Assembly (NCBI GenBank): GCA_963663475.2
Contig: CAXXJV010000001.1
Span: 2,176,001 to 2,240,000 of the forward strand
Origin: Candidatus Cloacimonadales bacterium
GTDB taxonomy: Bacteria; Cloacimonadota; Cloacimonadia; Cloacimonadales; JAFGVF01
DNA: 64,000 nt
Reading direction: 5' to 3'
Shown here one piece after another: positions 1 to 64,000 of this stretch. Both the position numbers and the translations under genes were made by a program. A model generated the notes under the pieces. It was not told where the DNA came from, made no database searches, and saw only the letters and a program-made list of their open reading frames with translations. The stretch's first letter is position 1. Each line of letters begins with the position of its first letter.

Positions 1-462
1 ATCTCTAATACCTTCTAAACCTAGGGGTTTAGCTATATCAATTTTAGTATTAGTTGAGAAAACTGGGCTAATCCCAAGATAATCAACATCTAAGCATAGT
101 GCATCTCTAGCATCTTCTAGTGATTCTACTGACAATCCTATGATAGCATTCTTACCTAAAATCTTCCTAGCAACTTCATAAGGTAAGTCAGATTGCCCAA
201 TATGCAGTCCTTGGGCATTGACTGCTAAAGCAATATCAAGTCTGTCATTAATAATTAAAGGAACTTTATATTTCTTAGTTACAAGAGAAACAGCTTTTGC
301 TACTTCATAAAATTCTCTACTTGAACAATCTTTTTCTCTTAATTGAACAACGCTAGTGCCACCTAAAATAGCTTCCTCAATGACATAAATAAGGTCTCTT
401 CCTAAAGTCAAAGCCCTATCAGTAACTAAGTATAAAGAATAATCGATATTATCTTTAGACAT
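1..462 (-). CDS. thiE: Thiamine-phosphate synthase (3' end truncated by window edge; not in ORF track)
   Basis: Manual translation from ATG at 462: MSKDNIDYSLYLVTDR...GGTSVVQLREK...PLIINDRLDIALAVNAQGLHIGQSD...IIGLSVES...DYLGISPVFSTNTK; overlaps the thiM stop. Confidence 0.95.
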   Translation of the reverse strand, partial: MSKDNIDYSLYLVTDRALTLGRDLIYVIEEAILGGTSVVQLREKDCSSREFYEVAKAVSLVTKKYKVPLIINDRLDIALAVNAQGLHIGQSDLPYEVARKILGKNAIIGLSVESLEDARDALCLDVDYLGISPVFSTNTKIDIAKPLGLEGIRD

Positions 463-1249
463 GATATTTCAGTGTTTTGGCAACTTCTTCTTGAGTGATA
501 TTATATAATTTATCAATAAAGTTAAGCTGTAAGGAAGCAGGGCCATTAGAATCTTGAACCGCTAACTGGCCACATATACCCATAAGGGCCATAGCATTAG
601 CACAAGCTTGCAGATAGTTATCATTAACAGCACAGAAAGCACCAGTTAAGGCAGTAGCAGTACATCCTAAGCCAGTTACTTTAGGCATCATACTATGTCC
701 ATTATCGATAAAAATAGTCTCATTTCCATTAGTAATTATATCTATTTCTCCAGATACAACAACAAGGCATTTATAGTGTTCAGCTAAGTTTTTAGCAGCC
801 AATTCAGCCTTGTCAGATGAATGTGAACTATCAACCCCTTTAGTTTGAATACTTGTATCAAGTAGGGCCATTATTTCAGATGCATTCCCTCTAATTACGC
901 TAGGTTTAGCAATTTTGAAGAGTTCTTTTACAGTAGCTGTTCTGAATTTCGTCGCACCAGCACCAACAGGATCAACAATGATTGGGATATTTCTAAGTCT
1001 AGCTGTTTGCATAGCAACTTTCATAGCTTCAATCCAGTGTTCACTAAGGGTACCAATGTTTATTACTAAGGCTGAAGCTATTTGAGCCATATCTGCAACT
1101 TCCTCAATAGCATGAGCCATAACTGGTGAAGCACCTAATGAAAGTAGAGCATTAGCAGTATTATTCATTACTACATAATTAGTAATATTATGGATAAGAG
1201 GAGAACTTTCTCTTATTTTTTCAATATCATTCCATACATTAAGGTTCAT
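455..1249 (-). CDS. thiM: Hydroxyethylthiazole kinase
   Basis: PLIHNITNYVVMNNTANALL, LVINIGTL, DPVGAGAT, IRGNASEI, VTGLGC motifs; adjacent to thiE. Confidence 0.96.
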   Translation of the reverse strand: MNLNVWNDIEKIRESSPLIHNITNYVVMNNTANALLSLGASPVMAHAIEEVADMAQIASALVINIGTLSEHWIEAMKVAMQTARLRNIPIIVDPVGAGATKFRTATVKELFKIAKPSVIRGNASEIMALLDTSIQTKGVDSSHSSDKAELAAKNLAEHYKCLVVVSGEIDIITNGNETIFIDNGHSMMPKVTGLGCTATALTGAFCAVNDNYLQACANAMALMGICGQLAVQDSNGPASLQLNFIDKLYNITQEEVAKTLKYHV

Positions 1250-1341
1250 TATTACTCCTTTAATAATCTGTTAAGATATGAATTTTTTGTTAGTTAGATG
1301 TATTTTTTAGTTTATTAGGACTAAAAATTTGATATAAGAAA

Positions 1342-2043
1342 TTATTTATATGCCCTAATAGCAACATAATCTCCACAATCATAACCAGGGATAGGTTTTT
1401 CCATTTCATTATCTGAGTAAGCAGGATGTTTGGTAAGAGTCTGAGCGAAATCAAGATTTTTAAAGCCTGCTTTTTCTAACATTCTAATTTTTTCTGGAGT
1501 AGAGCGCCAATTTGATTCATTAATAAATGATATTGGGTAGGCATTTGGAGCTTTAGCTTCATTGAAATAATTATGTTCCCATGTTCCAATTTCTTTAGCT
1601 AAATTATAAAGAATTCCATAAGAACTTTCTTTAGGAACATCTATTACAAGAATCATGCCTCCTGGTTTTAAGGCTTTATAGGCTTTATCAAGTGCTTTTT
1701 GTAAGTCAGTAATATAACTAGGAGTACCATTAAACATAACAGTATCATAGATCTCATTTCCAAAGTCAGTATCTTCAGCAGTGCCAACAGTTACTTTTAA
1801 GCCACGTTTAGAAGCTATTTCTGCCATACCTTCAGCAGGTTCAATACCTTCTGTAAGGCTTATATTATATTCTTTTTTTAAAATCGCTTCAAATAATCCT
1901 GATCCACAACCTACTGAAAGTGATCTTCCTGGATTATTTAAGAAGTGAGCAACTAAGGCTACTTCAGAAGCTAAGACATTTACATTTTTTAAAAACCATT
2001 CATCGTATTTTGATGCATATTGATCAAATGCTCTTTCTATCAT
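1342..2043 (-). CDS. Class I SAM-dependent methyltransferase
   Basis: SVGCGSG motif I, LKPGG; start placed at ATG 2043 behind an AGGTGG RBS (ORF track starts at 2064). Confidence 0.85.
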   Translation of the reverse strand: MIERAFDQYASKYDEWFLKNVNVLASEVALVAHFLNNPGRSLSVGCGSGLFEAILKKEYNISLTEGIEPAEGMAEIASKRGLKVTVGTAEDTDFGNEIYDTVMFNGTPSYITDLQKALDKAYKALKPGGMILVIDVPKESSYGILYNLAKEIGTWEHNYFNEAKAPNAYPISFINESNWRSTPEKIRMLEKAGFKNLDFAQTLTKHPAYSDNEMEKPIPGYDCGDYVAIRAYK

Positions 2044-2182
2044 TTTTATATTTCCACCTATCATATTATTTGAAAATTAGGAAAAATCGTTTGCGTATTT
2101 TGTCAAGCAGTGAATGAATTTTATTGGATATTTTCCAGAAATCAGATAATCTATGGCTAGATTTCTCTTATCATCATTAATT

Positions 2183-2239
2183 CTTCCTTTACAGTCTTTC
2201 GATGAAAGTCCGCCTTTCATCGAAAGACTGTAAAGGAAG
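2183..2239. repeat. Long palindromic element, copy 1 (26 bp perfect arms, 5 nt loop)
   Basis: CTTCCTTTACAGTCTTTCGATGAAAG-tccgc-CTTTCATCGAAAGACTGTAAAGGAAG; same core at 23465 and 63476. Confidence 0.95.
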
Positions 2240-2397
2240 GTTTAGGAATGAAGATAGACAGGATTACTTTATTAGAATGAAAGTTCTAAATGATTTTTCT
2301 AAGAAAATTCTCTAGCTAAGCCTTTGGACAAAGAAAATATTGCTCCTCAAAAAAACATATTCCTAAGAATATGCTAGTCCTTCTGAAGATATTTAAT

Positions 2398-2425
2398 TTG
2401 ACAAATTGCCATTATCCTTTAATTT
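2398..2425 (+). promoter_or_regulatory. Putative sigma70 promoter of the secA operon
   Basis: TTGACA-N16-TAATTT, 31 nt before the secA ATG. Confidence 0.55.
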
Positions 2426-2456
2426 GGTTAGATAATAAAAAAAAGTGGTGTAAAAT

Positions 2457-5400
2457 ATGTTTGAAAAATTATTAAAAAAGATTTTTGGTGATAAGCACGA
2501 AAAATTCTTAAAGACTATATACCCGATTATCAATGATATAAATGATAGATATGCAGAGCTCGAAACACTGTCAGATGATGAATTACGTTCAAAAATTGCT
2601 GAAATAAAAAGCAAGTTGAAAGGTGAATTAGATCCAGAATTTGAGAATTTAGATAAGCTTAAGAAAGAATATATTACAGAGATAAATGAAAGTAAAAAAG
2701 ATAGATTAAGCAATGAACTCGATAAAATAAAAGAAGATTTAAAGAAAAAGGTTCAAGATTTATTAGATGATAATTTAGTGGAAGTTTTTGCCATTATTAA
2801 AGATACCTGTAGAAGATTAATAGGCCATGAATATATTGTTAGGGGTAATCCTGCTAAATGGGATATGATACCTTACGATGTTCAGATGATTGGTGGTATT
2901 GTCTTGCACCGAGGTAATATTGCAGAGATGGCTACTGGTGAAGGTAAGACTTTAGTTGCGACTCTTCCTCTCTTTTTAAATGCCTTAATAGGTAAGGGTG
3001 CTCATCTTGTTACTGTAAATGAATACCTAGCTCAACGTGATGCTGAATGGATGAGTCCTATCTTTGAGTTTCACAACATGAAAGTTGGCTGTATAGTTAA
3101 TGGAATGTCCTTTGAAGATAAGAAAGCTGTCTATAGATACGATGTTACTTATGGTATGAATAGTGAATTTGGTTTTGATTATCTTAGAGATAATATGGCT
3201 GTTAACTCTGAGCAATTAGTGCAAAGAGACTTTTATTATGCTATAGTGGATGAAGTTGATAGTATTCTTATTGATGAAGCCAGAACTCCTCTAATTATAT
3301 CTGGATCTGTTGATGATGATAAGAATTTTTATCAAGAATTAAGACCTTACATAGAGAGGTTAACTAAGCTACAAAATAATCTACTTAGGGATCTTAATTC
3401 CAAGGTGAAAGCCTTACTTGATGATCCTAATTCAGATTCAAACGAGATTGGGAAATTGCTGCTTTTAATGAAATTAGGATCACCTAAAAATAAAGCTTTT
3501 AATAAGTATATGAAAGAAGGAGATCTTAAAAAACTTTGTAACGATATTGAAGGCCTATATATTCGCGATAAAAAAATGCATGAACTAAATGCAGAACTTT
3601 ATTACAGTATTGATGAAAAGGCTAATACTGTTGAACTTAGTGAACTTGGGCAGGATGTTATTAATGATTATGAAAGAGATCTCTTCATAACATCTACCTT
3701 GGACGAACTTCTTGATGCCGTAGATAAGGACGATACTTTATCGATTGAAGAAAGATTGAAAAAGAAAGATAGAGTAACTCGTGAATTTATGGACAAGAGT
3801 GAAAAACAACATGATATCAAGCAGCTTCTCAAAGCCTACTCGCTTTTTGAAAAAGAAAAAGAATATGTTGTGATGGATAATCAGGTTCAAATTGTTGATG
3901 AATTTACAGGTCGTTTGATGCCTGGTAGAAGATTCAGTGATGGTCTTCATCAAGCCTTAGAAGCTAAAGAACGAGTAAAAATTCAAAAAGCTTCTCAAAC
4001 CTTAGCAACTATAACTTTGCAGAATTACTTCAGAATGTTTGATAAACTTGCTGGTATGACTGGTACTGCTGTTACAGAAGAAAATGAATTCATGGAAATT
4101 TATAAATTACCAGTAGTTGAAATTCCTACAAATGTTCCAATCACTAGGCTGGATCATGATGATTTCATCTATTTAACTAAGAATGAAAAATATAAAGCTA
4201 TTATAAGAGAAATTGAATACTGGCATAGTCAGGATAAACCTGTTTTGGTTGGTACTACAAGTGTAGAAGTTTCTGAAACTCTTAGTAGAATGCTGAGATT
4301 GAATAAGATTCCTCATAATATTCTAAATGCTAAAAACCATGAGAAAGAAGCTGAAATAATTGCTGGTGCTGGTAGGGCTGGTGCTGTAACTATAGCTACA
4401 AATATGGCTGGTAGAGGAACAGATATTAAAATTGCTGATTCTGTAATTACCCAAAGCCATGAAGACTACTTAAATGCTAATAATCAAGTTAGCAAAGATT
4501 TACCCTACGGTGGTCCACTAGACGGATTGCATGTTATTGGTTCTGAACGTCATGAATCTAGAAGAATTGATAGACAGTTAAGAGGTAGAGCTGGTCGTCA
4601 AGGGGATCCAGGTACCTCAAGATTTTATTTGTCTCTAGAAGATGATTTAATGCGTTTATTTGGATCTGATAGAATAGCACCTATGATGATGAAACTAGGA
4701 GCTAAAAGTGATGAACCAATAGTTCATCCATGGATGACCAATGCTGTCTCTAAGGCCCAAAAAAGAGTTGAAGAACATAACTTTGAAATTAGAAAGAGAT
4801 TAATTAAATACGATGAAGTGATGACTGCTCAAAGAGAAATTATCTATCAGTATCGCAATAATGTGCTTAAGGGATATGATCTAAAAAATGAAATAATTAA
4901 TATGATTAGCGATACTGTGAATAATGTAATTGACAGAATTGTTGAAAGTAAGACTTTTGTAGAAGATCATGAGGTTGAAGAAGTCTGTAAATGGGTTAAA
5001 CTAAATTTGGGTGTACCAACTGATTATGAAAAAATCATGAATCCTGATTTAGATGTTAACCAACTTAGGAATGTTATGGAAGAAAGACTTCTTAGAGCTT
5101 ATGAGCAAAAAGAAGAAATTGTAGGTGTTGAAAATCAAAGAGAATTAGAAAGAAGATCTCTTTTAGAAGTAGTTGATACAAACTGGAGAGAGCACTTAAG
5201 AGAAATGGATCTTCTCCAGGAAGGTATCAGTTTAAGGGCTTATGGTAACAAAGATCCTCTTATAGAATATAAAAAAGAATCTTTCTATGTTTTTGAAGAT
5301 ATGATATATAGAATTCAAGAACAAGTTACTCAGAAGGTCTTTACTAGGGTACTGGTAAATCAAGCAAATATCGAAGATGTATTAGACCGGATAAAAACTA

Positions 5401-5612
5401 TGCATAATGAAGTAAATGTTTTCAATAATCCTAGTCCGGCCATTGAAGAACAAGCTAAGCCACAAATGCCAAATATGAATAGACCTCAAGTTCAAACTAA
5501 GGTGAAACCAATTGTGAATGCTGATAAGATAGGCAGGAATGATCCTTGTCCTTGTGGATCAGGAAAGAAATACAAAAAGTGCTGTGGTAAAAACATAATG
5601 GATGATGAATAA
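2457..5612 (+). CDS. secA: Preprotein translocase subunit SecA
   Basis: [65 protein letters not shown]-terminal [23 protein letters not shown]. Confidence 0.99.
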
Positions 5613-6041
5613 ATGAAGAAAGATATAGATTATATAAAGAAACAGCTTTCAGGAAAACATTCAAAAGAGTTTCTGCAAGACTTAAATGAAGAAGAATTGC
5701 AGACTTTGATTGAACTCTTGGAAAAACAAGATGATAAAAAAAGACCTTATTACAGGAATTTAGATATTATTGAGTCCCAAGCCATCTCAGTAGATGCTTA
5801 TGGATATATGATGAGTATGTATAATATAGGTTCCCTAACTGAAGTAACTTTTGAAAAAGTAATTCAGATATGTATGCACCTTTATTATATTACTCAAGAG
5901 CAAGTTTCAAAGAAAAAACTAGATAAAATTATAACCATGATTAATTTCTCAGATTTTAATCAGACCAATATCAAAGAGTTCATAGATACCCTTATTAACG
6001 AAAATAAATATCAGATGAATACTCAGAAAATAAAACACTAG
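5613..6041 (+). CDS. Divergent DUF494/Smg-like protein
   Basis: R-x5-E-x3-ISVDAYGYM...G.L...FEKVI...M resembles the Smg core; ends in H; lies directly upstream of topA, as smg often does. Confidence 0.55.
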   Translation: MKKDIDYIKKQLSGKHSKEFLQDLNEEELQTLIELLEKQDDKKRPYYRNLDIIESQAISVDAYGYMMSMYNIGSLTEVTFEKVIQICMHLYYITQEQVSKKKLDKIITMINFSDFNQTNIKEFIDTLINENKYQMNTQKIKH

Positions 6042-6048
6042 AGGGAAT

Positions 6049-8268
6049 ATGTCTAAAAGTTTGATAATCGTAGAGTCTCCAGCAAAAGCAAAAACAATAA
6101 GTAAGTTCTTAGATAATAAATTTAATATAGTAGCTTCAATGGGTCATATTAGAGATTTACCTAAAAAATCATTAGGAATAGATCTTGATAATAACTATGC
6201 AGCTAAATATGTGAGTGATAGAACCAAAACTAAGATTATAAAAGAGTTGAGAGAGAAAGCAAAAAGTGCTCCTGAAATTTACCTGGCTAGTGACCATGAC
6301 CGCGAAGGAGAGGCTATTGCCTGGCATTTAACAGAACTCTTAAAAAAAGAAATTAAAGGCAAACCAGTTCATAGGATTACTTTTAATGAAATAACTAAGA
6401 AAGCAATAGTTGAATCGATAAAACATCCTGGAGATATTGATATCAATAAGGTCAATGCCCAGCAAGCAAGACGAATCTTAGACAGAATAGTTGGTTACAA
6501 GGTAAGTCCAATATTATGGAAGGTAATTGCTAAAGATTTAAGTGCTGGAAGGGTTCAATCAGTTGCCTTAAGATTAGTCTGTGAAAAAGAAGAAGAAATA
6601 AATGCTTTTGTTCCTGAAGAATATTGGAAGATTTATGCTAATTTCTGGAAAGATAATTACCAACCTTTCAAAGGGGAACTAAATAAAATTGATGGTAAAA
6701 AAGCTAAGATAGCCAACAAAGAAGAAGCAGATAAGATTCTGGAAGAGATTAAAAATTCTCAAGCTGTCTTACAAGATATCAAAAAAAGTAAGAAAAAAGT
6801 TCAACCTCCTACACCTTATATAACTTCTACTCTACAACAAGATGCTTCAAGAATATCAGGTTTTAGTCCTAAAAGAACAATGAAAATAGCCCAAGAACTC
6901 TATGAAGGAATAGCTATTGGAGGGGAACAATCAGGTCTTATAACCTACATGAGAACAGACTCATTAAGAATTTCAACAGAGGCACAAGATGCATGTAGAG
7001 CTCTTATAAGTGAAAGATTTGGTAAGGAAAAATTAAATCCAAGTGTAAGGAATTTTGCCAATAAGAATAAAGCTCAAGATGCTCATGAAGCCATAAGACC
7101 TACTGATGTTAATAAAACACCTGAAAGCATAAAAGGCTATCTTTCACCAGAGCAATTTAGGGTATATAGTTTAATATGGGGTAGGTTTGTTGCTACACAG
7201 ATGATCCCTATGTTGGTTGAAAATGTACAAGTCTTCGTGGAAGTAGGTAAAACTGAATTTTTAACCAAGGGTGCTATTATTCTTGATAAAGGTTTTTCTC
7301 TAGCATATGCTTATGTATCTACTGCAATGGGAGAATTGATAGATAAAGCATATCAAATAGGTGATGACTTAGAAAAAAGTGATGTAAGTTCAGAACAAAA
7401 ATTTACTCAACCACCTGCTCGTTATTCAGAAGCTTCTCTCATTAAAGAATTAGAGGCTAAAGAAATTGGAAGACCTTCAACTTACTCTTCTATTATTTCT
7501 ACTATTACAGATAGAAAATATGTTGAATTGATAAAGAAATATCTTCATCCAACAGAGCTTGGAGTAAAAGTAAATAGTTTCCTTACTAAGAAGTTTGATT
7601 CAACTTTCAATGTACTCTTTACCGCAGATATGGAGAAGAAACTAGATAAAGTTGAAGAGGGTAATGAACTATTTGAAAAGGTTCTGGATGAATACTATCA
7701 AGAACTCAAGAAAATGATTGAGCAAGTAGATCTTTCTAAAGAGAAGGAGATGTATTTAGAACATACAGATATTCCTTGTGAAAAGTGTAAAGAAGGTCAT
7801 TATATAGTTAGGACAGGTCGTCAGGGAGAGTTTTTAGGTTGCTCAGAGTATCCTAAATGTAAAGATATCAAGAATTTTAAAAGAGATAAAGATGGTAAAA
7901 TACATATAGTCAAAGAAGAAACTCTTGATGAAAAATGCCCTGAATGTGATAGTCCTTTAGTTGTTAAAAATGGAAGATTTGGTAAGTTTATTGCTTGCTC
8001 AAATTATCCTAAATGCAAGTTTACTAAACCAATTGATCTTGGGATAAAATGTCCTGATTGTGAGACAGGAATGATTACAGAGAAGAAATCTAAGAAGGGT
8101 AGAACATTTTATAGTTGTACTAATTATCCAAATTGTAAGTTTTCTACTTGGAATAAACCAGTTAAGATTACTTGTCCTAATTGTAATAATTACTACATGG
8201 AAGAAAAGTACTCAAAAGAGAAAGGAAATTATAAAGTTTGCCCTAAGTGTGGTCAGGAAGTCTTCTAA
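6049..8268 (+). CDS. topA: DNA topoisomerase I with C-terminal zinc ribbons
   Basis: LIIVESPAKAKTI, DREGEAIAWH, SAGRVQS, ITYMRTDS, AHEAIRPT, GRPSTY, repeated CxxC ribbons. Confidence 0.99.
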   Translation: MSKSLIIVESPAKAKTISKFLDNKFNIVASMGHIRDLPKKSLGIDLDNNYAAKYVSDRTKTKIIKELREKAKSAPEIYLASDHDREGEAIAWHLTELLKKEIKGKPVHRITFNEITKKAIVESIKHPGDIDINKVNAQQARRILDRIVGYKVSPILWKVIAKDLSAGRVQSVALRLVCEKEEEINAFVPEEYWKIYANFWKDNYQPFKGELNKIDGKKAKIANKEEADKILEEIKNSQAVLQDIKKSKKKVQPPTPYITSTLQQDASRISGFSPKRTMKIAQELYEGIAIGGEQSGLITYMRTDSLRISTEAQDACRALISERFGKEKLNPSVRNFANKNKAQDAHEAIRPTDVNKTPESIKGYLSPEQFRVYSLIWGRFVATQMIPMLVENVQVFVEVGKTEFLTKGAIILDKGFSLAYAYVSTAMGELIDKAYQIGDDLEKSDVSSEQKFTQPPARYSEASLIKELEAKEIGRPSTYSSIISTITDRKYVELIKKYLHPTELGVKVNSFLTKKFDSTFNVLFTADMEKKLDKVEEGNELFEKVLDEYYQELKKMIEQVDLSKEKEMYLEHTDIPCEKCKEGHYIVRTGRQGEFLGCSEYPKCKDIKNFKRDKDGKIHIVKEETLDEKCPECDSPLVVKNGRFGKFIACSNYPKCKFTKPIDLGIKCPDCETGMITEKKSKKGRTFYSCTNYPNCKFSTWNKPVKITCPNCNNYYMEEKYSKEKGNYKVCPKCGQEVF

Positions 8269-9542
8269 TGTTGTTAGGAAACAATATCAGATCTAGCTTA
8301 ACTATAATTCTTTCTCATAAGATAAGAACTTTGCTTACCTTATTAGGTCTAATTATTGGTGTGTTAGCAGTTGTTTCCATATTTTCTGCAGTAGATGGTG
8401 TAAAAGTAGCTATCAATACTAGTGTAGGGAATATGGGATGGGATAACTCTTTTACTATTACCACTAAGAGTGATCAAGATGAAACACAGAGGTCAAGTAG
8501 GCGCTGGTGGAGAAGAAGTAGGGATAAAAGAGAAGCTAAACCGATAAATATAAATGATTTTTATACTTTACAGGACCAGCTTGATTCTAAATATATTTAC
8601 GCTATGGTATCAACTACTTCCCATGACCGAAATAGTAAGTATTCCCGATGGACTCAGATAAAGGCTACTAATGTTGATTATTTTAACTTTAAAAAGTATT
8701 ATCTTTTAAAAGGAAGAAATTTCAATAATCTTGATATCAAGAACGAAGCTAATGTTTGTCTTGTCGGAAGCAATTTCTGGCAAGGAAACATGAATTCAGA
8801 TCCTAATATTATAGGGAAAAAATTAACCTTAGGTAATCACAGATTCACAATTATTGGTATTATCGGAGAAGAAGCTGGAAAGAAGAGTGAATTTGATTTT
8901 AATCAGTGGGAGAGACGTTGGGACTTACGTTCTATTTTCATTCCCTTGGAAACAGGAGTAAAATATTACTCTGTAAATCGGGAAATTGAGCAGATATATG
9001 TTCAATCAGATAATGCTAATCTCTTCCTCTATAACAAGAATAAAGCAAGGCAACTACTACTTGCAAATCACAATATGACAGAGTCTTTTACTTTTGTTTC
9101 AGAACCAGAGGACATCTTAAAATTTACTCAGCAACTTAATGATATGTTATCCAAATGGAATACTATCCTAATGGCTATTGCCTCAGTATCACTCTTTGTG
9201 GGTGGTATAGGTTTGTTTTCTACCTTACTAATTTCAATTAGTGAAAGAATGAACGAAATTGGTATAAGAAAGAGTATTGGTGCTTCTGAATTTGATATTT
9301 TTACACTTCTTCTTTCTGAAGCAATAATCTTAACACTTATTGGTGCTACTATAGGAATTTCTATTGCTAAAATTGCAGTTGTACTTCTGGCAAGTGCATT
9401 AAAAGTTCCATTAACATTACCATATACTGGTATATTTGTAGGTTTAGGTTTTGCCTTACTCATTGGCATTATCTCAGGATTATACCCAGCTTATAAGGCT
9501 GCAAAAGTTAATCCTATTGAAGCTGTTTATTACTTTGATTAA
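8268..9542 (+). CDS. MacB/FtsX-family ABC transporter permease
   Basis: RTLLTLLGLIIGV, large periplasmic domain, SISERMNEIGIRKSIGA, GLYPAYKAAKVNPIEA; ATG overlaps the topA stop (TAATG). Confidence 0.9.
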   Translation: MLLGNNIRSSLTIILSHKIRTLLTLLGLIIGVLAVVSIFSAVDGVKVAINTSVGNMGWDNSFTITTKSDQDETQRSSRRWWRRSRDKREAKPININDFYTLQDQLDSKYIYAMVSTTSHDRNSKYSRWTQIKATNVDYFNFKKYYLLKGRNFNNLDIKNEANVCLVGSNFWQGNMNSDPNIIGKKLTLGNHRFTIIGIIGEEAGKKSEFDFNQWERRWDLRSIFIPLETGVKYYSVNREIEQIYVQSDNANLFLYNKNKARQLLLANHNMTESFTFVSEPEDILKFTQQLNDMLSKWNTILMAIASVSLFVGGIGLFSTLLISISERMNEIGIRKSIGASEFDIFTLLLSEAIILTLIGATIGISIAKIAVVLLASALKVPLTLPYTGIFVGLGFALLIGIISGLYPAYKAAKVNPIEAVYYFD

Positions 9543-9553
9543 TAGGAATTATT

Positions 9554-10492
9554 ATGGCAACAAGCAAGAAAAATACTAAAAAAAAACCTCCTCAAAAGAA
9601 AAGTCCAGCAAAAAAAAGCAAGAAAACTAAAAAGACTGAGAAAAAAGTAAAGAAAAGACTTAATTATTCTACTATTGTAATTATACTTATCACATTGGCT
9701 ATCTTCATTTTTCTTAAGACCAGAGATGACAATAAAAGTATGGGTAGTATCGATAGTCTGAACACTCAAGTTCAAACAGAGACTACTACTGGCTTAGATG
9801 CTTATGAATTAGCCTATTATTATCCGACAGCAAATCTGAATAATGGTGGTATTGTTGAACATCTTGCTTATAGCTTAGACTATAATGAAGATCATGAACA
9901 GGCTGATTGGGTTTTATATGAGTTAACAAAAGAAGAAGTACTTAATAAGGCGGTTCCTCGTAAAGATAAGTTTATTAGTGATCCATCTCAATCAATAACT
10001 TCTGCCTCTCCTAAGGACTATTATAAAAGTGGTTACGATAGGGGACATCTATGCCCAGCTGCTGATAATCGTTGGTCTCAACAAGCAATGGAAGAGAGCT
10101 TTTATATGAGTAATATGACGCCCCAACATCCTGATTTAAACAGAAAGATATGGGCTGAATTAGAAAAGCAAGTAAGAGATTGGGCTATTGAGAATGGCAA
10201 AGTTTATGTGGCTACTGGTCCTATTCTAAATGATGGTATCAAAGTTAAAATAGGATCAAATCAGGTATCTGTACCTAATTATTACTACAAAGTCGTTGCT
10301 GATTTATCAGGTGATGAAATAAAAGGTGTTGGTTTTATTTTTTCAAATGGAGAGAATAATGGTCAACTGAAGAACTATGCCTTTCCAATAGATATGATAG
10401 AAGAAAGAACTAACATAGATTTCTTTTATAAATTAGATGATACGATTGAAAAAAAGATTGAAACTGAGTTTAAGATGGAGGATTGGTTCTAA
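9554..10492 (+). CDS. Membrane-anchored DNA/RNA non-specific endonuclease (NucA/EndoG-like)
   Basis: GYDRGHLCPAAD, SFYMSNMTPQ, LNRKIW motifs; Lys-rich N-tail followed by one TM helix. Confidence 0.92.
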   Translation: MATSKKNTKKKPPQKKSPAKKSKKTKKTEKKVKKRLNYSTIVIILITLAIFIFLKTRDDNKSMGSIDSLNTQVQTETTTGLDAYELAYYYPTANLNNGGIVEHLAYSLDYNEDHEQADWVLYELTKEEVLNKAVPRKDKFISDPSQSITSASPKDYYKSGYDRGHLCPAADNRWSQQAMEESFYMSNMTPQHPDLNRKIWAELEKQVRDWAIENGKVYVATGPILNDGIKVKIGSNQVSVPNYYYKVVADLSGDEIKGVGFIFSNGENNGQLKNYAFPIDMIEERTNIDFFYKLDDTIEKKIETEFKMEDWF

Positions 10493-11176
10493 ATGAAAAG
10501 GAAAGCTGTTATTTTATTAAGTGGAGGAATGGATAGCTTAGTTACTACTGCTATTGCGAATCAAGAAAATGATGAGTTATATTTTCTGCATGCTAATTAT
10601 GGACAGAAAACTCAGACTAAAGAGCAAGAATGTTTTGATAATTTAGTGCAATACTATTCTCCTAAAGATATTCTGACAGTTGATTTGGAATATCTAGAAA
10701 AAATCGGGGGTACAAGTTTAATAGGTAATAATATGATTGAAGATCATGATCCAGAAAAAGCAAATGAAGTGCCTGCAACTTATGTACCTTTCCGTAATGG
10801 TAACTTGATTGTAATTGCAACTTCTTGGGCTGAAGTTATTGGGGCTCAATCAATATATATTGGCGCTGTAGAAGAAGATAGCTCTGGTTATCCTGACTGT
10901 AGAGAATCTTTCTATCTTGCCCTGAATAAAGCTATCAATCTGGGTACTAAAGATGAAACTGATATTACTATTAAAACCCCTATAATCCATAAAACAAAGG
11001 CAGAAATAGTTAAACTTGGTGAAGAGCTTAAGGCTCCTTTTCAATATTCTTGGTCCTGTTATAGAAATAATGATCTAGCCTGTGGTAAATGTGATTCTTG
11101 TTTTCTCAGATTAAAAGCATTTAAAGAAGCTGGACTTGAAGATCCAATTCCTTATATAAATGATAATAACAAGTAG
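10493..11176 (+). CDS. queC: 7-cyano-7-deazaguanine synthase
   Basis: LLSGGMDS, YVPFRN, YPDCR, WSCY...CGKCDSC. Confidence 0.97.
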   Translation: MKRKAVILLSGGMDSLVTTAIANQENDELYFLHANYGQKTQTKEQECFDNLVQYYSPKDILTVDLEYLEKIGGTSLIGNNMIEDHDPEKANEVPATYVPFRNGNLIVIATSWAEVIGAQSIYIGAVEEDSSGYPDCRESFYLALNKAINLGTKDETDITIKTPIIHKTKAEIVKLGEELKAPFQYSWSCYRNNDLACGKCDSCFLRLKAFKEAGLEDPIPYINDNNK

Positions 11177-11720
11177 CAAATTTAAGCAAAGTTCATGGTC
11201 TGGTGGAAAAACAAGAGAGCTTTTCATTTACCCACCAGAAAGTAGTTACCCAGCAAGAAATTTTGCTATTAGAATAAGTTCAGCAAGTGTTGATATAGAA
11301 GAATCAAACTTTACTTCACTTCCTAACTACAAACGTGCTTTAATGCTATTGCAAGGGCAATTAGAAATTAAGCATCAAGGTCATTATTCTAAAATTCTTA
11401 ATCCCTTTGAATGCGACTATTTCGATGGTGCTTGGAATACGTCTGCTAGAGGTAAAGTAATTGATTTCAATCTAATGACTTCTAAAACTCTTAAAGGTGA
11501 ATTAAACTACCAAGTAATTAATAAAGAAAGCAAACTGAAATTAGAGAAGAAGGGCAATCAACAGCTGGTAGGAATCTATTTAATACAAGGGAAATTTCAT
11601 TGTTTGGATGAAAAAGAAAGGATGTCTAGTGGAGATCTACTTGTTTTGATTGATAAAGAAGATTCTTTAGAATTGCAAGCATTAGAAGATTCAAAGATAA
11701 TTTATATATTAGTTACTTAG
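11160..11720 (+). CDS. HutD/Ves-family cupin protein
   Basis: WSGGKTRELFIYP, RISSASV...FTSLP...R, DFNLM. Confidence 0.8.
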   Translation: MIITSSKFKQSSWSGGKTRELFIYPPESSYPARNFAIRISSASVDIEESNFTSLPNYKRALMLLQGQLEIKHQGHYSKILNPFECDYFDGAWNTSARGKVIDFNLMTSKTLKGELNYQVINKESKLKLEKKGNQQLVGIYLIQGKFHCLDEKERMSSGDLLVLIDKEDSLELQALEDSKIIYILVT

Positions 11721-11754
11721 ATTATAAAAAGAATAACATCATAAATACCATAGA

Positions 11755-11828
11755 CTGGGAGCGCTGGCATTCCTGCCTGCACCAAGCTTTTCAAGCTTGG
11801 TTTTTTGGAAGCGAGACGCCCCCCTCCA
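11755..11828. repeat. GC-rich REP-like nested palindrome
   Basis: CTGGGAGCGCTGGCATTCCTGCCTGC ... GGAAGCGAGACGCCCCCCTCCA (degenerate arms) enclosing the perfect hairpin ACCAAGCTT-ttc-AAGCTTGGT; GC-rich against an AT-rich background. Confidence 0.6.
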
Positions 11829-11856
11829 TAAAGACATTATGTTACATCATTTATCA

Positions 11857-12038
11857 TTTTATTAAACCCTTACAGAGTAATATCTTTGGGCTAGCCATCA
11901 TTACCCAGGCTTGCGATACTTTCAGCATCTTACCCTGGGCTAAATTATTTTATCCCTTTCAGTATTTTTTGATGAATCAATTTAGTAATGAAATATTCTC
12001 ATTTTCCTATATTATTCCCACCGACTTGAACTTGAACC
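11857..12038 (-). repeat. ~180 bp intergenic repeat, copy A (REP-like CCCTGAAAGGG/CCCAGGG family)
   Basis: Reverse complement aligns with few differences to 63605-63817, apart from a 31 bp insert in that copy. Confidence 0.92.
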
Positions 12039-12079
12039 ATACTTTATTACAGCCAGAATTCTACCATATTAGAAGGAAT

Positions 12080-12111
12080 AAAAAAAGAGAAGTTATAAAA
12101 AACTTCTCTTT
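12080..12111 (-). terminator. Rho-independent terminator of the envelope/M16 operon
   Basis: AAAGAGAAGTT-ataaaa-AACTTCTCTTT, with a T-run following on the minus strand. Confidence 0.7.
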
Positions 12112-12131
12112 CTTTATAGTATAACTTTTAT

Positions 12132-14222
12132 TTAAAAGTTGAATGTAGTATCATCAAAATCAACATTAAATTTAATTGATTTATATGAAGTTGTATTAAT
12201 TGGTGTACCATCAATAAGCTTAGTATCAATATCCATTGGACAAAGCACAGAGTCATTCAACTGGTAGTTAGAGAAAGTACTCTTTACTTTCATAACACCG
12301 TTTTGTGTTTCCATAGCTTCAACAGTGAAAGCAGGAAGTCCATTTGCTTTGTTAATCCAAACTTTCATACTAGAGTCTTTGTATTCTAGTTTTAAAATTT
12401 GATATTCTACTTCTTCAACAATCTCATCTTGCAAGTAACCTATAGATAGTTTAGAAGGATCATTTAACCAGCCAAAATAGGAGAAATGTATTTGGTCTAG
12501 GATTGCAGTAAGATTTTCTTGAGGAAGAGGCATATTTCTTCCTGGCATAGATTGGATACCTTTATCAATATTGATAGTAGTAGAAATCTCACCCATAGGT
12601 GATGCTATTTTATCTAAAACCTTATTTGGGAAAAGGATATGAGTTGTTTTATCTAAATTCATATCTCCCATAGGAGTAGATTGAGTAATAGTAGATTTGC
12701 TTGATAATGATTTGATTTCTTTTTTACTCTTAACCTGATTTAGGAATTTTGAAAAGATCTCTTTTCCTTTGGCATAATCAAGAATTTCACCATCCTTGCT
12801 TTCTTTTATGGAGATATCAATAACTTCTACTTTACCAAGTGTCGAAACATCTTCTACGAAATCATCCTTGTTACCTACAAAAAGATATATCAACTCATCA
12901 GGTTTTAGATATTTCTGGGCAACCCTATAGATATCATCTATTGTAACATCTTCAATTTTTTCTTTAAGTATGTTAGCAAAATCTCTATCATAGCCATAAT
13001 AATCATAGTTTTTTATAGCATTTAAGGTGTATTCAGGTTTTTCATATTTGAATACATAAGAATTAAAATAAGAATCTTTAGCAAATTGAAGTTCTTCTTT
13101 AGTTACTTTTTCTTGAGTAATTATTCTAACTTCTTCTACTAGAGTTTGAGCTGCTTCTAAGGTATTCTCAGTTGCTGTTGGTGCTAAAAGGTATAAGGCA
13201 CCTGGAGCATTGAAAGTAGCAGATAAGAAGGCTGCAGGAGAATAGGATAAGCCTTTTTTTACTCTAACAGATTTATAAACTCTACTAGTAAAGCCACCAC
13301 CAAGAATTTCATTTAATAGTTGCATAGCTGGGTAATCATCATCAGAGAAAAGTAAATTTGAACGATGACCTATTAATACCCAAGTTTGACTTGCATCTTT
13401 TTTATCTACAATATAAACATTAGTATCAGAATCTGTTTTTGGCTCTGGTAAAGTAATATTCTTGTATTCTTGTGGAGAATACCAAGTACTAAAATAAAGT
13501 TCTAATTCAGCTTTCATTGCTTCAATATCGAAATCACCATGAACAGTTAAAGTAATGTTTTTTGGATAAAAATATTCTTGATAAAATCTTTGAACATCAT
13601 CACGAGAAATATTATTTACTGTATAAATTTCTTGCTGATAGTTTCTAGGATAGTCTTGTCCAAAGATAATTTTTTGAAATTCTCTAAAAGCAATTGCAGA
13701 AGCTTCATCATTTCTTCTGTATATGTTAGAAATAGTCCTAGTTTTTTCTGTTTCAAATTCTTCTTCATCAAATGTTGGGTTTCTTAAAACATCTGAGAAA
13801 ATAGATAGAGCAAGATCTTTATCTTCAACAAGAGCACTCATATATACAATAGAATGACGTGATGATGCATAACTTCCAAGACTTATAGCATTATCGTTTA
13901 AAATTTCTTTTAAGTCGTCTGCTTGGTATTCTTTAGAGCTTGTTGAAATAGAAGATGAAGCTAATTCTGCTAAACCAATTTTATCCTTAGGGTCTGTTAT
14001 GGTTCCGCTATGAGCTTCAGCTTCAACTCTGATAATTGGTAATCTATTATCAACTAAGAAGTAGACTTTCATACCATTGCTTAATGTGTGAGTAACTACT
14101 TCAGGAACTTTAATCTCATTAAGAGGAGGAAACTTCAATTTATCAACAGGTCTTGCATTATTGGAAGAACAACCAGCTAGTAAGATTACTGCCAATACAA
14201 ATAATAATATTATCTTTTTCAT
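12132..14222 (-). CDS. M16B peptidase non-catalytic subunit, lipoprotein, with C-terminal LolA-like domain
   Basis: Lipobox LAGC; M16 motifs (LSNGMKVY, ILGGGFTSRVYKSVRVKKGLSY); no HXXEH; extra ~220 aa beta-rich C-terminal domain. Confidence 0.85.
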   Translation of the reverse strand: MKKIILLFVLAVILLAGCSSNNARPVDKLKFPPLNEIKVPEVVTHTLSNGMKVYFLVDNRLPIIRVEAEAHSGTITDPKDKIGLAELASSSISTSSKEYQADDLKEILNDNAISLGSYASSRHSIVYMSALVEDKDLALSIFSDVLRNPTFDEEEFETEKTRTISNIYRRNDEASAIAFREFQKIIFGQDYPRNYQQEIYTVNNISRDDVQRFYQEYFYPKNITLTVHGDFDIEAMKAELELYFSTWYSPQEYKNITLPEPKTDSDTNVYIVDKKDASQTWVLIGHRSNLLFSDDDYPAMQLLNEILGGGFTSRVYKSVRVKKGLSYSPAAFLSATFNAPGALYLLAPTATENTLEAAQTLVEEVRIITQEKVTKEELQFAKDSYFNSYVFKYEKPEYTLNAIKNYDYYGYDRDFANILKEKIEDVTIDDIYRVAQKYLKPDELIYLFVGNKDDFVEDVSTLGKVEVIDISIKESKDGEILDYAKGKEIFSKFLNQVKSKKEIKSLSSKSTITQSTPMGDMNLDKTTHILFPNKVLDKIASPMGEISTTINIDKGIQSMPGRNMPLPQENLTAILDQIHFSYFGWLNDPSKLSIGYLQDEIVEEVEYQILKLEYKDSSMKVWINKANGLPAFTVEAMETQNGVMKVKSTFSNYQLNDSVLCPMDIDTKLIDGTPINTTSYKSIKFNVDFDDTTFNF

Positions 14223-14224
14223 AA

Positions 14225-15703
14225 CTATTCACCTGCCTTTTCTAAAATACCAACACTTCTATTAGTAGGGATTAAATACTTTTGAGCTACTTTCACGATC
14301 TCATCTTTTCTAAGATTATCAATTTTATCTAGTGAGGAAAAGAAGTCATTATAATCACCAGTAACAACTTCCATCATTCCTATTTGAATAGGTAAATAGA
14401 TACCTGTATCTAATCTTGTTAAATAGCTTTTTTTAGAATTCTTTCTATAAGATGTAAGCTCTTCATCACTAACACCTTTTTCTAAGAAATTAGCTAAAAT
14501 ATTATCAATTTCAGTGATACATTCTTCAACTTCTACACCATTATTAGGGGCAAACATGATACTAAATAAGTTGTCATATTTTGAACCTGGAAGACCTGCA
14601 AATGAATAAGCATAAAGAGCAAGTTTCTTATCATATACCATTGTTTTCATTAAAGGAGATGTTTCTGTCTGACCGAAAATAGCTGCTAAAGCTTCGACAG
14701 CAGTATTGTCTGGATGACTTGCTGCAGGTACATGATAACTAATCATAACCATAGGAGAAGCATCATAATCGATAGTAAAAGTTCTTTCTTCTGTTTGTTC
14801 AGGTTCAAGATCAGTGATAGGGTGAGACTTCTCTCTAGCAGGAATTGTTGATAAGTATTTTTGGGAAAGAGCTATAGCATTTTCTTCCGAAAAATCTCCG
14901 TAGATAATAAAAGTTAAATTATTAGCACCGTAATACTTATTAAAGAAATCTTTAACATCTTGTCGAGTGATTTGTTCAATATCTTCTTTAGCACCGATTG
15001 TAGTGAATCTATATGGATGTACTTTAAAAGCAGTACTCATCATTTCTTTCATTAATTGGCCTTGTGGACTATTAACTTCACGCATAAGTCTTTCATCTAA
15101 GATAACTTGACGTTCTTTATAGAATTCTCTAAACACAGGATTAGTGAATCTATCTGCTTCAAGAGTGTACCATAATTCTAGTTTATTGGAAGGAAGACTA
15201 ATCTGATACATAGTAAAATCTTTAGAAGTACCAGCATTGAAGTTTCTGCCACCATTTTGAGTATAAATTTGACTAAATTCATTGTTAATAACATATTTAG
15301 ATGCTTCTACATCAAGTTCTTCTAATTGAGTTTGGTATTTAGCAACAAGTTCTTCATTTCCGTTTTCTTTGGCTTCTAAAAGAAGTTCAAAAATAGCATC
15401 TTGTTGATCTAAAATTTCTTTTTCTGCTTCATAATCGCTAGTACCAATTGTTTGTGTGCCTTTAAAAGCTAAGTGTTCCAAGAAGTGAGCAATACCTGTT
15501 ATGCCAGGAGTTTCATCAACTCCACCTACATTAGCCATAGTTACACAGTGAACTATTGGAGCAGAGTCGTCCTGTAATAGAAGGACTTTAGCACCGTTTT
15601 TAAGATTGATTTCTTTAACTTGATTGCCTAGATTTTCAAATTCAATAGCTGAGAGTGAAACAAGACAAATTGTTAAGAGAAATAGAATAAATCTCTTCAT
15701 CAT
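14225..15703 (-). CDS. M16B zinc peptidase, catalytic subunit (exported)
   Basis: Signal peptide; GIAHFLEHLAFKGT (inverted HXXEH), FNAGTS, KERQVILDER, HPY. Confidence 0.93.
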   Translation of the reverse strand: MMKRFILFLLTICLVSLSAIEFENLGNQVKEINLKNGAKVLLLQDDSAPIVHCVTMANVGGVDETPGITGIAHFLEHLAFKGTQTIGTSDYEAEKEILDQQDAIFELLLEAKENGNEELVAKYQTQLEELDVEASKYVINNEFSQIYTQNGGRNFNAGTSKDFTMYQISLPSNKLELWYTLEADRFTNPVFREFYKERQVILDERLMREVNSPQGQLMKEMMSTAFKVHPYRFTTIGAKEDIEQITRQDVKDFFNKYYGANNLTFIIYGDFSEENAIALSQKYLSTIPAREKSHPITDLEPEQTEERTFTIDYDASPMVMISYHVPAASHPDNTAVEALAAIFGQTETSPLMKTMVYDKKLALYAYSFAGLPGSKYDNLFSIMFAPNNGVEVEECITEIDNILANFLEKGVSDEELTSYRKNSKKSYLTRLDTGIYLPIQIGMMEVVTGDYNDFFSSLDKIDNLRKDEIVKVAQKYLIPTNRSVGILEKAGE

Positions 15704-15713
15704 TAAATCTCCT

Positions 15714-16286
15714 TTATTTTTTTAATTTATCGATAATTTTAGTAGCTTGCCATAAGTCGTTTACAACGAAATGGGGTTTAACATCATATAGATCTCTGTT
15801 TATAAAAGTCTTTTTACCTTCTCCAGATAGGACTAAAATTGTCTTCAAATTGAACTTATGACCAAGTTCAATATCAGAAATTTTATCACCAATCATGAAG
15901 GAATGAGAACTTTTAAAGTTATATTTTGCATAATACTTTTTTAATAAACCAATACCAGGTTTTCTATCCTCATGTGCGATATTATAAGGTTCAACTACAC
16001 CTTTAGGATGGTAAGGTGAGATTAGAATATCATCTAAGTAAGCATGATCTTTCTCAAGTAAGTTCTTTAATCTTTCATGAACTTTACTAAGATCTTCATA
16101 AGTGAAAAAACCTCTAGCGATACCAGATTGATTGGTTACTAAGACAACCTTAAAGCCATTTTTGTTGAAGTAGGAAATAGCTTTTCCTGCCTTGGGGTAA
16201 AGTTGCAAATCATCAGGATTACTTATGTAGCCATCTTCGTCTATATTAATTGTACCATCTCTATCTAAGAAAATTACTTTATTCAT
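15714..16286 (-). CDS. gmhB: D-glycero-D-manno-heptose 1,7-bisphosphate phosphatase-like HAD IIIA hydrolase
   Basis: FLDRDGTIN, VTNQSGIARG, RKPGIG, MIGDKISDI. Confidence 0.85.
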   Translation of the reverse strand: MNKVIFLDRDGTINIDEDGYISNPDDLQLYPKAGKAISYFNKNGFKVVLVTNQSGIARGFFTYEDLSKVHERLKNLLEKDHAYLDDILISPYHPKGVVEPYNIAHEDRKPGIGLLKKYYAKYNFKSSHSFMIGDKISDIELGHKFNLKTILVLSGEGKKTFINRDLYDVKPHFVVNDLWQATKIIDKLKK

Positions 16287-18754
16287 TATCTTCTCGCTTC
16301 AAATGGGAACTTAAGTATATCACTAAGTTTGTTGTTTGTTAGGATGATTTTATATTCCCAAAATTCATTTGATCTACTATAATCAAAGGTTAGATTCCAG
16401 CAGTGCAAATCTCTTCTTAATGAAAGATTATGAGATAAAATTTCATCAGTTATAATATTAACTCTATTGGAATAACCAAGATGCCAATTTGAGGTTAAAT
16501 GCATATCTAATGCTATATTAAGATTGTTAGAATTTGGGTCTAGAAAGTCTTTGTCAAAAGATAAAGCATGGGTAAAGTTAAGAGTCCAATTCTTTCTTTC
16601 AGAAGATGATTGATAGTAATCCCAATCTAACTCAGCATATTTAATTGTATCCTGTACAACTCTCTGACCTGTTTTTAAAGGATTTTGAGTCTTAGGGAAG
16701 TAATGAAAATATCTGAAAGAACCTGAAAATCCTAAAGTCTGATTAAATCTCCAATTTTCCAGGTTAAGATTTCCCCAAGTTTTCTGGTAGAAATCATGAG
16801 AGAAGCTAACAGAATTATTATAAGAAACTTGAATATTTCTTAATGCAAAAGAGTTGGGGTTAAATTTTAAGCTATGATTGATTCTAGACATCTTGTTAGT
16901 CTCTTTTTCTAAATCATAACTAAATGAAGAATTCATAGAAAAGAGATTGTTATTTTTCTTCTCAGATTCGGTAATTTCATCAAAGTATTTAACTTGCCAT
17001 ATCTGATTAAGACTAAAATTAAGACTTCTTCTTCTTTTTCCACTAGCTAAACTGATACCTGAAAAGGAATAGAATTCATCATTTTCAGAAAAATCAGGAG
17101 TATAAGAAAAACTAACTCTTGGTGTTACAACATGACGAATAGCTCTTAGTGAAGCAATGTTTACCCTTCTCAGTCCATATAACTTAGTAGATGCTGAGCT
17201 AGAAAGAGAGAATGAATTGCCTCTGGCGAAGCCCTTTTCTTCTTTAGTTCTATCATACCAAGCTTCTCTGAAGTTTATTGATTGTGATATATTGAAGTAG
17301 TTAGAAATATCAGGACTAAAACTAAAAGATAAATTATGTAGAGCTCCTAAGTTATGCTGGTTAACAATTACTTCATTGCCAAGACTATCAGTATAAGATT
17401 CATTACTCCAGATGATATCTTCAAAGGAAGCATCTTGGTCTTTGATTGTTCCAGCATGACTAGCATTAAAACTGTAGTTATAAGAAAGAGATTTCCACCA
17501 AGCATCTTTAACTTGATTACTTTTCATACCAATAAGTTCATAGATAGGAGTAGTTGATTCTGAATATCTGATACTGGGTAAGGTAATTGATTTAGTATTT
17601 GTAATAAAATTTTCTGAATAGTAACTTGAGATATTCAAGGTTGAATTATCAAAGCCTTTGGAATAAGTGGCTGAAGAGCTAATTGATTCAGTAAGTCTAT
17701 CATCTATATTAGTTGAATTATCCCAAATAACTTCGCTAGTTGCGTAGTTTATATTAGCAATGAAGGAAGAGTTATTTTTTAAAGTATGTCTATGGTTAGC
17801 TTGGAGAGACCAGTCTGTTGAAGTATTATTATTATAGTCTCTTTTTCTATAGTTAAAATTCATGCCACCATTGAAGAGATATCTTACTATATATTTATTA
17901 GTTATGTTAAAATTCCACCCCTTCTTTTCATAAAAATCAAAGGCAATTTTATTTTCAAAGTAGTCTTTGTAAGCATAATAATAGGCAATATTTTTAAGAT
18001 ATTTACCATCACTATTATTCCAGCCTGGTTGGGGGATTAAAAAGCCGTTATTTCTTCCTCTTTCAATACTAAAGGCTGCAAAGGGAAGAGCCATTACAGG
18101 GAAATGATTAACATAATAGACAACAGGTTTAGCTGCAATTGATTCATTTTGGAATATTCTTAAGCGTTTGGATTTGATGTAGAAGTGGGGGTTAATATCA
18201 TCGCAAGTAGTGAAGATACCATTATCAATATCGAATACTTTATCATCAATTTTCCTAATTTGCGAGCCATATATAAAGCCTTGTTCAAGAGACCCTGAAC
18301 CATTTTTAAGAATTCCTCTTTTAGATTCAATATCCATCTTAATATCTTTACTTAAGAAGATTTGACCTTCTTGTTTTATCATGGCATCTCCATAGGAAAA
18401 GGCATTCTTGTTCTCAAGATTGAGGTAAAGAGAGTCTGCTTCAATGAAGATATTCTGGTAAGTAATTTTAGCATTTCCTGATAGGGATATCGAATCTTCT
18501 GTTAGGTTTAGAGAAGAGCTTTTACCTGAATATTGAAGAGAATCAGACTGATTATAATCTTGGTATTTTACTTGATTGTAAAGGGTATCAGGAAGTGTAC
18601 TTAGGGAATCATCTATAGCTAGAGTATCAACTTCATTATAGTTAGAATTAGTCTCTGTAAGGCTATAGTCTTGACATAAAATTAGCAAGCTTATAGACAT
18701 AAAGAGAGCAATTAAGATATATTTTTTATTTACTGATATTTTATTATTTTTCAT
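16286..18754 (-). CDS. lptD: LPS-assembly protein LptD-like outer membrane protein
   Basis: N-terminal OstA-like jellyroll, FTTCD..PHFYI, GFLIP, C-terminal barrel with RDLHCW. Confidence 0.85.
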   Translation of the reverse strand: MKNNKISVNKKYILIALFMSISLLILCQDYSLTETNSNYNEVDTLAIDDSLSTLPDTLYNQVKYQDYNQSDSLQYSGKSSSLNLTEDSISLSGNAKITYQNIFIEADSLYLNLENKNAFSYGDAMIKQEGQIFLSKDIKMDIESKRGILKNGSGSLEQGFIYGSQIRKIDDKVFDIDNGIFTTCDDINPHFYIKSKRLRIFQNESIAAKPVVYYVNHFPVMALPFAAFSIERGRNNGFLIPQPGWNNSDGKYLKNIAYYYAYKDYFENKIAFDFYEKKGWNFNITNKYIVRYLFNGGMNFNYRKRDYNNNTSTDWSLQANHRHTLKNNSSFIANINYATSEVIWDNSTNIDDRLTESISSSATYSKGFDNSTLNISSYYSENFITNTKSITLPSIRYSESTTPIYELIGMKSNQVKDAWWKSLSYNYSFNASHAGTIKDQDASFEDIIWSNESYTDSLGNEVIVNQHNLGALHNLSFSFSPDISNYFNISQSINFREAWYDRTKEEKGFARGNSFSLSSSASTKLYGLRRVNIASLRAIRHVVTPRVSFSYTPDFSENDEFYSFSGISLASGKRRRSLNFSLNQIWQVKYFDEITESEKKNNNLFSMNSSFSYDLEKETNKMSRINHSLKFNPNSFALRNIQVSYNNSVSFSHDFYQKTWGNLNLENWRFNQTLGFSGSFRYFHYFPKTQNPLKTGQRVVQDTIKYAELDWDYYQSSSERKNWTLNFTHALSFDKDFLDPNSNNLNIALDMHLTSNWHLGYSNRVNIITDEILSHNLSLRRDLHCWNLTFDYSRSNEFWEYKIILTNNKLSDILKFPFEARR

Positions 18755-18762
18755 CGAATGTA

Positions 18763-18790
18763 AAATTATTCAGCATTAAAAAAATGTCAA
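18763..18790 (-). promoter_or_regulatory. Putative sigma70 promoter of lptD-gmhB-M16 operon
   Basis: TTGACA-N16-TAATTT ending 8 nt before the lptD ATG. Confidence 0.5.
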
Positions 18791-18845
18791 GTATGTTAAA
18801 TCTCTAAAGATTAGGCATGGAGAAAATTGCTAAAATAATTTAAAA

Positions 18846-20087
18846 TTATTCCTTTATTAAGTCTATTGGATTTAATTTTTTTATTCTGTAAATTGGAAAT
18901 AAAGAGCTGATAATTGAAAAAATAAAGGAGAAAAAAGTTACTAAGATAAAGTCACTTAGTTCAATGGAAATTGGGAGGGTAGGGAAGATATGAGCTATAT
19001 TAACAGGCATAGAAATGATGTTAAAATTCTCTTGGATAGTAAGTAGAGAGTAGGCAAGCAAGTTTCCTATTAAAACACCTGATATACTTAAGATAAGACC
19101 TTGATAGAGGAAAATTTTCATAATATCTTTTTGTGAATAGCCAATAGTAGAGAGAACACCTAGTTCTTTCTTTTTATTTGAGACTTTTTTCAGGAAGGAA
19201 CCAGAAAGATTAAATGATGATAAAATGATAATTAAACTTAAGACAAATGACATGACATTTTTTTCTAGTTTTTGAGCATCATAGAGGTTAGAATTTTTAT
19301 CACTCCACGTTGTAATAGTCTTATCAGGAAGAAGCTCTTGAATAGCTTGCTTGTAAGTATTAGCTTGTGAGAAGTCATTACTATAGACTTCAATCTTATT
19401 ATATGCTTGTTTACTTTTGGTTAGTTTTTGTAGATTACTAGCAGACACATATACCATACTTGATTCTAGCTCAGGTATCATGTTAGAATAAATAGCTTGG
19501 ACAGTAAAGTTTTGGGTAAGAGGTATTCTACCTATAGAAGAATAATTTGATTTACTTAGCGATATGACAGTAATTTTATCACCAATATTGAGAGAGTATT
19601 TTCTGCTTAGTTCATAACCTATGAAAGCACCATTCTTTTCAAATAAATTAAGATTATTATCACCGTATATTATTCCAGTGCGGGAAGATATATTACTTGA
19701 ATAAGTTAGTTTATTGAAAAGAGGATTATTTTGCTTACTTTCTGCTAAATTAATACCTATAAACTTTGCGAGAATAGTCTGATTATCAGATAGGATTACT
19801 AAGTCTTCTTCATAGACAGGATTAAGATACTTGATAAAATCGAATGTTGTTAATGTATTAATGATATCTTCTACATCATCATGAGCTTTTACTTGGATTT
19901 CTATTTCTGGTGAGCTAGCTAAAATCCTTTCAATGACAACTTCTTTCATCCCATTCATGACAGATAGAATTACCAGAAGAGCTGAGACTCCTATTATAAT
20001 ACCAAGAAGGCTTAGCCAGTGAGAACCGGCTAAGCGAGATTTTTTCCCTTTTAAATAGCGTTTACTTATAAAGGTACATTTATTCAT
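18846..20087 (-). CDS. LolC/E-family lipoprotein-releasing ABC permease
   Basis: SLLGIIIGVSALLVILSVMNG, TWSDKNSNL..AQKLEK, KKKELGVLSTIG, FLYQG. Confidence 0.85.
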   Translation of the reverse strand: MNKCTFISKRYLKGKKSRLAGSHWLSLLGIIIGVSALLVILSVMNGMKEVVIERILASSPEIEIQVKAHDDVEDIINTLTTFDFIKYLNPVYEEDLVILSDNQTILAKFIGINLAESKQNNPLFNKLTYSSNISSRTGIIYGDNNLNLFEKNGAFIGYELSRKYSLNIGDKITVISLSKSNYSSIGRIPLTQNFTVQAIYSNMIPELESSMVYVSASNLQKLTKSKQAYNKIEVYSNDFSQANTYKQAIQELLPDKTITTWSDKNSNLYDAQKLEKNVMSFVLSLIIILSSFNLSGSFLKKVSNKKKELGVLSTIGYSQKDIMKIFLYQGLILSISGVLIGNLLAYSLLTIQENFNIISMPVNIAHIFPTLPISIELSDFILVTFFSFIFSIISSLFPIYRIKKLNPIDLIKE

Positions 20088-20093
20088 TTTTTA

Positions 20094-21587
20094 TTATTCA
20101 GGTTTCATGGTTGGGAATAGGATAACTTCCTTAATTGAAGTATTATTTGTTAAGAGCATGATAAGTCTATCAATACCTATACCAAGTCCACCCATTGGTG
20201 GCATTCCGTATTCCAGAGCTTCTAAGAAGTCTTCATCAACTACATTAGCTTCATCATCACCCATTTCTCTAAGTTTAGCTTGTTCTTCTAATCTATTTCT
20301 TTGGTCGATAGGATCATTAAGTTCTGAGAAGGCATTACCATATTCATTACCACAGATAAACAACTCGAATCTTTCGACAAATTTTGGATTATCAGCTCTC
20401 ATTTTAGCTAAAGGAGAAACTTCTGTTGGGAAGTCAGTTACGAAAGTAGGTTGAATAAGCTTAGGTTCAACAAAGTGCTCAAAAAGTTCTTCAAGCAGTT
20501 TACCAGGACCTACATTCTCAGGAAGATCAAGTTTATTCTCTTTCATGAAGTTAGCCATTTTATCATAATCTAAGTCATGTGCTGAGAATCCAGAATACTC
20601 TTGAACAAGATCAGCCATAGAGGCTCTTCTGAAAGCTTGGCCAACATTAATCTCTTTACCGTTGAAAGTAAAAACAGATTTATTGAAGACATTTTTAGCT
20701 ATAGATTGAATAATACCTTCAGTTATATCCATCATTCCTTCAAGATCAGAGTAGGCTTGATAGAGTTCAATAGCGGTAAATTCAGGATTATGAGTACGGT
20801 CCATTCCTTCATTACGGAAGTTTTTACCAATTTCATATACTCTTTCAAAGCCACCGATAATTAATCTTTTTAAGTAAAGTTCAGTAGCAATTCTTAAATA
20901 GAGATCCATATCTAGGCTATTATGGTGAGTAACAAATGGGCGAGCATTAGCGCCACCATAGAGAGGTTGGAGAATAGGAGTTTCAACTTCAATAAAGTCA
21001 AGAGAATTAAGGTAGTTTCTAATTTCTTGAATGATTTTAGAACGTTGGATAAAAGTCTCTTTACGATCAGGATTTAGAAGTAGGTCTAGATATCTTTTTC
21101 TATAACGAAGTTCAATATCTGAGAACTCATCATATCTTACAATCTCTCCATCAACTTCTTTTTCTTTTACTGCAGGAGTTGGGCGGAGGTTCTTTGTTAG
21201 AAGTTTGATATTTGTAGCTTTAACAGAGAATTCACCAGTCTTAGTTGTAAAACAAGATCCTGTTACTTGAACAAAATCACCCATATCACATAATTTGAAG
21301 AGTTCGTAATTATCTTCACCTAATTCATCTTTTTTAACGAAGATTTGAATTTTCCCAGATATATCAGCTAAGTTTCCAAAGCCAATTTTTCCTTGGCGTC
21401 TCATAGCGATAAGACGGCCAGAAATTATTACTTGAGTATTATTCTCTTGAAAAGTATCTTTATTTTCCCAGAGTTCATTTATTTTATGACTTCTTTCGGA
21501 CTTTACAGGATAAGGATTTATCCCTTTATCAATAATCTTCTGTAATTTTTCTCTTCTTAGTTTTAGGATTTGTGTTGTATTATCCAC
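20094..21587 (-). CDS. lysS: Lysine--tRNA ligase (class II)
   Basis: RYRKRYLDL, EVETPILQ, GGANARPF, FRNEG...HNPEF, ERFELF, YGMPPMGGLGIGIDRL; GTG start at 21587 behind GGAGG (ORF track starts at 21647). Confidence 0.98.
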   Translation of the reverse strand: MDNTTQILKLRREKLQKIIDKGINPYPVKSERSHKINELWENKDTFQENNTQVIISGRLIAMRRQGKIGFGNLADISGKIQIFVKKDELGEDNYELFKLCDMGDFVQVTGSCFTTKTGEFSVKATNIKLLTKNLRPTPAVKEKEVDGEIVRYDEFSDIELRYRKRYLDLLLNPDRKETFIQRSKIIQEIRNYLNSLDFIEVETPILQPLYGGANARPFVTHHNSLDMDLYLRIATELYLKRLIIGGFERVYEIGKNFRNEGMDRTHNPEFTAIELYQAYSDLEGMMDITEGIIQSIAKNVFNKSVFTFNGKEINVGQAFRRASMADLVQEYSGFSAHDLDYDKMANFMKENKLDLPENVGPGKLLEELFEHFVEPKLIQPTFVTDFPTEVSPLAKMRADNPKFVERFELFICGNEYGNAFSELNDPIDQRNRLEEQAKLREMGDDEANVVDEDFLEALEYGMPPMGGLGIGIDRLIMLLTNNTSIKEVILFPTMKPE

Positions 21588-21621
21588 AAGGCCTCCGAAA
21601 ATTTTATTTTTTATATTAAGA

Positions 21622-21643
21622 AAGCGGGTTATTAAACCCGCTT
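21622..21643 (-). terminator. Hairpin after rpsA (probable terminator or processing stem)
   Basis: AAGCGGGTT-atta-AACCCGCTT; weak U-tract. Confidence 0.55.
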
Positions 21644-21673
21644 CCACATTTATATAATTTGATTATTTGTCAA

Positions 21674-23104
21674 TTATAATTGATTGAATGGGTTATCTTC
21701 AGGAACTTCAGGTTTATCTTCAGCCCATTTTTTCCATTCTGCTGGTCTTCCACCACGTTTTTTACCCTTGAAGCTAGGTCTTCTATCTTCTTGTTGAGGT
21801 AAAGTTTCAGGAGCAGGTTGATCTTTAAGTTCTAAAGAGATTCTTTTTGAATCTTTATCGATGTTAGTAACTCTAAGTTCAATTTCATCACCTGAGTTTA
21901 GATTCATAGTCATAGGCATTCTAGAACGAGGTAATAAACCAGTAATTCCATCAGTAATAGTTACAAAAGCACCAAAGTTGGTATTATTTTCAACAGTACC
22001 TGTGATCAACTCACCAATTTGAACTTTGTCATCTATTGTATCCCATGGATTTTCAATTAAAGCTTTTAGAGAAAGGTTGATTTTCTTTTCATTTTCATCT
22101 AGTTTGAAAATTTGAGCAGAAACGATATCACCTTCTTTTAAAACTTCTTTTGGATGGCGAATATTCTTACCCCATGACATTTCTGAAATAGGAATAAGTC
22201 CTTCAACACCAGGAATAATCTCTACAAAAGCACCAAAGTTATGAAGTCTGAGAACTTTACATTCAACTATTGTTCCAGTCTCTAACTCTTTAATAGCTAT
22301 ATCTAAAGGATTTTCTTGAAGTGCTTTCATTGAAAGAGATATTTTTTCACCATTAATGGCAAGGATTTTAACCTCAACTTCAGTATCAACAGTTAGTACA
22401 TCAGATGGCTTATTAATATGAGCCCAAGCAATTTCAGATACATGTAAGAGACCTTCGATACCACCAAGGTCAACGAATGCACCGAAATCAGTTAGTCTTC
22501 TAATAACACCAGTAACAACTTTTCCAGCTTCTAGAGTGGCAAGAGCCTCTTCTTTCATGATTTTAGCTTCGTCTTGTAGGAGTTTTTTTCTGGAAACGAT
22601 AATGTTACGACCGTTATCTTCATATTCAGTTACTAAGAAGGTGAAATTGCTATTAAGATAGTGAGAGTCTTCATGTAACATAATATCCATTTGTGATTTA
22701 GGACAGAATGCTCTTACACCAAGTACATCAACGCTATATCCACCATTAACAACTTTGAATACTTTACCTTCAACAGGTATTTTTTCTTCAAAAGCATTTC
22801 TAATTTGTGTTTTATCAGCAAATTGTTTTCTTAATGATTTTGATACTTTAATACCATCATCGTTAAATTCAACAATAAAGCCTCTTAATAAATCGCCAAC
22901 TTGAAGTTTTAATTTGCCATTTTTATCTTTATAATCAGCAATATCAGCATAAGCATCGTATTTGCCATTCATATTAATAAAGATAGATGTTTCTGTGATA
23001 TTAATAATTTCGCCTTCAACCACATCACCCATTTTAGGGTCAGAGGTATTATTGAAGGATTCCTCTAATAATTTTGCATAATTTTCGTTTTCTTGTGAAA
23101 CCAT
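21674..23104 (-). CDS. rpsA: 30S ribosomal protein S1 (about five S1 domains)
   Basis: Repeated FGAFV..G.EGL.H/P.SE S1 motifs, NIIVSRK; ATG 23104 lies behind AGGAG. Confidence 0.9.
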   Translation of the reverse strand: MVSQENENYAKLLEESFNNTSDPKMGDVVEGEIINITETSIFINMNGKYDAYADIADYKDKNGKLKLQVGDLLRGFIVEFNDDGIKVSKSLRKQFADKTQIRNAFEEKIPVEGKVFKVVNGGYSVDVLGVRAFCPKSQMDIMLHEDSHYLNSNFTFLVTEYEDNGRNIIVSRKKLLQDEAKIMKEEALATLEAGKVVTGVIRRLTDFGAFVDLGGIEGLLHVSEIAWAHINKPSDVLTVDTEVEVKILAINGEKISLSMKALQENPLDIAIKELETGTIVECKVLRLHNFGAFVEIIPGVEGLIPISEMSWGKNIRHPKEVLKEGDIVSAQIFKLDENEKKINLSLKALIENPWDTIDDKVQIGELITGTVENNTNFGAFVTITDGITGLLPRSRMPMTMNLNSGDEIELRVTNIDKDSKRISLELKDQPAPETLPQQEDRRPSFKGKKRGGRPAEWKKWAEDKPEVPEDNPFNQL

Positions 23105-23464
23105 AGACAAAGCTCCTATATTTGATATATATTTTAGTAATTAACTAACACTCTAATAATATTTAGAACCATTTCTTTACTTACTGTTAGATTGTCCAGT
23201 AATTTATTAAATTATTTTAAAAGTTATTTTTTATGATGGAGATAAAGTATCTCAAAGCCTTGTTATTAGTACAAAAGAGTATCTTAACATATTATAAAAA
23301 AAGTAGTTAAGAATGAGAATAAAATTGCTTTAGAAATAGATTAGAAGATTTTTTTTCTAAGAAAAAACTGATTTTTGATTTCAATACGAATCATAGATTT
23401 TTAGTAGAATATTCAACAAGAGCTATTTTTTTTAAGATTAAAAATTTTAGTAAGCTTCCTTAGG

Positions 23465-23543
23465 CATCCCTAATCCTTCCTTTACAGTCTTTCGATGAAA
23501 GTCCGTGTTTCATCGAAAGACTGTAAAGGAAGGATTAGGGATG
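23465..23543. repeat. Long palindromic element, copy 2 (36 bp perfect arms, 7 nt loop)
   Basis: CATCCCTAATCCTTCCTTTACAGTCTTTCGATGAAA-gtccgtg-TTTCATCGAAAGACTGTAAAGGAAGGATTAGGGATG. Confidence 0.96.
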
Positions 23544-23559
23544 AAGCAAGAATCTTTTA

Positions 23560-26094
23560 CTAGAAATCAGTGCCAAAACTTAGCATAGGAATAATTTTCT
23601 CATCATTAAAATAGAAGCCAGTCTCGATATTAAACTGTAAGACTGATGCAGCGTAAAAAATAGACTGAGATGAGATTTTGTAATAAGTAACATCTTCACG
23701 TGATTTATAATTATTTCTGAAAATACCGAGATTTACATCAATATCCTTCATGGCAACATTAGGTGTCCAAAAGCCATCTCTGACTTTATATAGGTTAAAG
23801 CTGGCTTGTAGACCATAATCATGATAAGAAGATATGGTATCTTCAATTTTAAATTCAGAGAAATTAGGTGATTCATCGAATTTTTCTACTTTTTCATAAA
23901 ATCCAGTAATTTGTACTTTCTTTAAATTATGACTAATTATAGTTTTGTTAGTATAGCCTGAATTATCTAAATTCCTCATATATTTATTGATGAGTGAAGT
24001 GTTAAATTTTCTCATATAAATATGATTACCTAGATAATAGTCATCATCAAAATCAGTTTGTCCTATAAGACTTATATTTTGCAACCAACTAATAGAAGAT
24101 CTATAGATATCAACCTGGCTAGAAAAATAATTGTCCAACTCACTATCTAAATATAAATTAATTCGGAAAGGAGAGAGGATTGAAGTAGAGAGGTTTAAGC
24201 CTAGGATACCCTTGCCATTACTATCCAGATACCAATTAGCGTTAGCATCAAAGTAACCTATACCATCACTAGTAAAAAATCCAAAAGGGTATCTTACATA
24301 AGGGAAAAGCAAATTTTTCATAGATTGACCAAGTGCTTTATTTTCTTCATACTCATCGTCTAAAATAGTAAGTAATCTGGAATCTTCAACTATTGCTAAA
24401 TCAGAAGCTAGTCGTACTAAATCTTGTGAAGATATTCTTTCTCCACTTCCTGATATTGACTTGTAAAAAAGTTTGTTTCCAATAATCTGAGGAATGTCAG
24501 TATAGTGGTCTTGACTTATTTTATTGATTGTTTTTGTTTCTAAATTATATTGATAGGCTTGAGCAAGATTAGCCTGATTAGAGGTGAAAACTAGCAGATT
24601 ATCATGAATACTGATATTCTTCTCTTGAGAATAACTAGTAATTAAGGGGGAGAAAGACTTATCTATAACTGATATCTCTCCAATATCCCAAGAGGAATTA
24701 GGATACTTATAGGTACAGTATATCTTATTATTACTATTATCATAGATTAGTTCCCCTAGCAAGAAAGGATAATTCTCTATCAGGGAGTGATGATTTTTGG
24801 CATATCTATACAGACTTGATGTTCCTGTGTTATTGTCTTCTAGTGTATAATAAATGTAGGAGTTAGGCCCGACAGTAAAGTCTTTAAAAGCTTTCTTAAA
24901 GAGGATTGAAGTTTTTTTGTTTTCTAAATCCATCTTTTTGAGCACTGAAAGGCCAGAATATCCCATATTAACAACATTATCTCCTGTAAAATGTAGGTCT
25001 TCTTCAGCAAAATATAAATTTTGCTTGGCAAGCTCCATGTTTGAGGAGAGTGAAGAGTTACTTTCATATAATTTTTCATAAGTTTCAGTTTCTACATTAT
25101 AAGAGATGATATTGTTTCTATAATGATTAAAGTAATTCTTTGTTTCAAAAAAGTAGAGATTATCATTATCGCTAGTAAAATTACCTACTAAAAGTGAATT
25201 ATCCCAATCATAATTAAGATAATTGCTATGGTATTCTTTATCAAAGTTAGCACTCATTTCAAGGTAGTTTTTCCATTGAGTAAAAAGCTCAGGGAAAGAC
25301 TTATTAAAGATTTTCTTAGCAGATCTATCTAAGGTGTATTTGGGAAACAATGAACTCCATATTACATTTCTTAAGTTTGAACCATAATTATTATAGAATC
25401 TAGTTAATTGGTCTTCTCCATAAATATCAGATAGCCATTTAACAAAAGCTCCTCCATATACATAATAATTACCTAAAGGGAAATCATCTAGATAATAGTT
25501 AGCCTTTATATGATTTTGAAATTTATTTTCTCTCAGTTGAGCTTTGATAATTTCAGTATAATAACTGTTGTTTAATCTACCCATATAAGGAGAGAAATAG
25601 GATTCGTTTCTTACAGTAATACCTTCAACCATCCACATAGGGGAGTAGAGGTTGGGAGAAAATATATTACCAAATACTTTAGAAAAAGCTAGGGGAGTCT
25701 TATTAGCACTTGTAAGATGAGAATGATGGGTGTATTCATGAATTACTAGAGTATTTAACCACTCTTGGGCGGTAAAAGTGCTATGGGTACTAGGACTATT
25801 TAGAAATAGTTTTAGCTTATTCTCAACAGGATTTGCTAATCCATTATGGTATTCACCAGTATCTTCTAAAATAATATTAAGCTTTTGCTCGCGCTTATTA
25901 CTTGTGATGGTATCTATTTGGTCTGCATATTCTCTTAAGGTGTTTAAGGTATATTTAGCGTATAAATATTGTCCTTGTGGGTAGTAGATGGTATATCTAC
26001 CATGTCTGATATATCTCCAGTCCGAGATTGAATTATAAGATAATAGATTTATGCAGAATAGAGTTAGTATTATAAGAAAGATATGTTTTTTCAT
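23560..26094 (-). CDS. Exported protein: gluzincin-like HEXXH domain + beta-propeller + probable C-terminal beta-barrel
   Basis: Signal peptide; LVIHEYTH...WMVEGIT; TolB-like repeats; alternating aromatic strands and terminal Phe. Confidence 0.65.
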   Translation of the reverse strand: MKKHIFLIILTLFCINLLSYNSISDWRYIRHGRYTIYYPQGQYLYAKYTLNTLREYADQIDTITSNKREQKLNIILEDTGEYHNGLANPVENKLKLFLNSPSTHSTFTAQEWLNTLVIHEYTHHSHLTSANKTPLAFSKVFGNIFSPNLYSPMWMVEGITVRNESYFSPYMGRLNNSYYTEIIKAQLRENKFQNHIKANYYLDDFPLGNYYVYGGAFVKWLSDIYGEDQLTRFYNNYGSNLRNVIWSSLFPKYTLDRSAKKIFNKSFPELFTQWKNYLEMSANFDKEYHSNYLNYDWDNSLLVGNFTSDNDNLYFFETKNYFNHYRNNIISYNVETETYEKLYESNSSLSSNMELAKQNLYFAEEDLHFTGDNVVNMGYSGLSVLKKMDLENKKTSILFKKAFKDFTVGPNSYIYYTLEDNNTGTSSLYRYAKNHHSLIENYPFLLGELIYDNSNNKIYCTYKYPNSSWDIGEISVIDKSFSPLITSYSQEKNISIHDNLLVFTSNQANLAQAYQYNLETKTINKISQDHYTDIPQIIGNKLFYKSISGSGERISSQDLVRLASDLAIVEDSRLLTILDDEYEENKALGQSMKNLLFPYVRYPFGFFTSDGIGYFDANANWYLDSNGKGILGLNLSTSILSPFRINLYLDSELDNYFSSQVDIYRSSISWLQNISLIGQTDFDDDYYLGNHIYMRKFNTSLINKYMRNLDNSGYTNKTIISHNLKKVQITGFYEKVEKFDESPNFSEFKIEDTISSYHDYGLQASFNLYKVRDGFWTPNVAMKDIDVNLGIFRNNYKSREDVTYYKISSQSIFYAASVLQFNIETGFYFNDEKIIPMLSFGTDF

Positions 26095-26411
26095 TTTTTA
26101 TACCCATTTATTTTTTGTTACATTTTTATTAGATTATTTGAATCAAAGAATCAGTCAAGGAATTTTTTGTTTTAGTGAACTATTTTGATTAGGCTATATC
26201 GCCCTCTAGGCCTCTCTCTTCTGCTCGTATTATATGGAGTGTCTTACGACCAGTCCTATTATATATCATCCCTTGAGGCTATAAGAAGATTTCTTAAGAA
26301 AACCTAAAGAAGGTCAATATTATTTACTTCTTTCAAGATAAACTATTGGGAAGAATAGCTTGTGGTTGAACAGTCTCAGAATTTCAATAAGCTTATAGAT
26401 TAAGAAAATTA

Positions 26412-26440
26412 TTGACAGGAGAATAAGCTTAAAATAATGT
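26412..26440 (+). promoter_or_regulatory. Putative sigma70 promoter of mutAB
   Basis: TTGACA-N17-TAATGT. Confidence 0.55.
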
Positions 26441-26504
26441 AAAAGAAATTAGATAAATTGTTATTTTGCAACAAAAAAAAAGATAAATAACAGGGAGTTA
26501 GCTT

Positions 26505-28643
26505 ATGGATAAGGCTCAAGCTAAGCCAAAAGAAAAGTTATTAACTGAATTTATTCCACCAACTTATGAAGAGTGGAAGCAAGCAGTCGAAGCTATGTTA
26601 AAAGGTAAGCCTTTTGAGAAAGCGATGTTTACCAAGACATACGAAGATATAGTATTAAAACCAATCTATCGCCAAGAAGATGTTCAAAACTTACCTCATA
26701 TAGGTGATTTACCTGGTCAGAGTGGTTCAGTTAGATCTGCAAAAGTTGCGGGTTATTTAAAAGATGCATGGTCTGTTGCTCAAGAGCAAACAGATTATTT
26801 ACCAGAAGAAGTAAATGCTACATTAATGCAGGAATTAAACAGGGGATTAACTAAAGTTAATTTAAGAGTTGATTACCCATCTGCTCATGGTAAGAATCCT
26901 CAGAAGTTAAGTGGTTGTCATAGGTATCAAGGTACTTCAATAAGCAGACTAGAAGATTTAAGAGTGATTCTTAAAGATGTATCAATTGAACATATTGAAA
27001 TTGATATTAATGCAGGGATTATGGCCCCAGCTTATCTTTCAATGTTGAAAGCTATTGCTGAAGAAAGAGAACTTGCTACTAATTTACTTTCTGGTTGCAT
27101 AGGGTTAGACCCAATTTCAGTATTAGTAACTGATGGACAGTTAGATACTGATTTAGAGCAAACTTTTAACTATATGGCCTGTATGACAGACTGGGCAGTG
27201 AAACATGCTCCTAAGATGAAGACTATTCTTATTAATACTAGTCCTTATGCAGACAATGGTGCAACAATTACTCAAGAGTTAGCTATTGCTTTTAATACAG
27301 CTACTTATTATGTTAATGAGATGCAGGAAAGAGGATTATCTCTTGAAGATATCTTTAGTCATATGCAATTCAATTTAACTATAGGTTCAAATTTCTTTAT
27401 GGAAATAGCTAAACTTAGAGCTTTCCGAATTATGTGGCATAATTTTATTACATCATATGATAAAAACTGTCAAGTTCAGGCCTATGTACATGCTAAAACA
27501 TCTGCTTGGAATAAAACAAAATACGATGCTTTTGTTAATATACTTAGAACTGCAACAGAAACATTCTCGGCAGTCTTAGGAGGTATAGATTCACTCCAAG
27601 TTAGTCACCTTGATGAATTAATGGCAAGACCTTCTCAGTTTACTCGTAGAGTAGCTAGGAATCAACAGATTATTATAAATGAAGAAACTAATATGTATCG
27701 TCTAATTGATCCTGCTGGTGGTTCTTGGTATGTTGAGAGTATGACTGGTGAAATTGCTGAGAAGGCTTGGGAACAATTCCAGACCTATGAAGCTGAAGGC
27801 GGAATTTTATTAGCATTGCAAAATGACCTTATTCAAGATGATGTTACTGATATTGCTGAATTAAAGATGAAGAATGTTGGTTCTAGAAAGGATGTTTTTG
27901 TTGGAACAAATATGTTTGCTAACTTAGAAGAAAAGCCAATAGTCTTTGATGAAGCTGAACTTGATAAGAAGATTGAAGCAAGAATTCAAGAAATCTATCA
28001 GTTCGTTAATAAAGAAGATGTAGAAGTAGGTCATGACTGTAAATGCAATTGTAGTAATAAATGTGACTGTTCAACAGGACATGACAAACATATTTTAGAT
28101 GAAATTAGCGACTTCTTTGTTAAGAATGGCACAATTGCGGAAATTTATGCTAATATGTGGACTAAGAGCCAACCACTTAAGGTTACTCCACTTGTCCAAC
28201 AAAGAGCTACTTCCAAGATTGAAGATTTAAGATCAAAGATTGAAAGTGCTGAAGTTAGACCTACAGTATTTTTAGCTAACTATGGCCCTATTGCTCAATT
28301 TAAAGCAAGAGCTGACTTTGCAAAAGGTTTCTTTGAAGTAGGAGCTTATAATGTACTTAATAATCTTGGTTTCACTGATATTGACCAAATGCTAAAGGCT
28401 AGTCTTGATTCACAAGCAAAAATAGTATGCATTTGTTCTACTGATGATGCTTATCAAGAATTTGTAACAGAATTTGTTTCAAAACTAAAAGCTCAGAGCA
28501 AGGATATAACTGTAATCTTAGCAGGTTATCCTAAAGATCAAATTGCAAGTTATCAAGAAGCAGGTGTGGATGAGTTTATTCATGTCAAAGCTAATTGCTA
28601 CGCTATATTGAATAGTCTCTGGACTAAAGTGGGGGTAGAATAA
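26505..28643 (+). CDS. mutA: Methylmalonyl-CoA mutase small (non-B12-binding) subunit
   Basis: [39 protein letters not shown]-terminal ICSTDDAY...LAGYP domain lacks DXHXXG. Confidence 0.93.
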
Positions 28644-30823
28644 TGACTATTAAACCAGATTTCAAAAATATAAAATTACAAGCTGATAAGAAAGAAAATG
28701 ATCTTTCTAAATGGCAAAAGAAAGTAGAAGAAGAAACAGGTAAATCCTTTGCTAAACTTTACTGGGATACAAATGAAAAAATTCCTGTAAAACCTCTCTA
28801 TACTCAAGATGATTTATTAGATATGGAACATCTTGGCTATATGGCTGGTATTGCACCTAACCTAAGAGGTCCTTATGCATCTATGTATGTAAGCAGACCT
28901 TGGACAATTAGACAATACGCTGGTTTCTCTACTGCTGAAGAATCAAATGCCTTTTACCGTAGAAACTTAGCGATGGGTCAGAAAGGCTTATCTATTGCCT
29001 TCGATTTAGCAACTCATAGAGGTTATGATTCTGACCATGAAAGAGTTGTTGGTGATGTAGGTAAAGCTGGAGTTGCTGTTGATTCAATTCTAGATATGAA
29101 GATTCTTTTTGATGAGATTCCTCTTGATAAAATGTCTGTTTCCATGACAATGAATGGAGCTGTATTGCCAATTATGGCCTTCTATATTGTTGCTGCTGAA
29201 GAACAAGGTGTAAAATGGGAACAGCTAACAGGAACTATTCAGAATGATATCTTAAAAGAATATATGGTAAGAAATACCTATATATATAAACCAGAAGGCT
29301 CAATGAGAATTATAGCTGATATATTTGAATTTACTTCAAAATACATGCCAAAATTTAATAGTATCTCAATTTCTGGTTATCATATGCAGGAAGCTGGTGC
29401 AACTGCTGACCTGGAAATGGCTTATACGATAGCTGATGGACTTCAATATATCAGAACTGGTATTGATGCTGGTATTGATATTGATAAATTTGCTCCTCGT
29501 TTATCTTTCTTCTGGGCTGAAGGTATGAACTATTTTATGGAAGTTGCTAAACTAAGAGCTGCTCGTCTATTATGGGCTAAAATAGTTAAACAATTTAATC
29601 CTAAGAATCCTAAATCTCTAGCTTTGAGAACTCATTCACAGACCTCTGGCTGGTCTTTAACTGAGCAAGATCCTTATAATAATGTAACAAGAACTTGTAT
29701 TGAAGCCTTGGCTGCAACAATGGGTCATACTCAATCACTTCATACTAACGCTCTTGACGAAGCTATTGCCCTACCAACAGATTTCTCTGCTAGAATCGCT
29801 CGTAACACTCAGTTATTCTTACAAAATGAAGCTGGTATTTGTAATGTTATTGACCCATGGGGTGGTTCTTACTATGTTGAATCCCTTACTCATGCCCTTC
29901 TTCATTTAGGATGGAATCATATCCAAGAAGTTGAAGAACTTGGTGGAATGGCTAAAGCTATCGAAACTGGTTTACCTAAATTAAGAATTGAAGAAGCTGC
30001 TGCTAGAAGACAAGCTAAGATTGACTCTGGTATAGAAACTATTGTTGGAACTAATAAATATCGTTTAGATAAGGAAGAAGCTATTGAAATTCTTGAAGTT
30101 GATAACACTTCTGTTAGAGCTTCTCAGCTAAAAAGACTAGCAAAACTAAAAGCTGAACGTGATAATGATAAAGTTAAACAAACTCTCGCTGCTATCACTA
30201 AATCAGCTGAAACAGGTGAGGGTAACTTGCTTGAGTTAGCTATTGAAGCTGCTAGAGCAAGAGCTACTCTAGGAGAAATATCAGACGCTATGGAAAAAGT
30301 ATTTGAAAGACATCAAGCAAATAATAAACTTATTTCAAATGTTTATAGTTCAGAATATGCTAAGACAGATGATGTGGATGAAGTAAGAAAAATGACTGAT
30401 GAATTCGAAGAAAATGAAGGACGTCGTCCACGTATCATGATAGCTAAGATGGGACAAGATGGTCACGATAGAGGAGCAAAAGTTGTTGCTACTGCTTATG
30501 CCGATATGGGATTTGATGTAGATGTTGGACCTCTTTTCCAAACACCTGCTGAAACTGCTAAGCAAGCTGTTGAAAATGATGTTCATGTTATTGGTATGAG
30601 TTCATTAGCAGCTGGTCATAAAGTCTTACTACCAACTCTTTTCGAAGAGCTAAAGAAACTTGGCAGAGAAGATATTATGGTCATTGTTGGTGGTGTTATT
30701 CCATCTCAAGATTATGATTACTTATATGAACAAGGTGCTGCTGCAATATTTGGTCCTGGAACTGTCCTACCATACGCAGCAAAAACAATTATGACAAAAT
30801 TAAATGAAAGATTAGGCTACTAA
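28643..30823 (+). CDS. mutB: Methylmalonyl-CoA mutase large (catalytic, B12-binding) subunit
   Basis: [48 protein letters not shown]. Confidence 0.98.
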
Positions 30824-30832
30824 TCATAATAT

Positions 30833-30872
30833 AATAAGAGAGAGTTAGCCTAGGCTAGCTCTCTTATTTTTT
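30833..30872 (+). terminator. Rho-independent terminator between mutB and meaB
   Basis: AGAGAGTTAGCC-ta-GGCTAGCTCTCT followed by TATTTTTT. Confidence 0.7.
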
Positions 30873-30887
30873 AGTGAGGTAAATATT

Positions 30888-32033
30888 ATTAAAAAGAATA
30901 GACCTGAATGGGTTCCTGAAAATGCTGGGGAAGAGTATTCAACATCTGTAATGCCTGGGAAGTCTAGTAATCATGATGGTTTCCCCAATAGTCATTCTAG
31001 TGTTAGAAAAACCAGTCCGTTAGTTCAAAGAAAGCAATTATCTGTTGATGATTATGTTGAAGGGATTCTTAACCATGACAAAACAAGGCTTGCTAGGGCT
31101 ATCACTTTAATAGAAAGTAATTCAAAAAAACATCTTGCTCTGGCTCAGGAAGTTATCAAAGAAATATTACCCCATACTGGTAAGAGTATAAGAATTGGTA
31201 TTTCTGGTGTACCTGGAGCAGGTAAGTCTACTTTTATAGAAAAATTTGGATTATACTTACTTTCTCTAGACTATAAAGTTGCAGTATTAGCAATTGATCC
31301 ATCTTCTAGTGTAACTAAAGGAAGTATTTTAGGAGATAAAACCAGAATGGAATTGCTCTCAAGGGAGCAGAATTGTTTTATCAGACCTTCTCCTTCTGGT
31401 GGGTCACTAGGGGGCGTTACGAGGAAAACAAGAGAGAGTATCCTTCTTTGTGAGGCTTTTGGTTATGATGTTATTCTAGTAGAAACAGTTGGGGTTGGAC
31501 AAAATGAAGTAACAGTAAGAGATATGGTTGATTTCTTTTTACTTTTACAGATAGCTGGAGCAGGGGATGAATTGCAAGGTATCAAAAAAGGTGTTATCGA
31601 AATATCAGATGCTATTGTGGTGAATAAAGCTGATGGAGATAATATTTCCAAGGCTAAACTAGCTCAAGGTGAGTATCTTACTGCACTTCATTATATAGCA
31701 CCATCTACTCCTGGCTGGAAATCTCAAGCCTTTACTTGTTCAGCACTTACAGGACAAGGCTTGCCTGAAATCTGGAAGATTATAAGAAAGTTTAAGGAAG
31801 TTACAAGTAAAAATGGTTTCTTCGATAAACGCAGGAATAAGCAAATATTAAGCTGGGTTGATTCCATGATAAAAGAATATTTAATAAGTAACTTCTATCA
31901 TAATGGGGAAATAAAGTCTGCTATGCCTCAAGTAGAGTCAAACTTACTTTCAGGTGACATTACTCCAACAAACGCTGTTGAATATCTTCTAAATATATAT
32001 CAAAATAAAGCACAAGAGGAGAAATCTTGTTAA
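30888..32033 (+). CDS. meaB: Methylmalonyl-CoA mutase-associated GTPase MeaB (probable ATT start; first ATG at 30951)
   Basis: GVPGAGKST, AIDPSS...GSILGDKTRM, ETVGVGQ, GDELQGIKKG, VNKAD; frame open back to ATT 30888, 7 nt after GAGGT. Confidence 0.93.
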   Translation: MKKNRPEWVPENAGEEYSTSVMPGKSSNHDGFPNSHSSVRKTSPLVQRKQLSVDDYVEGILNHDKTRLARAITLIESNSKKHLALAQEVIKEILPHTGKSIRIGISGVPGAGKSTFIEKFGLYLLSLDYKVAVLAIDPSSSVTKGSILGDKTRMELLSREQNCFIRPSPSGGSLGGVTRKTRESILLCEAFGYDVILVETVGVGQNEVTVRDMVDFFLLLQIAGAGDELQGIKKGVIEISDAIVVNKADGDNISKAKLAQGEYLTALHYIAPSTPGWKSQAFTCSALTGQGLPEIWKIIRKFKEVTSKNGFFDKRRNKQILSWVDSMIKEYLISNFYHNGEIKSAMPQVESNLLSGDITPTNAVEYLLNIYQNKAQEEKSC

Positions 32034-33331
32034 AAAAATATCATTTAATAAGTCTAGGTTGTCCTAAAAACTTAATCGATAGTGAAATATTTTCCTTCCT
32101 TACAGAAGAAGCTAAATATTTACCAACTGAAGATAGTACCAAAGCTGATTTAATTATTATAAATACATGTGGATTTATAGTTTCAGCTAAAGAAGAAGGA
32201 ATTGAAACTATTCTTGAAGCAATAAGAATGAAAGAAGAAGGAATATGTCAAACTCTTATAGTTACTGGATGTCTAGTTAAGAGGTATTTTGATGAACTAC
32301 TAACAGAGTTCCCTGAAATAGATTTCTTAATCAATTTAAAAGATTTTAAAAAATTTGCACAAGTCTTAGGTTTAAAGGATTTTGCTTATAATAGAAAACT
32401 AATGACTCCTAAACATTATGCTTATCTTAGGATAAGTGATGGATGTAATAACAATTGTACTTATTGTGCTATTCCCTTAATTCGAGGTAAATTAACCTCT
32501 ATCCCTATGGAAGATGTTGTTGAAGAAGCAAAGAGACTTGCCAATCAGGGAGTTAAAGAGTTAATTATTACCGCCCAAGATACTAGTCAGTATGGAAGAG
32601 ATATATATCCAGAAGGTAAGTTAATACAACTTCTTAAAAAAATATCTCAAGTTCCTGGAATACAGTGGATAAGATTACTCTATCTACATCCTGCTCATCT
32701 AACGCATCAATTAATTGATGAAATTGCAGAGATACCCAAGATACTTCCATATTTTGATATACCATTTCAACATATTAGTGACAAGATTCTTAGAGGTATG
32801 AATAGGAAGAAATTTAGTGAACATATTAATGATATTCTAGATTATTTAAGCAAGAGAATACCAAATTCAATGATTAGAACTACCTTCATTGTTGGTTTCC
32901 CTGGTGAAGATAGACAGGATTATGAACAGATTAAGAGATTTATTAAAGAAAGAAGATTTGCTAGATTAGGAGTCTTTATTTATTCTCCAGAAGAAGATAC
33001 TCCAGCCTATGCTTTTACTGACCAAGTTCCTAAAAAAACAGCGACTAATCGCTATAATAAGCTAATGCAAATTCAACAAGATATATCAGCTGATATCATG
33101 GGATCATTTATTGGTAAGGAGATTGAGTGTATTATTGATAAGTTAGCTGAAGATGATGAGTATGATTATGAAGGAAGATCATGGTTTGATGCTCCAGATG
33201 TTGATGGAATGGTCTTTTTGACTGATAACAAGACACTAGGAAAGATTGGTGATATTGTTAAGGTTAAGATTACTGATGCTTGGGAGTATGACCTAATAGG
33301 AGAAGTTACCCAGGTCTTGTCTAGTAATTAA
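32027..33331 (+). CDS. rimO: Ribosomal protein S12 methylthiotransferase
   Basis: SLGCPKNLIDSE, NTCGFI, CNNNCTYC radical-SAM motif, GRSWFDAPDVDG TRAM domain. Confidence 0.95.
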   Translation: MLKKYHLISLGCPKNLIDSEIFSFLTEEAKYLPTEDSTKADLIIINTCGFIVSAKEEGIETILEAIRMKEEGICQTLIVTGCLVKRYFDELLTEFPEIDFLINLKDFKKFAQVLGLKDFAYNRKLMTPKHYAYLRISDGCNNNCTYCAIPLIRGKLTSIPMEDVVEEAKRLANQGVKELIITAQDTSQYGRDIYPEGKLIQLLKKISQVPGIQWIRLLYLHPAHLTHQLIDEIAEIPKILPYFDIPFQHISDKILRGMNRKKFSEHINDILDYLSKRIPNSMIRTTFIVGFPGEDRQDYEQIKRFIKERRFARLGVFIYSPEEDTPAYAFTDQVPKKTATNRYNKLMQIQQDISADIMGSFIGKEIECIIDKLAEDDEYDYEGRSWFDAPDVDGMVFLTDNKTLGKIGDIVKVKITDAWEYDLIGEVTQVLSSN

Positions 33332-33399
33332 TTTTCTTGACATATTTTAATGGAAATTTTTTGCTATATTAAAATAAATACAGGTTATAGGTGATTAAT

Positions 33400-33693
33400 A
33401 TGAATATAAAATTTAGAGATGTTTCTCAAGGTATAGTTTTAGCTAGAGCTGTTGTTGAAATAGCCCCAGGTATTTTCATTAATGAAATAACAATGTTACA
33501 TGACAAAATTAATGATGATATTAAGGTAGAATTTCCTACCAAAAGTTTTAAGGGCAAAGATGGCAGACCTCATCATATGAGCATTATTATGTTTTCTTCT
33601 GAAGATAAAAAGACACTTTTTGAGATAGAAATTAAAGAAGCATATAGGAAATGGAGGCAAGACACTAAGAAAGTATTAGTATATGAGTCTTAA
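33400..33693 (+). CDS. SpoVG-like small nucleic-acid-binding protein
   Basis: LARAVVEI..GIFINEI...VEFPTK...DG....II......IEIKEAY follows the SpoVG pattern; ATG 33400 behind AGGTG. Confidence 0.55.
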   Translation: MNIKFRDVSQGIVLARAVVEIAPGIFINEITMLHDKINDDIKVEFPTKSFKGKDGRPHHMSIIMFSSEDKKTLFEIEIKEAYRKWRQDTKKVLVYES

Positions 33694-34987
33694 AGAAGAA
33701 AAAAAAGAATTAGAAAGGGTAGTAATTGTAGGGAGCTACCAAAAGAATTCAGACTATACTGAGTTTGAAGAACTGCTTGAAGAAACAATACTTTTATGTA
33801 AAACAGCTAATTTAGAAGTAATAGAAGTTTTCACTCAAGCTTTACCTAAATATAAGTCTGATACTTATATTGGTAAGGGTAAGTTAGAGGAAATTAATGA
33901 GTATTGTCAAGTATATCATATAAATAACTTGATATTTGTAGATAATCTAACCCCTTCTCAAGCTAGATATATTAGTGAATTTACTCGAGCTAATGTAGTA
34001 GATAGAACTGAGCTTATTCTCAGCATATTTGCTATGCATGCAAGAACTTCTATTGCTAAAATGCAGGTTGAACTTGCTCAGCTAGAGTACAATTATTCCA
34101 AGTTAAGAAATCTCTGGCAGCATTTTTCAAGAATTGTAGGTGGACTAGGAACAAAAGGTCCAGGTGAGAGCCAGCTTGAAATAGATAGAAGACTAGTTCA
34201 GAAGAGAATAAGTTTTTTAAAGAATAAAGTTGATAAATTAAAAAAAGTTACTCATGAACAGAGAAAAAATAGAGATACTTTTTTTAAGATTGCTTTAGTT
34301 GGGTACACAAATGCAGGTAAATCTACTCTTTTCAATACACTAACTAAATCAGAGATTTATGTAGCTGATGAACTTTTTGCTACTCTTGATTCAAAATCTA
34401 AGCTACTTTATAACAAGGCTGGAAAGATTATCATTACTGATACAGTTGGATTTATTAGAAATATTCCTACAAGTTTAGTTTCATCTTTCTATTCTACTTT
34501 AACTGATGTAGTAGATGCAGACTTACTTCTTCATGTTGTTGATGCTTCTAAACCAGGAATAGAAAGAAGAATCGAAGAAGTTAATAATGTAATTAAAGAT
34601 ATTCATGCCGAAGACATACCTGTTATTATGGTTTTTAACAAAGTTGATATTATTGAAGGATTATCTTCTAAGTTTCTCTTGAAAGGGATTAGTTTATCCT
34701 ACAAAAATTCTATCTTTATTTCGGCCAAAGAAAAAACTAATATATCTGCTATAAATGATATTATAAAAGAAGTTATATTAAGTAAAGAAGATAAAAAAAG
34801 AATAGAAATTCCTAAAGAATTAAAATCTTTAATCTCTTTTCTTGACAAAAAATACACTAGTTCTAAAAAATTGTATATAGATAAAAATAAGAGTTATGAG
34901 TATACCTTACATATATCAGATAATGAATATGAAGAGATTAAAAGGCAGGTAGATAAATACCATGAATTACAATTCATTAACTCGTAA
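33683..34987 (+). CDS. hflX: Ribosome-splitting GTPase HflX
   Basis: GPGESQLEIDRR, VGYTNAGKSTL, LFATLD, TDTVGFI, FNKVD. Confidence 0.97.
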   Translation: MSLKEEKKELERVVIVGSYQKNSDYTEFEELLEETILLCKTANLEVIEVFTQALPKYKSDTYIGKGKLEEINEYCQVYHINNLIFVDNLTPSQARYISEFTRANVVDRTELILSIFAMHARTSIAKMQVELAQLEYNYSKLRNLWQHFSRIVGGLGTKGPGESQLEIDRRLVQKRISFLKNKVDKLKKVTHEQRKNRDTFFKIALVGYTNAGKSTLFNTLTKSEIYVADELFATLDSKSKLLYNKAGKIIITDTVGFIRNIPTSLVSSFYSTLTDVVDADLLLHVVDASKPGIERRIEEVNNVIKDIHAEDIPVIMVFNKVDIIEGLSSKFLLKGISLSYKNSIFISAKEKTNISAINDIIKEVILSKEDKKRIEIPKELKSLISFLDKKYTSSKKLYIDKNKSYEYTLHISDNEYEEIKRQVDKYHELQFINS

Positions 34988-35026
34988 TTGTGACAAAAAC
35001 AAAAAATAAAATAAATGGGGGAAATT

Positions 35027-36247
35027 ATGATTAAAAATTTAGATTCCATTCTCTCAACTAATGTTAAGCGTATGAAACGTTCAGCTATTAGAGAATTGCT
35101 AAAGTTAGTCAATAATCCTGATATTATCTCTTTCGCAGGTGGTTTACCTGCTCCTGAATCATTTCCAGTTGAAGAGCTAAGAGATATTGCAATTGAAGTC
35201 TTAGAAAAAGATGGTACTCAAGTACTCCAATATGGAGCAACTGAAGGTGACCCACTTTTAAGAGAACAATTAGTGAAAATGTATGTGGAAGAAGGTCATG
35301 ATGTGACTGTTGATAATCTAATAATTACCACAGCTTCACAACAGGCTTTAGATTTAATTGCCAAAGTATTTATCTCTCCTGGTGATAAGGTTATTGTAGG
35401 ACTACCATCTTATCTAGGTGGATTAAGTGCATTCAATTCTTATGGTGCAGATATGATTGGTATCCCTTTAGATGAACAAGGAATGAGAGCTGATCTTTTA
35501 GAAGAAAAATTAGCTGAGTTAAAAACTATTAATCAGTTACCTAAATTTATCTATATTATCCCTGATTTCCAAAATCCTGCTGGTATCACAATGCCAGAGA
35601 GCAGAAGGATAGAAATCTTAGAAATTGCTCATAAATATGATATTCTTATTATTGAAGATTCTCCATACCGTGAATTAAGATTTGAAGGTAAGCATCAAAG
35701 AACAATGTATCAGTTAGATGGCACAGAACATGTTCTTCTTTTAGGTACTTTCTCTAAAATCTTTGCTCCTGGCTTCAGAATTGGTTGGGTTTTAGGTAAT
35801 CCTGATGTTCTAGATAAAATAGTTATAGCTAAACAAGCTACTGACCTTTGCACACCTCCTTTCACTCAAAGAATTGCTGCAAGATATTTAGAAAAAGGTT
35901 TATTAAAAGAAAATGTAAAGAAAATCATAAAAATGTATAGTGCTAAAAAAGATATAATGATGGATGCACTTGAAGCTAATATGCCAGAAGGTGTTACTTG
36001 GACAAAATCAGAAGGTGGTTTATTCACTATGATGACCTTACCAGAATATATCAATACTAATGAATTAATTAAAACTGCTATTCAAGAAGAGAATGTAGCC
36101 TTTGTTGCTGGTTCTTCTTTCTTCTGCGATGGTAGTGGAACTAATACATTAAGACTAAACTTCTCATATGCTACTGAAGAAAAGAATTTAGAGGGTGTAA
36201 GAAGATTAGCTAATGTTATCAAAAAAGAAATCAATAAACATAAATAA
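35027..36247 (+). CDS. PLP-dependent class I/II aminotransferase (LysN/ARO8-like)
   Basis: SAIRELLK, ISFAGGLP, PDFQNPAG, EDSPY, GTFSKIFAPGFRIGW, LRLNFS. Confidence 0.92.
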   Translation: MIKNLDSILSTNVKRMKRSAIRELLKLVNNPDIISFAGGLPAPESFPVEELRDIAIEVLEKDGTQVLQYGATEGDPLLREQLVKMYVEEGHDVTVDNLIITTASQQALDLIAKVFISPGDKVIVGLPSYLGGLSAFNSYGADMIGIPLDEQGMRADLLEEKLAELKTINQLPKFIYIIPDFQNPAGITMPESRRIEILEIAHKYDILIIEDSPYRELRFEGKHQRTMYQLDGTEHVLLLGTFSKIFAPGFRIGWVLGNPDVLDKIVIAKQATDLCTPPFTQRIAARYLEKGLLKENVKKIIKMYSAKKDIMMDALEANMPEGVTWTKSEGGLFTMMTLPEYINTNELIKTAIQEENVAFVAGSSFFCDGSGTNTLRLNFSYATEEKNLEGVRRLANVIKKEINKHK

Positions 36248-36259
36248 AGGAGTCGTGCT

Positions 36260-36463
36260 ATGGCAAGAATGACAGTCAATCCTAAATATTGTAAGGGTTG
36301 TGGACTATGTATTGCTGCGTGCCCTAAGAAGATCATCAGATTTTCTGTGAATATTAATGAGAAAGGTTATAACTATGCTGAATGTTTTGATCAAGAAGCA
36401 TGTATTGCCTGTAAACTATGCTACACAACTTGTCCTGATGTAGCGATAACTATCGAAAAATAA
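36260..36463 (+). CDS. 2-oxoacid:ferredoxin oxidoreductase delta subunit (2x[4Fe-4S])
   Basis: CKGCGLCIAACP and CIACKLCYTTCP. Confidence 0.93.
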   Translation: MARMTVNPKYCKGCGLCIAACPKKIIRFSVNINEKGYNYAECFDQEACIACKLCYTTCPDVAITIEK

Positions 36464-36473
36464 GGAGAAGATA

Positions 36474-37553
36474 ATGGCAAAAGTCTTAATGAAAGGTAAT
36501 GAAGCAGTAGCTGAAGCTGCAATCAGATCTGGTTGTAGATTATATTTTGCTTACCCTATAACTCCTCAAAGTGAGTTGATTGAATATATGTCAAGAATGC
36601 TTCCAAAAGTAAATGGAACATTTCTACAAGCTGAGAGTGAAGTAGCTGCAATAAACATGGTTTATGGAGCAGCTGGTACAGGTAAAAGAGTTATGACCTC
36701 TTCTTCTTCTCCTGGAATTTCACTTAAGATGGAAGGAATTTCCTATATTGCTGGTGCTAATCTACCTGCAGTTATAGTGAATGTTCAACGTGGTGGACCT
36801 GGTTTAGGTGATATCCAGCCAGCACAGGGTGACTATTTCCAAGCTACAAAAGGTGGTGGACATGGAGATTATCATACAATCGTTTTAGCTCCTGCTTCTG
36901 TTCAAGAGTTTGCTGATATGGCAAGTGAAGCTTTTGAATTAGCAGATACATATAGAATACCAGTTATGATTCTTTCTGATGGTATGTTAGGTCAAATGAT
37001 GGAACCTGTTGAGTTTAAAGATCCTGCAACTGATGAAGAAATTGAAAAGATGAATAATCGTCATAAAGATTGGTGTATTCATCCAAAAGAAGAAGGTGAA
37101 GCTCCTCATCATAATGAAATCAACTCATTAGAAATTGACCCAAGTGTTTTAGAAAAGCACGTTGAAGATTTAGATAAGAAGTATAAACTTATTGAATCTA
37201 AAGAAATCAAAGTTGAAGAATATAACATTAATGATGATAATGAAATTGTTTGTGTTGCTTTTGGTACTGCTTCCAGAATAGTAAGATCAGCTGTTGACCA
37301 ACTTAATGCTCAAGGTAGAAATATTGGTTTGATCAGACCTATTACAGTTTGGCCTTATCCTTATGCAACTATTGCAAATGCTTTACATGACAAAGTTAAG
37401 AAGGTTATGGTTTTCGAACTTAACTTAGGTCAAATGGTTGAAGATGTAAAACTCGCAGTTAATGGAAAAATACCAGTAGAATTCTTTGGTAAAGTTGGTG
37501 GAATAGTCTTCACACCTGAAGAAATTAAAGCAAAAATCGAAGAAAACTTATAG
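36474..37553 (+). CDS. vorB: 2-oxoisovalerate-type 2-oxoacid:ferredoxin oxidoreductase alpha subunit (VorB-like)
   Basis: KGNEAVAEAA, YPITPQSE, QAESEVAAINMVYGAA, TSSSSPGISL, QGDYFQATKGGGHGDY. Confidence 0.88.
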   Translation: MAKVLMKGNEAVAEAAIRSGCRLYFAYPITPQSELIEYMSRMLPKVNGTFLQAESEVAAINMVYGAAGTGKRVMTSSSSPGISLKMEGISYIAGANLPAVIVNVQRGGPGLGDIQPAQGDYFQATKGGGHGDYHTIVLAPASVQEFADMASEAFELADTYRIPVMILSDGMLGQMMEPVEFKDPATDEEIEKMNNRHKDWCIHPKEEGEAPHHNEINSLEIDPSVLEKHVEDLDKKYKLIESKEIKVEEYNINDDNEIVCVAFGTASRIVRSAVDQLNAQGRNIGLIRPITVWPYPYATIANALHDKVKKVMVFELNLGQMVEDVKLAVNGKIPVEFFGKVGGIVFTPEEIKAKIEENL

Positions 37554-37561
37554 GAGTTAAA

Positions 37562-38305
37562 ATGCAAGTAATCGCAACAAGACCTAAATCATTAACTGAT
37601 TTACAATTTACTTACTGTCCAGGCTGTCTTCATGGTGTTGCACACAGATTGATAGCCGAAGCTATAGATGAATTAGAAATTCAAGATACTGCTACTGGCG
37701 TAGCACCAGTTGGTTGTTCTGTCTTTGCTTACAAATTCTTTGATATGGATATGGCTGAAGCTGCTCATGGTAGAGCTCCTGCTGTTGCAACAGGAATTAA
37801 AAGAGCTAGACCTGAAATGCAAGTTTTCACTTATCAAGGTGATGGAGACTTAGCTGCAATTGGTACTGCTGAGATTGTTCATGCTGCTAATAGAGGCGAA
37901 AACATTTCAGTATTCTTTGTTAATAATGCTATTTATGGTATGACTGGTGGTCAAATGGCCCCAACAACTCTACCAGAAATGAAAACAACTACTTCACCAT
38001 ACGGAAGAAAGACAGATGATGTTGGTTTCCCAATAAAAGTATGTGAATTGTTGAACACATTAGAAGCACCATATTACATAGAAAGAGTATCATTACTTTC
38101 ACCAGCTGATATTTTAAAAGCAAAAAAAGCAGTGAAAAAAGCTCTTCAATATAATAAAGAAGGAAAAGGATTTACTATTGTAGAATTACTCTCTACATGT
38201 CCTACAAACTGGGGTATGACTGCTATTGATTCTTTAAAATGGGCTAGAGAAAAGATGCTTCCTTACTTCCCTGTTGGCAAGTTAAGAGATAGAGGGGAGG
38301 AGTAG
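37562..38305 (+). CDS. 2-oxoacid:ferredoxin oxidoreductase beta (TPP-binding) subunit, VOR type
   Basis: YCPGCLHG, HGRAPAVATG, QGDGDLAAIG, NNAIYGMTGGQ, CPTNW. Confidence 0.92.
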   Translation: MQVIATRPKSLTDLQFTYCPGCLHGVAHRLIAEAIDELEIQDTATGVAPVGCSVFAYKFFDMDMAEAAHGRAPAVATGIKRARPEMQVFTYQGDGDLAAIGTAEIVHAANRGENISVFFVNNAIYGMTGGQMAPTTLPEMKTTTSPYGRKTDDVGFPIKVCELLNTLEAPYYIERVSLLSPADILKAKKAVKKALQYNKEGKGFTIVELLSTCPTNWGMTAIDSLKWAREKMLPYFPVGKLRDRGEE

Positions 38306-38307
38306 TC

Positions 38308-38844
38308 ATGATGTATGAAATTATTAGCTCTGGATTTGGTGGTCAAGGTGCCTTAACTATTGGTAAATTTTTAGCAAAGGCAGGTATGAAAGAAGGTAAG
38401 CATGTTTCTTGGTTACCATCATATGGACCTGAGATGCGTGGTGGTACAGCTAACGTTTCTGCTGTTATTTCAGAGACACCAGTTGCTTCACCAATAGTAA
38501 CTTTCCCTAATGTATTAGTTGCTCTCAACCAACCATCATTAGATAAATTTGCTGCTAATGTTGTTCAAGGTGGATTCATTATTGCAAATGAAGATCTTTG
38601 TCCTAATATTCCTACATTTGAAGGAGTAAAAACAGTATCAGCTCCTTTATCAAAATTAGCTACTGAAATAGGAAGCGATAAAGTGCTTAATATGTTAGCT
38701 ATAGGTATGGTAATAGGTTTAACTGATATGATAAAGTATGAAACAATTGAAGAAGATTTAACTGCCTTCTTACAAAAGAAAAATCCTGAATTGTTAAAGA
38801 TGAATCTAATTGCAATTCAAAAAGGAATTGAGTTAGTAAAATAA
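38308..38844 (+). CDS. 2-oxoacid:ferredoxin oxidoreductase gamma subunit
   Basis: GFGGQG, PSYGPEMRGGTA. Confidence 0.92.
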   Translation: MMYEIISSGFGGQGALTIGKFLAKAGMKEGKHVSWLPSYGPEMRGGTANVSAVISETPVASPIVTFPNVLVALNQPSLDKFAANVVQGGFIIANEDLCPNIPTFEGVKTVSAPLSKLATEIGSDKVLNMLAIGMVIGLTDMIKYETIEEDLTAFLQKKNPELLKMNLIAIQKGIELVK

Positions 38845-38856
38845 CTTAATAGATTA

Positions 38857-38893
38857 AGAGAGAGATTGAGTTTATCCCAGTCTCTCTTTTTTT
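38857..38893 (+). terminator. Rho-independent terminator of the VOR operon
   Basis: AGAGAGATTG...CAGTCTCTCT followed by a T-run. Confidence 0.75.
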
Positions 38894-39032
38894 GTTTATT
38901 ATTTTAGCATATTGCAACCACATAAATAATAATCTTGTCTTAAGATATCAGTAAAAAAATAGTATAAAATCTTAAAGACGCTTGACAAATATATAAGTTT
39001 GAAAAAAATAAAAATAAAACCACTGGAGAAAA

Positions 39033-39836
39033 ATGAAAAAAAGAGCGATTGGTATTTTTGATTCAGGTGTTGGCGGCCTTACTGTATTTAAATCAATCAG
39101 ACAACACTTTCCCAATGAAGATATTATCTATTTTGGAGATACTGCAAGAGTCCCTTATGGTCCTAAATCTAAAAATACTGTAATTAATTATTCTATTCAA
39201 AATACCAGATTTTTAATTCAGCAAAATATTAAATTATTAATTATTGCTTGCAATACTTCCTCAGCAGTTGCCATTCCTCATCTCCAGAAAATGACCAAGC
39301 TGCCTGTTATTGGTGTGATTATACCTGGGGCAGAAGAGGCTATTTCTTTAACTAAAACAGGTAAAATTGGTATTATCGGAACTGAAGGTACAATCAATAG
39401 CCAAGCTTATCAAAAGGAATTGCTAAGATTAAATAAATCTTTAAATATTACTTCTCATGCATGTCCTCTTTTTGTATCTTTGGTAGAAGAAGGTTGGTTG
39501 AATAAAGATGTAACTGATTTAGTAATCCAGGACTATTTAACTAAATTCAAAGATGAGGATATTGACACATTAATCCTAGGATGTACCCATTATCCAGTAC
39601 TAAAACCTGCAATAGATAAATTTTTTAAGGGAAAGGTAAATTTAGTTGATAGCTCTCTTGCTATCATCAAACATATTAATAGACATATTCCAAAATCTGC
39701 AAGTCAAACTGGACAAGACCTTTTTTATGTAAGTGATAATGAAGACAAGTTTGTTAAAATTGCTAATATGATTCTGGAGAAAAAAGTATCTAACTTGAAG
39801 AAAGTCAATCTTGGTGAAAGCTGGTTTGTTGAATAA
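39033..39836 (+). CDS. murI: Glutamate racemase
   Basis: FDSGVGGLTV, PYG, IACNTSS, LGCTHYP. Confidence 0.97.
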   Translation: MKKRAIGIFDSGVGGLTVFKSIRQHFPNEDIIYFGDTARVPYGPKSKNTVINYSIQNTRFLIQQNIKLLIIACNTSSAVAIPHLQKMTKLPVIGVIIPGAEEAISLTKTGKIGIIGTEGTINSQAYQKELLRLNKSLNITSHACPLFVSLVEEGWLNKDVTDLVIQDYLTKFKDEDIDTLILGCTHYPVLKPAIDKFFKGKVNLVDSSLAIIKHINRHIPKSASQTGQDLFYVSDNEDKFVKIANMILEKKVSNLKKVNLGESWFVE

Positions 39837-40897
39837 TGGAAATGCAAGAACTTTATAAATATCTTATTCAAGATTATCTTAAAATATCTTCTGAGCAAAT
39901 TGTTGTACTTTCAGGTCTTATAGATCCACAAGATAATAGCCACACATCAGATATTTCTCATCTTGAAGAATTAGCTTTAATTATTAGAAATCAAGGAGCT
40001 TTTCCTTCTTTAGACCTCTCTTCTAAGTCTCTTAAATTGAGAATATTAGCAGAAACTCCTGAAGAAAAGTATTTCGTACCAACTGACTACTACTTGAACT
40101 GGGTTAAGCTCATTGATGTTATTATCGATTTAAGTTTTCCTGAAATTAGGAATATTTTTACTGATAATCTTTTTACTGCACAAAAGAAAGACTTGATTAA
40201 TAAGTCCTTGCATACAATTTATAAGAATATGTTAATTGCTGAAAAGACAGTACTCTTACCAAATTTCCCTAAAAAATCAATAGCAGATTATTATAATATT
40301 GACTTAAGTGTTTTAGAAGATTTCTATAAATCAACTTTTGAATCAATTGACAAAAAGATGAATGCTAAAGGGAGTAAAATATTGAATCGACTGCTCCCTG
40401 CTACTGCTTATTATATTAAAGATAAAGAGGATGATAGTAAAAAATTAAAAATAACTATTTCCGATCAACAAAGTTACTTCATTACTAATAAAATAAATAA
40501 TTTTTATACTGTACTTCCCTATGGATATGTGGCTTTTACGGTCGATAAAAACCAGCTTGATGGTACAATTAAAGCTGAGAAACTCTACTATAAAGATACC
40601 TGTATAGATGCAGTTGAAATAACTTTTTCTTATGGTAATATTGTCTCAATTCAATTTCCAGAAAACAAGTCAATTTCAGAAATACTTAAAGTAGGTATGA
40701 TTAATAGTAAAGAAAGAGTTGAATTTTTTATAGGGGTAAACAATGGAGTAACTGCTCATTGTAATTATAACTATTATGACCGCTGTATTGATAATAATTT
40801 TAGTCTTGTCTTTTATGACGAGCTTAATCATACTATTGAAATCAGCTCAAGTTGTGTAGAATTAACTAATCTAAACATGAAAAATATTTTATTATAA
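39836..40897 (+). CDS. Hypothetical protein, degenerate M29 aminopeptidase-like fold
   Basis: LPYGYV...DGTI....YY....I..V.ITF..GNIV and EFFIGVN...YDR resemble M29 segments but lack the metal ligands. Confidence 0.5.
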   Translation: MEMQELYKYLIQDYLKISSEQIVVLSGLIDPQDNSHTSDISHLEELALIIRNQGAFPSLDLSSKSLKLRILAETPEEKYFVPTDYYLNWVKLIDVIIDLSFPEIRNIFTDNLFTAQKKDLINKSLHTIYKNMLIAEKTVLLPNFPKKSIADYYNIDLSVLEDFYKSTFESIDKKMNAKGSKILNRLLPATAYYIKDKEDDSKKLKITISDQQSYFITNKINNFYTVLPYGYVAFTVDKNQLDGTIKAEKLYYKDTCIDAVEITFSYGNIVSIQFPENKSISEILKVGMINSKERVEFFIGVNNGVTAHCNYNYYDRCIDNNFSLVFYDELNHTIEISSSCVELTNLNMKNILL

Positions 40898-40908
40898 AAG
40901 GAAAAAAA

Positions 40909-42516
40909 ATGGCAAAGCATATTTTTGTTATGGGTGGGGTGTTATCATCCCTTGGAAAAGGAATAGCTGCAGCTTCAATTGGACTCCTCTTAAAGAAAAT
41001 GGGCTACAATGTTGGGCTTCAAAAAATGGATCCCTATTTAAACGTTGACCCTGGAACTATGAGTCCTTATCAGCATGGTGAAGTTTTTGTTACTGATGAT
41101 GGAGCAGAAACTGATTTAGATTTAGGACATTATGAAAGATTTATTGATGTATCACTTTCAAAACTTTCTAGTGTTTCCTCAGGTCAAATTTATGAATCAG
41201 TGATTAAAAAAGAACGTAGGGGAGACTACTTAGGTAAGACAGTTCAGGTTATTCCTCATGTTACTAATGAAATTATATCCAAGGTTAAACAAATAGGGGA
41301 GATGTATGACGTTGTTATTACCGAGATAGGTGGAACTGTTGGTGATATTGAATCTCTCCCATTTCTAGAAGCAATTCGACAGTTTAGGATGGAAGTAGGT
41401 TCTGAAAACTCTTTATTTGTTCTTTTAACTTATGTACCATTTATCAAATCAGCAGGGGAGTTAAAAACAAAACCAACTCAACATAGTGCAATAAAACTCA
41501 GAGAAATTGGAATTCAACCAGATATTTTGCTTTGTAGATCTGAAAAAGCTTTCTCACAAGATATAATCAGTAAAATATCTTTATTCACAAATGTTCCATT
41601 AAAATCAGTAGTTAATGCTATAGATGTAAAATCTGTATTTAGTGTTCCTAGAAACTATTTTGTTGAAGGACTACACTCTACTATTTGTAATCAGCTAAGA
41701 CTTGAATGTCGAGATATTGATTTTACTGAACTTGATAATTATTTAAAGAGAATTCAAGCTCTTGAATCCGAAGTAACAATAGCAGTTTGTGGCAAATATG
41801 TTCAACACCAAGATGCATATAAATCTGTTGAACAGGCAATCATACATGCTGGTATTGCTAATGGGATTGATGTAAAAATTGAATGGATTGATTCTGAAAC
41901 AAGTTTTGATACTGAAAACCAAAAAGAAAAATTTAAAAAGATAGATGGGATTCTCATACCTGGTGGGTTTGGCTTAAGAGGTATTGAAGGTAAAGTTAAT
42001 ATAGTAAAATACGCAAGAGAAAATAATATTCCTTTCTTTGGTATCTGTTTAGGTATGCAAGTAGCAGTTATAGAATTTGCTAGAAACATCTGCAATATCA
42101 AAGATGCGTTCTCATCTGAGTTTGATAATTCTTGTGAAAATCCTGTCATCCACCTCATGGATGATCAAACTTATATTGATAAAATGGGGGGAACTATGAG
42201 ATTAGGAGCTTTCCCTTGTAAAGTGGAAGAAAATACTTTAGTTTGGGATGCTTACAAATCTAGTGAAATATCAGAAAGGCATAGACATCGCTATGAATTT
42301 AATAATGCCTATCGGGAAATTATGCAAGAGAATGGACTTGTAATATCAGGTACTTCACCAGATGAACTACTTGTCGAAATCATAGAGTATCCAAAAAATG
42401 ATTTCTTTGTAGCTGTGCAATTTCATCCAGAATTTTTATCACGTCCATTAAGACCACATCCAATTTTTTCTAGTTTCATAAAAGCTGCAGCTGAGAAAAA
42501 GAAGAAAAATAAATAA
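40909..42516 (+). CDS. pyrG: CTP synthase
   Basis: GGVLSSLGKG, DPYLNVDPGTMSPYQHGEVF, KTKPTQHS, GICLGMQ, ERHRHRYE, QFHPEF. Confidence 0.99.
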   Translation: MAKHIFVMGGVLSSLGKGIAAASIGLLLKKMGYNVGLQKMDPYLNVDPGTMSPYQHGEVFVTDDGAETDLDLGHYERFIDVSLSKLSSVSSGQIYESVIKKERRGDYLGKTVQVIPHVTNEIISKVKQIGEMYDVVITEIGGTVGDIESLPFLEAIRQFRMEVGSENSLFVLLTYVPFIKSAGELKTKPTQHSAIKLREIGIQPDILLCRSEKAFSQDIISKISLFTNVPLKSVVNAIDVKSVFSVPRNYFVEGLHSTICNQLRLECRDIDFTELDNYLKRIQALESEVTIAVCGKYVQHQDAYKSVEQAIIHAGIANGIDVKIEWIDSETSFDTENQKEKFKKIDGILIPGGFGLRGIEGKVNIVKYARENNIPFFGICLGMQVAVIEFARNICNIKDAFSSEFDNSCENPVIHLMDDQTYIDKMGGTMRLGAFPCKVEENTLVWDAYKSSEISERHRHRYEFNNAYREIMQENGLVISGTSPDELLVEIIEYPKNDFFVAVQFHPEFLSRPLRPHPIFSSFIKAAAEKKKKNK

Positions 42517-42523
42517 ACAATAT

Positions 42524-42570
42524 AAAAAGGATAAGGTATATAATATATAATATCTTATCCTTTTTCTTTT
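42524..42570 (+). terminator. Rho-independent terminator after pyrG
   Basis: AAAAAGGATAAGGTA...TATCTTATCCTTTTT plus T-rich tail. Confidence 0.7.
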
Positions 42571-42636
42571 TCTTTTTCTTAATTCTTGATATTCTATTGG
42601 GCTTCTATTTGGCAATCATTAGTAATCCATTAGTTT

Positions 42637-42801
42637 AACCCAAATAATGCAATAGATCTTTGAAAATAGCACTATATTCTTTTGCAAAAGTAACTTACAT
42701 AATTCTTCCGAATATATATATTATATGCGTCAGAATTCTGTAAGCTATTTTGCTAAAAGAATTTGCACTCTTCTGAAAAGCTCTATTGCACCATTTGGGT
42801 T
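42637..42801. repeat. ~165 bp imperfect palindrome (about 80 bp arms) between convergent pyrG and rnr
   Basis: AACCCAAATAATGCAATAGA pairs with TCTATTGCACCATTTGGGTT; ATTCTTTTGCAAAAGTAACTTACATAATTCT pairs with AGAATTCTGTAAGCTATTTTGCTAAAAGAAT. Confidence 0.85.
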
Positions 42802-42845
42802 TAATAGCTAATAGATACATAATAGTCACTATATAGTTAGCTAAG

Positions 42846-44993
42846 TTACTTCAAGAGAAGATCAAAGTAAATATCATCTGTAACTGCTGCTACTCTGATA
42901 GTAACAACTTGAGCAAGCTTAAATTCTCTCTTTTTCTTTTTCCCCCTAGCTATCATTTTTTCATCATCAACCACATAATAGTCACCAGGTATATTGCTTA
43001 ACTTAACGATACCAGTTATAGGGTATTTTTCTAGAGTTACAAAAATATTTGAAGAATTCATACCAGAAACAATTGCTTCATACTGATTTCCAATTCTCTC
43101 TTTCATAAAGTATTGAACCATTTTGTTTAGAATCTCTCTATAGGCCTCATCACTTAAGACTTCTTGTTCAGTAGCTATATCTGCTAGTTTAGTGAGTGTG
43201 TTTGAATTAAATCTCCAGCCATCATTTCCCAGAATATTTTTCAATTGCAGATGGATTACTAAATCTGATAAACGTCTAATTGGTGATGTAAAATGGGTAT
43301 AATTTTCAATAGATAAACCAAAATGTAAGTTATGTTTGGTAGTATATTGAGCTTTTTTCATTGCCCTTAGTATCATTTTATTAAAGACTTTTTCTTCTAC
43401 TTTACCTTCGAAAGACTTAAGAACCTCTTGAATTGAATGATTAAGATTGCCATTAAATTTTATCCTGTGACCATAATAAGCTAAAAGATTAGATACCCGT
43501 TCAATTTTTTCTTTATCTGGTAATTCATGAACACGATAAATAGTAGTTTTTGTTCTTTCCTTTAAAAAAGTAGCAACATATTCATTTGCTAAGAGCATGA
43601 AGTTTTCTATTAACTTATGAGAAGCTGTTTCTTCATTTTCAACAATTGATTCAAGATGTCCTTCATCATCATATATATAATTTACATCTGGAAGTCTAAA
43701 GTTTATGTAGCCATTACTCTTAAGTTTTGCAGAAAATTTATTTGAAATCCTTAAACATTCATTAAGCATTTCTTTAATTTCATCGTTTTGATCTAATTTC
43801 CCTGATGCGAAAAATTCATCAACTTCTTCATAATTTAATCTAGCATCTGAATTGATAATTGATTCAACTGCGTACTGTTCAATAACTTTATAGTCTTGAT
43901 TTAATTTACTTACTACAGATAAGGTTAGCTTTTCTTCATTAGGTCTTAAAGAACAAATCTTATTGGATATTTGTTCTGGTAACATAGGAATCACTCTTTT
44001 AGGGAAATAGAAGCTATTACCTCGCTTAGAAGCTTCTTTAAATAAGTTTGAAGAAGGTTTAACATAATGACCAACATCTGCTATGTGAACATAGAGGGTA
44101 TAACCAAAATCTTCCTTTACTAATGAGATTGCATCATCATAATCTTTAGCACTAATCGGATCAATAGTTAAAGTAACTATATCTCGAAAATCCTCTCTTC
44201 TCTCTTTCTCAGCTAATGGTATGAATTCACTTAATTCATTTGCTTCTTCAATAACCTTGGAAGGGAAATCTAGAGGTAAATTAAATTGTTTAATGACTCC
44301 TAATACTTCAATTTCTGGATCATGAGCATCACCTAGTATGCTTAAAACTTTTCCAGTAGGTAACTTACCCTTTTGTTTGTTTCCCCAGTTTGTTATTTCA
44401 ATCTCTACCTTCATATTATCAATATTCTGTTGAGGACTATCGACAATAATAGATGTATGGATTTTATGATTATCACAAATAAATATATAAGATTTACCGT
44501 ATTTTGTAGCATTACCTATCATTTTTTGATTAGCTCTTTCTACGACATTTTTTACTATACCATAAAACTTACCATTCTTCTGCTTAAAAGGAGCAATCTC
44601 TATCTTGTCACCGTGGTATGCATTTAAGAGGTCCTCGGATGAGAGGAAATAATCATTTTCAGGAGTTACAGCAAAACCAAAAGAGTAACCTTTTGCTAAA
44701 GATGTAGCATCAAAGGTTGCTTCAATTAATTTCATGTCATTATCATTTTTTGAAATCTTTTTAGATTTAGGATTTTTTTGACTATTAGAGATACCTTCTT
44801 TATTAGCCGTAATATATTGCCCTTCTTTAATTAATAGATTGTCTTTAATTAATTTTCTAACTGTGTCATTTAAATTCTTAAAGTCATGTTTCTTTATAGT
44901 TAAAATACTTGAAATCTCTTTTATTTTGAGTTGTGCTCCTGGATATTGACTAAAAAGAGTCAACACTCTATCTCCAATTTCTTTAATATACAT
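42846..44993 (-). CDS. rnr: Ribonuclease R
   Basis: TIDPISAKDYDDAIS, VHIADV, LIENFMLLANE, YTHFTSPIRRLSDL, C-terminal S1. Confidence 0.95.
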   Translation of the reverse strand: MYIKEIGDRVLTLFSQYPGAQLKIKEISSILTIKKHDFKNLNDTVRKLIKDNLLIKEGQYITANKEGISNSQKNPKSKKISKNDNDMKLIEATFDATSLAKGYSFGFAVTPENDYFLSSEDLLNAYHGDKIEIAPFKQKNGKFYGIVKNVVERANQKMIGNATKYGKSYIFICDNHKIHTSIIVDSPQQNIDNMKVEIEITNWGNKQKGKLPTGKVLSILGDAHDPEIEVLGVIKQFNLPLDFPSKVIEEANELSEFIPLAEKERREDFRDIVTLTIDPISAKDYDDAISLVKEDFGYTLYVHIADVGHYVKPSSNLFKEASKRGNSFYFPKRVIPMLPEQISNKICSLRPNEEKLTLSVVSKLNQDYKVIEQYAVESIINSDARLNYEEVDEFFASGKLDQNDEIKEMLNECLRISNKFSAKLKSNGYINFRLPDVNYIYDDEGHLESIVENEETASHKLIENFMLLANEYVATFLKERTKTTIYRVHELPDKEKIERVSNLLAYYGHRIKFNGNLNHSIQEVLKSFEGKVEEKVFNKMILRAMKKAQYTTKHNLHFGLSIENYTHFTSPIRRLSDLVIHLQLKNILGNDGWRFNSNTLTKLADIATEQEVLSDEAYREILNKMVQYFMKERIGNQYEAIVSGMNSSNIFVTLEKYPITGIVKLSNIPGDYYVVDDEKMIARGKKKKREFKLAQVVTIRVAAVTDDIYFDLLLK

Positions 44994-44994
44994 A

Positions 44995-45474
44995 TTAATA
45001 TCTCTTTCCTATTTTTATTGCTAAAAAATCAAGTAGCTCTTTTTTTTCGAGCTGGTCTTTAGAATATCTGATTGACATTCCACGAAATGGGTCTAATCTA
45101 CGGGGTGTTTTAAAAGTAGAAAGCATTACCCCATGTTTATCTGAATAAAAACATCCAAAGTCTTTATATGGCCTTTGTACTTTCATAAAGATATATTTAG
45201 CAACAACTTTTGTATCATAAAATATATATCTACTAGGTATAAAATAAGACCATATACTAATCAAGATAAGTAACATACTTACCCAAAACCAGGTTATAGG
45301 TAAAAGTAAAGCATTCTGAATAAACCATCTTAATAATAATGATAAAAATACTAAAAATATTATCAATAGGGTAGAGGTACGTGGTCTATCTATAAAAGGG
45401 AAAGAGGTAAAATCAAAATGAATCTTTTCCTCTTTAGACTTATTTTGCTTACTTTTATGATTCTTATTGGACAT
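44995..45474 (-). CDS. Hypothetical two-TM membrane protein
   Basis: Two hydrophobic helices then a soluble domain (LSTFKTPRRLDPFRG); coupled to yicC and rnr. Confidence 0.75.
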   Translation of the reverse strand: MSNKNHKSKQNKSKEEKIHFDFTSFPFIDRPRTSTLLIIFLVFLSLLLRWFIQNALLLPITWFWVSMLLILISIWSYFIPSRYIFYDTKVVAKYIFMKVQRPYKDFGCFYSDKHGVMLSTFKTPRRLDPFRGMSIRYSKDQLEKKELLDFLAIKIGKRY

Positions 45475-46345
45475 TTAAAATCATCTCCTTACACTTATCT
45501 ATTTCCTCTTTAATTCTCAAAATATATTCAAAAGTCTCAGGTATACTAAATTTAGAACCTAAGGTGTTTGCTTCCCTATGCATCTCTTGGATAATAAAAT
45601 TAAAGGACTTTCCTACACAGTTTTCCTGAGAATCAAGGAGAGCTTTACACTTATTTATATGATCTAAGAGACGAACTACCTCTTCGGTAACATCATTTCT
45701 ATCTACATAAAAGGCAGCTTCAACGACTATTCTTCTGAGTATATCATCAGTAATATCAGATTTAAGCATTTCTTTAATATTATCTACTATCTTGTTGTAT
45801 ATAAGATCTTTATACTTAGGTATAATTTCTTTAATCTTGTCTGTCGATTCTTCAATATTAGATAGGGAAGACCTAAAGAAATCTAACATTATAGATCCTT
45901 CTTGGATAGCCATTGCTTGATGGTCTTCTAAAGCCTTGGTTATAGCCAAGCTTAGGCTATCAAGGAGCTCTTCATCATTACCTTTTTGAGATTTCATTTC
46001 TAAGATACCTTGGTATAAGAGAATCCTGTCTAAAGAAATGTCACTAGTGGTATTTAATAGTTTTTTTGCTCTTTGACCTGCTTCCCAGATTGCCTTTAAC
46101 TTTCCTTCGTTGATTTTTAACTCTGGCTCACTTAAATCTGAGATATTTATTCTACATTCAATATTACCACGTACTATAGTTTCTTTGACTAGCTTACTTG
46201 CAAAAGATTCTAGGTAAGAATATTCACGTGCGGAATAAAACCTAAAATCATAGTATTTTGAATTCAACGATTTAATCTCTACTTCAATATCATATTTGTC
46301 ATTTACTAAATTATATTTACCGTATCCGGTCATACTTTTAAACAT
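45464..46345 (-). CDS. yicC: YicC/YloC-family endoribonuclease
   Basis: MFKSMTGYG, EIKSLN, DVTEEVVRL..H, FIIQEMHREANTLGSK. Confidence 0.93.
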   Translation of the reverse strand: MFKSMTGYGKYNLVNDKYDIEVEIKSLNSKYYDFRFYSAREYSYLESFASKLVKETIVRGNIECRINISDLSEPELKINEGKLKAIWEAGQRAKKLLNTTSDISLDRILLYQGILEMKSQKGNDEELLDSLSLAITKALEDHQAMAIQEGSIMLDFFRSSLSNIEESTDKIKEIIPKYKDLIYNKIVDNIKEMLKSDITDDILRRIVVEAAFYVDRNDVTEEVVRLLDHINKCKALLDSQENCVGKSFNFIIQEMHREANTLGSKFSIPETFEYILRIKEEIDKCKEMILNVQ

Positions 46346-46467
46346 TTATATATTACTCCATTTTATTATATATTTATAAAGTCTTGTTAGACTGATCTAT
46401 ATGTAAGTTTACATAATAAGTCTTATGCGATAATTTCTTTATTCCAATTCTTTTCGCTCTTAAGTTC

Positions 46468-49431
46468 TTATTCTTTAACATAACAGATACCTCTCTTACC
46501 ATCCATTTTGATAGACAAAGGCTTGTTTGTCTTAACAAGTTTAACATACTTCTTATCTTCAATAACCTCTAGATTGTTTAGTTTATCCCAGTGGACTAAA
46601 TTATCGTCTTCAGCGAATGGTACTGAAACATAGCCAATGTTCATTGATAAAATATTATGGAAGAAGTGAGTTCCCTGAGAAGGATCAACCCTGAAGTTTT
46701 CTAGGCCAGCTTCAACAATAACCTTGGCCATTGATATATTACTAAAGGCGGTTGGAATGCCTAAGAAACGGTCTCTAGATCCCCATCGACCTGGACCAAT
46801 TAAGACATAATGTATGTTTTTGTCTAGCATCTTTTTATTAATATCATCAATTTCATTCATTATTTCAATAGTTTCTGTATTATCGAATGTTTGAGGTTTA
46901 ACATAGACTATGTGTTCTAAATCATCAATAATACCATTTCCCATTGAATAATTAGAATAAATCAAGCAGTCTTGTGGTTGGGCCTCATGTGAATCAATAA
47001 CAACATCTTCAGCGTTTATAGATAATGGTCTAATCTGAAGAATATAAAAAGTTCCTTGTTTTATCTTTTGACTATTTGCCTGAAGATTCACAGCAAATTC
47101 AATTTCAACTGGAACTCCCATTGCAACTTCACCAATAGAGAGAAGATCTTCTAAAATACTGGCAAGAGGGAATCTATTATATTTAACAATATTTTCAAAT
47201 GTTACTACTGGCATGCCTTCGCCAAACATTCCTGAAATAAAGGCCTTACTGTTATAATCCCAATAAGATACAATATCTTTTAAGGCAGATTTAATTTCAT
47301 TATCTCTGATTGATACCTTTTTGAGACAGACATCTTCCCCACTTAAAAGGTCATATGAATCATCTGTTAAATCAATTGCATAGAATTCTTTTTGGGAATT
47401 ACCAACTAAATACTCTCCAGAAATAAGTTCTTTTTTAGGAAATTTAGGACAGAATCTATAAGTGTTTTCACCTTCTACTACAGATTTTCCCATACCTACA
47501 GCAATTGTTGCAATACCATCTGAGTTCTCAAGATCTGAAGTTGGGTAAAAGTTGAAAGATTGGGCAACCCCAGAAAAATTAGGAAAATAATATTTACCAA
47601 ACTTGGAACCAGTTACTTCTTGTATTATTACAGCCATTTTCTCTTCAGCAATCATATAATTAACATTCTCTATATAATCACGTGCTTTTTTAACAAAAAT
47701 CGAAGAATAAACAAGTTTTACCGCGTTAGTAAGATCTTGATATCTTTCAATAACTTTTTTGGAATTATTAGGTAACATATAAGTTGAATAAATACCTGCA
47801 AAAGGTTGTGCCTGAGAATCTTCAAGTAAACTTGAAGACCTAACTGCAAGAGGTTTCTTTAATTCTAATATCACTTGGTAAAGTCTGTGTTCTAGTTCTT
47901 CTGATAACCTACAAGTCAAAAAGTATCTTTCAATTTCCTCATCAGATTGCTCAGTAATATCACTAGTAATATTATTTAATTCAATGAAATTATCAAACTC
48001 ATTAGTTCCAATAATGCATGTTGCAGGAACTGAAATATTGAAATCTGGATAGCTTTCATCAAACTCCATTGAATTTAGTAAAGAGTTCATAAAAGCTAGA
48101 CCTCTCCCCTTTCCTCCCAGCGATCCTTCTGCTATTTTAACAATTTGATCTTCTAAATTAAATTCAGCATTATCAAAATTAATTATCTTACCTCTAGCCC
48201 TTAAAGATCTGACTTCCTTGAAAGTATTTAGTAGAAAATCTCTTAACTCTGTGGTTGAAGAAAATTCACTAGTGCTAATTGGTCTTATTTTCTTAGCAAC
48301 AAGAAATTCACCATGAGCAATTAACCAGGAAGAAAAGTGATTTCTTCTTGAATGAAACAATAGGCTTATCTCAGGTATATCTGTTAGTATATTTTCAAAT
48401 TCCTTTAAAGTATTAGCCTTTCCATATTGGTTTCCAGCTTCATCTTTAAAAATAAAATCTCCGTAACCCAGATTTGTTTTTATAAAGTGTTTTAGCTCTT
48501 TCATGAGGTTTCTATCATGTTTTCTTATAAAAGATGCCTTATGCTTAAGAACTTGGTCTTTATACTCTTTATTAGCAGACTGCATCAAAATAGGTAGGTC
48601 TGCATTCATAGATCTTATTTCTTGTAAAAGTTTTATACCTGCACCTAGATAATCATCGTCTTGCTTTGGAAAATCAATATCTGAGATTAAACAGACGATA
48701 AACTCTTTATATTTATTATAAATATCAATAGCATCCTCATAATTGTTAGCCAAAATTACTTTTGGTCTAGCTCTCATCCGTAAGCGTTTATTCATATCAT
48801 TCATTTCAGTATCGATTAAAAGCTGAGTTTGCTTCATGATCTCAGCATAAAGCAAAGGAAGATAAGAGGAATAGAAGTTAATTGAATCCTCAACTAATAA
48901 TATTACTCTAACTAAACCAACTGTTGTATCGAAATCACAGTTCCATCTATCCTCAACATATTTGATCATAGCAAGGAAGAGCTTACTATCTCCATTCCAG
49001 TAAAATACGTTATCAATATGAACCATCTTATCAGGGAATTTTTTAATTAAGTTGATATCACCTGTATTATTTAGGAGTAAGAGGACAGGTGTCTTGGGAG
49101 AAAGATCCTTTATTGATTTTGAAAGCTCATAGGGGATTGTCTCCCCTACTCTCATCATAGTAATAACTAAATCATATTTATGAATTGAAACCTTTTTTAA
49201 AGCTTCTTCTTTAGTTGGTACTGAAGTGATTCGTGGTATAGTAGTTAGATTTAGATGCTTATACTCTCCAAAAATCTGTTCAGACAGTCTCCCATCTTGC
49301 TCAAAAATATAAGCATCGTAAAATGATGATACCATTAAGATATCTTTAACTCTCTTTTTCATTAAATAATGAAAGTTATCTTCACCAAATTTGAATTTAT
49401 TATAATGATAGTTTAACTGTTTTAAATCCAT
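46468..49431 (-). CDS. Receiver-like domains fused to PEP/pyruvate-binding (PPDK_N, ATP-grasp) domain
   Basis: YDAYIFEQDGR, ILLVEDSINFYSSYLP, GSLGGKGRGLAF, PLAVRSSSLLEDS..QPFAGIYSTY, VEIEFA, LQIRP, GPGRWGS, SQGTHFF. Confidence 0.85.
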   Translation of the reverse strand: MDLKQLNYHYNKFKFGEDNFHYLMKKRVKDILMVSSFYDAYIFEQDGRLSEQIFGEYKHLNLTTIPRITSVPTKEEALKKVSIHKYDLVITMMRVGETIPYELSKSIKDLSPKTPVLLLLNNTGDINLIKKFPDKMVHIDNVFYWNGDSKLFLAMIKYVEDRWNCDFDTTVGLVRVILLVEDSINFYSSYLPLLYAEIMKQTQLLIDTEMNDMNKRLRMRARPKVILANNYEDAIDIYNKYKEFIVCLISDIDFPKQDDDYLGAGIKLLQEIRSMNADLPILMQSANKEYKDQVLKHKASFIRKHDRNLMKELKHFIKTNLGYGDFIFKDEAGNQYGKANTLKEFENILTDIPEISLLFHSRRNHFSSWLIAHGEFLVAKKIRPISTSEFSSTTELRDFLLNTFKEVRSLRARGKIINFDNAEFNLEDQIVKIAEGSLGGKGRGLAFMNSLLNSMEFDESYPDFNISVPATCIIGTNEFDNFIELNNITSDITEQSDEEIERYFLTCRLSEELEHRLYQVILELKKPLAVRSSSLLEDSQAQPFAGIYSTYMLPNNSKKVIERYQDLTNAVKLVYSSIFVKKARDYIENVNYMIAEEKMAVIIQEVTGSKFGKYYFPNFSGVAQSFNFYPTSDLENSDGIATIAVGMGKSVVEGENTYRFCPKFPKKELISGEYLVGNSQKEFYAIDLTDDSYDLLSGEDVCLKKVSIRDNEIKSALKDIVSYWDYNSKAFISGMFGEGMPVVTFENIVKYNRFPLASILEDLLSIGEVAMGVPVEIEFAVNLQANSQKIKQGTFYILQIRPLSINAEDVVIDSHEAQPQDCLIYSNYSMGNGIIDDLEHIVYVKPQTFDNTETIEIMNEIDDINKKMLDKNIHYVLIGPGRWGSRDRFLGIPTAFSNISMAKVIVEAGLENFRVDPSQGTHFFHNILSMNIGYVSVPFAEDDNLVHWDKLNNLEVIEDKKYVKLVKTNKPLSIKMDGKRGICYVKE

Positions 49432-49460
49432 TATCCCTTCTTTCTATTATCTTTAATATA

Positions 49461-49488
49461 ATACTATAAGGTCTGAATTATTTGTCAA
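49461..49488 (-). promoter_or_regulatory. Putative sigma70 promoter of the REC-PPDK_N gene
   Basis: TTGACA-N16-TAGTAT on the minus strand. Confidence 0.5.
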
Positions 49489-50396
49489 TAGTTTTCTCTA
49501 CTAATGAGCTTTTACTACTTTTAAAAACATGTTCTATCAAGTTTCAAAATTCTAGAGAAATATATTTATTGATATCTAAATGAGTCTAACTTTCTATAAT
49601 ACAAGAATATATCTTATGCAATCCAGATAGTAATAGTAAAGAGGTTCATTTTTTTTTTGAGAATTAATTAAGAGAATTTATCTTGAACTTGATTAGATAT
49701 CTTGGAAATTGTAGTATTTTTTTATGAGAACAATGATGCTTAACTTTTCATATTTATAATCTCTCGATAGCTCTTACTTTATCAAACTATTCAATTTTTT
49801 ACTGTTATTACTCAAATTTAGATGGGTACTCAGCTAGCTTACATATCTATAAATCCATGACTAAATACTAAAAATTTTGTGAATAATGTTTACTCTTGTA
49901 AAACTTTCTTACTTATTAGACGCTAACAAAAAATACTAGAGAAATGCTTTAGTAATGCTTTATAAGTTTATTCCATGATAAAATTCCAATTGGTTAGTAA
50001 ATATCGTAACCATTTATATTTTCAAAGTAATAATTCAGTTATGTGATATCAATTAACTATTTCCAAAATGAAATTATCTAAAGCATGTTAGTAAAGCTTA
50101 GATTACGATTAAAAGTCTAACCTCTATGTAGTAGCTAATATCTGTTATATTAATAAAAATGAACTTGAATCACAATGTCCGTATATGAATCAACACAACA
50201 TATTGCTAATGTAAATAAAAAATAATTTGGTAAAATAATTTTTATGATTATTAATATAATATCTTTTGTAAAAATGATCAAACAAAAGACCCAGATGCAG
50301 AAAAATAAATAATTAATGATTTGTAAAAAATGCCTATTATTAGTGGCTTTTAAAGTTACGATAAACATTTTGATTATTACATTTTATTAATTATTA

Positions 50397-50436
50397 TTGA
50401 CATAAATGACAGCATTTCGTAATTTTGTACTGTCAT
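50397..50436 (+). promoter_or_regulatory. Promoter of the BirA-like gene overlapped by an inverted repeat (candidate operator)
   Basis: TTGACA-N17-TAATTT (50397-50425) overlapped by ATGACAG-N17-CTGTCAT (50406-50436). Confidence 0.6.
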
Positions 50437-50459
50437 CAAAAATAATGAAGGGAGAAAAG

Positions 50460-51446
50460 ATGAACAACAGAAAAACAATATTCAAATTACTTCGTGAAAG
50501 TAGTGGAAGATGGGTATCAGGTCAAGCAATTGCTGATGAACTTGAAATTAGTAGAAATGCTGTTTCCAAGCATGTTAAGCTCATGAGAGACAATGGTGTA
50601 AAAATCTTAGCTTCAACTAACAGAGGTTACAGATTCATGGATGCAGACGATAAAATCTATACATACGAAATTATTCTTAACGATAAAAAGCAACTAGTAG
50701 GTAATAAAATCTTTTTACATAAAAAATTAGATTCTACCAATGCTGAAGTTGCTCGTCAAGTTATCAAGAAAGAAATCAAAGAAGGAACTGTAGTTATTGC
50801 TGAAAACCAATCTAAAGGTAAAGCAAGAAATGATACTAACTGGATTTCAATCAAAGGTAAAGGTATTTATCTATCTATCTATCTTAACCCAAGACACGTT
50901 TTAGACAAAGTTACTTTAGTTAACCTTATCGCTGCTTATAGCTTCATTGAAGCTATTAAATCAATTACTGGTCTAGATGACTTACAATTAGCATGGCCTA
51001 ACAATATTACTTATAAAGGTAAGAAATTTGCAGGCCTTCTAACTGAAAGTTTCACAGATATTGACGGTGTTGGCAAAACTGTTATGGGCCTTGGTGCATA
51101 TATCAACTTGACTACAAAAGAGCAAGAAATTATTGCTGAAGAAGGTCTTACTTCTTTAAATGCAATCTGTGAAAAAGACTTCAATAGAAATGACATTATT
51201 TCTAAGTTCTTAAATATATTCAATGATGAATATATGAAATTCAAAAAGAAAGAAGTAGAAGAACACTTAGATCGTTGGGTTCAATATCTTGATATACTTA
51301 ATAAACACGTAAAAGTTGATATTGATGGTATCATCCATGAAGGTTATGTTAAAGGCATTACAGATAAAGGAAAACTTGTTTTCTCATCTGATGAATATGA
51401 CAAAGACCTTTATATCAGATACGGTGAATTCATAATTAGCCAATAA
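50460..51446 (+). CDS. birA: BirA-like protein (wHTH + biotin-ligase fold + C-terminal domain) with degenerate catalytic motifs
   Basis: VSGQAIADELEISRNAVSKHVK...GYR HTH; DSTN; GKARND replaces GRGRxG; AWPNN replaces KWPND; KKFAGLLTE; ATG 50460 behind GGGAG. Confidence 0.8.
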   Translation: MNNRKTIFKLLRESSGRWVSGQAIADELEISRNAVSKHVKLMRDNGVKILASTNRGYRFMDADDKIYTYEIILNDKKQLVGNKIFLHKKLDSTNAEVARQVIKKEIKEGTVVIAENQSKGKARNDTNWISIKGKGIYLSIYLNPRHVLDKVTLVNLIAAYSFIEAIKSITGLDDLQLAWPNNITYKGKKFAGLLTESFTDIDGVGKTVMGLGAYINLTTKEQEIIAEEGLTSLNAICEKDFNRNDIISKFLNIFNDEYMKFKKKEVEEHLDRWVQYLDILNKHVKVDIDGIIHEGYVKGITDKGKLVFSSDEYDKDLYIRYGEFIISQ

Positions 51447-51447
51447 A

Positions 51448-52569
51448 CTATAACTTATTTGACATAATGACACTGTAACCTCTACGTGAGGTTATGGTGG
51501 CATTGTCAAACACCTTAAGCATAGCCCTATGAATATGTTTAATATTCTTAGCCACTATATATGCTCTCCCCCCTTTTCTTAAATTATCATAAGCATTATC
51601 AATAAATAAATCTGCTATCCTAAAATTAGAGAAATAAGGAGGGTTTCCTACAAAAAGGCTAGCCTTACTTTTCTGTAAACCATCATCACTGAGAAAGAAA
51701 TCACAATTGCTCAGTTTATTAAGCTTAGCATTCTCGCGAGCACAATCTAATGCTCTTACATTTGAATCAACAAAGATAGTCCTTTCTAGACAGTTAAATT
51801 TGCTTAATGCAATACCTACAGTTCCAATTCCAGAACCCATATCAATAAGTGTATCACTCTTCTTCACCTCGACTGTATCAATTAGAGCTAAAGCTCCTTC
51901 ATCAATCCTATGATGAGAAAATACACCTGGGACTGAATAAAAAGTTAATTCTGCTTTATCTGGAAGTGCTAGCTTATATGAATCATCAAAATTTATAGAA
52001 TTATCAAGGTCTAAAGATTTACGTAAAACTATGATATTCTCCTGTTTATTAATCATTTCTAAAGTATAACTTATACTATTAGATCTTAAAAAATCTTCAA
52101 ACCATTTAACTCTTTTATCACTGGCAATGAAGACTTTTCCCTTATTTTTAAGCATTCTATAATGCTTGGTAAATATATCAAGATAAAACTCTTTACTGAA
52201 TGTTTTACTGTCTATTTGTAAGAATATTTGAGATAGTTTGCTATCAGGCTGGTAATTTGAGGCACAAATATTGTTTATGTGAGAATGGTTGTTGATAATA
52301 TTTTGCTCAACATGTTTAAAATAATGATAATCAATATTCAGGATATTAATAGATGTTTGGGGATAGCTTTTAGCAAGGTAAATAGGTAATACTCCAGTTC
52401 GATTATTAATAAAAAGTGTGTGTGCTAGATCTTTTTCCTTAATATCTTGTTCGATAAGATTATATTCGGTTCTATGAAGTCCTGATCTTGATACAACTTC
52501 AAGGTTAATTTTAGGAAATAACTCTGATTTATTTTGTTTTTTGTCTAATTCTGTGATTATGATTTTCAT
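51448..52569 (-). CDS. RsmC/RlmG-like (MTS) methyltransferase
   Basis: PGVFSHHRIDEGA, DMGSGIG, NPPY; degenerate N-terminal MTase domain. Confidence 0.8.
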   Translation of the reverse strand: MKIIITELDKKQNKSELFPKINLEVVSRSGLHRTEYNLIEQDIKEKDLAHTLFINNRTGVLPIYLAKSYPQTSINILNIDYHYFKHVEQNIINNHSHINNICASNYQPDSKLSQIFLQIDSKTFSKEFYLDIFTKHYRMLKNKGKVFIASDKRVKWFEDFLRSNSISYTLEMINKQENIIVLRKSLDLDNSINFDDSYKLALPDKAELTFYSVPGVFSHHRIDEGALALIDTVEVKKSDTLIDMGSGIGTVGIALSKFNCLERTIFVDSNVRALDCARENAKLNKLSNCDFFLSDDGLQKSKASLFVGNPPYFSNFRIADLFIDNAYDNLRKGGRAYIVAKNIKHIHRAMLKVFDNATITSRRGYSVIMSNKL

Positions 52570-52591
52570 AAGTATCCTTAACTATATTGGT

Positions 52592-53383
52592 TTATTTTTT
52601 AGAAGCAACAATTAAGATGCCGTTGCCTATCTTGTTGGAAATTTTCTGATCTACTTTCATTAATACAAAAAATATTGGTAGAGTAATCAAGTAATAAAGA
52701 GGTAAGAAAAGGAAAGCTATCTTGCTCTTCGCAAGTAATAAGAGAGGTGTCTTTAAAGCTATTTTCCAGTAGCAGGCACCATATTTCCCATAGGTGTATT
52801 TTGCCATTTCAATATCAAAGCCTGCACTTGTTAGTTTTTCTTTTAGATCGCTCATATCATAGCCTGGTCTTACATGTTCTTCAGTAAAAGCAGCCGCTTC
52901 ATCAAAGGTGCTTGGAGTAGAAATTATTAATTTACCATCTGCTTTTATAACCTTAGAAAAGTTATTCATCACAGCTCTATCATCTTCAATATGTTCCAAA
53001 ATATCTATTGCAATTATTAGATCAAATTTATCTTTAGGTAGATATTTCTGTAAGTCAGCACAATGATGACTGAATCTAGTCTCTTTATCACTATTTCTGA
53101 TATAATTATAATATTCATCAATATAGTCTTCTTTTATATCAACAGCAAAAACTTCAGAATTTGGATAGTTAGATAATACAAAATCACTGTATTGTAGATA
53201 ACCACCACCAGCATCATACATTTTGAATGTTTGTTGCTTATCAGGATAAATAGACTTTATCAAATTCAAAACATACTGCTGACGTAATATTATGATGTTT
53301 AATGCTTTATAAAAACATTTCCTTAGAAAAGGAAATAAAGCAATAAAAAAAGCAATTTTATCTTTGACAATATCATATTTCAT
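52592..53383 (-). CDS. Class I SAM-dependent methyltransferase
   Basis: YDAGGG, DILEHIEDD, LIISTP, HVRPGY. Confidence 0.8.
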   Translation of the reverse strand: MKYDIVKDKIAFFIALFPFLRKCFYKALNIIILRQQYVLNLIKSIYPDKQQTFKMYDAGGGYLQYSDFVLSNYPNSEVFAVDIKEDYIDEYYNYIRNSDKETRFSHHCADLQKYLPKDKFDLIIAIDILEHIEDDRAVMNNFSKVIKADGKLIISTPSTFDEAAAFTEEHVRPGYDMSDLKEKLTSAGFDIEMAKYTYGKYGACYWKIALKTPLLLLAKSKIAFLFLPLYYLITLPIFFVLMKVDQKISNKIGNGILIVASKK

Positions 53384-53466
53384 TATTTTGCTCCTATTGT
53401 TAGAGATTAAGCAATTATCAAAAGAGTTATAAAATTGTCAAATCATTAAAATAATAGGATAGTAAA

Positions 53467-54624
53467 ATGAATATTAAAGTTCTATATGAGTTTTTGTTAA
53501 GTGATAAAGCTGATAGCTTTTTTGCTTATATTAAAGGTAAAAATATTAATGAAATTAACCAAATTCATAGATTAAAAACTAAGTTTGCTGATTATCCAGT
53601 TTCAGAACTATTAACTCTCATTCGGTTAAGAAAAAATGCTAGTAAAAGAATTAAAGATGCCGATAAGATGCTCTTTACTACTAAAGGAGTTGAGCAATCG
53701 TCTTCCACTAATGTGGCTGTATATCATGCCGAGAAGTTTGCTCTTTGTTCAAGAATAGCTGATTTATGTTGCGGTAATGGGGTTGATTTAATTAATCTCG
53801 CTAAAGGTAAAAACCTTGTTTATGCTCTTGATTATTCTAATACAGCTCTTAGTTGTAGTAAATTCAATGCAAAATTATTGGGACTTAATAATATAATTTT
53901 TATCCAAGATAAGGCAGAGGGCTTTTCTGAACAAGTTGATGGTATCTTTATTGATCCTGATAGGCGACCTGATGATAGAAGAGTAATTCAAGGGATTGAT
54001 ATTTCTCCTAATTTCGACCAAATAAAAAAGATAATTTCTACTTACAAGAATGTTGTAGTGAAGCTCTCCCCTGTATTCAAATATGAAGATGAAAGTATTG
54101 TTGAAGATTACACTTGGGAGTTTATTTCAGAAGATGGAGTTTTGAAGGAAATCCTACTTTGTACTGGTAGATTTGCAACAAAAGATATTCACAAGAAAGC
54201 GGTTCTATTACCTGATATGTATTTTCAACAGACTAATGAAGAAGTAACTGTTACAGGAATAAAAAAATATATCTATGATTTAGATCCTTCAATTATAAGA
54301 TCTGGTTTAGTTCAAGACTTAGCACAATCCATAGGTGGAGAACTAATAAATAAGCATTTAGCAATCTTAACATCAGATAAGAAACTAGCTAATTGTTTTA
54401 TAAAAGCCTACAAAGTCAAAGATATATTCCATTATAATAAAAAACTTTTACAGAAATATATCAAAGAAAATGAAATTGGTAAGCTGGTGGTTAAAGTAAA
54501 AGGTTTTCCTGAGAGACCTAATCAAGTAATCCAGAAGCTAAAGTTAAAAGGGAAGAATGAATCTCTAATATATTTAATTAGGATGGATAAGGAATTTCTA
54601 ACTTTGATTATTGAAAGATTGTAA
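53467..54624 (+). CDS. SAM-dependent methyltransferase with C-terminal THUMP-like domain
   Basis: EQSSS...A.YHA, ADLCCGNGVD, FIDPDRR, VKLSP, DPSIIRSGL. Confidence 0.85.
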   Translation: MNIKVLYEFLLSDKADSFFAYIKGKNINEINQIHRLKTKFADYPVSELLTLIRLRKNASKRIKDADKMLFTTKGVEQSSSTNVAVYHAEKFALCSRIADLCCGNGVDLINLAKGKNLVYALDYSNTALSCSKFNAKLLGLNNIIFIQDKAEGFSEQVDGIFIDPDRRPDDRRVIQGIDISPNFDQIKKIISTYKNVVVKLSPVFKYEDESIVEDYTWEFISEDGVLKEILLCTGRFATKDIHKKAVLLPDMYFQQTNEEVTVTGIKKYIYDLDPSIIRSGLVQDLAQSIGGELINKHLAILTSDKKLANCFIKAYKVKDIFHYNKKLLQKYIKENEIGKLVVKVKGFPERPNQVIQKLKLKGKNESLIYLIRMDKEFLTLIIERL

Positions 54625-54703
54625 ATTAATACAAATAGAATAATTCTTGACAAACATTCACTTGCTTTCATAATTAAACCAAATATTGTAATGGAGGAAG
54701 TTA

Positions 54704-55996
54704 ATGAAAAGAATTATTATGTTTCTTTTTTTATTTCTAAGTATTGCTTTATATGCTCAAGGAAGTATTCCCCAAGGTTTAGGAAGCCAAGATAATCCAT
54801 ATCTAATTGCTAATCTTGCTAATCTTGAATACTTGTCAGAAAATATTGAGCTTTGGAGTAGTGGTATTTATTTTTTACAAACAGCTGATATTGATGCTTC
54901 TGAAGCTGTTAATTGGAACAATGGACAAGGTTTTTCTCCAATAGGAGATTTCCTTGATTCAAATAATGAAAGGTTGTTTTCTGGAAACTATGATGGGAAT
55001 GGTTATAAAATATCTAATTTATTTATTAATAGACCAGCAAGCAGCAATATTGGGTTATTTGGCTACACTCTTTTTGCCAATATCTCAAATGTCATAGTTG
55101 AAGATGTCAATATTACAGGATCTTGGTATGTGGGAGCTTTGGTTGGTTATCCTGAGTCTTCTAATATCACTAAATGCTCTGTAAGTGGTCAAATCACAGC
55201 TGATAAAAATGCTGGTGGTCTAGCTGGTGCTGTATGGTTTTCTTCAATTAGTCAATCATGGGCTAATGTAGATTTAGTGGCTAGTGATTGGTATAGTGGT
55301 GGTTTAGCTGGATATGGTGATAATTCAGATTTCCTTAACTGTTTTGCCTTAGGTTCAGTTAATGGGCCAGAAGATGTTGCAGGTTTAATAGGTTCAACTT
55401 GGGGATGTAATTTGACTAATTGCTATTCTGCCACAAGTATTACTTGTACAGGTGATTTTGGAGGTGGTTTGATTGGTTATTGTGGATCTGCTAATATCTC
55501 TGCCTGTTATTGGGATAAAGAAGCTACTAACTATGAGATTAGTTCAGGCTCTGAAGATTCTTATGGCTTAACAAGTTTGGAAATGCAAAATCCTCAAAGC
55601 TTTATCAATGCAGGTTGGGATTTTGAAAATACATGGAATCATGATATTGAAATAAACAACTCATATCCCTATTTAAGATGGACTCAAGCAACAAATATTG
55701 ATACTAATAGTAATGAAGTACCACCAACTTCATACTTTATCAATGCTTATCCAAATCCCTTTAATCCACAAACAACTCTTTCTTTCTATATTGATAAAGA
55801 TGAAAAAGCAGACCTAATTATATATAATATTAAAGGTCAGAAGGTTAAACAATATAAGTCTTTTGCACATGGACATCATTCAGTTACTTGGCAGGGTAAA
55901 GATGCAGATAATAATAATCTTGCATCCGGGGTTTACTTGTGCCAATTAAGAACATCCCACACTAAGCAAACAAAAAAAATTACTTTATCAAAGTAA
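54704..55996 (+). CDS. Secreted GLUG-repeat protein with FlgD-Ig/Por-type C-terminal sorting domain
   Basis: Signal peptide; G.G...NPY.I, repeated GGLAG/GGLIG; AYPNPFNP...IYNIKGQKVK...W.G.D....LASGVY...KKITLSK. Confidence 0.85.
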   Translation: MKRIIMFLFLFLSIALYAQGSIPQGLGSQDNPYLIANLANLEYLSENIELWSSGIYFLQTADIDASEAVNWNNGQGFSPIGDFLDSNNERLFSGNYDGNGYKISNLFINRPASSNIGLFGYTLFANISNVIVEDVNITGSWYVGALVGYPESSNITKCSVSGQITADKNAGGLAGAVWFSSISQSWANVDLVASDWYSGGLAGYGDNSDFLNCFALGSVNGPEDVAGLIGSTWGCNLTNCYSATSITCTGDFGGGLIGYCGSANISACYWDKEATNYEISSGSEDSYGLTSLEMQNPQSFINAGWDFENTWNHDIEINNSYPYLRWTQATNIDTNSNEVPPTSYFINAYPNPFNPQTTLSFYIDKDEKADLIIYNIKGQKVKQYKSFAHGHHSVTWQGKDADNNNLASGVYLCQLRTSHTKQTKKITLSK

Positions 55997-56022
55997 GATA
56001 GATAACATTATTTTGAAAAAAG

Positions 56023-56052
56023 ATAAGGCGTAAGAAAAAACTTACGCCTTAT
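56023..56052. terminator. Bidirectional terminator between convergent genes
   Basis: ATAAGGCGTAAG-aaaaaa-CTTACGCCTTAT flanked by A- and T-rich tracts. Confidence 0.75.
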
Positions 56053-56091
56053 TATATTTTATTTCTATTTATCTTATTAGATTTAACTCAT

Positions 56092-56493
56092 TTAGTGCTT
56101 ATCTTTACAAAGTTCAACTAAAACACCTTTAGTGGATTTTGGATGTAAAAAGGCAATATCTGCACCATGAGCACCAGGTCTAGGTTCTTTATCAATTAAT
56201 TTGAAGCCTTTGTCTGATTTCTCTTGTAACTCAGCCTTTAAATCATCTACTCCTAAAGCTATATGTTGAATTCCTTCACCTTTCTTTTCAATGAATTTAG
56301 CAATTGGACTATCTTCAGATGTTGCTGCTAAGAGTTCTATTCTGGTATCTCCAACTGTAAAAAAGGCTACTTTAAGTTTTTGAGAAGGAACTTCTTCAGT
56401 AGAATCTAAAGTTAAACCTAAATCTTCATACATTTTTATAGCTTCATCAAGATCTTTTACTGCAATTCCAATATGACTTAAATTCTTAATCAT
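56092..56493 (-). CDS. mce: Methylmalonyl-CoA epimerase
   Basis: [50 protein letters not shown]. Confidence 0.95.
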
Positions 56494-56498
56494 GTGAC

Positions 56499-57053
56499 TT
56501 ATCCTTTGTATTCATCAGCTAGCTTAAAGCCTAACTTCATAGCCTTGATATTTAAATCAACAAAAGCAGGTTTGATTGAAGAGCGGATAGCAGATTCTAA
56601 TGATTCTACTGACACAACACCTGTTATTTTAACAACAAATGCTAAGGATAAAATATTGGTTGGCATTTCTGAACCAAGTTCCTTTTGAGCAATTTCTGTA
56701 AAAGGTACTTCATATGTATTATCATTAACGATTGAGATGTTCTTTACATGACTTGTATCACAAATTAAAACACCTTCACGTTTTAAGTCAAATATATATT
56801 TATCACAGGCTTCTTGGGTAAGAGAAAGTAATATATCAAGACTGGTTGCTTCTGGATAATTAATATCTTCGTTACTAATAACAACATCAGCTCTTGAGTA
56901 GCCACCGCGTGATTCTGGTCCATATGATTGTGTTTGAGTAACGTTAAGTCCATCTTCAACAGCAGCTTTAGCTAAAGTAATTCCCGCAAGAATTAAACCC
57001 TGTCCACCTGAACCACTGAAACGTATTTCTTTAACCATTTTCTTTTTACTCAT
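56499..57053 (-). CDS. korC: 2-oxoglutarate-type ferredoxin oxidoreductase gamma subunit
   Basis: [22 protein letters not shown]. Confidence 0.85.
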
Positions 57054-57892
57054 TATTTACCTTCCTTTGGACTGAACTTTTCCATTAAATTTCTATAGGC
57101 AGCAGTATATTCTGGTCTCATTTCTTTAATGAAGGTTCCACGAATAATTTTACCATTAACTTGTTCTGCAGGTAATTTTTCAGCTGCTTTAATAGGAATA
57201 GAATTATCTCTCATATGTCTCATCATAGCAGGTGCATCACCTTTTTTATTTAATCTACCATAGATAACAGGGCAAGCAGAAACAGCTTCGACGAGAGAGA
57301 AACCAGGATGTTCTATAGCTTCTTTAATGTGTTTTTGAAGTTCTAATGCATGGAAAGCAGTAGTTCTAGCAACATGAGAAGCTCCAGCACCAATAGCAAG
57401 TTTACAGATATCAAAATCAGGATCAATATTACCGTAAGGAGTTGTGGTAGCTTTATCACCTTGAGGGGTTGCTGGAGAATATTGTCCACCAGTCATACCA
57501 TAAATGCTATTATTAATTAAAATCACTGAAAGATCTAAGTTTCTTCTAGCAGCATGGATGAAGTGGTTTCCACCAATTGCAGTAGCATCACCATCACCAG
57601 TGATAACGATAACTTTCATGCCTGGCTTATACATTTTCACACCAGTAGCGAAAGCAATAGCTCTGCCGTGAAGTGAGTGAAGTGTATTAAAATCAGCATA
57701 AACTGGCATTCTTGAGGAACAGCCAATTCCTGAGACCATAACTATGTTATCTCTATTTAATTTAAGTTCATCAATTGCTCTTATAGTAGCACCTAGCACA
57801 ATACCATTACTACATCCAGCACACCATACATGGGGAAATTTTTTATCATGTCTTAAATAATCATGAATTTTTCTTTGAGGTATCTTAGGCAT
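57053..57892 (-). CDS. korB: 2-oxoglutarate-type ferredoxin oxidoreductase beta subunit
   Basis: WCAGCSNG, VSGIGCSSR, LHGRA, GDGDATAIGGNHFIHAARRN, YGMTGGQYSP. Confidence 0.88.
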   Translation of the reverse strand: MPKIPQRKIHDYLRHDKKFPHVWCAGCSNGIVLGATIRAIDELKLNRDNIVMVSGIGCSSRMPVYADFNTLHSLHGRAIAFATGVKMYKPGMKVIVITGDGDATAIGGNHFIHAARRNLDLSVILINNSIYGMTGGQYSPATPQGDKATTTPYGNIDPDFDICKLAIGAGASHVARTTAFHALELQKHIKEAIEHPGFSLVEAVSACPVIYGRLNKKGDAPAMMRHMRDNSIPIKAAEKLPAEQVNGKIIRGTFIKEMRPEYTAAYRNLMEKFSPKEGK

Positions 57893-59093
57893 TATAAACC
57901 TCCTTAATCTTGTTCAATATTTCAGAAGGAGTTATTACTGTTCCATCATTTCTGTTTAATCTGTGGAGAGAACCATCTTTTCTTTCACGAACTAATCTTT
58001 CAAGTTCATGGAAGAGTTGTCCTTCATTAAGTTCAGGAACAACAACTGCATCAACATTCTTAAGCATTTTTGTTACAGCATCATCTGGGAAAGGCCAAAT
58101 AGTTAGAGGTCTTAAGAGTCCAACTTTCAATCCTTCTGCTCTAGCCATTTTAACAGCTTCTTTAGAAGCTCTACCCATAATACCAGCAGCAAAGACAGCA
58201 ACTTTTGCGTCTTCGATATGTTGAGTTTCAATTTGAACTAAATCTCTGATATTATGTTTAATTTTTTTATTTAATCTTTCCATCATTTTAGCAGCTTCGT
58301 TTGGTTTATTAGTTGGGAAACCATGATCATCATGAGTTAGACCAGTAACATGGAAACGATAACCTTCGCCAAAAGAAGCGATTGGTGATAGATATTTTTG
58401 ATTTTCATCATAATGTTTATACCATTGTGGAGGAACAGTAGGTTTAATTCTGTTAATTACTCTAACAGTTGATAAATCAGGTAATGTAACAGCTTCTCTC
58501 ATGTGGCCTAAAACTTCATCAAGAAGTAAGACAACTAATGAACGGTATTTTTCAGCTAAATTAAATGCTCTAATAGTTAACTGAAAAGCCTCTTTTACTG
58601 AGTCTGGATACAACACAATAGCTGGAGCATCGCCATGTGAACCCCAGCGTGATTGCATAAGATCACCTTGTCCAGGGCTTGTTGGCATACCAGTACTTGG
58701 TCCCATTCTTTGAACATTAACTACCACTGATGGTGTTTCAGTAATTTTAGCAAAACCTATAGCTTCTTGCATTAAAGAGAAGCCAGGACCACTAGTAGCT
58801 GTTAAAGATTTTGCACCTGCAAGAGATGCACCAATAATTGCACATACACTAGCAATTTCATCTTCCATTTGGATGAAGGTTCCACCAACTTTTGGTAGTT
58901 CATTTGCAAGTATTTCAGCAACTTCTGTTGAAGGAGTTATTGGGTATCCTGCGAAGAAATCACATCCAGCTGCTAAAGCACCTTTAGCAACAGCTTCGTT
59001 ACCCTGCATAATGATTGCTTTAGTAACTTTCTTTTCTTCTATCTTAGTTTCAGTTTTGACAGTTTTCTTTGGGCTTGTTTTTTCTTTACTCAT
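57885..59093 (-). CDS. korA: 2-oxoglutarate-type ferredoxin oxidoreductase alpha subunit
   Basis: AGYPITPSTE, QMEDEIAS, TATSGPGFSLMQE, GPSTGMPT, RWGSHGD. Confidence 0.88.
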   Translation of the reverse strand: MSKEKTSPKKTVKTETKIEEKKVTKAIIMQGNEAVAKGALAAGCDFFAGYPITPSTEVAEILANELPKVGGTFIQMEDEIASVCAIIGASLAGAKSLTATSGPGFSLMQEAIGFAKITETPSVVVNVQRMGPSTGMPTSPGQGDLMQSRWGSHGDAPAIVLYPDSVKEAFQLTIRAFNLAEKYRSLVVLLLDEVLGHMREAVTLPDLSTVRVINRIKPTVPPQWYKHYDENQKYLSPIASFGEGYRFHVTGLTHDDHGFPTNKPNEAAKMMERLNKKIKHNIRDLVQIETQHIEDAKVAVFAAGIMGRASKEAVKMARAEGLKVGLLRPLTIWPFPDDAVTKMLKNVDAVVVPELNEGQLFHELERLVRERKDGSLHRLNRNDGTVITPSEILNKIKEVYNA

Positions 59094-59406
59094 TACAATC
59101 CTCCGATTTCTTAACTAAGGCACCAGTAATAGCAAAATCTGGACATAATCTGTCGCAAGTTTCACAATGAATACATTTTTCTGGATGTGCTACAAATGGA
59201 GATCCATCTGCCTGTCTTTCTAAACAACCAGTTGGACAAAATGCTACACATATACCACATTTCTTACACCAATTGTAGTAAATATAAACTGGTGAATCTA
59301 AATCACCTGCTGTTTTAACTTCATTATACTCCACTTCCATTTTTTCGGGAGTATCTTCTCCGTGGATAATTGTTCCGACCTTATCTTTTTCAACGTTTTC
59401 GGACAT
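59086..59406 (-). CDS. korD: 2-oxoglutarate-type ferredoxin oxidoreductase delta subunit
   Basis: WCKKCGICVAFCP, CIHCETCDRLCPDFAI. Confidence 0.85.
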   Translation of the reverse strand: MSENVEKDKVGTIIHGEDTPEKMEVEYNEVKTAGDLDSPVYIYYNWCKKCGICVAFCPTGCLERQADGSPFVAHPEKCIHCETCDRLCPDFAITGALVKKSEDCNE

Positions 59407-59458
59407 TATTTCCTCCAGTATTTTTTCATACTATTCTTGATTTTTATTTTTTAATTTA

Positions 59459-60229
59459 CTATTTAATTTTGATCTTATCTGTAAAGAAAAATTTTACTGC
59501 ATTATTAAATGTTGTTTCTGCAACCATATTAGGAGATTCCATTCGCTCTTTAGCAATTGCCTCAATGACTAAGGGTAAATAATAAGGTGCATTTCTTTTG
59601 CCTCTATGAGGAACAGGAGCTAGATAGGGAGAATCTGTTTCAATGAAGAAAGAATCTTCAGGTAGCATTCGCACTACATCTCTTAAAGAATGGTTATTTT
59701 TGAAGGTGATAGTACCAGTAATAGATATTTTCCAACCTTCCTGTAAGACTTGTTCAGCAAAGACAACATCTCCAGAAAAGCAGTGAAAAACAACTTGCTT
59801 AGCATTATGCTCTTTTAAAATATCATAACAATCTTGATGAGCATCTCTGTCATGCACAATAATTGGTAAATTTAAATCTTTAGCTATTTCAATTTGCTGA
59901 GCAAAAACTTGTTTTTGAATTTTCTTAGGTGATAAATTTCGATAGTAGTCTAGACCTATCTCTCCTATGGCAACAACTTTACTCTCTTGAGCTAATCTTC
60001 TAATTAACTTAGAATCAAATTCAGTAGCATCATGAGGATGGTATCCTACTGATGCAAAAATAAAATCATATTCTGAAGCTAATTTTATTGCGTTTTCGGA
60101 AGTCTCTTGATTATATCCTATATTAATTAGATATTCAAGTCCGTTTTTTCTACTTTGTTCAATTACCCTTGCCCTATCTTTATCAAAATCTTTTAGATCC
60201 AAGTGAGCATGAGTTTCAAATATTTTCAT
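59459..60229 (-). CDS. tatD: TatD-family hydrolase
   Basis: THAHL, GYHPH, GEIGLDY, VHDRDAH, HCFSG, ETDSPYLAP. Confidence 0.93.
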   Translation of the reverse strand: MKIFETHAHLDLKDFDKDRARVIEQSRKNGLEYLINIGYNQETSENAIKLASEYDFIFASVGYHPHDATEFDSKLIRRLAQESKVVAIGEIGLDYYRNLSPKKIQKQVFAQQIEIAKDLNLPIIVHDRDAHQDCYDILKEHNAKQVVFHCFSGDVVFAEQVLQEGWKISITGTITFKNNHSLRDVVRMLPEDSFFIETDSPYLAPVPHRGKRNAPYYLPLVIEAIAKERMESPNMVAETTFNNAVKFFFTDKIKIK

Positions 60230-60452
60230 TTTTTCCTCAATATATTTAAGTCATAAATAATTGTGTCAAATCTTAATATCTTGACTTAAATGTCAATAGT
60301 TTCTGAAATTTTTTTTAATTATAATTTCGGTAAGTATTTTGCATAAAGAGTGTGGGCTATCTCTAAAGAGCCTAAGTATAATGAATAAGCACATTTTATT
60401 TGCTATTTTTCAAGAATCAATTATTAATTAAAAAAACAAAATGGAGAATAAA

Positions 60453-61058
60453 ATGAAAACATTAATAATAAAATATCTTCCTTCAGGGGAAAACTCAAAT
60501 ACAAAAAAACTACTAGATAGATTTATGGAAAAGAACATAGACAATAAGGATCTTGAAGAAATAGATCTCCTTGCAAGTAAAACTCCAATATTTAACCAAG
60601 AATCTATAACTGCTTATTATCTAAGAAACTATCTTGGAAAAGCACTTAATGAGGAACAAGCAGCAGCAATTTTACCTTTTGATAAAATTATCCAAAAAGT
60701 ACAATCTGCTGATTTTTTAGTTTTTGCTTTCCCTATGCACAACTTTTCTCTACCTGGAATTGTTAAGAGCTTCATAGACTCTTTTATGTTTAACGGGGAA
60801 TTCTTTAACATATCAGATTCTCATAAGAAAGATATGATTCAAGGAAAAAAGATTTTAGTATTGTATTCTCATGGAGGTTCTTATCCTGAGGGTAGTGAAT
60901 ATGAAAAATATGATTTTGTTAAAAGCTTACTTAATCAAGAATTTTCTTTTATGGGAATTAAAGATGTTGCTTTTATCTCTTATTCCACAGCAGACCCTGC
61001 AAAGAAAGAAGATAATCTTCAGCTAGCTTTGGATAAGCTTGATAAAATATTGAGTTAA
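60453..61058 (+). CDS. FMN-dependent NADH-azoreductase / flavodoxin-like NAD(P)H oxidoreductase
   Basis: SNT, FPMHNFSLPGIVKSFID, SHGGSY, FMGI; ATG 60453 behind GGAG. Confidence 0.85.
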   Translation: MKTLIIKYLPSGENSNTKKLLDRFMEKNIDNKDLEEIDLLASKTPIFNQESITAYYLRNYLGKALNEEQAAAILPFDKIIQKVQSADFLVFAFPMHNFSLPGIVKSFIDSFMFNGEFFNISDSHKKDMIQGKKILVLYSHGGSYPEGSEYEKYDFVKSLLNQEFSFMGIKDVAFISYSTADPAKKEDNLQLALDKLDKILS

Positions 61059-61102
61059 ACCCAAATAATACTAAACTATCTGTGTTAAATCTTTTTAAAA
61101 TT

Positions 61103-61140
61103 AACTCTACCTAGTTTATGATAATAAATTAGGTAGAGTT
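61103..61140. terminator. Hairpin between convergent genes
   Basis: AACTCTACCTAGTTTAT-gata-ATAAATTAGGTAGAGTT. Confidence 0.65.
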
Positions 61141-61186
61141 TAAATAATCTGCAATCCTCACTAAAGTTAAAATGCACTACTCTGGT

Positions 61187-61849
61187 TTAAAGAGAATCAA
61201 TAATTTTTTTTATATCAGCAAATTTGTTAAAATTAACTATAAGTAGAAGATCTCCACTATTCACGGTAATTTCAATATGCTCATTAGTAACCAAATTGCT
61301 CACTCCTCTAGCTCTATCACTAGTGAGTTGCTCATCAATAAGTGGATAATATAAGCCTTTAGTAGTAATTCCCTGAGCAGAATCAGATAAAGGAATTAAG
61401 GATACTGTTGTATTCATGGGAAGATAAAAGGAATTTTTATTTTTGAGAATAATAAATAATTGCTTATCACCTAGTATTAATGAAGGTATGTTAAGTCTGT
61501 GTAAATATCTCAAACTAGCCATAACCCCTAAGACATGGTCGATCCTATCTTGCATGTTATTTACAATTATTATGGCTGAAAATTTCTCTTCAATTGCATA
61601 ATTAACTGCCAACTCGGTATCAGTAAAATCTTTTTCTGGTGGGTGGGTGATTTGCTGAATATTCTGAGTTAAGAAAACATTATTTTGTTTTACAGAATCA
61701 AAGTCACCAATGATTATATGTGGTACTAAATTAATAATTTCTAAGGTGTTTATTCCTCCGTCAACTCCAATTATATAATCATCAGGCGTAATTAAGTATT
61801 TAATTCCCTCACTACAGAGTGAATTAGTAAATAGAAAGCTTTTAGACAT
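61187..61849 (-). CDS. thiN: Thiamine diphosphokinase
   Basis: GVDGG, IGDFDS, EKDFTDTELA, RIDH, GLYYPL, GVSN. Confidence 0.92.
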   Translation of the reverse strand: MSKSFLFTNSLCSEGIKYLITPDDYIIGVDGGINTLEIINLVPHIIIGDFDSVKQNNVFLTQNIQQITHPPEKDFTDTELAVNYAIEEKFSAIIIVNNMQDRIDHVLGVMASLRYLHRLNIPSLILGDKQLFIILKNKNSFYLPMNTTVSLIPLSDSAQGITTKGLYYPLIDEQLTSDRARGVSNLVTNEHIEITVNSGDLLLIVNFNKFADIKKIIDSL

Positions 61850-62706
61850 TATATTATGCTGTCTTTTCTTTTAATCTTTCTATAGGAAGAATTTACATAT
61901 TTGCTAGGATTTAAAATTCGTTTGTTACGTCTTACTTCAAAATGTAAATGAACTCCAGTTGTAACTCCCGTTGATCCCATCTCCCCTATTACTTGACCTG
62001 ATTTAACAATAGTTCCAGGTTTAACATAGCTAGAATTAAGATGGGCATATTTAGTTTCATATCCTTTGGCATGCTTAATTGTTACATATCTGCCATACTT
62101 GGAATCCCAAGATGATTTAGTAACTACTCCATCACCAGTTGCGTAAATAGGAGTACCTAAATCATTAGCAATATCAAGGCCTCGGTGAAAGATTCTCCTT
62201 TTATAGACAGGATGTTTTCTATAACCAAAAGCAGATGTCAAAACTCCAAAGGTTGGACTAATATGAGGTTCTTCATTTAAAGAATTAACATAAAAATCGT
62301 AATTACCATGAGCTAGTTCATTAAATAATACAATAGCCCTAGTTTTCTCTTTAAGGGAAGATATTAATCTGTAACTGTGGTATGTATCAATCTTGCCTTT
62401 ACTATTAATTTGAATCAATTGATTCCAGGTTAGAATTGAATCAGGATAAGTTAACTCATATTCACCTTTATCATACAATTGATAAAACTGGTTTATAGAA
62501 TCTAAAGAAGTTTGAACGTTCTCAATTATTTCTTGGTTAAGGATAGTAAGAGAATCAATCTTATTCTCAAGACTAGAGTAATTCTCTAATTTATCTTTAT
62601 TATCTATAATATACTTAACCGAAATAACTGAAAAACCAATACTTATCAATATAAGTACTAGCATTATGTAAAAGTATTTTATAGAAATTTTATTTTTAAT
62701 TATCAT
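61849..62706 (-). CDS. Membrane-anchored M23 peptidase
   Basis: FGYRKHP, HRGLD, YAHL, GSTG.TTGVHLHFEV. Confidence 0.92.
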   Translation of the reverse strand: MIIKNKISIKYFYIMLVLILISIGFSVISVKYIIDNKDKLENYSSLENKIDSLTILNQEIIENVQTSLDSINQFYQLYDKGEYELTYPDSILTWNQLIQINSKGKIDTYHSYRLISSLKEKTRAIVLFNELAHGNYDFYVNSLNEEPHISPTFGVLTSAFGYRKHPVYKRRIFHRGLDIANDLGTPIYATGDGVVTKSSWDSKYGRYVTIKHAKGYETKYAHLNSSYVKPGTIVKSGQVIGEMGSTGVTTGVHLHFEVRRNKRILNPSKYVNSSYRKIKRKDSII

Positions 62707-62905
62707 CTTATTATCTCATTATAATTTAATATTTTAATTCATTAGACAATAAAAAGACTATTTGATATGAGTCAAGAATTTTTTTATCTTAAACAAAATT
62801 TACCTCTTATGAAGTTGATTTTATTTGTTAAAAATAAATATTTCTTGACACTTTATACACTTAATACAAAATTTAAATAAATTATGTTTAGGAGATTAAA
62901 GAATT

Positions 62906-63376
62906 ATGAAGAAATTTTTATTGTTAATTGCTATTACAAGCCTTCTATTATTTGCTTGCGGGAAAAAAGAAGCTGCTGTTGAAGAAACCCCAGTTGCTGA
63001 AGAAACACCAGTTGTAGAAAAAGTTGTATCAATGAACTTTACTGTTCAAGGTCAAGGCGAAGTTGCCAAAAAACTTATAGAAGAAGCTGTGATGAATGTT
63101 CAAGGTGTTACTGCTGCAAATTGGGATATGGATAAAAAAACTATTAAAATTAGTGGTACAAATGAAGTTGTATGGGAAGAAGTTCATAAAGCAATAGCAG
63201 CTGCTGGTTTTGATACTACAGAAATGAAAGCTAGTGATGAAGCTTATGAAGCATTACCAGACGAAGCAAAATACCGTAAAGAAATTACTAAGAAGAATGC
63301 TAATTTAAAAGAGAAAGAATCAAACACAAATACTAAAGGAAATAGAATTAAAGCTAAAAGACAAAAAGCAGAATAA
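62906..63376 (+). CDS. Lipoprotein with a heavy-metal-associated (HMA)-like domain lacking the metal-binding cysteines
   Basis: Lipobox LFAC; EETPVA-EETPVV linker; FTVQG....KK.IEEA...V.GV..A.WD...IAAAGFDT....ASDEAY..LP. Confidence 0.75.
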   Translation: MKKFLLLIAITSLLLFACGKKEAAVEETPVAEETPVVEKVVSMNFTVQGQGEVAKKLIEEAVMNVQGVTAANWDMDKKTIKISGTNEVVWEEVHKAIAAAGFDTTEMKASDEAYEALPDEAKYRKEITKKNANLKEKESNTNTKGNRIKAKRQKAE

Positions 63377-63398
63377 TTCTAAATAAATTTTAACTTAT

Positions 63399-63430
63399 GG
63401 CGTTACCTATTTTTGTAACGCCTTTCTTTA
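63399..63430 (+). terminator. Rho-independent terminator after the HMA-like gene
   Basis: GGCGTTAC-ctattttt-GTAACGCC-TTTCTTT. Confidence 0.75.
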
Positions 63431-63475
63431 TACTCACAAATTTTTTTTTCTATATCTCCCTTATCCTTTCCTTGT

Positions 63476-63534
63476 CCTTCCTTTACGGTCTTTCGATGAA
63501 AAGCGGACTTTCATCGAAAGACTGTAAAGGAAGG
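63476..63534. repeat. Long palindromic element, copy 3 (26 bp arms, one mismatch; loop inverted relative to copies 1 and 2)
   Basis: CCTTCCTTTACGGTCTTTCGATGAAA-agcggac-TTTCATCGAAAGACTGTAAAGGAAGG. Confidence 0.95.
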
Positions 63535-63604
63535 GGAATGGATGAAAAGGTAAGACTAGCTATTGAATTCCCCAAAATTAGGATTAACCCATATAGTTCT
63601 GTAA

Positions 63605-63817
63605 GGCTCAAGTTCAAGTCTGGTGGGAGTAATATAGGAAAATGAAAATATTTTATTACTATATTGATTCATCAAAAGTCCCTGAAAGGGATAAAATAAT
63701 TTAGCCCAGGGTAAGATGCTGACTTGTGAAGGCGTAGCTTTAGCGAAGACTCAAAGTATCGCAACCCTGGGTAATGATGGCAACCCAAAGATATTACCCT
63801 GTAAGGGTTTAATAAAA
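63605..63817 (+). repeat. Intergenic repeat, copy B (copy A plus a 31 bp insert)
   Basis: CCCTGAAAGGG...TAGCCCAGGG...CCCTGGGTA...CCCTGTAAGGG; matches the reverse complement of 11857-12038. Confidence 0.92.
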
Positions 63818-63849
63818 GGATTAAAATAAGTCTATTGTAGAAAATAGTT

Positions 63850-64000
63850 CTATCTTTCTAAAAGCATATAATTTTCAATATGATAAGTATTGGGAAACAT
63901 ATCAAAAGGAATAATCTTTTTCACCTTGAAGCCAGCTAGGAGAAAATCATCAACATCACGTTTTTGGGTTCCTGGGTTACATGATAGGTAGATAATTTTT
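63850..64000 (-). CDS. C-terminus of RlmD/TrmA-family RNA (uracil-5)-methyltransferase (5' end outside window; not in ORF track)
   Basis: Manual translation KIIYLSCNPGTQKRD...FDMFPNTYHIE...LER*; catalytic SCNP and DMFP.T.H.E motifs. Confidence 0.9.
   Translation of the reverse strand, partial: KIIYLSCNPGTQKRDVDDFLLAGFKVKKIIPFDMFPNTYHIENYMLLER

Follow-up and report, generated by a model that had tools for sequence, protein, structure and literature searches.

What does a BirA protein do once the residues of its adenylate side are lost? This question is raised by a gene in the window, the whole stretch of 64,000 nucleotides analysed here, which is part of the 3.3-Mb genome of a Candidatus Cloacimonadales bacterium (G000). 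A preliminary description had taken the gene for a BirA paralogue that lost ligase activity and became an autoregulated, possibly abundant transcription factor, which senses another ligand and recognises a new site. The gene and its parts are:

50460..51446, + strand: class II BirA paralogue of 328 aa with winged helix-turn-helix (wHTH), biotin protein ligase (BPL) catalytic fold and C-terminal beta domain, adenylate-side residues lost (domain search, AlphaFold model, alignment)
50450..50454, + strand: its Shine-Dalgarno sequence, GGGAG
50469..50633, + strand: winged HTH, aa 4-58, recognition helix ISRNAVSKHVK, mean identity 97% among 18 same-genus sequences
50817..50843, + strand: biotin-binding loop, aa 120-128, GKARNDTNW, with equivalents of G115, R118 and W123 but none of R121
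50991..51005, + strand: AWPNN (aa 178-182) in place of KWPND, the equivalents of E. coli K172 and D176 being lost in 21/21 family rows (alignment)
51024..51026, + strand: K189, the equivalent of E. coli K183, invariant
51099..51101, + strand: Y214, aligned with E. coli N208; this column is Tyr in 21/21 family rows and Asn in 63/63 outgroup rows (alignment; N208 contact from PMC10647483)
51458..51510, + strand: hairpin just 3' of the stop codon, -26 kcal/mol, z -5.5, candidate terminator or 3' stabiliser (fold prediction)

The protein combines an HTH_11 domain (aa 4-58, E 1.5e-14) with a BPL_LplA_LipB domain, and with the wHTH joined to the BPL core and a C-terminal domain it has the architecture of class II BirA. 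Its AlphaFold model (pLDDT 89.7) includes the C-terminal strands at 283-327, and the closest PDB structures are the BirA proteins of S. aureus, Klebsiella and E. coli. Among the family models, the domain cut-off of TIGR00121 is passed; the score is far under the cut-offs of PRK11886 and reaches 43 vs 70 bits for TIGR00122. The well-conserved wHTH of a BirA-like protein, GKARNDT at aa 120-126 and AWPNN at aa 178-182 were all recovered as first described. An earlier start at 50406, given by the ORF finder, was rejected, since some orthologues lack an open frame across the extra stretch and the Shine-Dalgarno sequence precedes 50460, where the ATG was consequently placed. The gene does stand alone: one neighbour, a response-regulator/PPDK_N gene 1028 bp off, is divergent, the other, an MTS methyltransferase gene, is convergent, and the identical pair accompanies the paralogue in 7/7 same-genus loci. 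The divergent neighbour (46468-49431, - strand) encodes 987 aa with receiver-like domain(s) fused to PPDK_N (PEP-synthase ATP-binding) and is divergent from the paralogue throughout the genus. The hairpin overlaps the final codons at the 3' end of the methyltransferase gene, has no called U-tract, and ranges from -14 to -30 kcal/mol across seven orthologue loci.

Orthologues were found in 7/7 genomes of the genus and in the sister-genus genome G008 (39% identity). Among 161 genomes of the phylum, HTH-bearing BirA was found only in this family, on one short contig of G158 and as a canonical copy in G020 that is cut by the contig end. When 1.84 billion representatives were searched with a profile, three clusters belonged to the family, after which scores dropped to 204 bits. 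The family comprises 21 rows (20 distinct, several near-duplicates) and was compared with 63 canonical class II outgroup rows; its members group together in a single clade (support 1.0), for which no sister is supported. Eight pairs gave dN/dS values of 0.03-0.11, which indicates purifying selection, and the mean identity by region is 97% for the HTH, 74% for the catalytic domain, 59% for the biotin-binding loop and 76% for the C-terminal domain.

The active site was then considered by its two halves. In E. coli BirA, K172 and D176 contribute to biotin binding and biotinyl-AMP formation, as the preliminary description states. According to the available part of PMC10647483, biotin is contacted by S89, T90, R118, R119 and K183, and biotinol-AMP adds R121, F124 and N208. 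In the family, S89, T90, K183 and G204 are retained in 21/21 rows and Q112 and W123 in 20/21. R121, K172, D176 and N208 are retained in 0/21, compared with 62, 59, 62 and 63 of the 63 outgroup rows; hence these four adenylate-side residues are 94-100% conserved in canonical proteins and changed in every family member, which as a whole has none of the intact adenylation motifs (GRGRxGR, KWPND, N208). The protein of the window itself has all six of the biotin contacts S89, T90, Q112, R118, W123 and K183 (R118 in 13/21 family rows), with changes at R119 (Asn) and G117. At N208, a pairwise alignment to S. aureus BPL opens a two-residue gap, which is absent from the E. coli and the multiple alignments. 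Judged from these alignments, the active site is split, its biotin side being largely kept and its adenylate side lost.

The proposed loss of ligase activity is thus supported by the adenylate residues, gone in 21/21 rows, yet with K183 and an intact ligase fold the protein may adenylate slowly. A regulator with slow but genuine ligase activity, which forms biotinyl-AMP at a low rate via K183 and uses it as co-repressor, would account for the retained K183, S89, T90, W123 and whole three-domain fold, and the class II copy is active in both published two-ligase systems, those of F. novicida and L. lactis, as far as the accessible parts of these reports go. We nevertheless regard it as quite improbable, given four adenylate-side changes shared by all 21 rows, among them the replacement of Asn by Tyr at N208. 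The idea that the protein senses another ligand was not supported, since the biotin-ring contacts are kept in the family. In addition, the R118 position is Arg in the six genomes that carry bio genes, whereas G001 and G005, in which no bio genes were detected, have Ile there (Fisher p 0.036, with kin that are not independent), and this retention only alongside bio genes in eight genomes ties the biotin pocket to biotin. However, some family members have a decaying pocket and loop (G117 changed in 10/21 rows, R118 in 8/21, G186 in 4/21, G206 in 2/21), and certain of them may no longer bind biotin. The member P0015 carries Q112L, G186D and G206R. Orthologues show the K172/D176 loss in all 21 rows under purifying selection, but the loop, the most variable part of the protein, is no fixed motif: GKARND, GKGRND, GKGINE, GKAIND, GKHKSE, GKAYDE and GKTEDE all occur.

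Is another protein available for ligation? Since two proteins of G000 bear biotinyl domains with AMKM motifs (G000:C1:861617-862342 and 1451322-1453613, each with two tandem biotinyl domains and AMKM in each), a ligase is required. PF03099 matched three proteins in this genome: the BirA paralogue, a 273-aa protein that resembles lipoate ligase as judged by eye, and a 249-aa HTH-less BPL at G000:C1:2779361-2780110. The latter has GSGRRKN, KWPND and the catalytic lysine and scores above the TIGR00121 cut-off. Because of this canonical second ligase with intact motifs, the BirA-type protein is not the sole ligase of G000 and is rightly called a paralogue. A second BPL match was also present in 6/6 other genus genomes and in G008, the motifs having been inspected in G000. 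Orthologues of bioB and bioD were not found in G000, and bioA and bioF have distant homologues only; however, a bioY-ecfA-ecfT uptake operon (ecfT named from its position) is present.

Upstream of this bioY, the sequence AGTCAAA-N15-GTTGACT covers the Shine-Dalgarno sequence and ends 4 nt before the ATG. BirA boxes have a spacer of 14-16 between 7-bp arms. Scored against TGTNAAC-N15-GTTNACA, the consensus of the preliminary description, the bioY box is the sole one in 1078 upstream regions of G000 with at most three mismatches and at least 6/7 palindromic positions within the last 60 nt, although its left half sits where G000 promoters are generally G/C-enriched. The right half is conserved in 5/5 genus genomes with bioY, the left half is recognisable in four and degenerate in G002. 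In 466 orthologous upstream pairs of G000 and G003, bioY had the highest conserved N15 site (16.6 vs 9.4), a score inflated because bioY sites from further genomes of the genus were among those used to train the matrix. No wider regulon was found in these pairs, a footprinting that covered 2.0 of 3.3 Mb (61% of G003) plus the G003 bioY locus and would miss degenerate or non-palindromic motifs. Compared with the delta-proteobacterial consensus TTGTAAACC-N14/15-GGTTTACAA, the spacer is 1-2 bp shorter (PMC545781, available part).

A box of the same type was found in the sister genus. G008 has the orthologue, no bioY was found there, and its bioB-bioA-fab-acp-bioF-bioD operon is preceded by a perfect TGTACAC-N15-GTGTACA at the position matching the bioY box (RBS/start), a score equalled by 0/1078 regions of G000. 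In 12 bioY/bioB loci of other families no BirA-type box was found within 60 nt of the start, and the eleven bioY loci among other families imply that bioY can do without the paralogue. The recognition helix ISRNAVSKHVK is identical in a canonical Desulfobacterium BirA from a bioF-bioD-birA-bioA cluster (neighbours judged by eye). With this helix and with BirA-type N15 boxes at bioY and at the G008 bio operon, the claim of a new recognition site was not supported. At L056:4042-11030, the G008 operon reads in full bioB-bioA-fabZ/fabG-like-acp-fabF-fabZ-like-bioF-bioD behind its perfect box, bioB being detected in just 2/161 genomes of the phylum. This arrangement resembles the extended Desulfovibrio operon in the accessible part of PMC545781.

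Based on sequence comparison, we consider it probable, at roughly 60%, that the paralogue is a ligase-dead biotin sensor and repressor of biotin-uptake genes. With free biotin bound, it would turn off the bioY-ecfA-ecfT operon, while biotinylation would be left to the separate HTH-less ligase. If no biotinyl-AMP is made, biotin itself would be the co-repressor, and a dimer of the paralogue would bind WGTNAAM-N15-GTTKACW and block transcription.

How does such a protein relate to known systems? With class II BirA (E. coli, S. aureus, B. subtilis; PRK11886, TIGR00121, TIGR00122) it shares the three-domain fold, a wHTH with S32/R33 equivalents, the biotin-ring contacts and a box at biotin genes; it differs by lacking equivalents of R121, K172, D176 and N208, by the separate ligase and by the codon usage of an abundant protein. 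Clostridium acetobutylicum reportedly has a BirA' that senses biotin for transport genes without biotinylating, beside a working ligase, and this BirA' is said to be crippled by loss of its C-terminal domain. Unlike this BirA', the paralogue has a C-terminal domain (328 aa in total; 76% identity in this domain), and the loss lies in the adenylate half. Both BPL gene types are carried by C. acetobutylicum (PMC8449670, available part). In Francisella novicida a class I BplA biotinylates and a class II BirA represses the bio genes; according to the accessible text of this report, that BirA still forms biotinyl-AMP and biotinylates slowly, which the Cloacimonadales paralogue is predicted not to do (PMC4462617). 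Lactococcus lactis, with BirA1 and BirA2, shares auxotrophy, two BPLs and, upstream of bioY, a box with arms ending AGT...ACT, which its own HTH copy binds, but both of its BPLs are described as active ligases in the part of PMC4861984 available, unlike the predicted ligase-dead paralogue. Regulation apart from ligation is also found with BioR (GntR) and BioQ (TetR), which accompany class I BPL; these have unrelated folds and, as far as the accessible part of PMC5640590 goes, no known ligand, whereas the paralogue descends from the ligase itself. The paralogue probably belongs to the two-BPL division of labour between BirA and BplA, as a variant of the scheme. In a literature search that covered few subscription papers, neither this Cloacimonadota family nor a full-length BirA with a dead adenylate side was described. 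General background came from the available parts of PMC4016012 and PMC11089781.

Codon usage fits less well to a repressor of one operon. The richness in C-ending codons seen by eye was borne out by counting: C-ending codons make up a fraction of 0.45 of the F, N, Y and I codons, whereas the genome median is 0.24, which puts the gene at the 99th percentile of 2177, and the CAI lies at the 94th percentile. Usage resembles that of ribosomal proteins, with rank 10/2177 in a score trained on 30 ORFs of translation-gene clusters (ORFs called in the analysis itself), and among the local genes scored the paralogue was highest in 6/7 orthologue loci. The suggestion of a possibly abundant protein therefore stands as far as codons are concerned. 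E. coli BirA is present at <10 molecules per cell and dimerises with a KD of 0.9 mM with biotin alone vs 1-10 uM with biotinyl-AMP (PMC5640590, available part). Since a one-operon repressor should likewise be rare, the ribosomal-protein-like codon usage is a misfit. One might speculate that a high protein amount offsets weak biotin-only dimerisation, or that it serves a second job.

The same codon bias could point to an abundant biotin store or buffer in an auxotroph, where repression is minor, or to a heterodimer partner that reads biotinyl-AMP or signals from the class I ligase. BirA' and BplA of C. acetobutylicum are said to interact, and the biotin-synthesis genes missed in G000 would suit an auxotroph. 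However, the most conserved part of the protein is the HTH and not the pocket, and a store would not survive the loss of R118 and of pocket glycines; we hold either version to be very improbable.

Another indication of expression, and the question of autoregulation, lead to the region upstream of the gene:

50208..50257, + strand: conserved blocks AATGTAA (50208) and GATTATTAATAT (50246), candidate distal promoter
50397..50402, + strand: TTGACA, -35-like, invariant in 8/8 orthologue loci, with a weak -10 partner
50406..50436, no strand: inverted repeat ATGACAG-N17-CTGTCAT, partly conserved, candidate DNA site or leader RNA stem

In 4/4 runs of two studies, RNA-library contigs extend over most or much of the gene (X1, 50282-51422 in one piece; X2, 50322-51422 in three pieces), and none lie on the 600 bp upstream flank or on the convergent methyltransferase gene, the latter being part of the query as well. 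Such contigs give neither strand, start nor level, and library DNA is possible. If they are transcripts, the promoter lies upstream of 50282, where the conserved blocks are, and the palindrome is inside the leader. Of the near-consensus promoter first described, only one half is consensus: a perfect TTGACA stands at 50397, followed at 17 bp by a weak -10, TAATTT (3/6), and the pair is absent from the promoter scan list. Over 50208-50362 the blocks AATGTAA, GATTATTAATAT, TGTAAAAAATRCC and TTACGAT are kept in 6-7 genomes and form a candidate second promoter with factor sites.

The palindrome exists as reported and is the sole exact copy in 3.3 Mb. Its right arm GTCAT is conserved in 8/8 orthologue loci and its left arm ATGAC in 5/8; it was not seen upstream of the G008 orthologue, and its arms are oriented opposite to those of a BirA box, so it is not BirA-shaped. 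Since perfect inverted repeats with 7-bp arms and at least three G/C occur in 49/963 upstream regions, the palindrome by itself is modest evidence. A matrix scan of the genome revealed no regulon, its own site scoring 26.6 and the next one 17.7 in coding DNA, and among the 466 G000/G003 upstream pairs none was conserved at <4 mismatches. A dyad scan of G000 likewise found no enriched N15 or N17 dyad of the BirA-box or palindrome kind, though it recovered TTAGC-N17-GCTAA at six sites. Read as an RNA stem, the arms pair in 49/56 cells, four changes being of the G-U type and two being double; four substitutions retain G-U on the + strand vs two suiting the other strand. Covariation was not beyond that of shuffles (45-323 of 500), the fold z was -0.8, and Rfam gave no noteworthy match. 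The palindrome may be an operator, an RNA stem or a promoter element, and the proposed autoregulation is possible. Among the intergenic dyads of G000 the strongest are TTAGC-N17-GCTAA, which we take to be CIRCE-type, at six sites and TAGCA-N15-TGCTA at seven.

These results also bear on the preliminary view of a repurposed regulator, taken here more broadly as an abundant DNA-binding protein whose main job is independent of biotin, with another ligand or none, which regulates its own promoter or numerous weak sites and for which the bioY box is a remnant or side target. The codon rank and the local top scores, the RNA-library contigs on the gene but not on the methyltransferase gene, the several conserved upstream blocks, a near-invariant HTH beside a decaying pocket as in P0015, and retention of the gene in G001 and G005 are all consistent with it. 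Yet the palindrome has no second copy in G000 or conserved counterpart among the 466 pairs, no dyad of its kind is enriched, the pocket changes are scattered and do not amount to one new pocket, a canonical BirA has the same recognition helix, and contig depth does not rank expression. Such a complete change of function is consequently unlikely.

The two genomes just named are instructive as well. Neither bioY nor bioB was found in the drafts of G001 and G005 (350 and 230 contigs), while the HTH remains constrained, with dN/dS vs G000 of 0.014 and 0.026. Beside the usual bioY neighbour, G001 has repeats and a transposase-like ORF, and the G005 contig ends about 460 bp past that neighbour. Counts of exact-pattern BirA boxes in G001, G005, G002, G008 and G020 were at control level, with no clear target in G001 and G005. 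High abundance that offsets weak dimerisation would still give no account of this retention without bioY, and the persistence of the gene in these two drafts makes a second, biotin-independent role possible. An extended reading, which we consider doubtful though worth stating, combines an abundant pseudo-ligase transcription factor that reads free biotin without the ATP step, its adenine pocket filled by a conserved Tyr, with a gained biotin-independent DNA-binding role. This second role would keep the HTH invariant where the biotin pocket and the regulon are lost.

Textbook BirA needs biotinyl-AMP synthesis to repress. If the paralogue is the ligase-dead biotin sensor favoured here, a natural full-length BirA with the biotin half only makes it testable whether biotin alone drives dimerisation and operator binding, and an ATP-independent, non-biotinylating biotin switch would be a possible use. 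The family also gives a graded series with a fixed HTH, from the canonical outgroup via G008, where GRGRR is kept, and the genus, where the loop erodes, to P0015 with its broken pocket: a clean case of an enzyme turning regulator. Should the codon and RNA hints of abundance be true, a second function would be at hand in a little-studied phylum, and under the doubtful two-role reading an enzyme would have been caught in two stages toward a pure regulator.

Some further sites were noticed along the way. At the operon of a biotin-dependent decarboxylase, AGTAAA-N8-TTTACA is invariant in 8/8 genomes with the regulator; it was set aside as a BirA target, as it looks like back-to-back -35 hexamers, its parts are rearranged in G007 and G009, and it also occurs before unrelated genes. 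TAGAAAC-N15-GTTGACA at the same operon was not conserved and was rejected too. The general form WGTNAA-N8-TTNACW, in which a -35 hexamer is preceded at 8 bp by its inverted copy, is found at G000:C1:859253 and about 20 more intergenic sites (21 vs about 10 at other spacings) and is invariant at the decarboxylase operon in eight genomes; we read it as back-to-back promoters, with a factor site as a possible alternative. In G020, AGTTAAC-N15-GTTGACA precedes a gene for an EamA/TIGR00950-like transporter (L093:344-1296; below the cut-off), in the genome whose canonical BirA is cut by the contig end. This transporter presumably resembles the biotin transporter YigM/BioP, and no close homologue was found in five genomes (best E 3e-8). 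Finally, a repeated palindromic element is inserted upstream of the bioY promoter in G000 (L040:2240-2620; G000:C1:380160-380540), and G001 has dozens of similar copies, one of which adjoins a transposase-like ORF.
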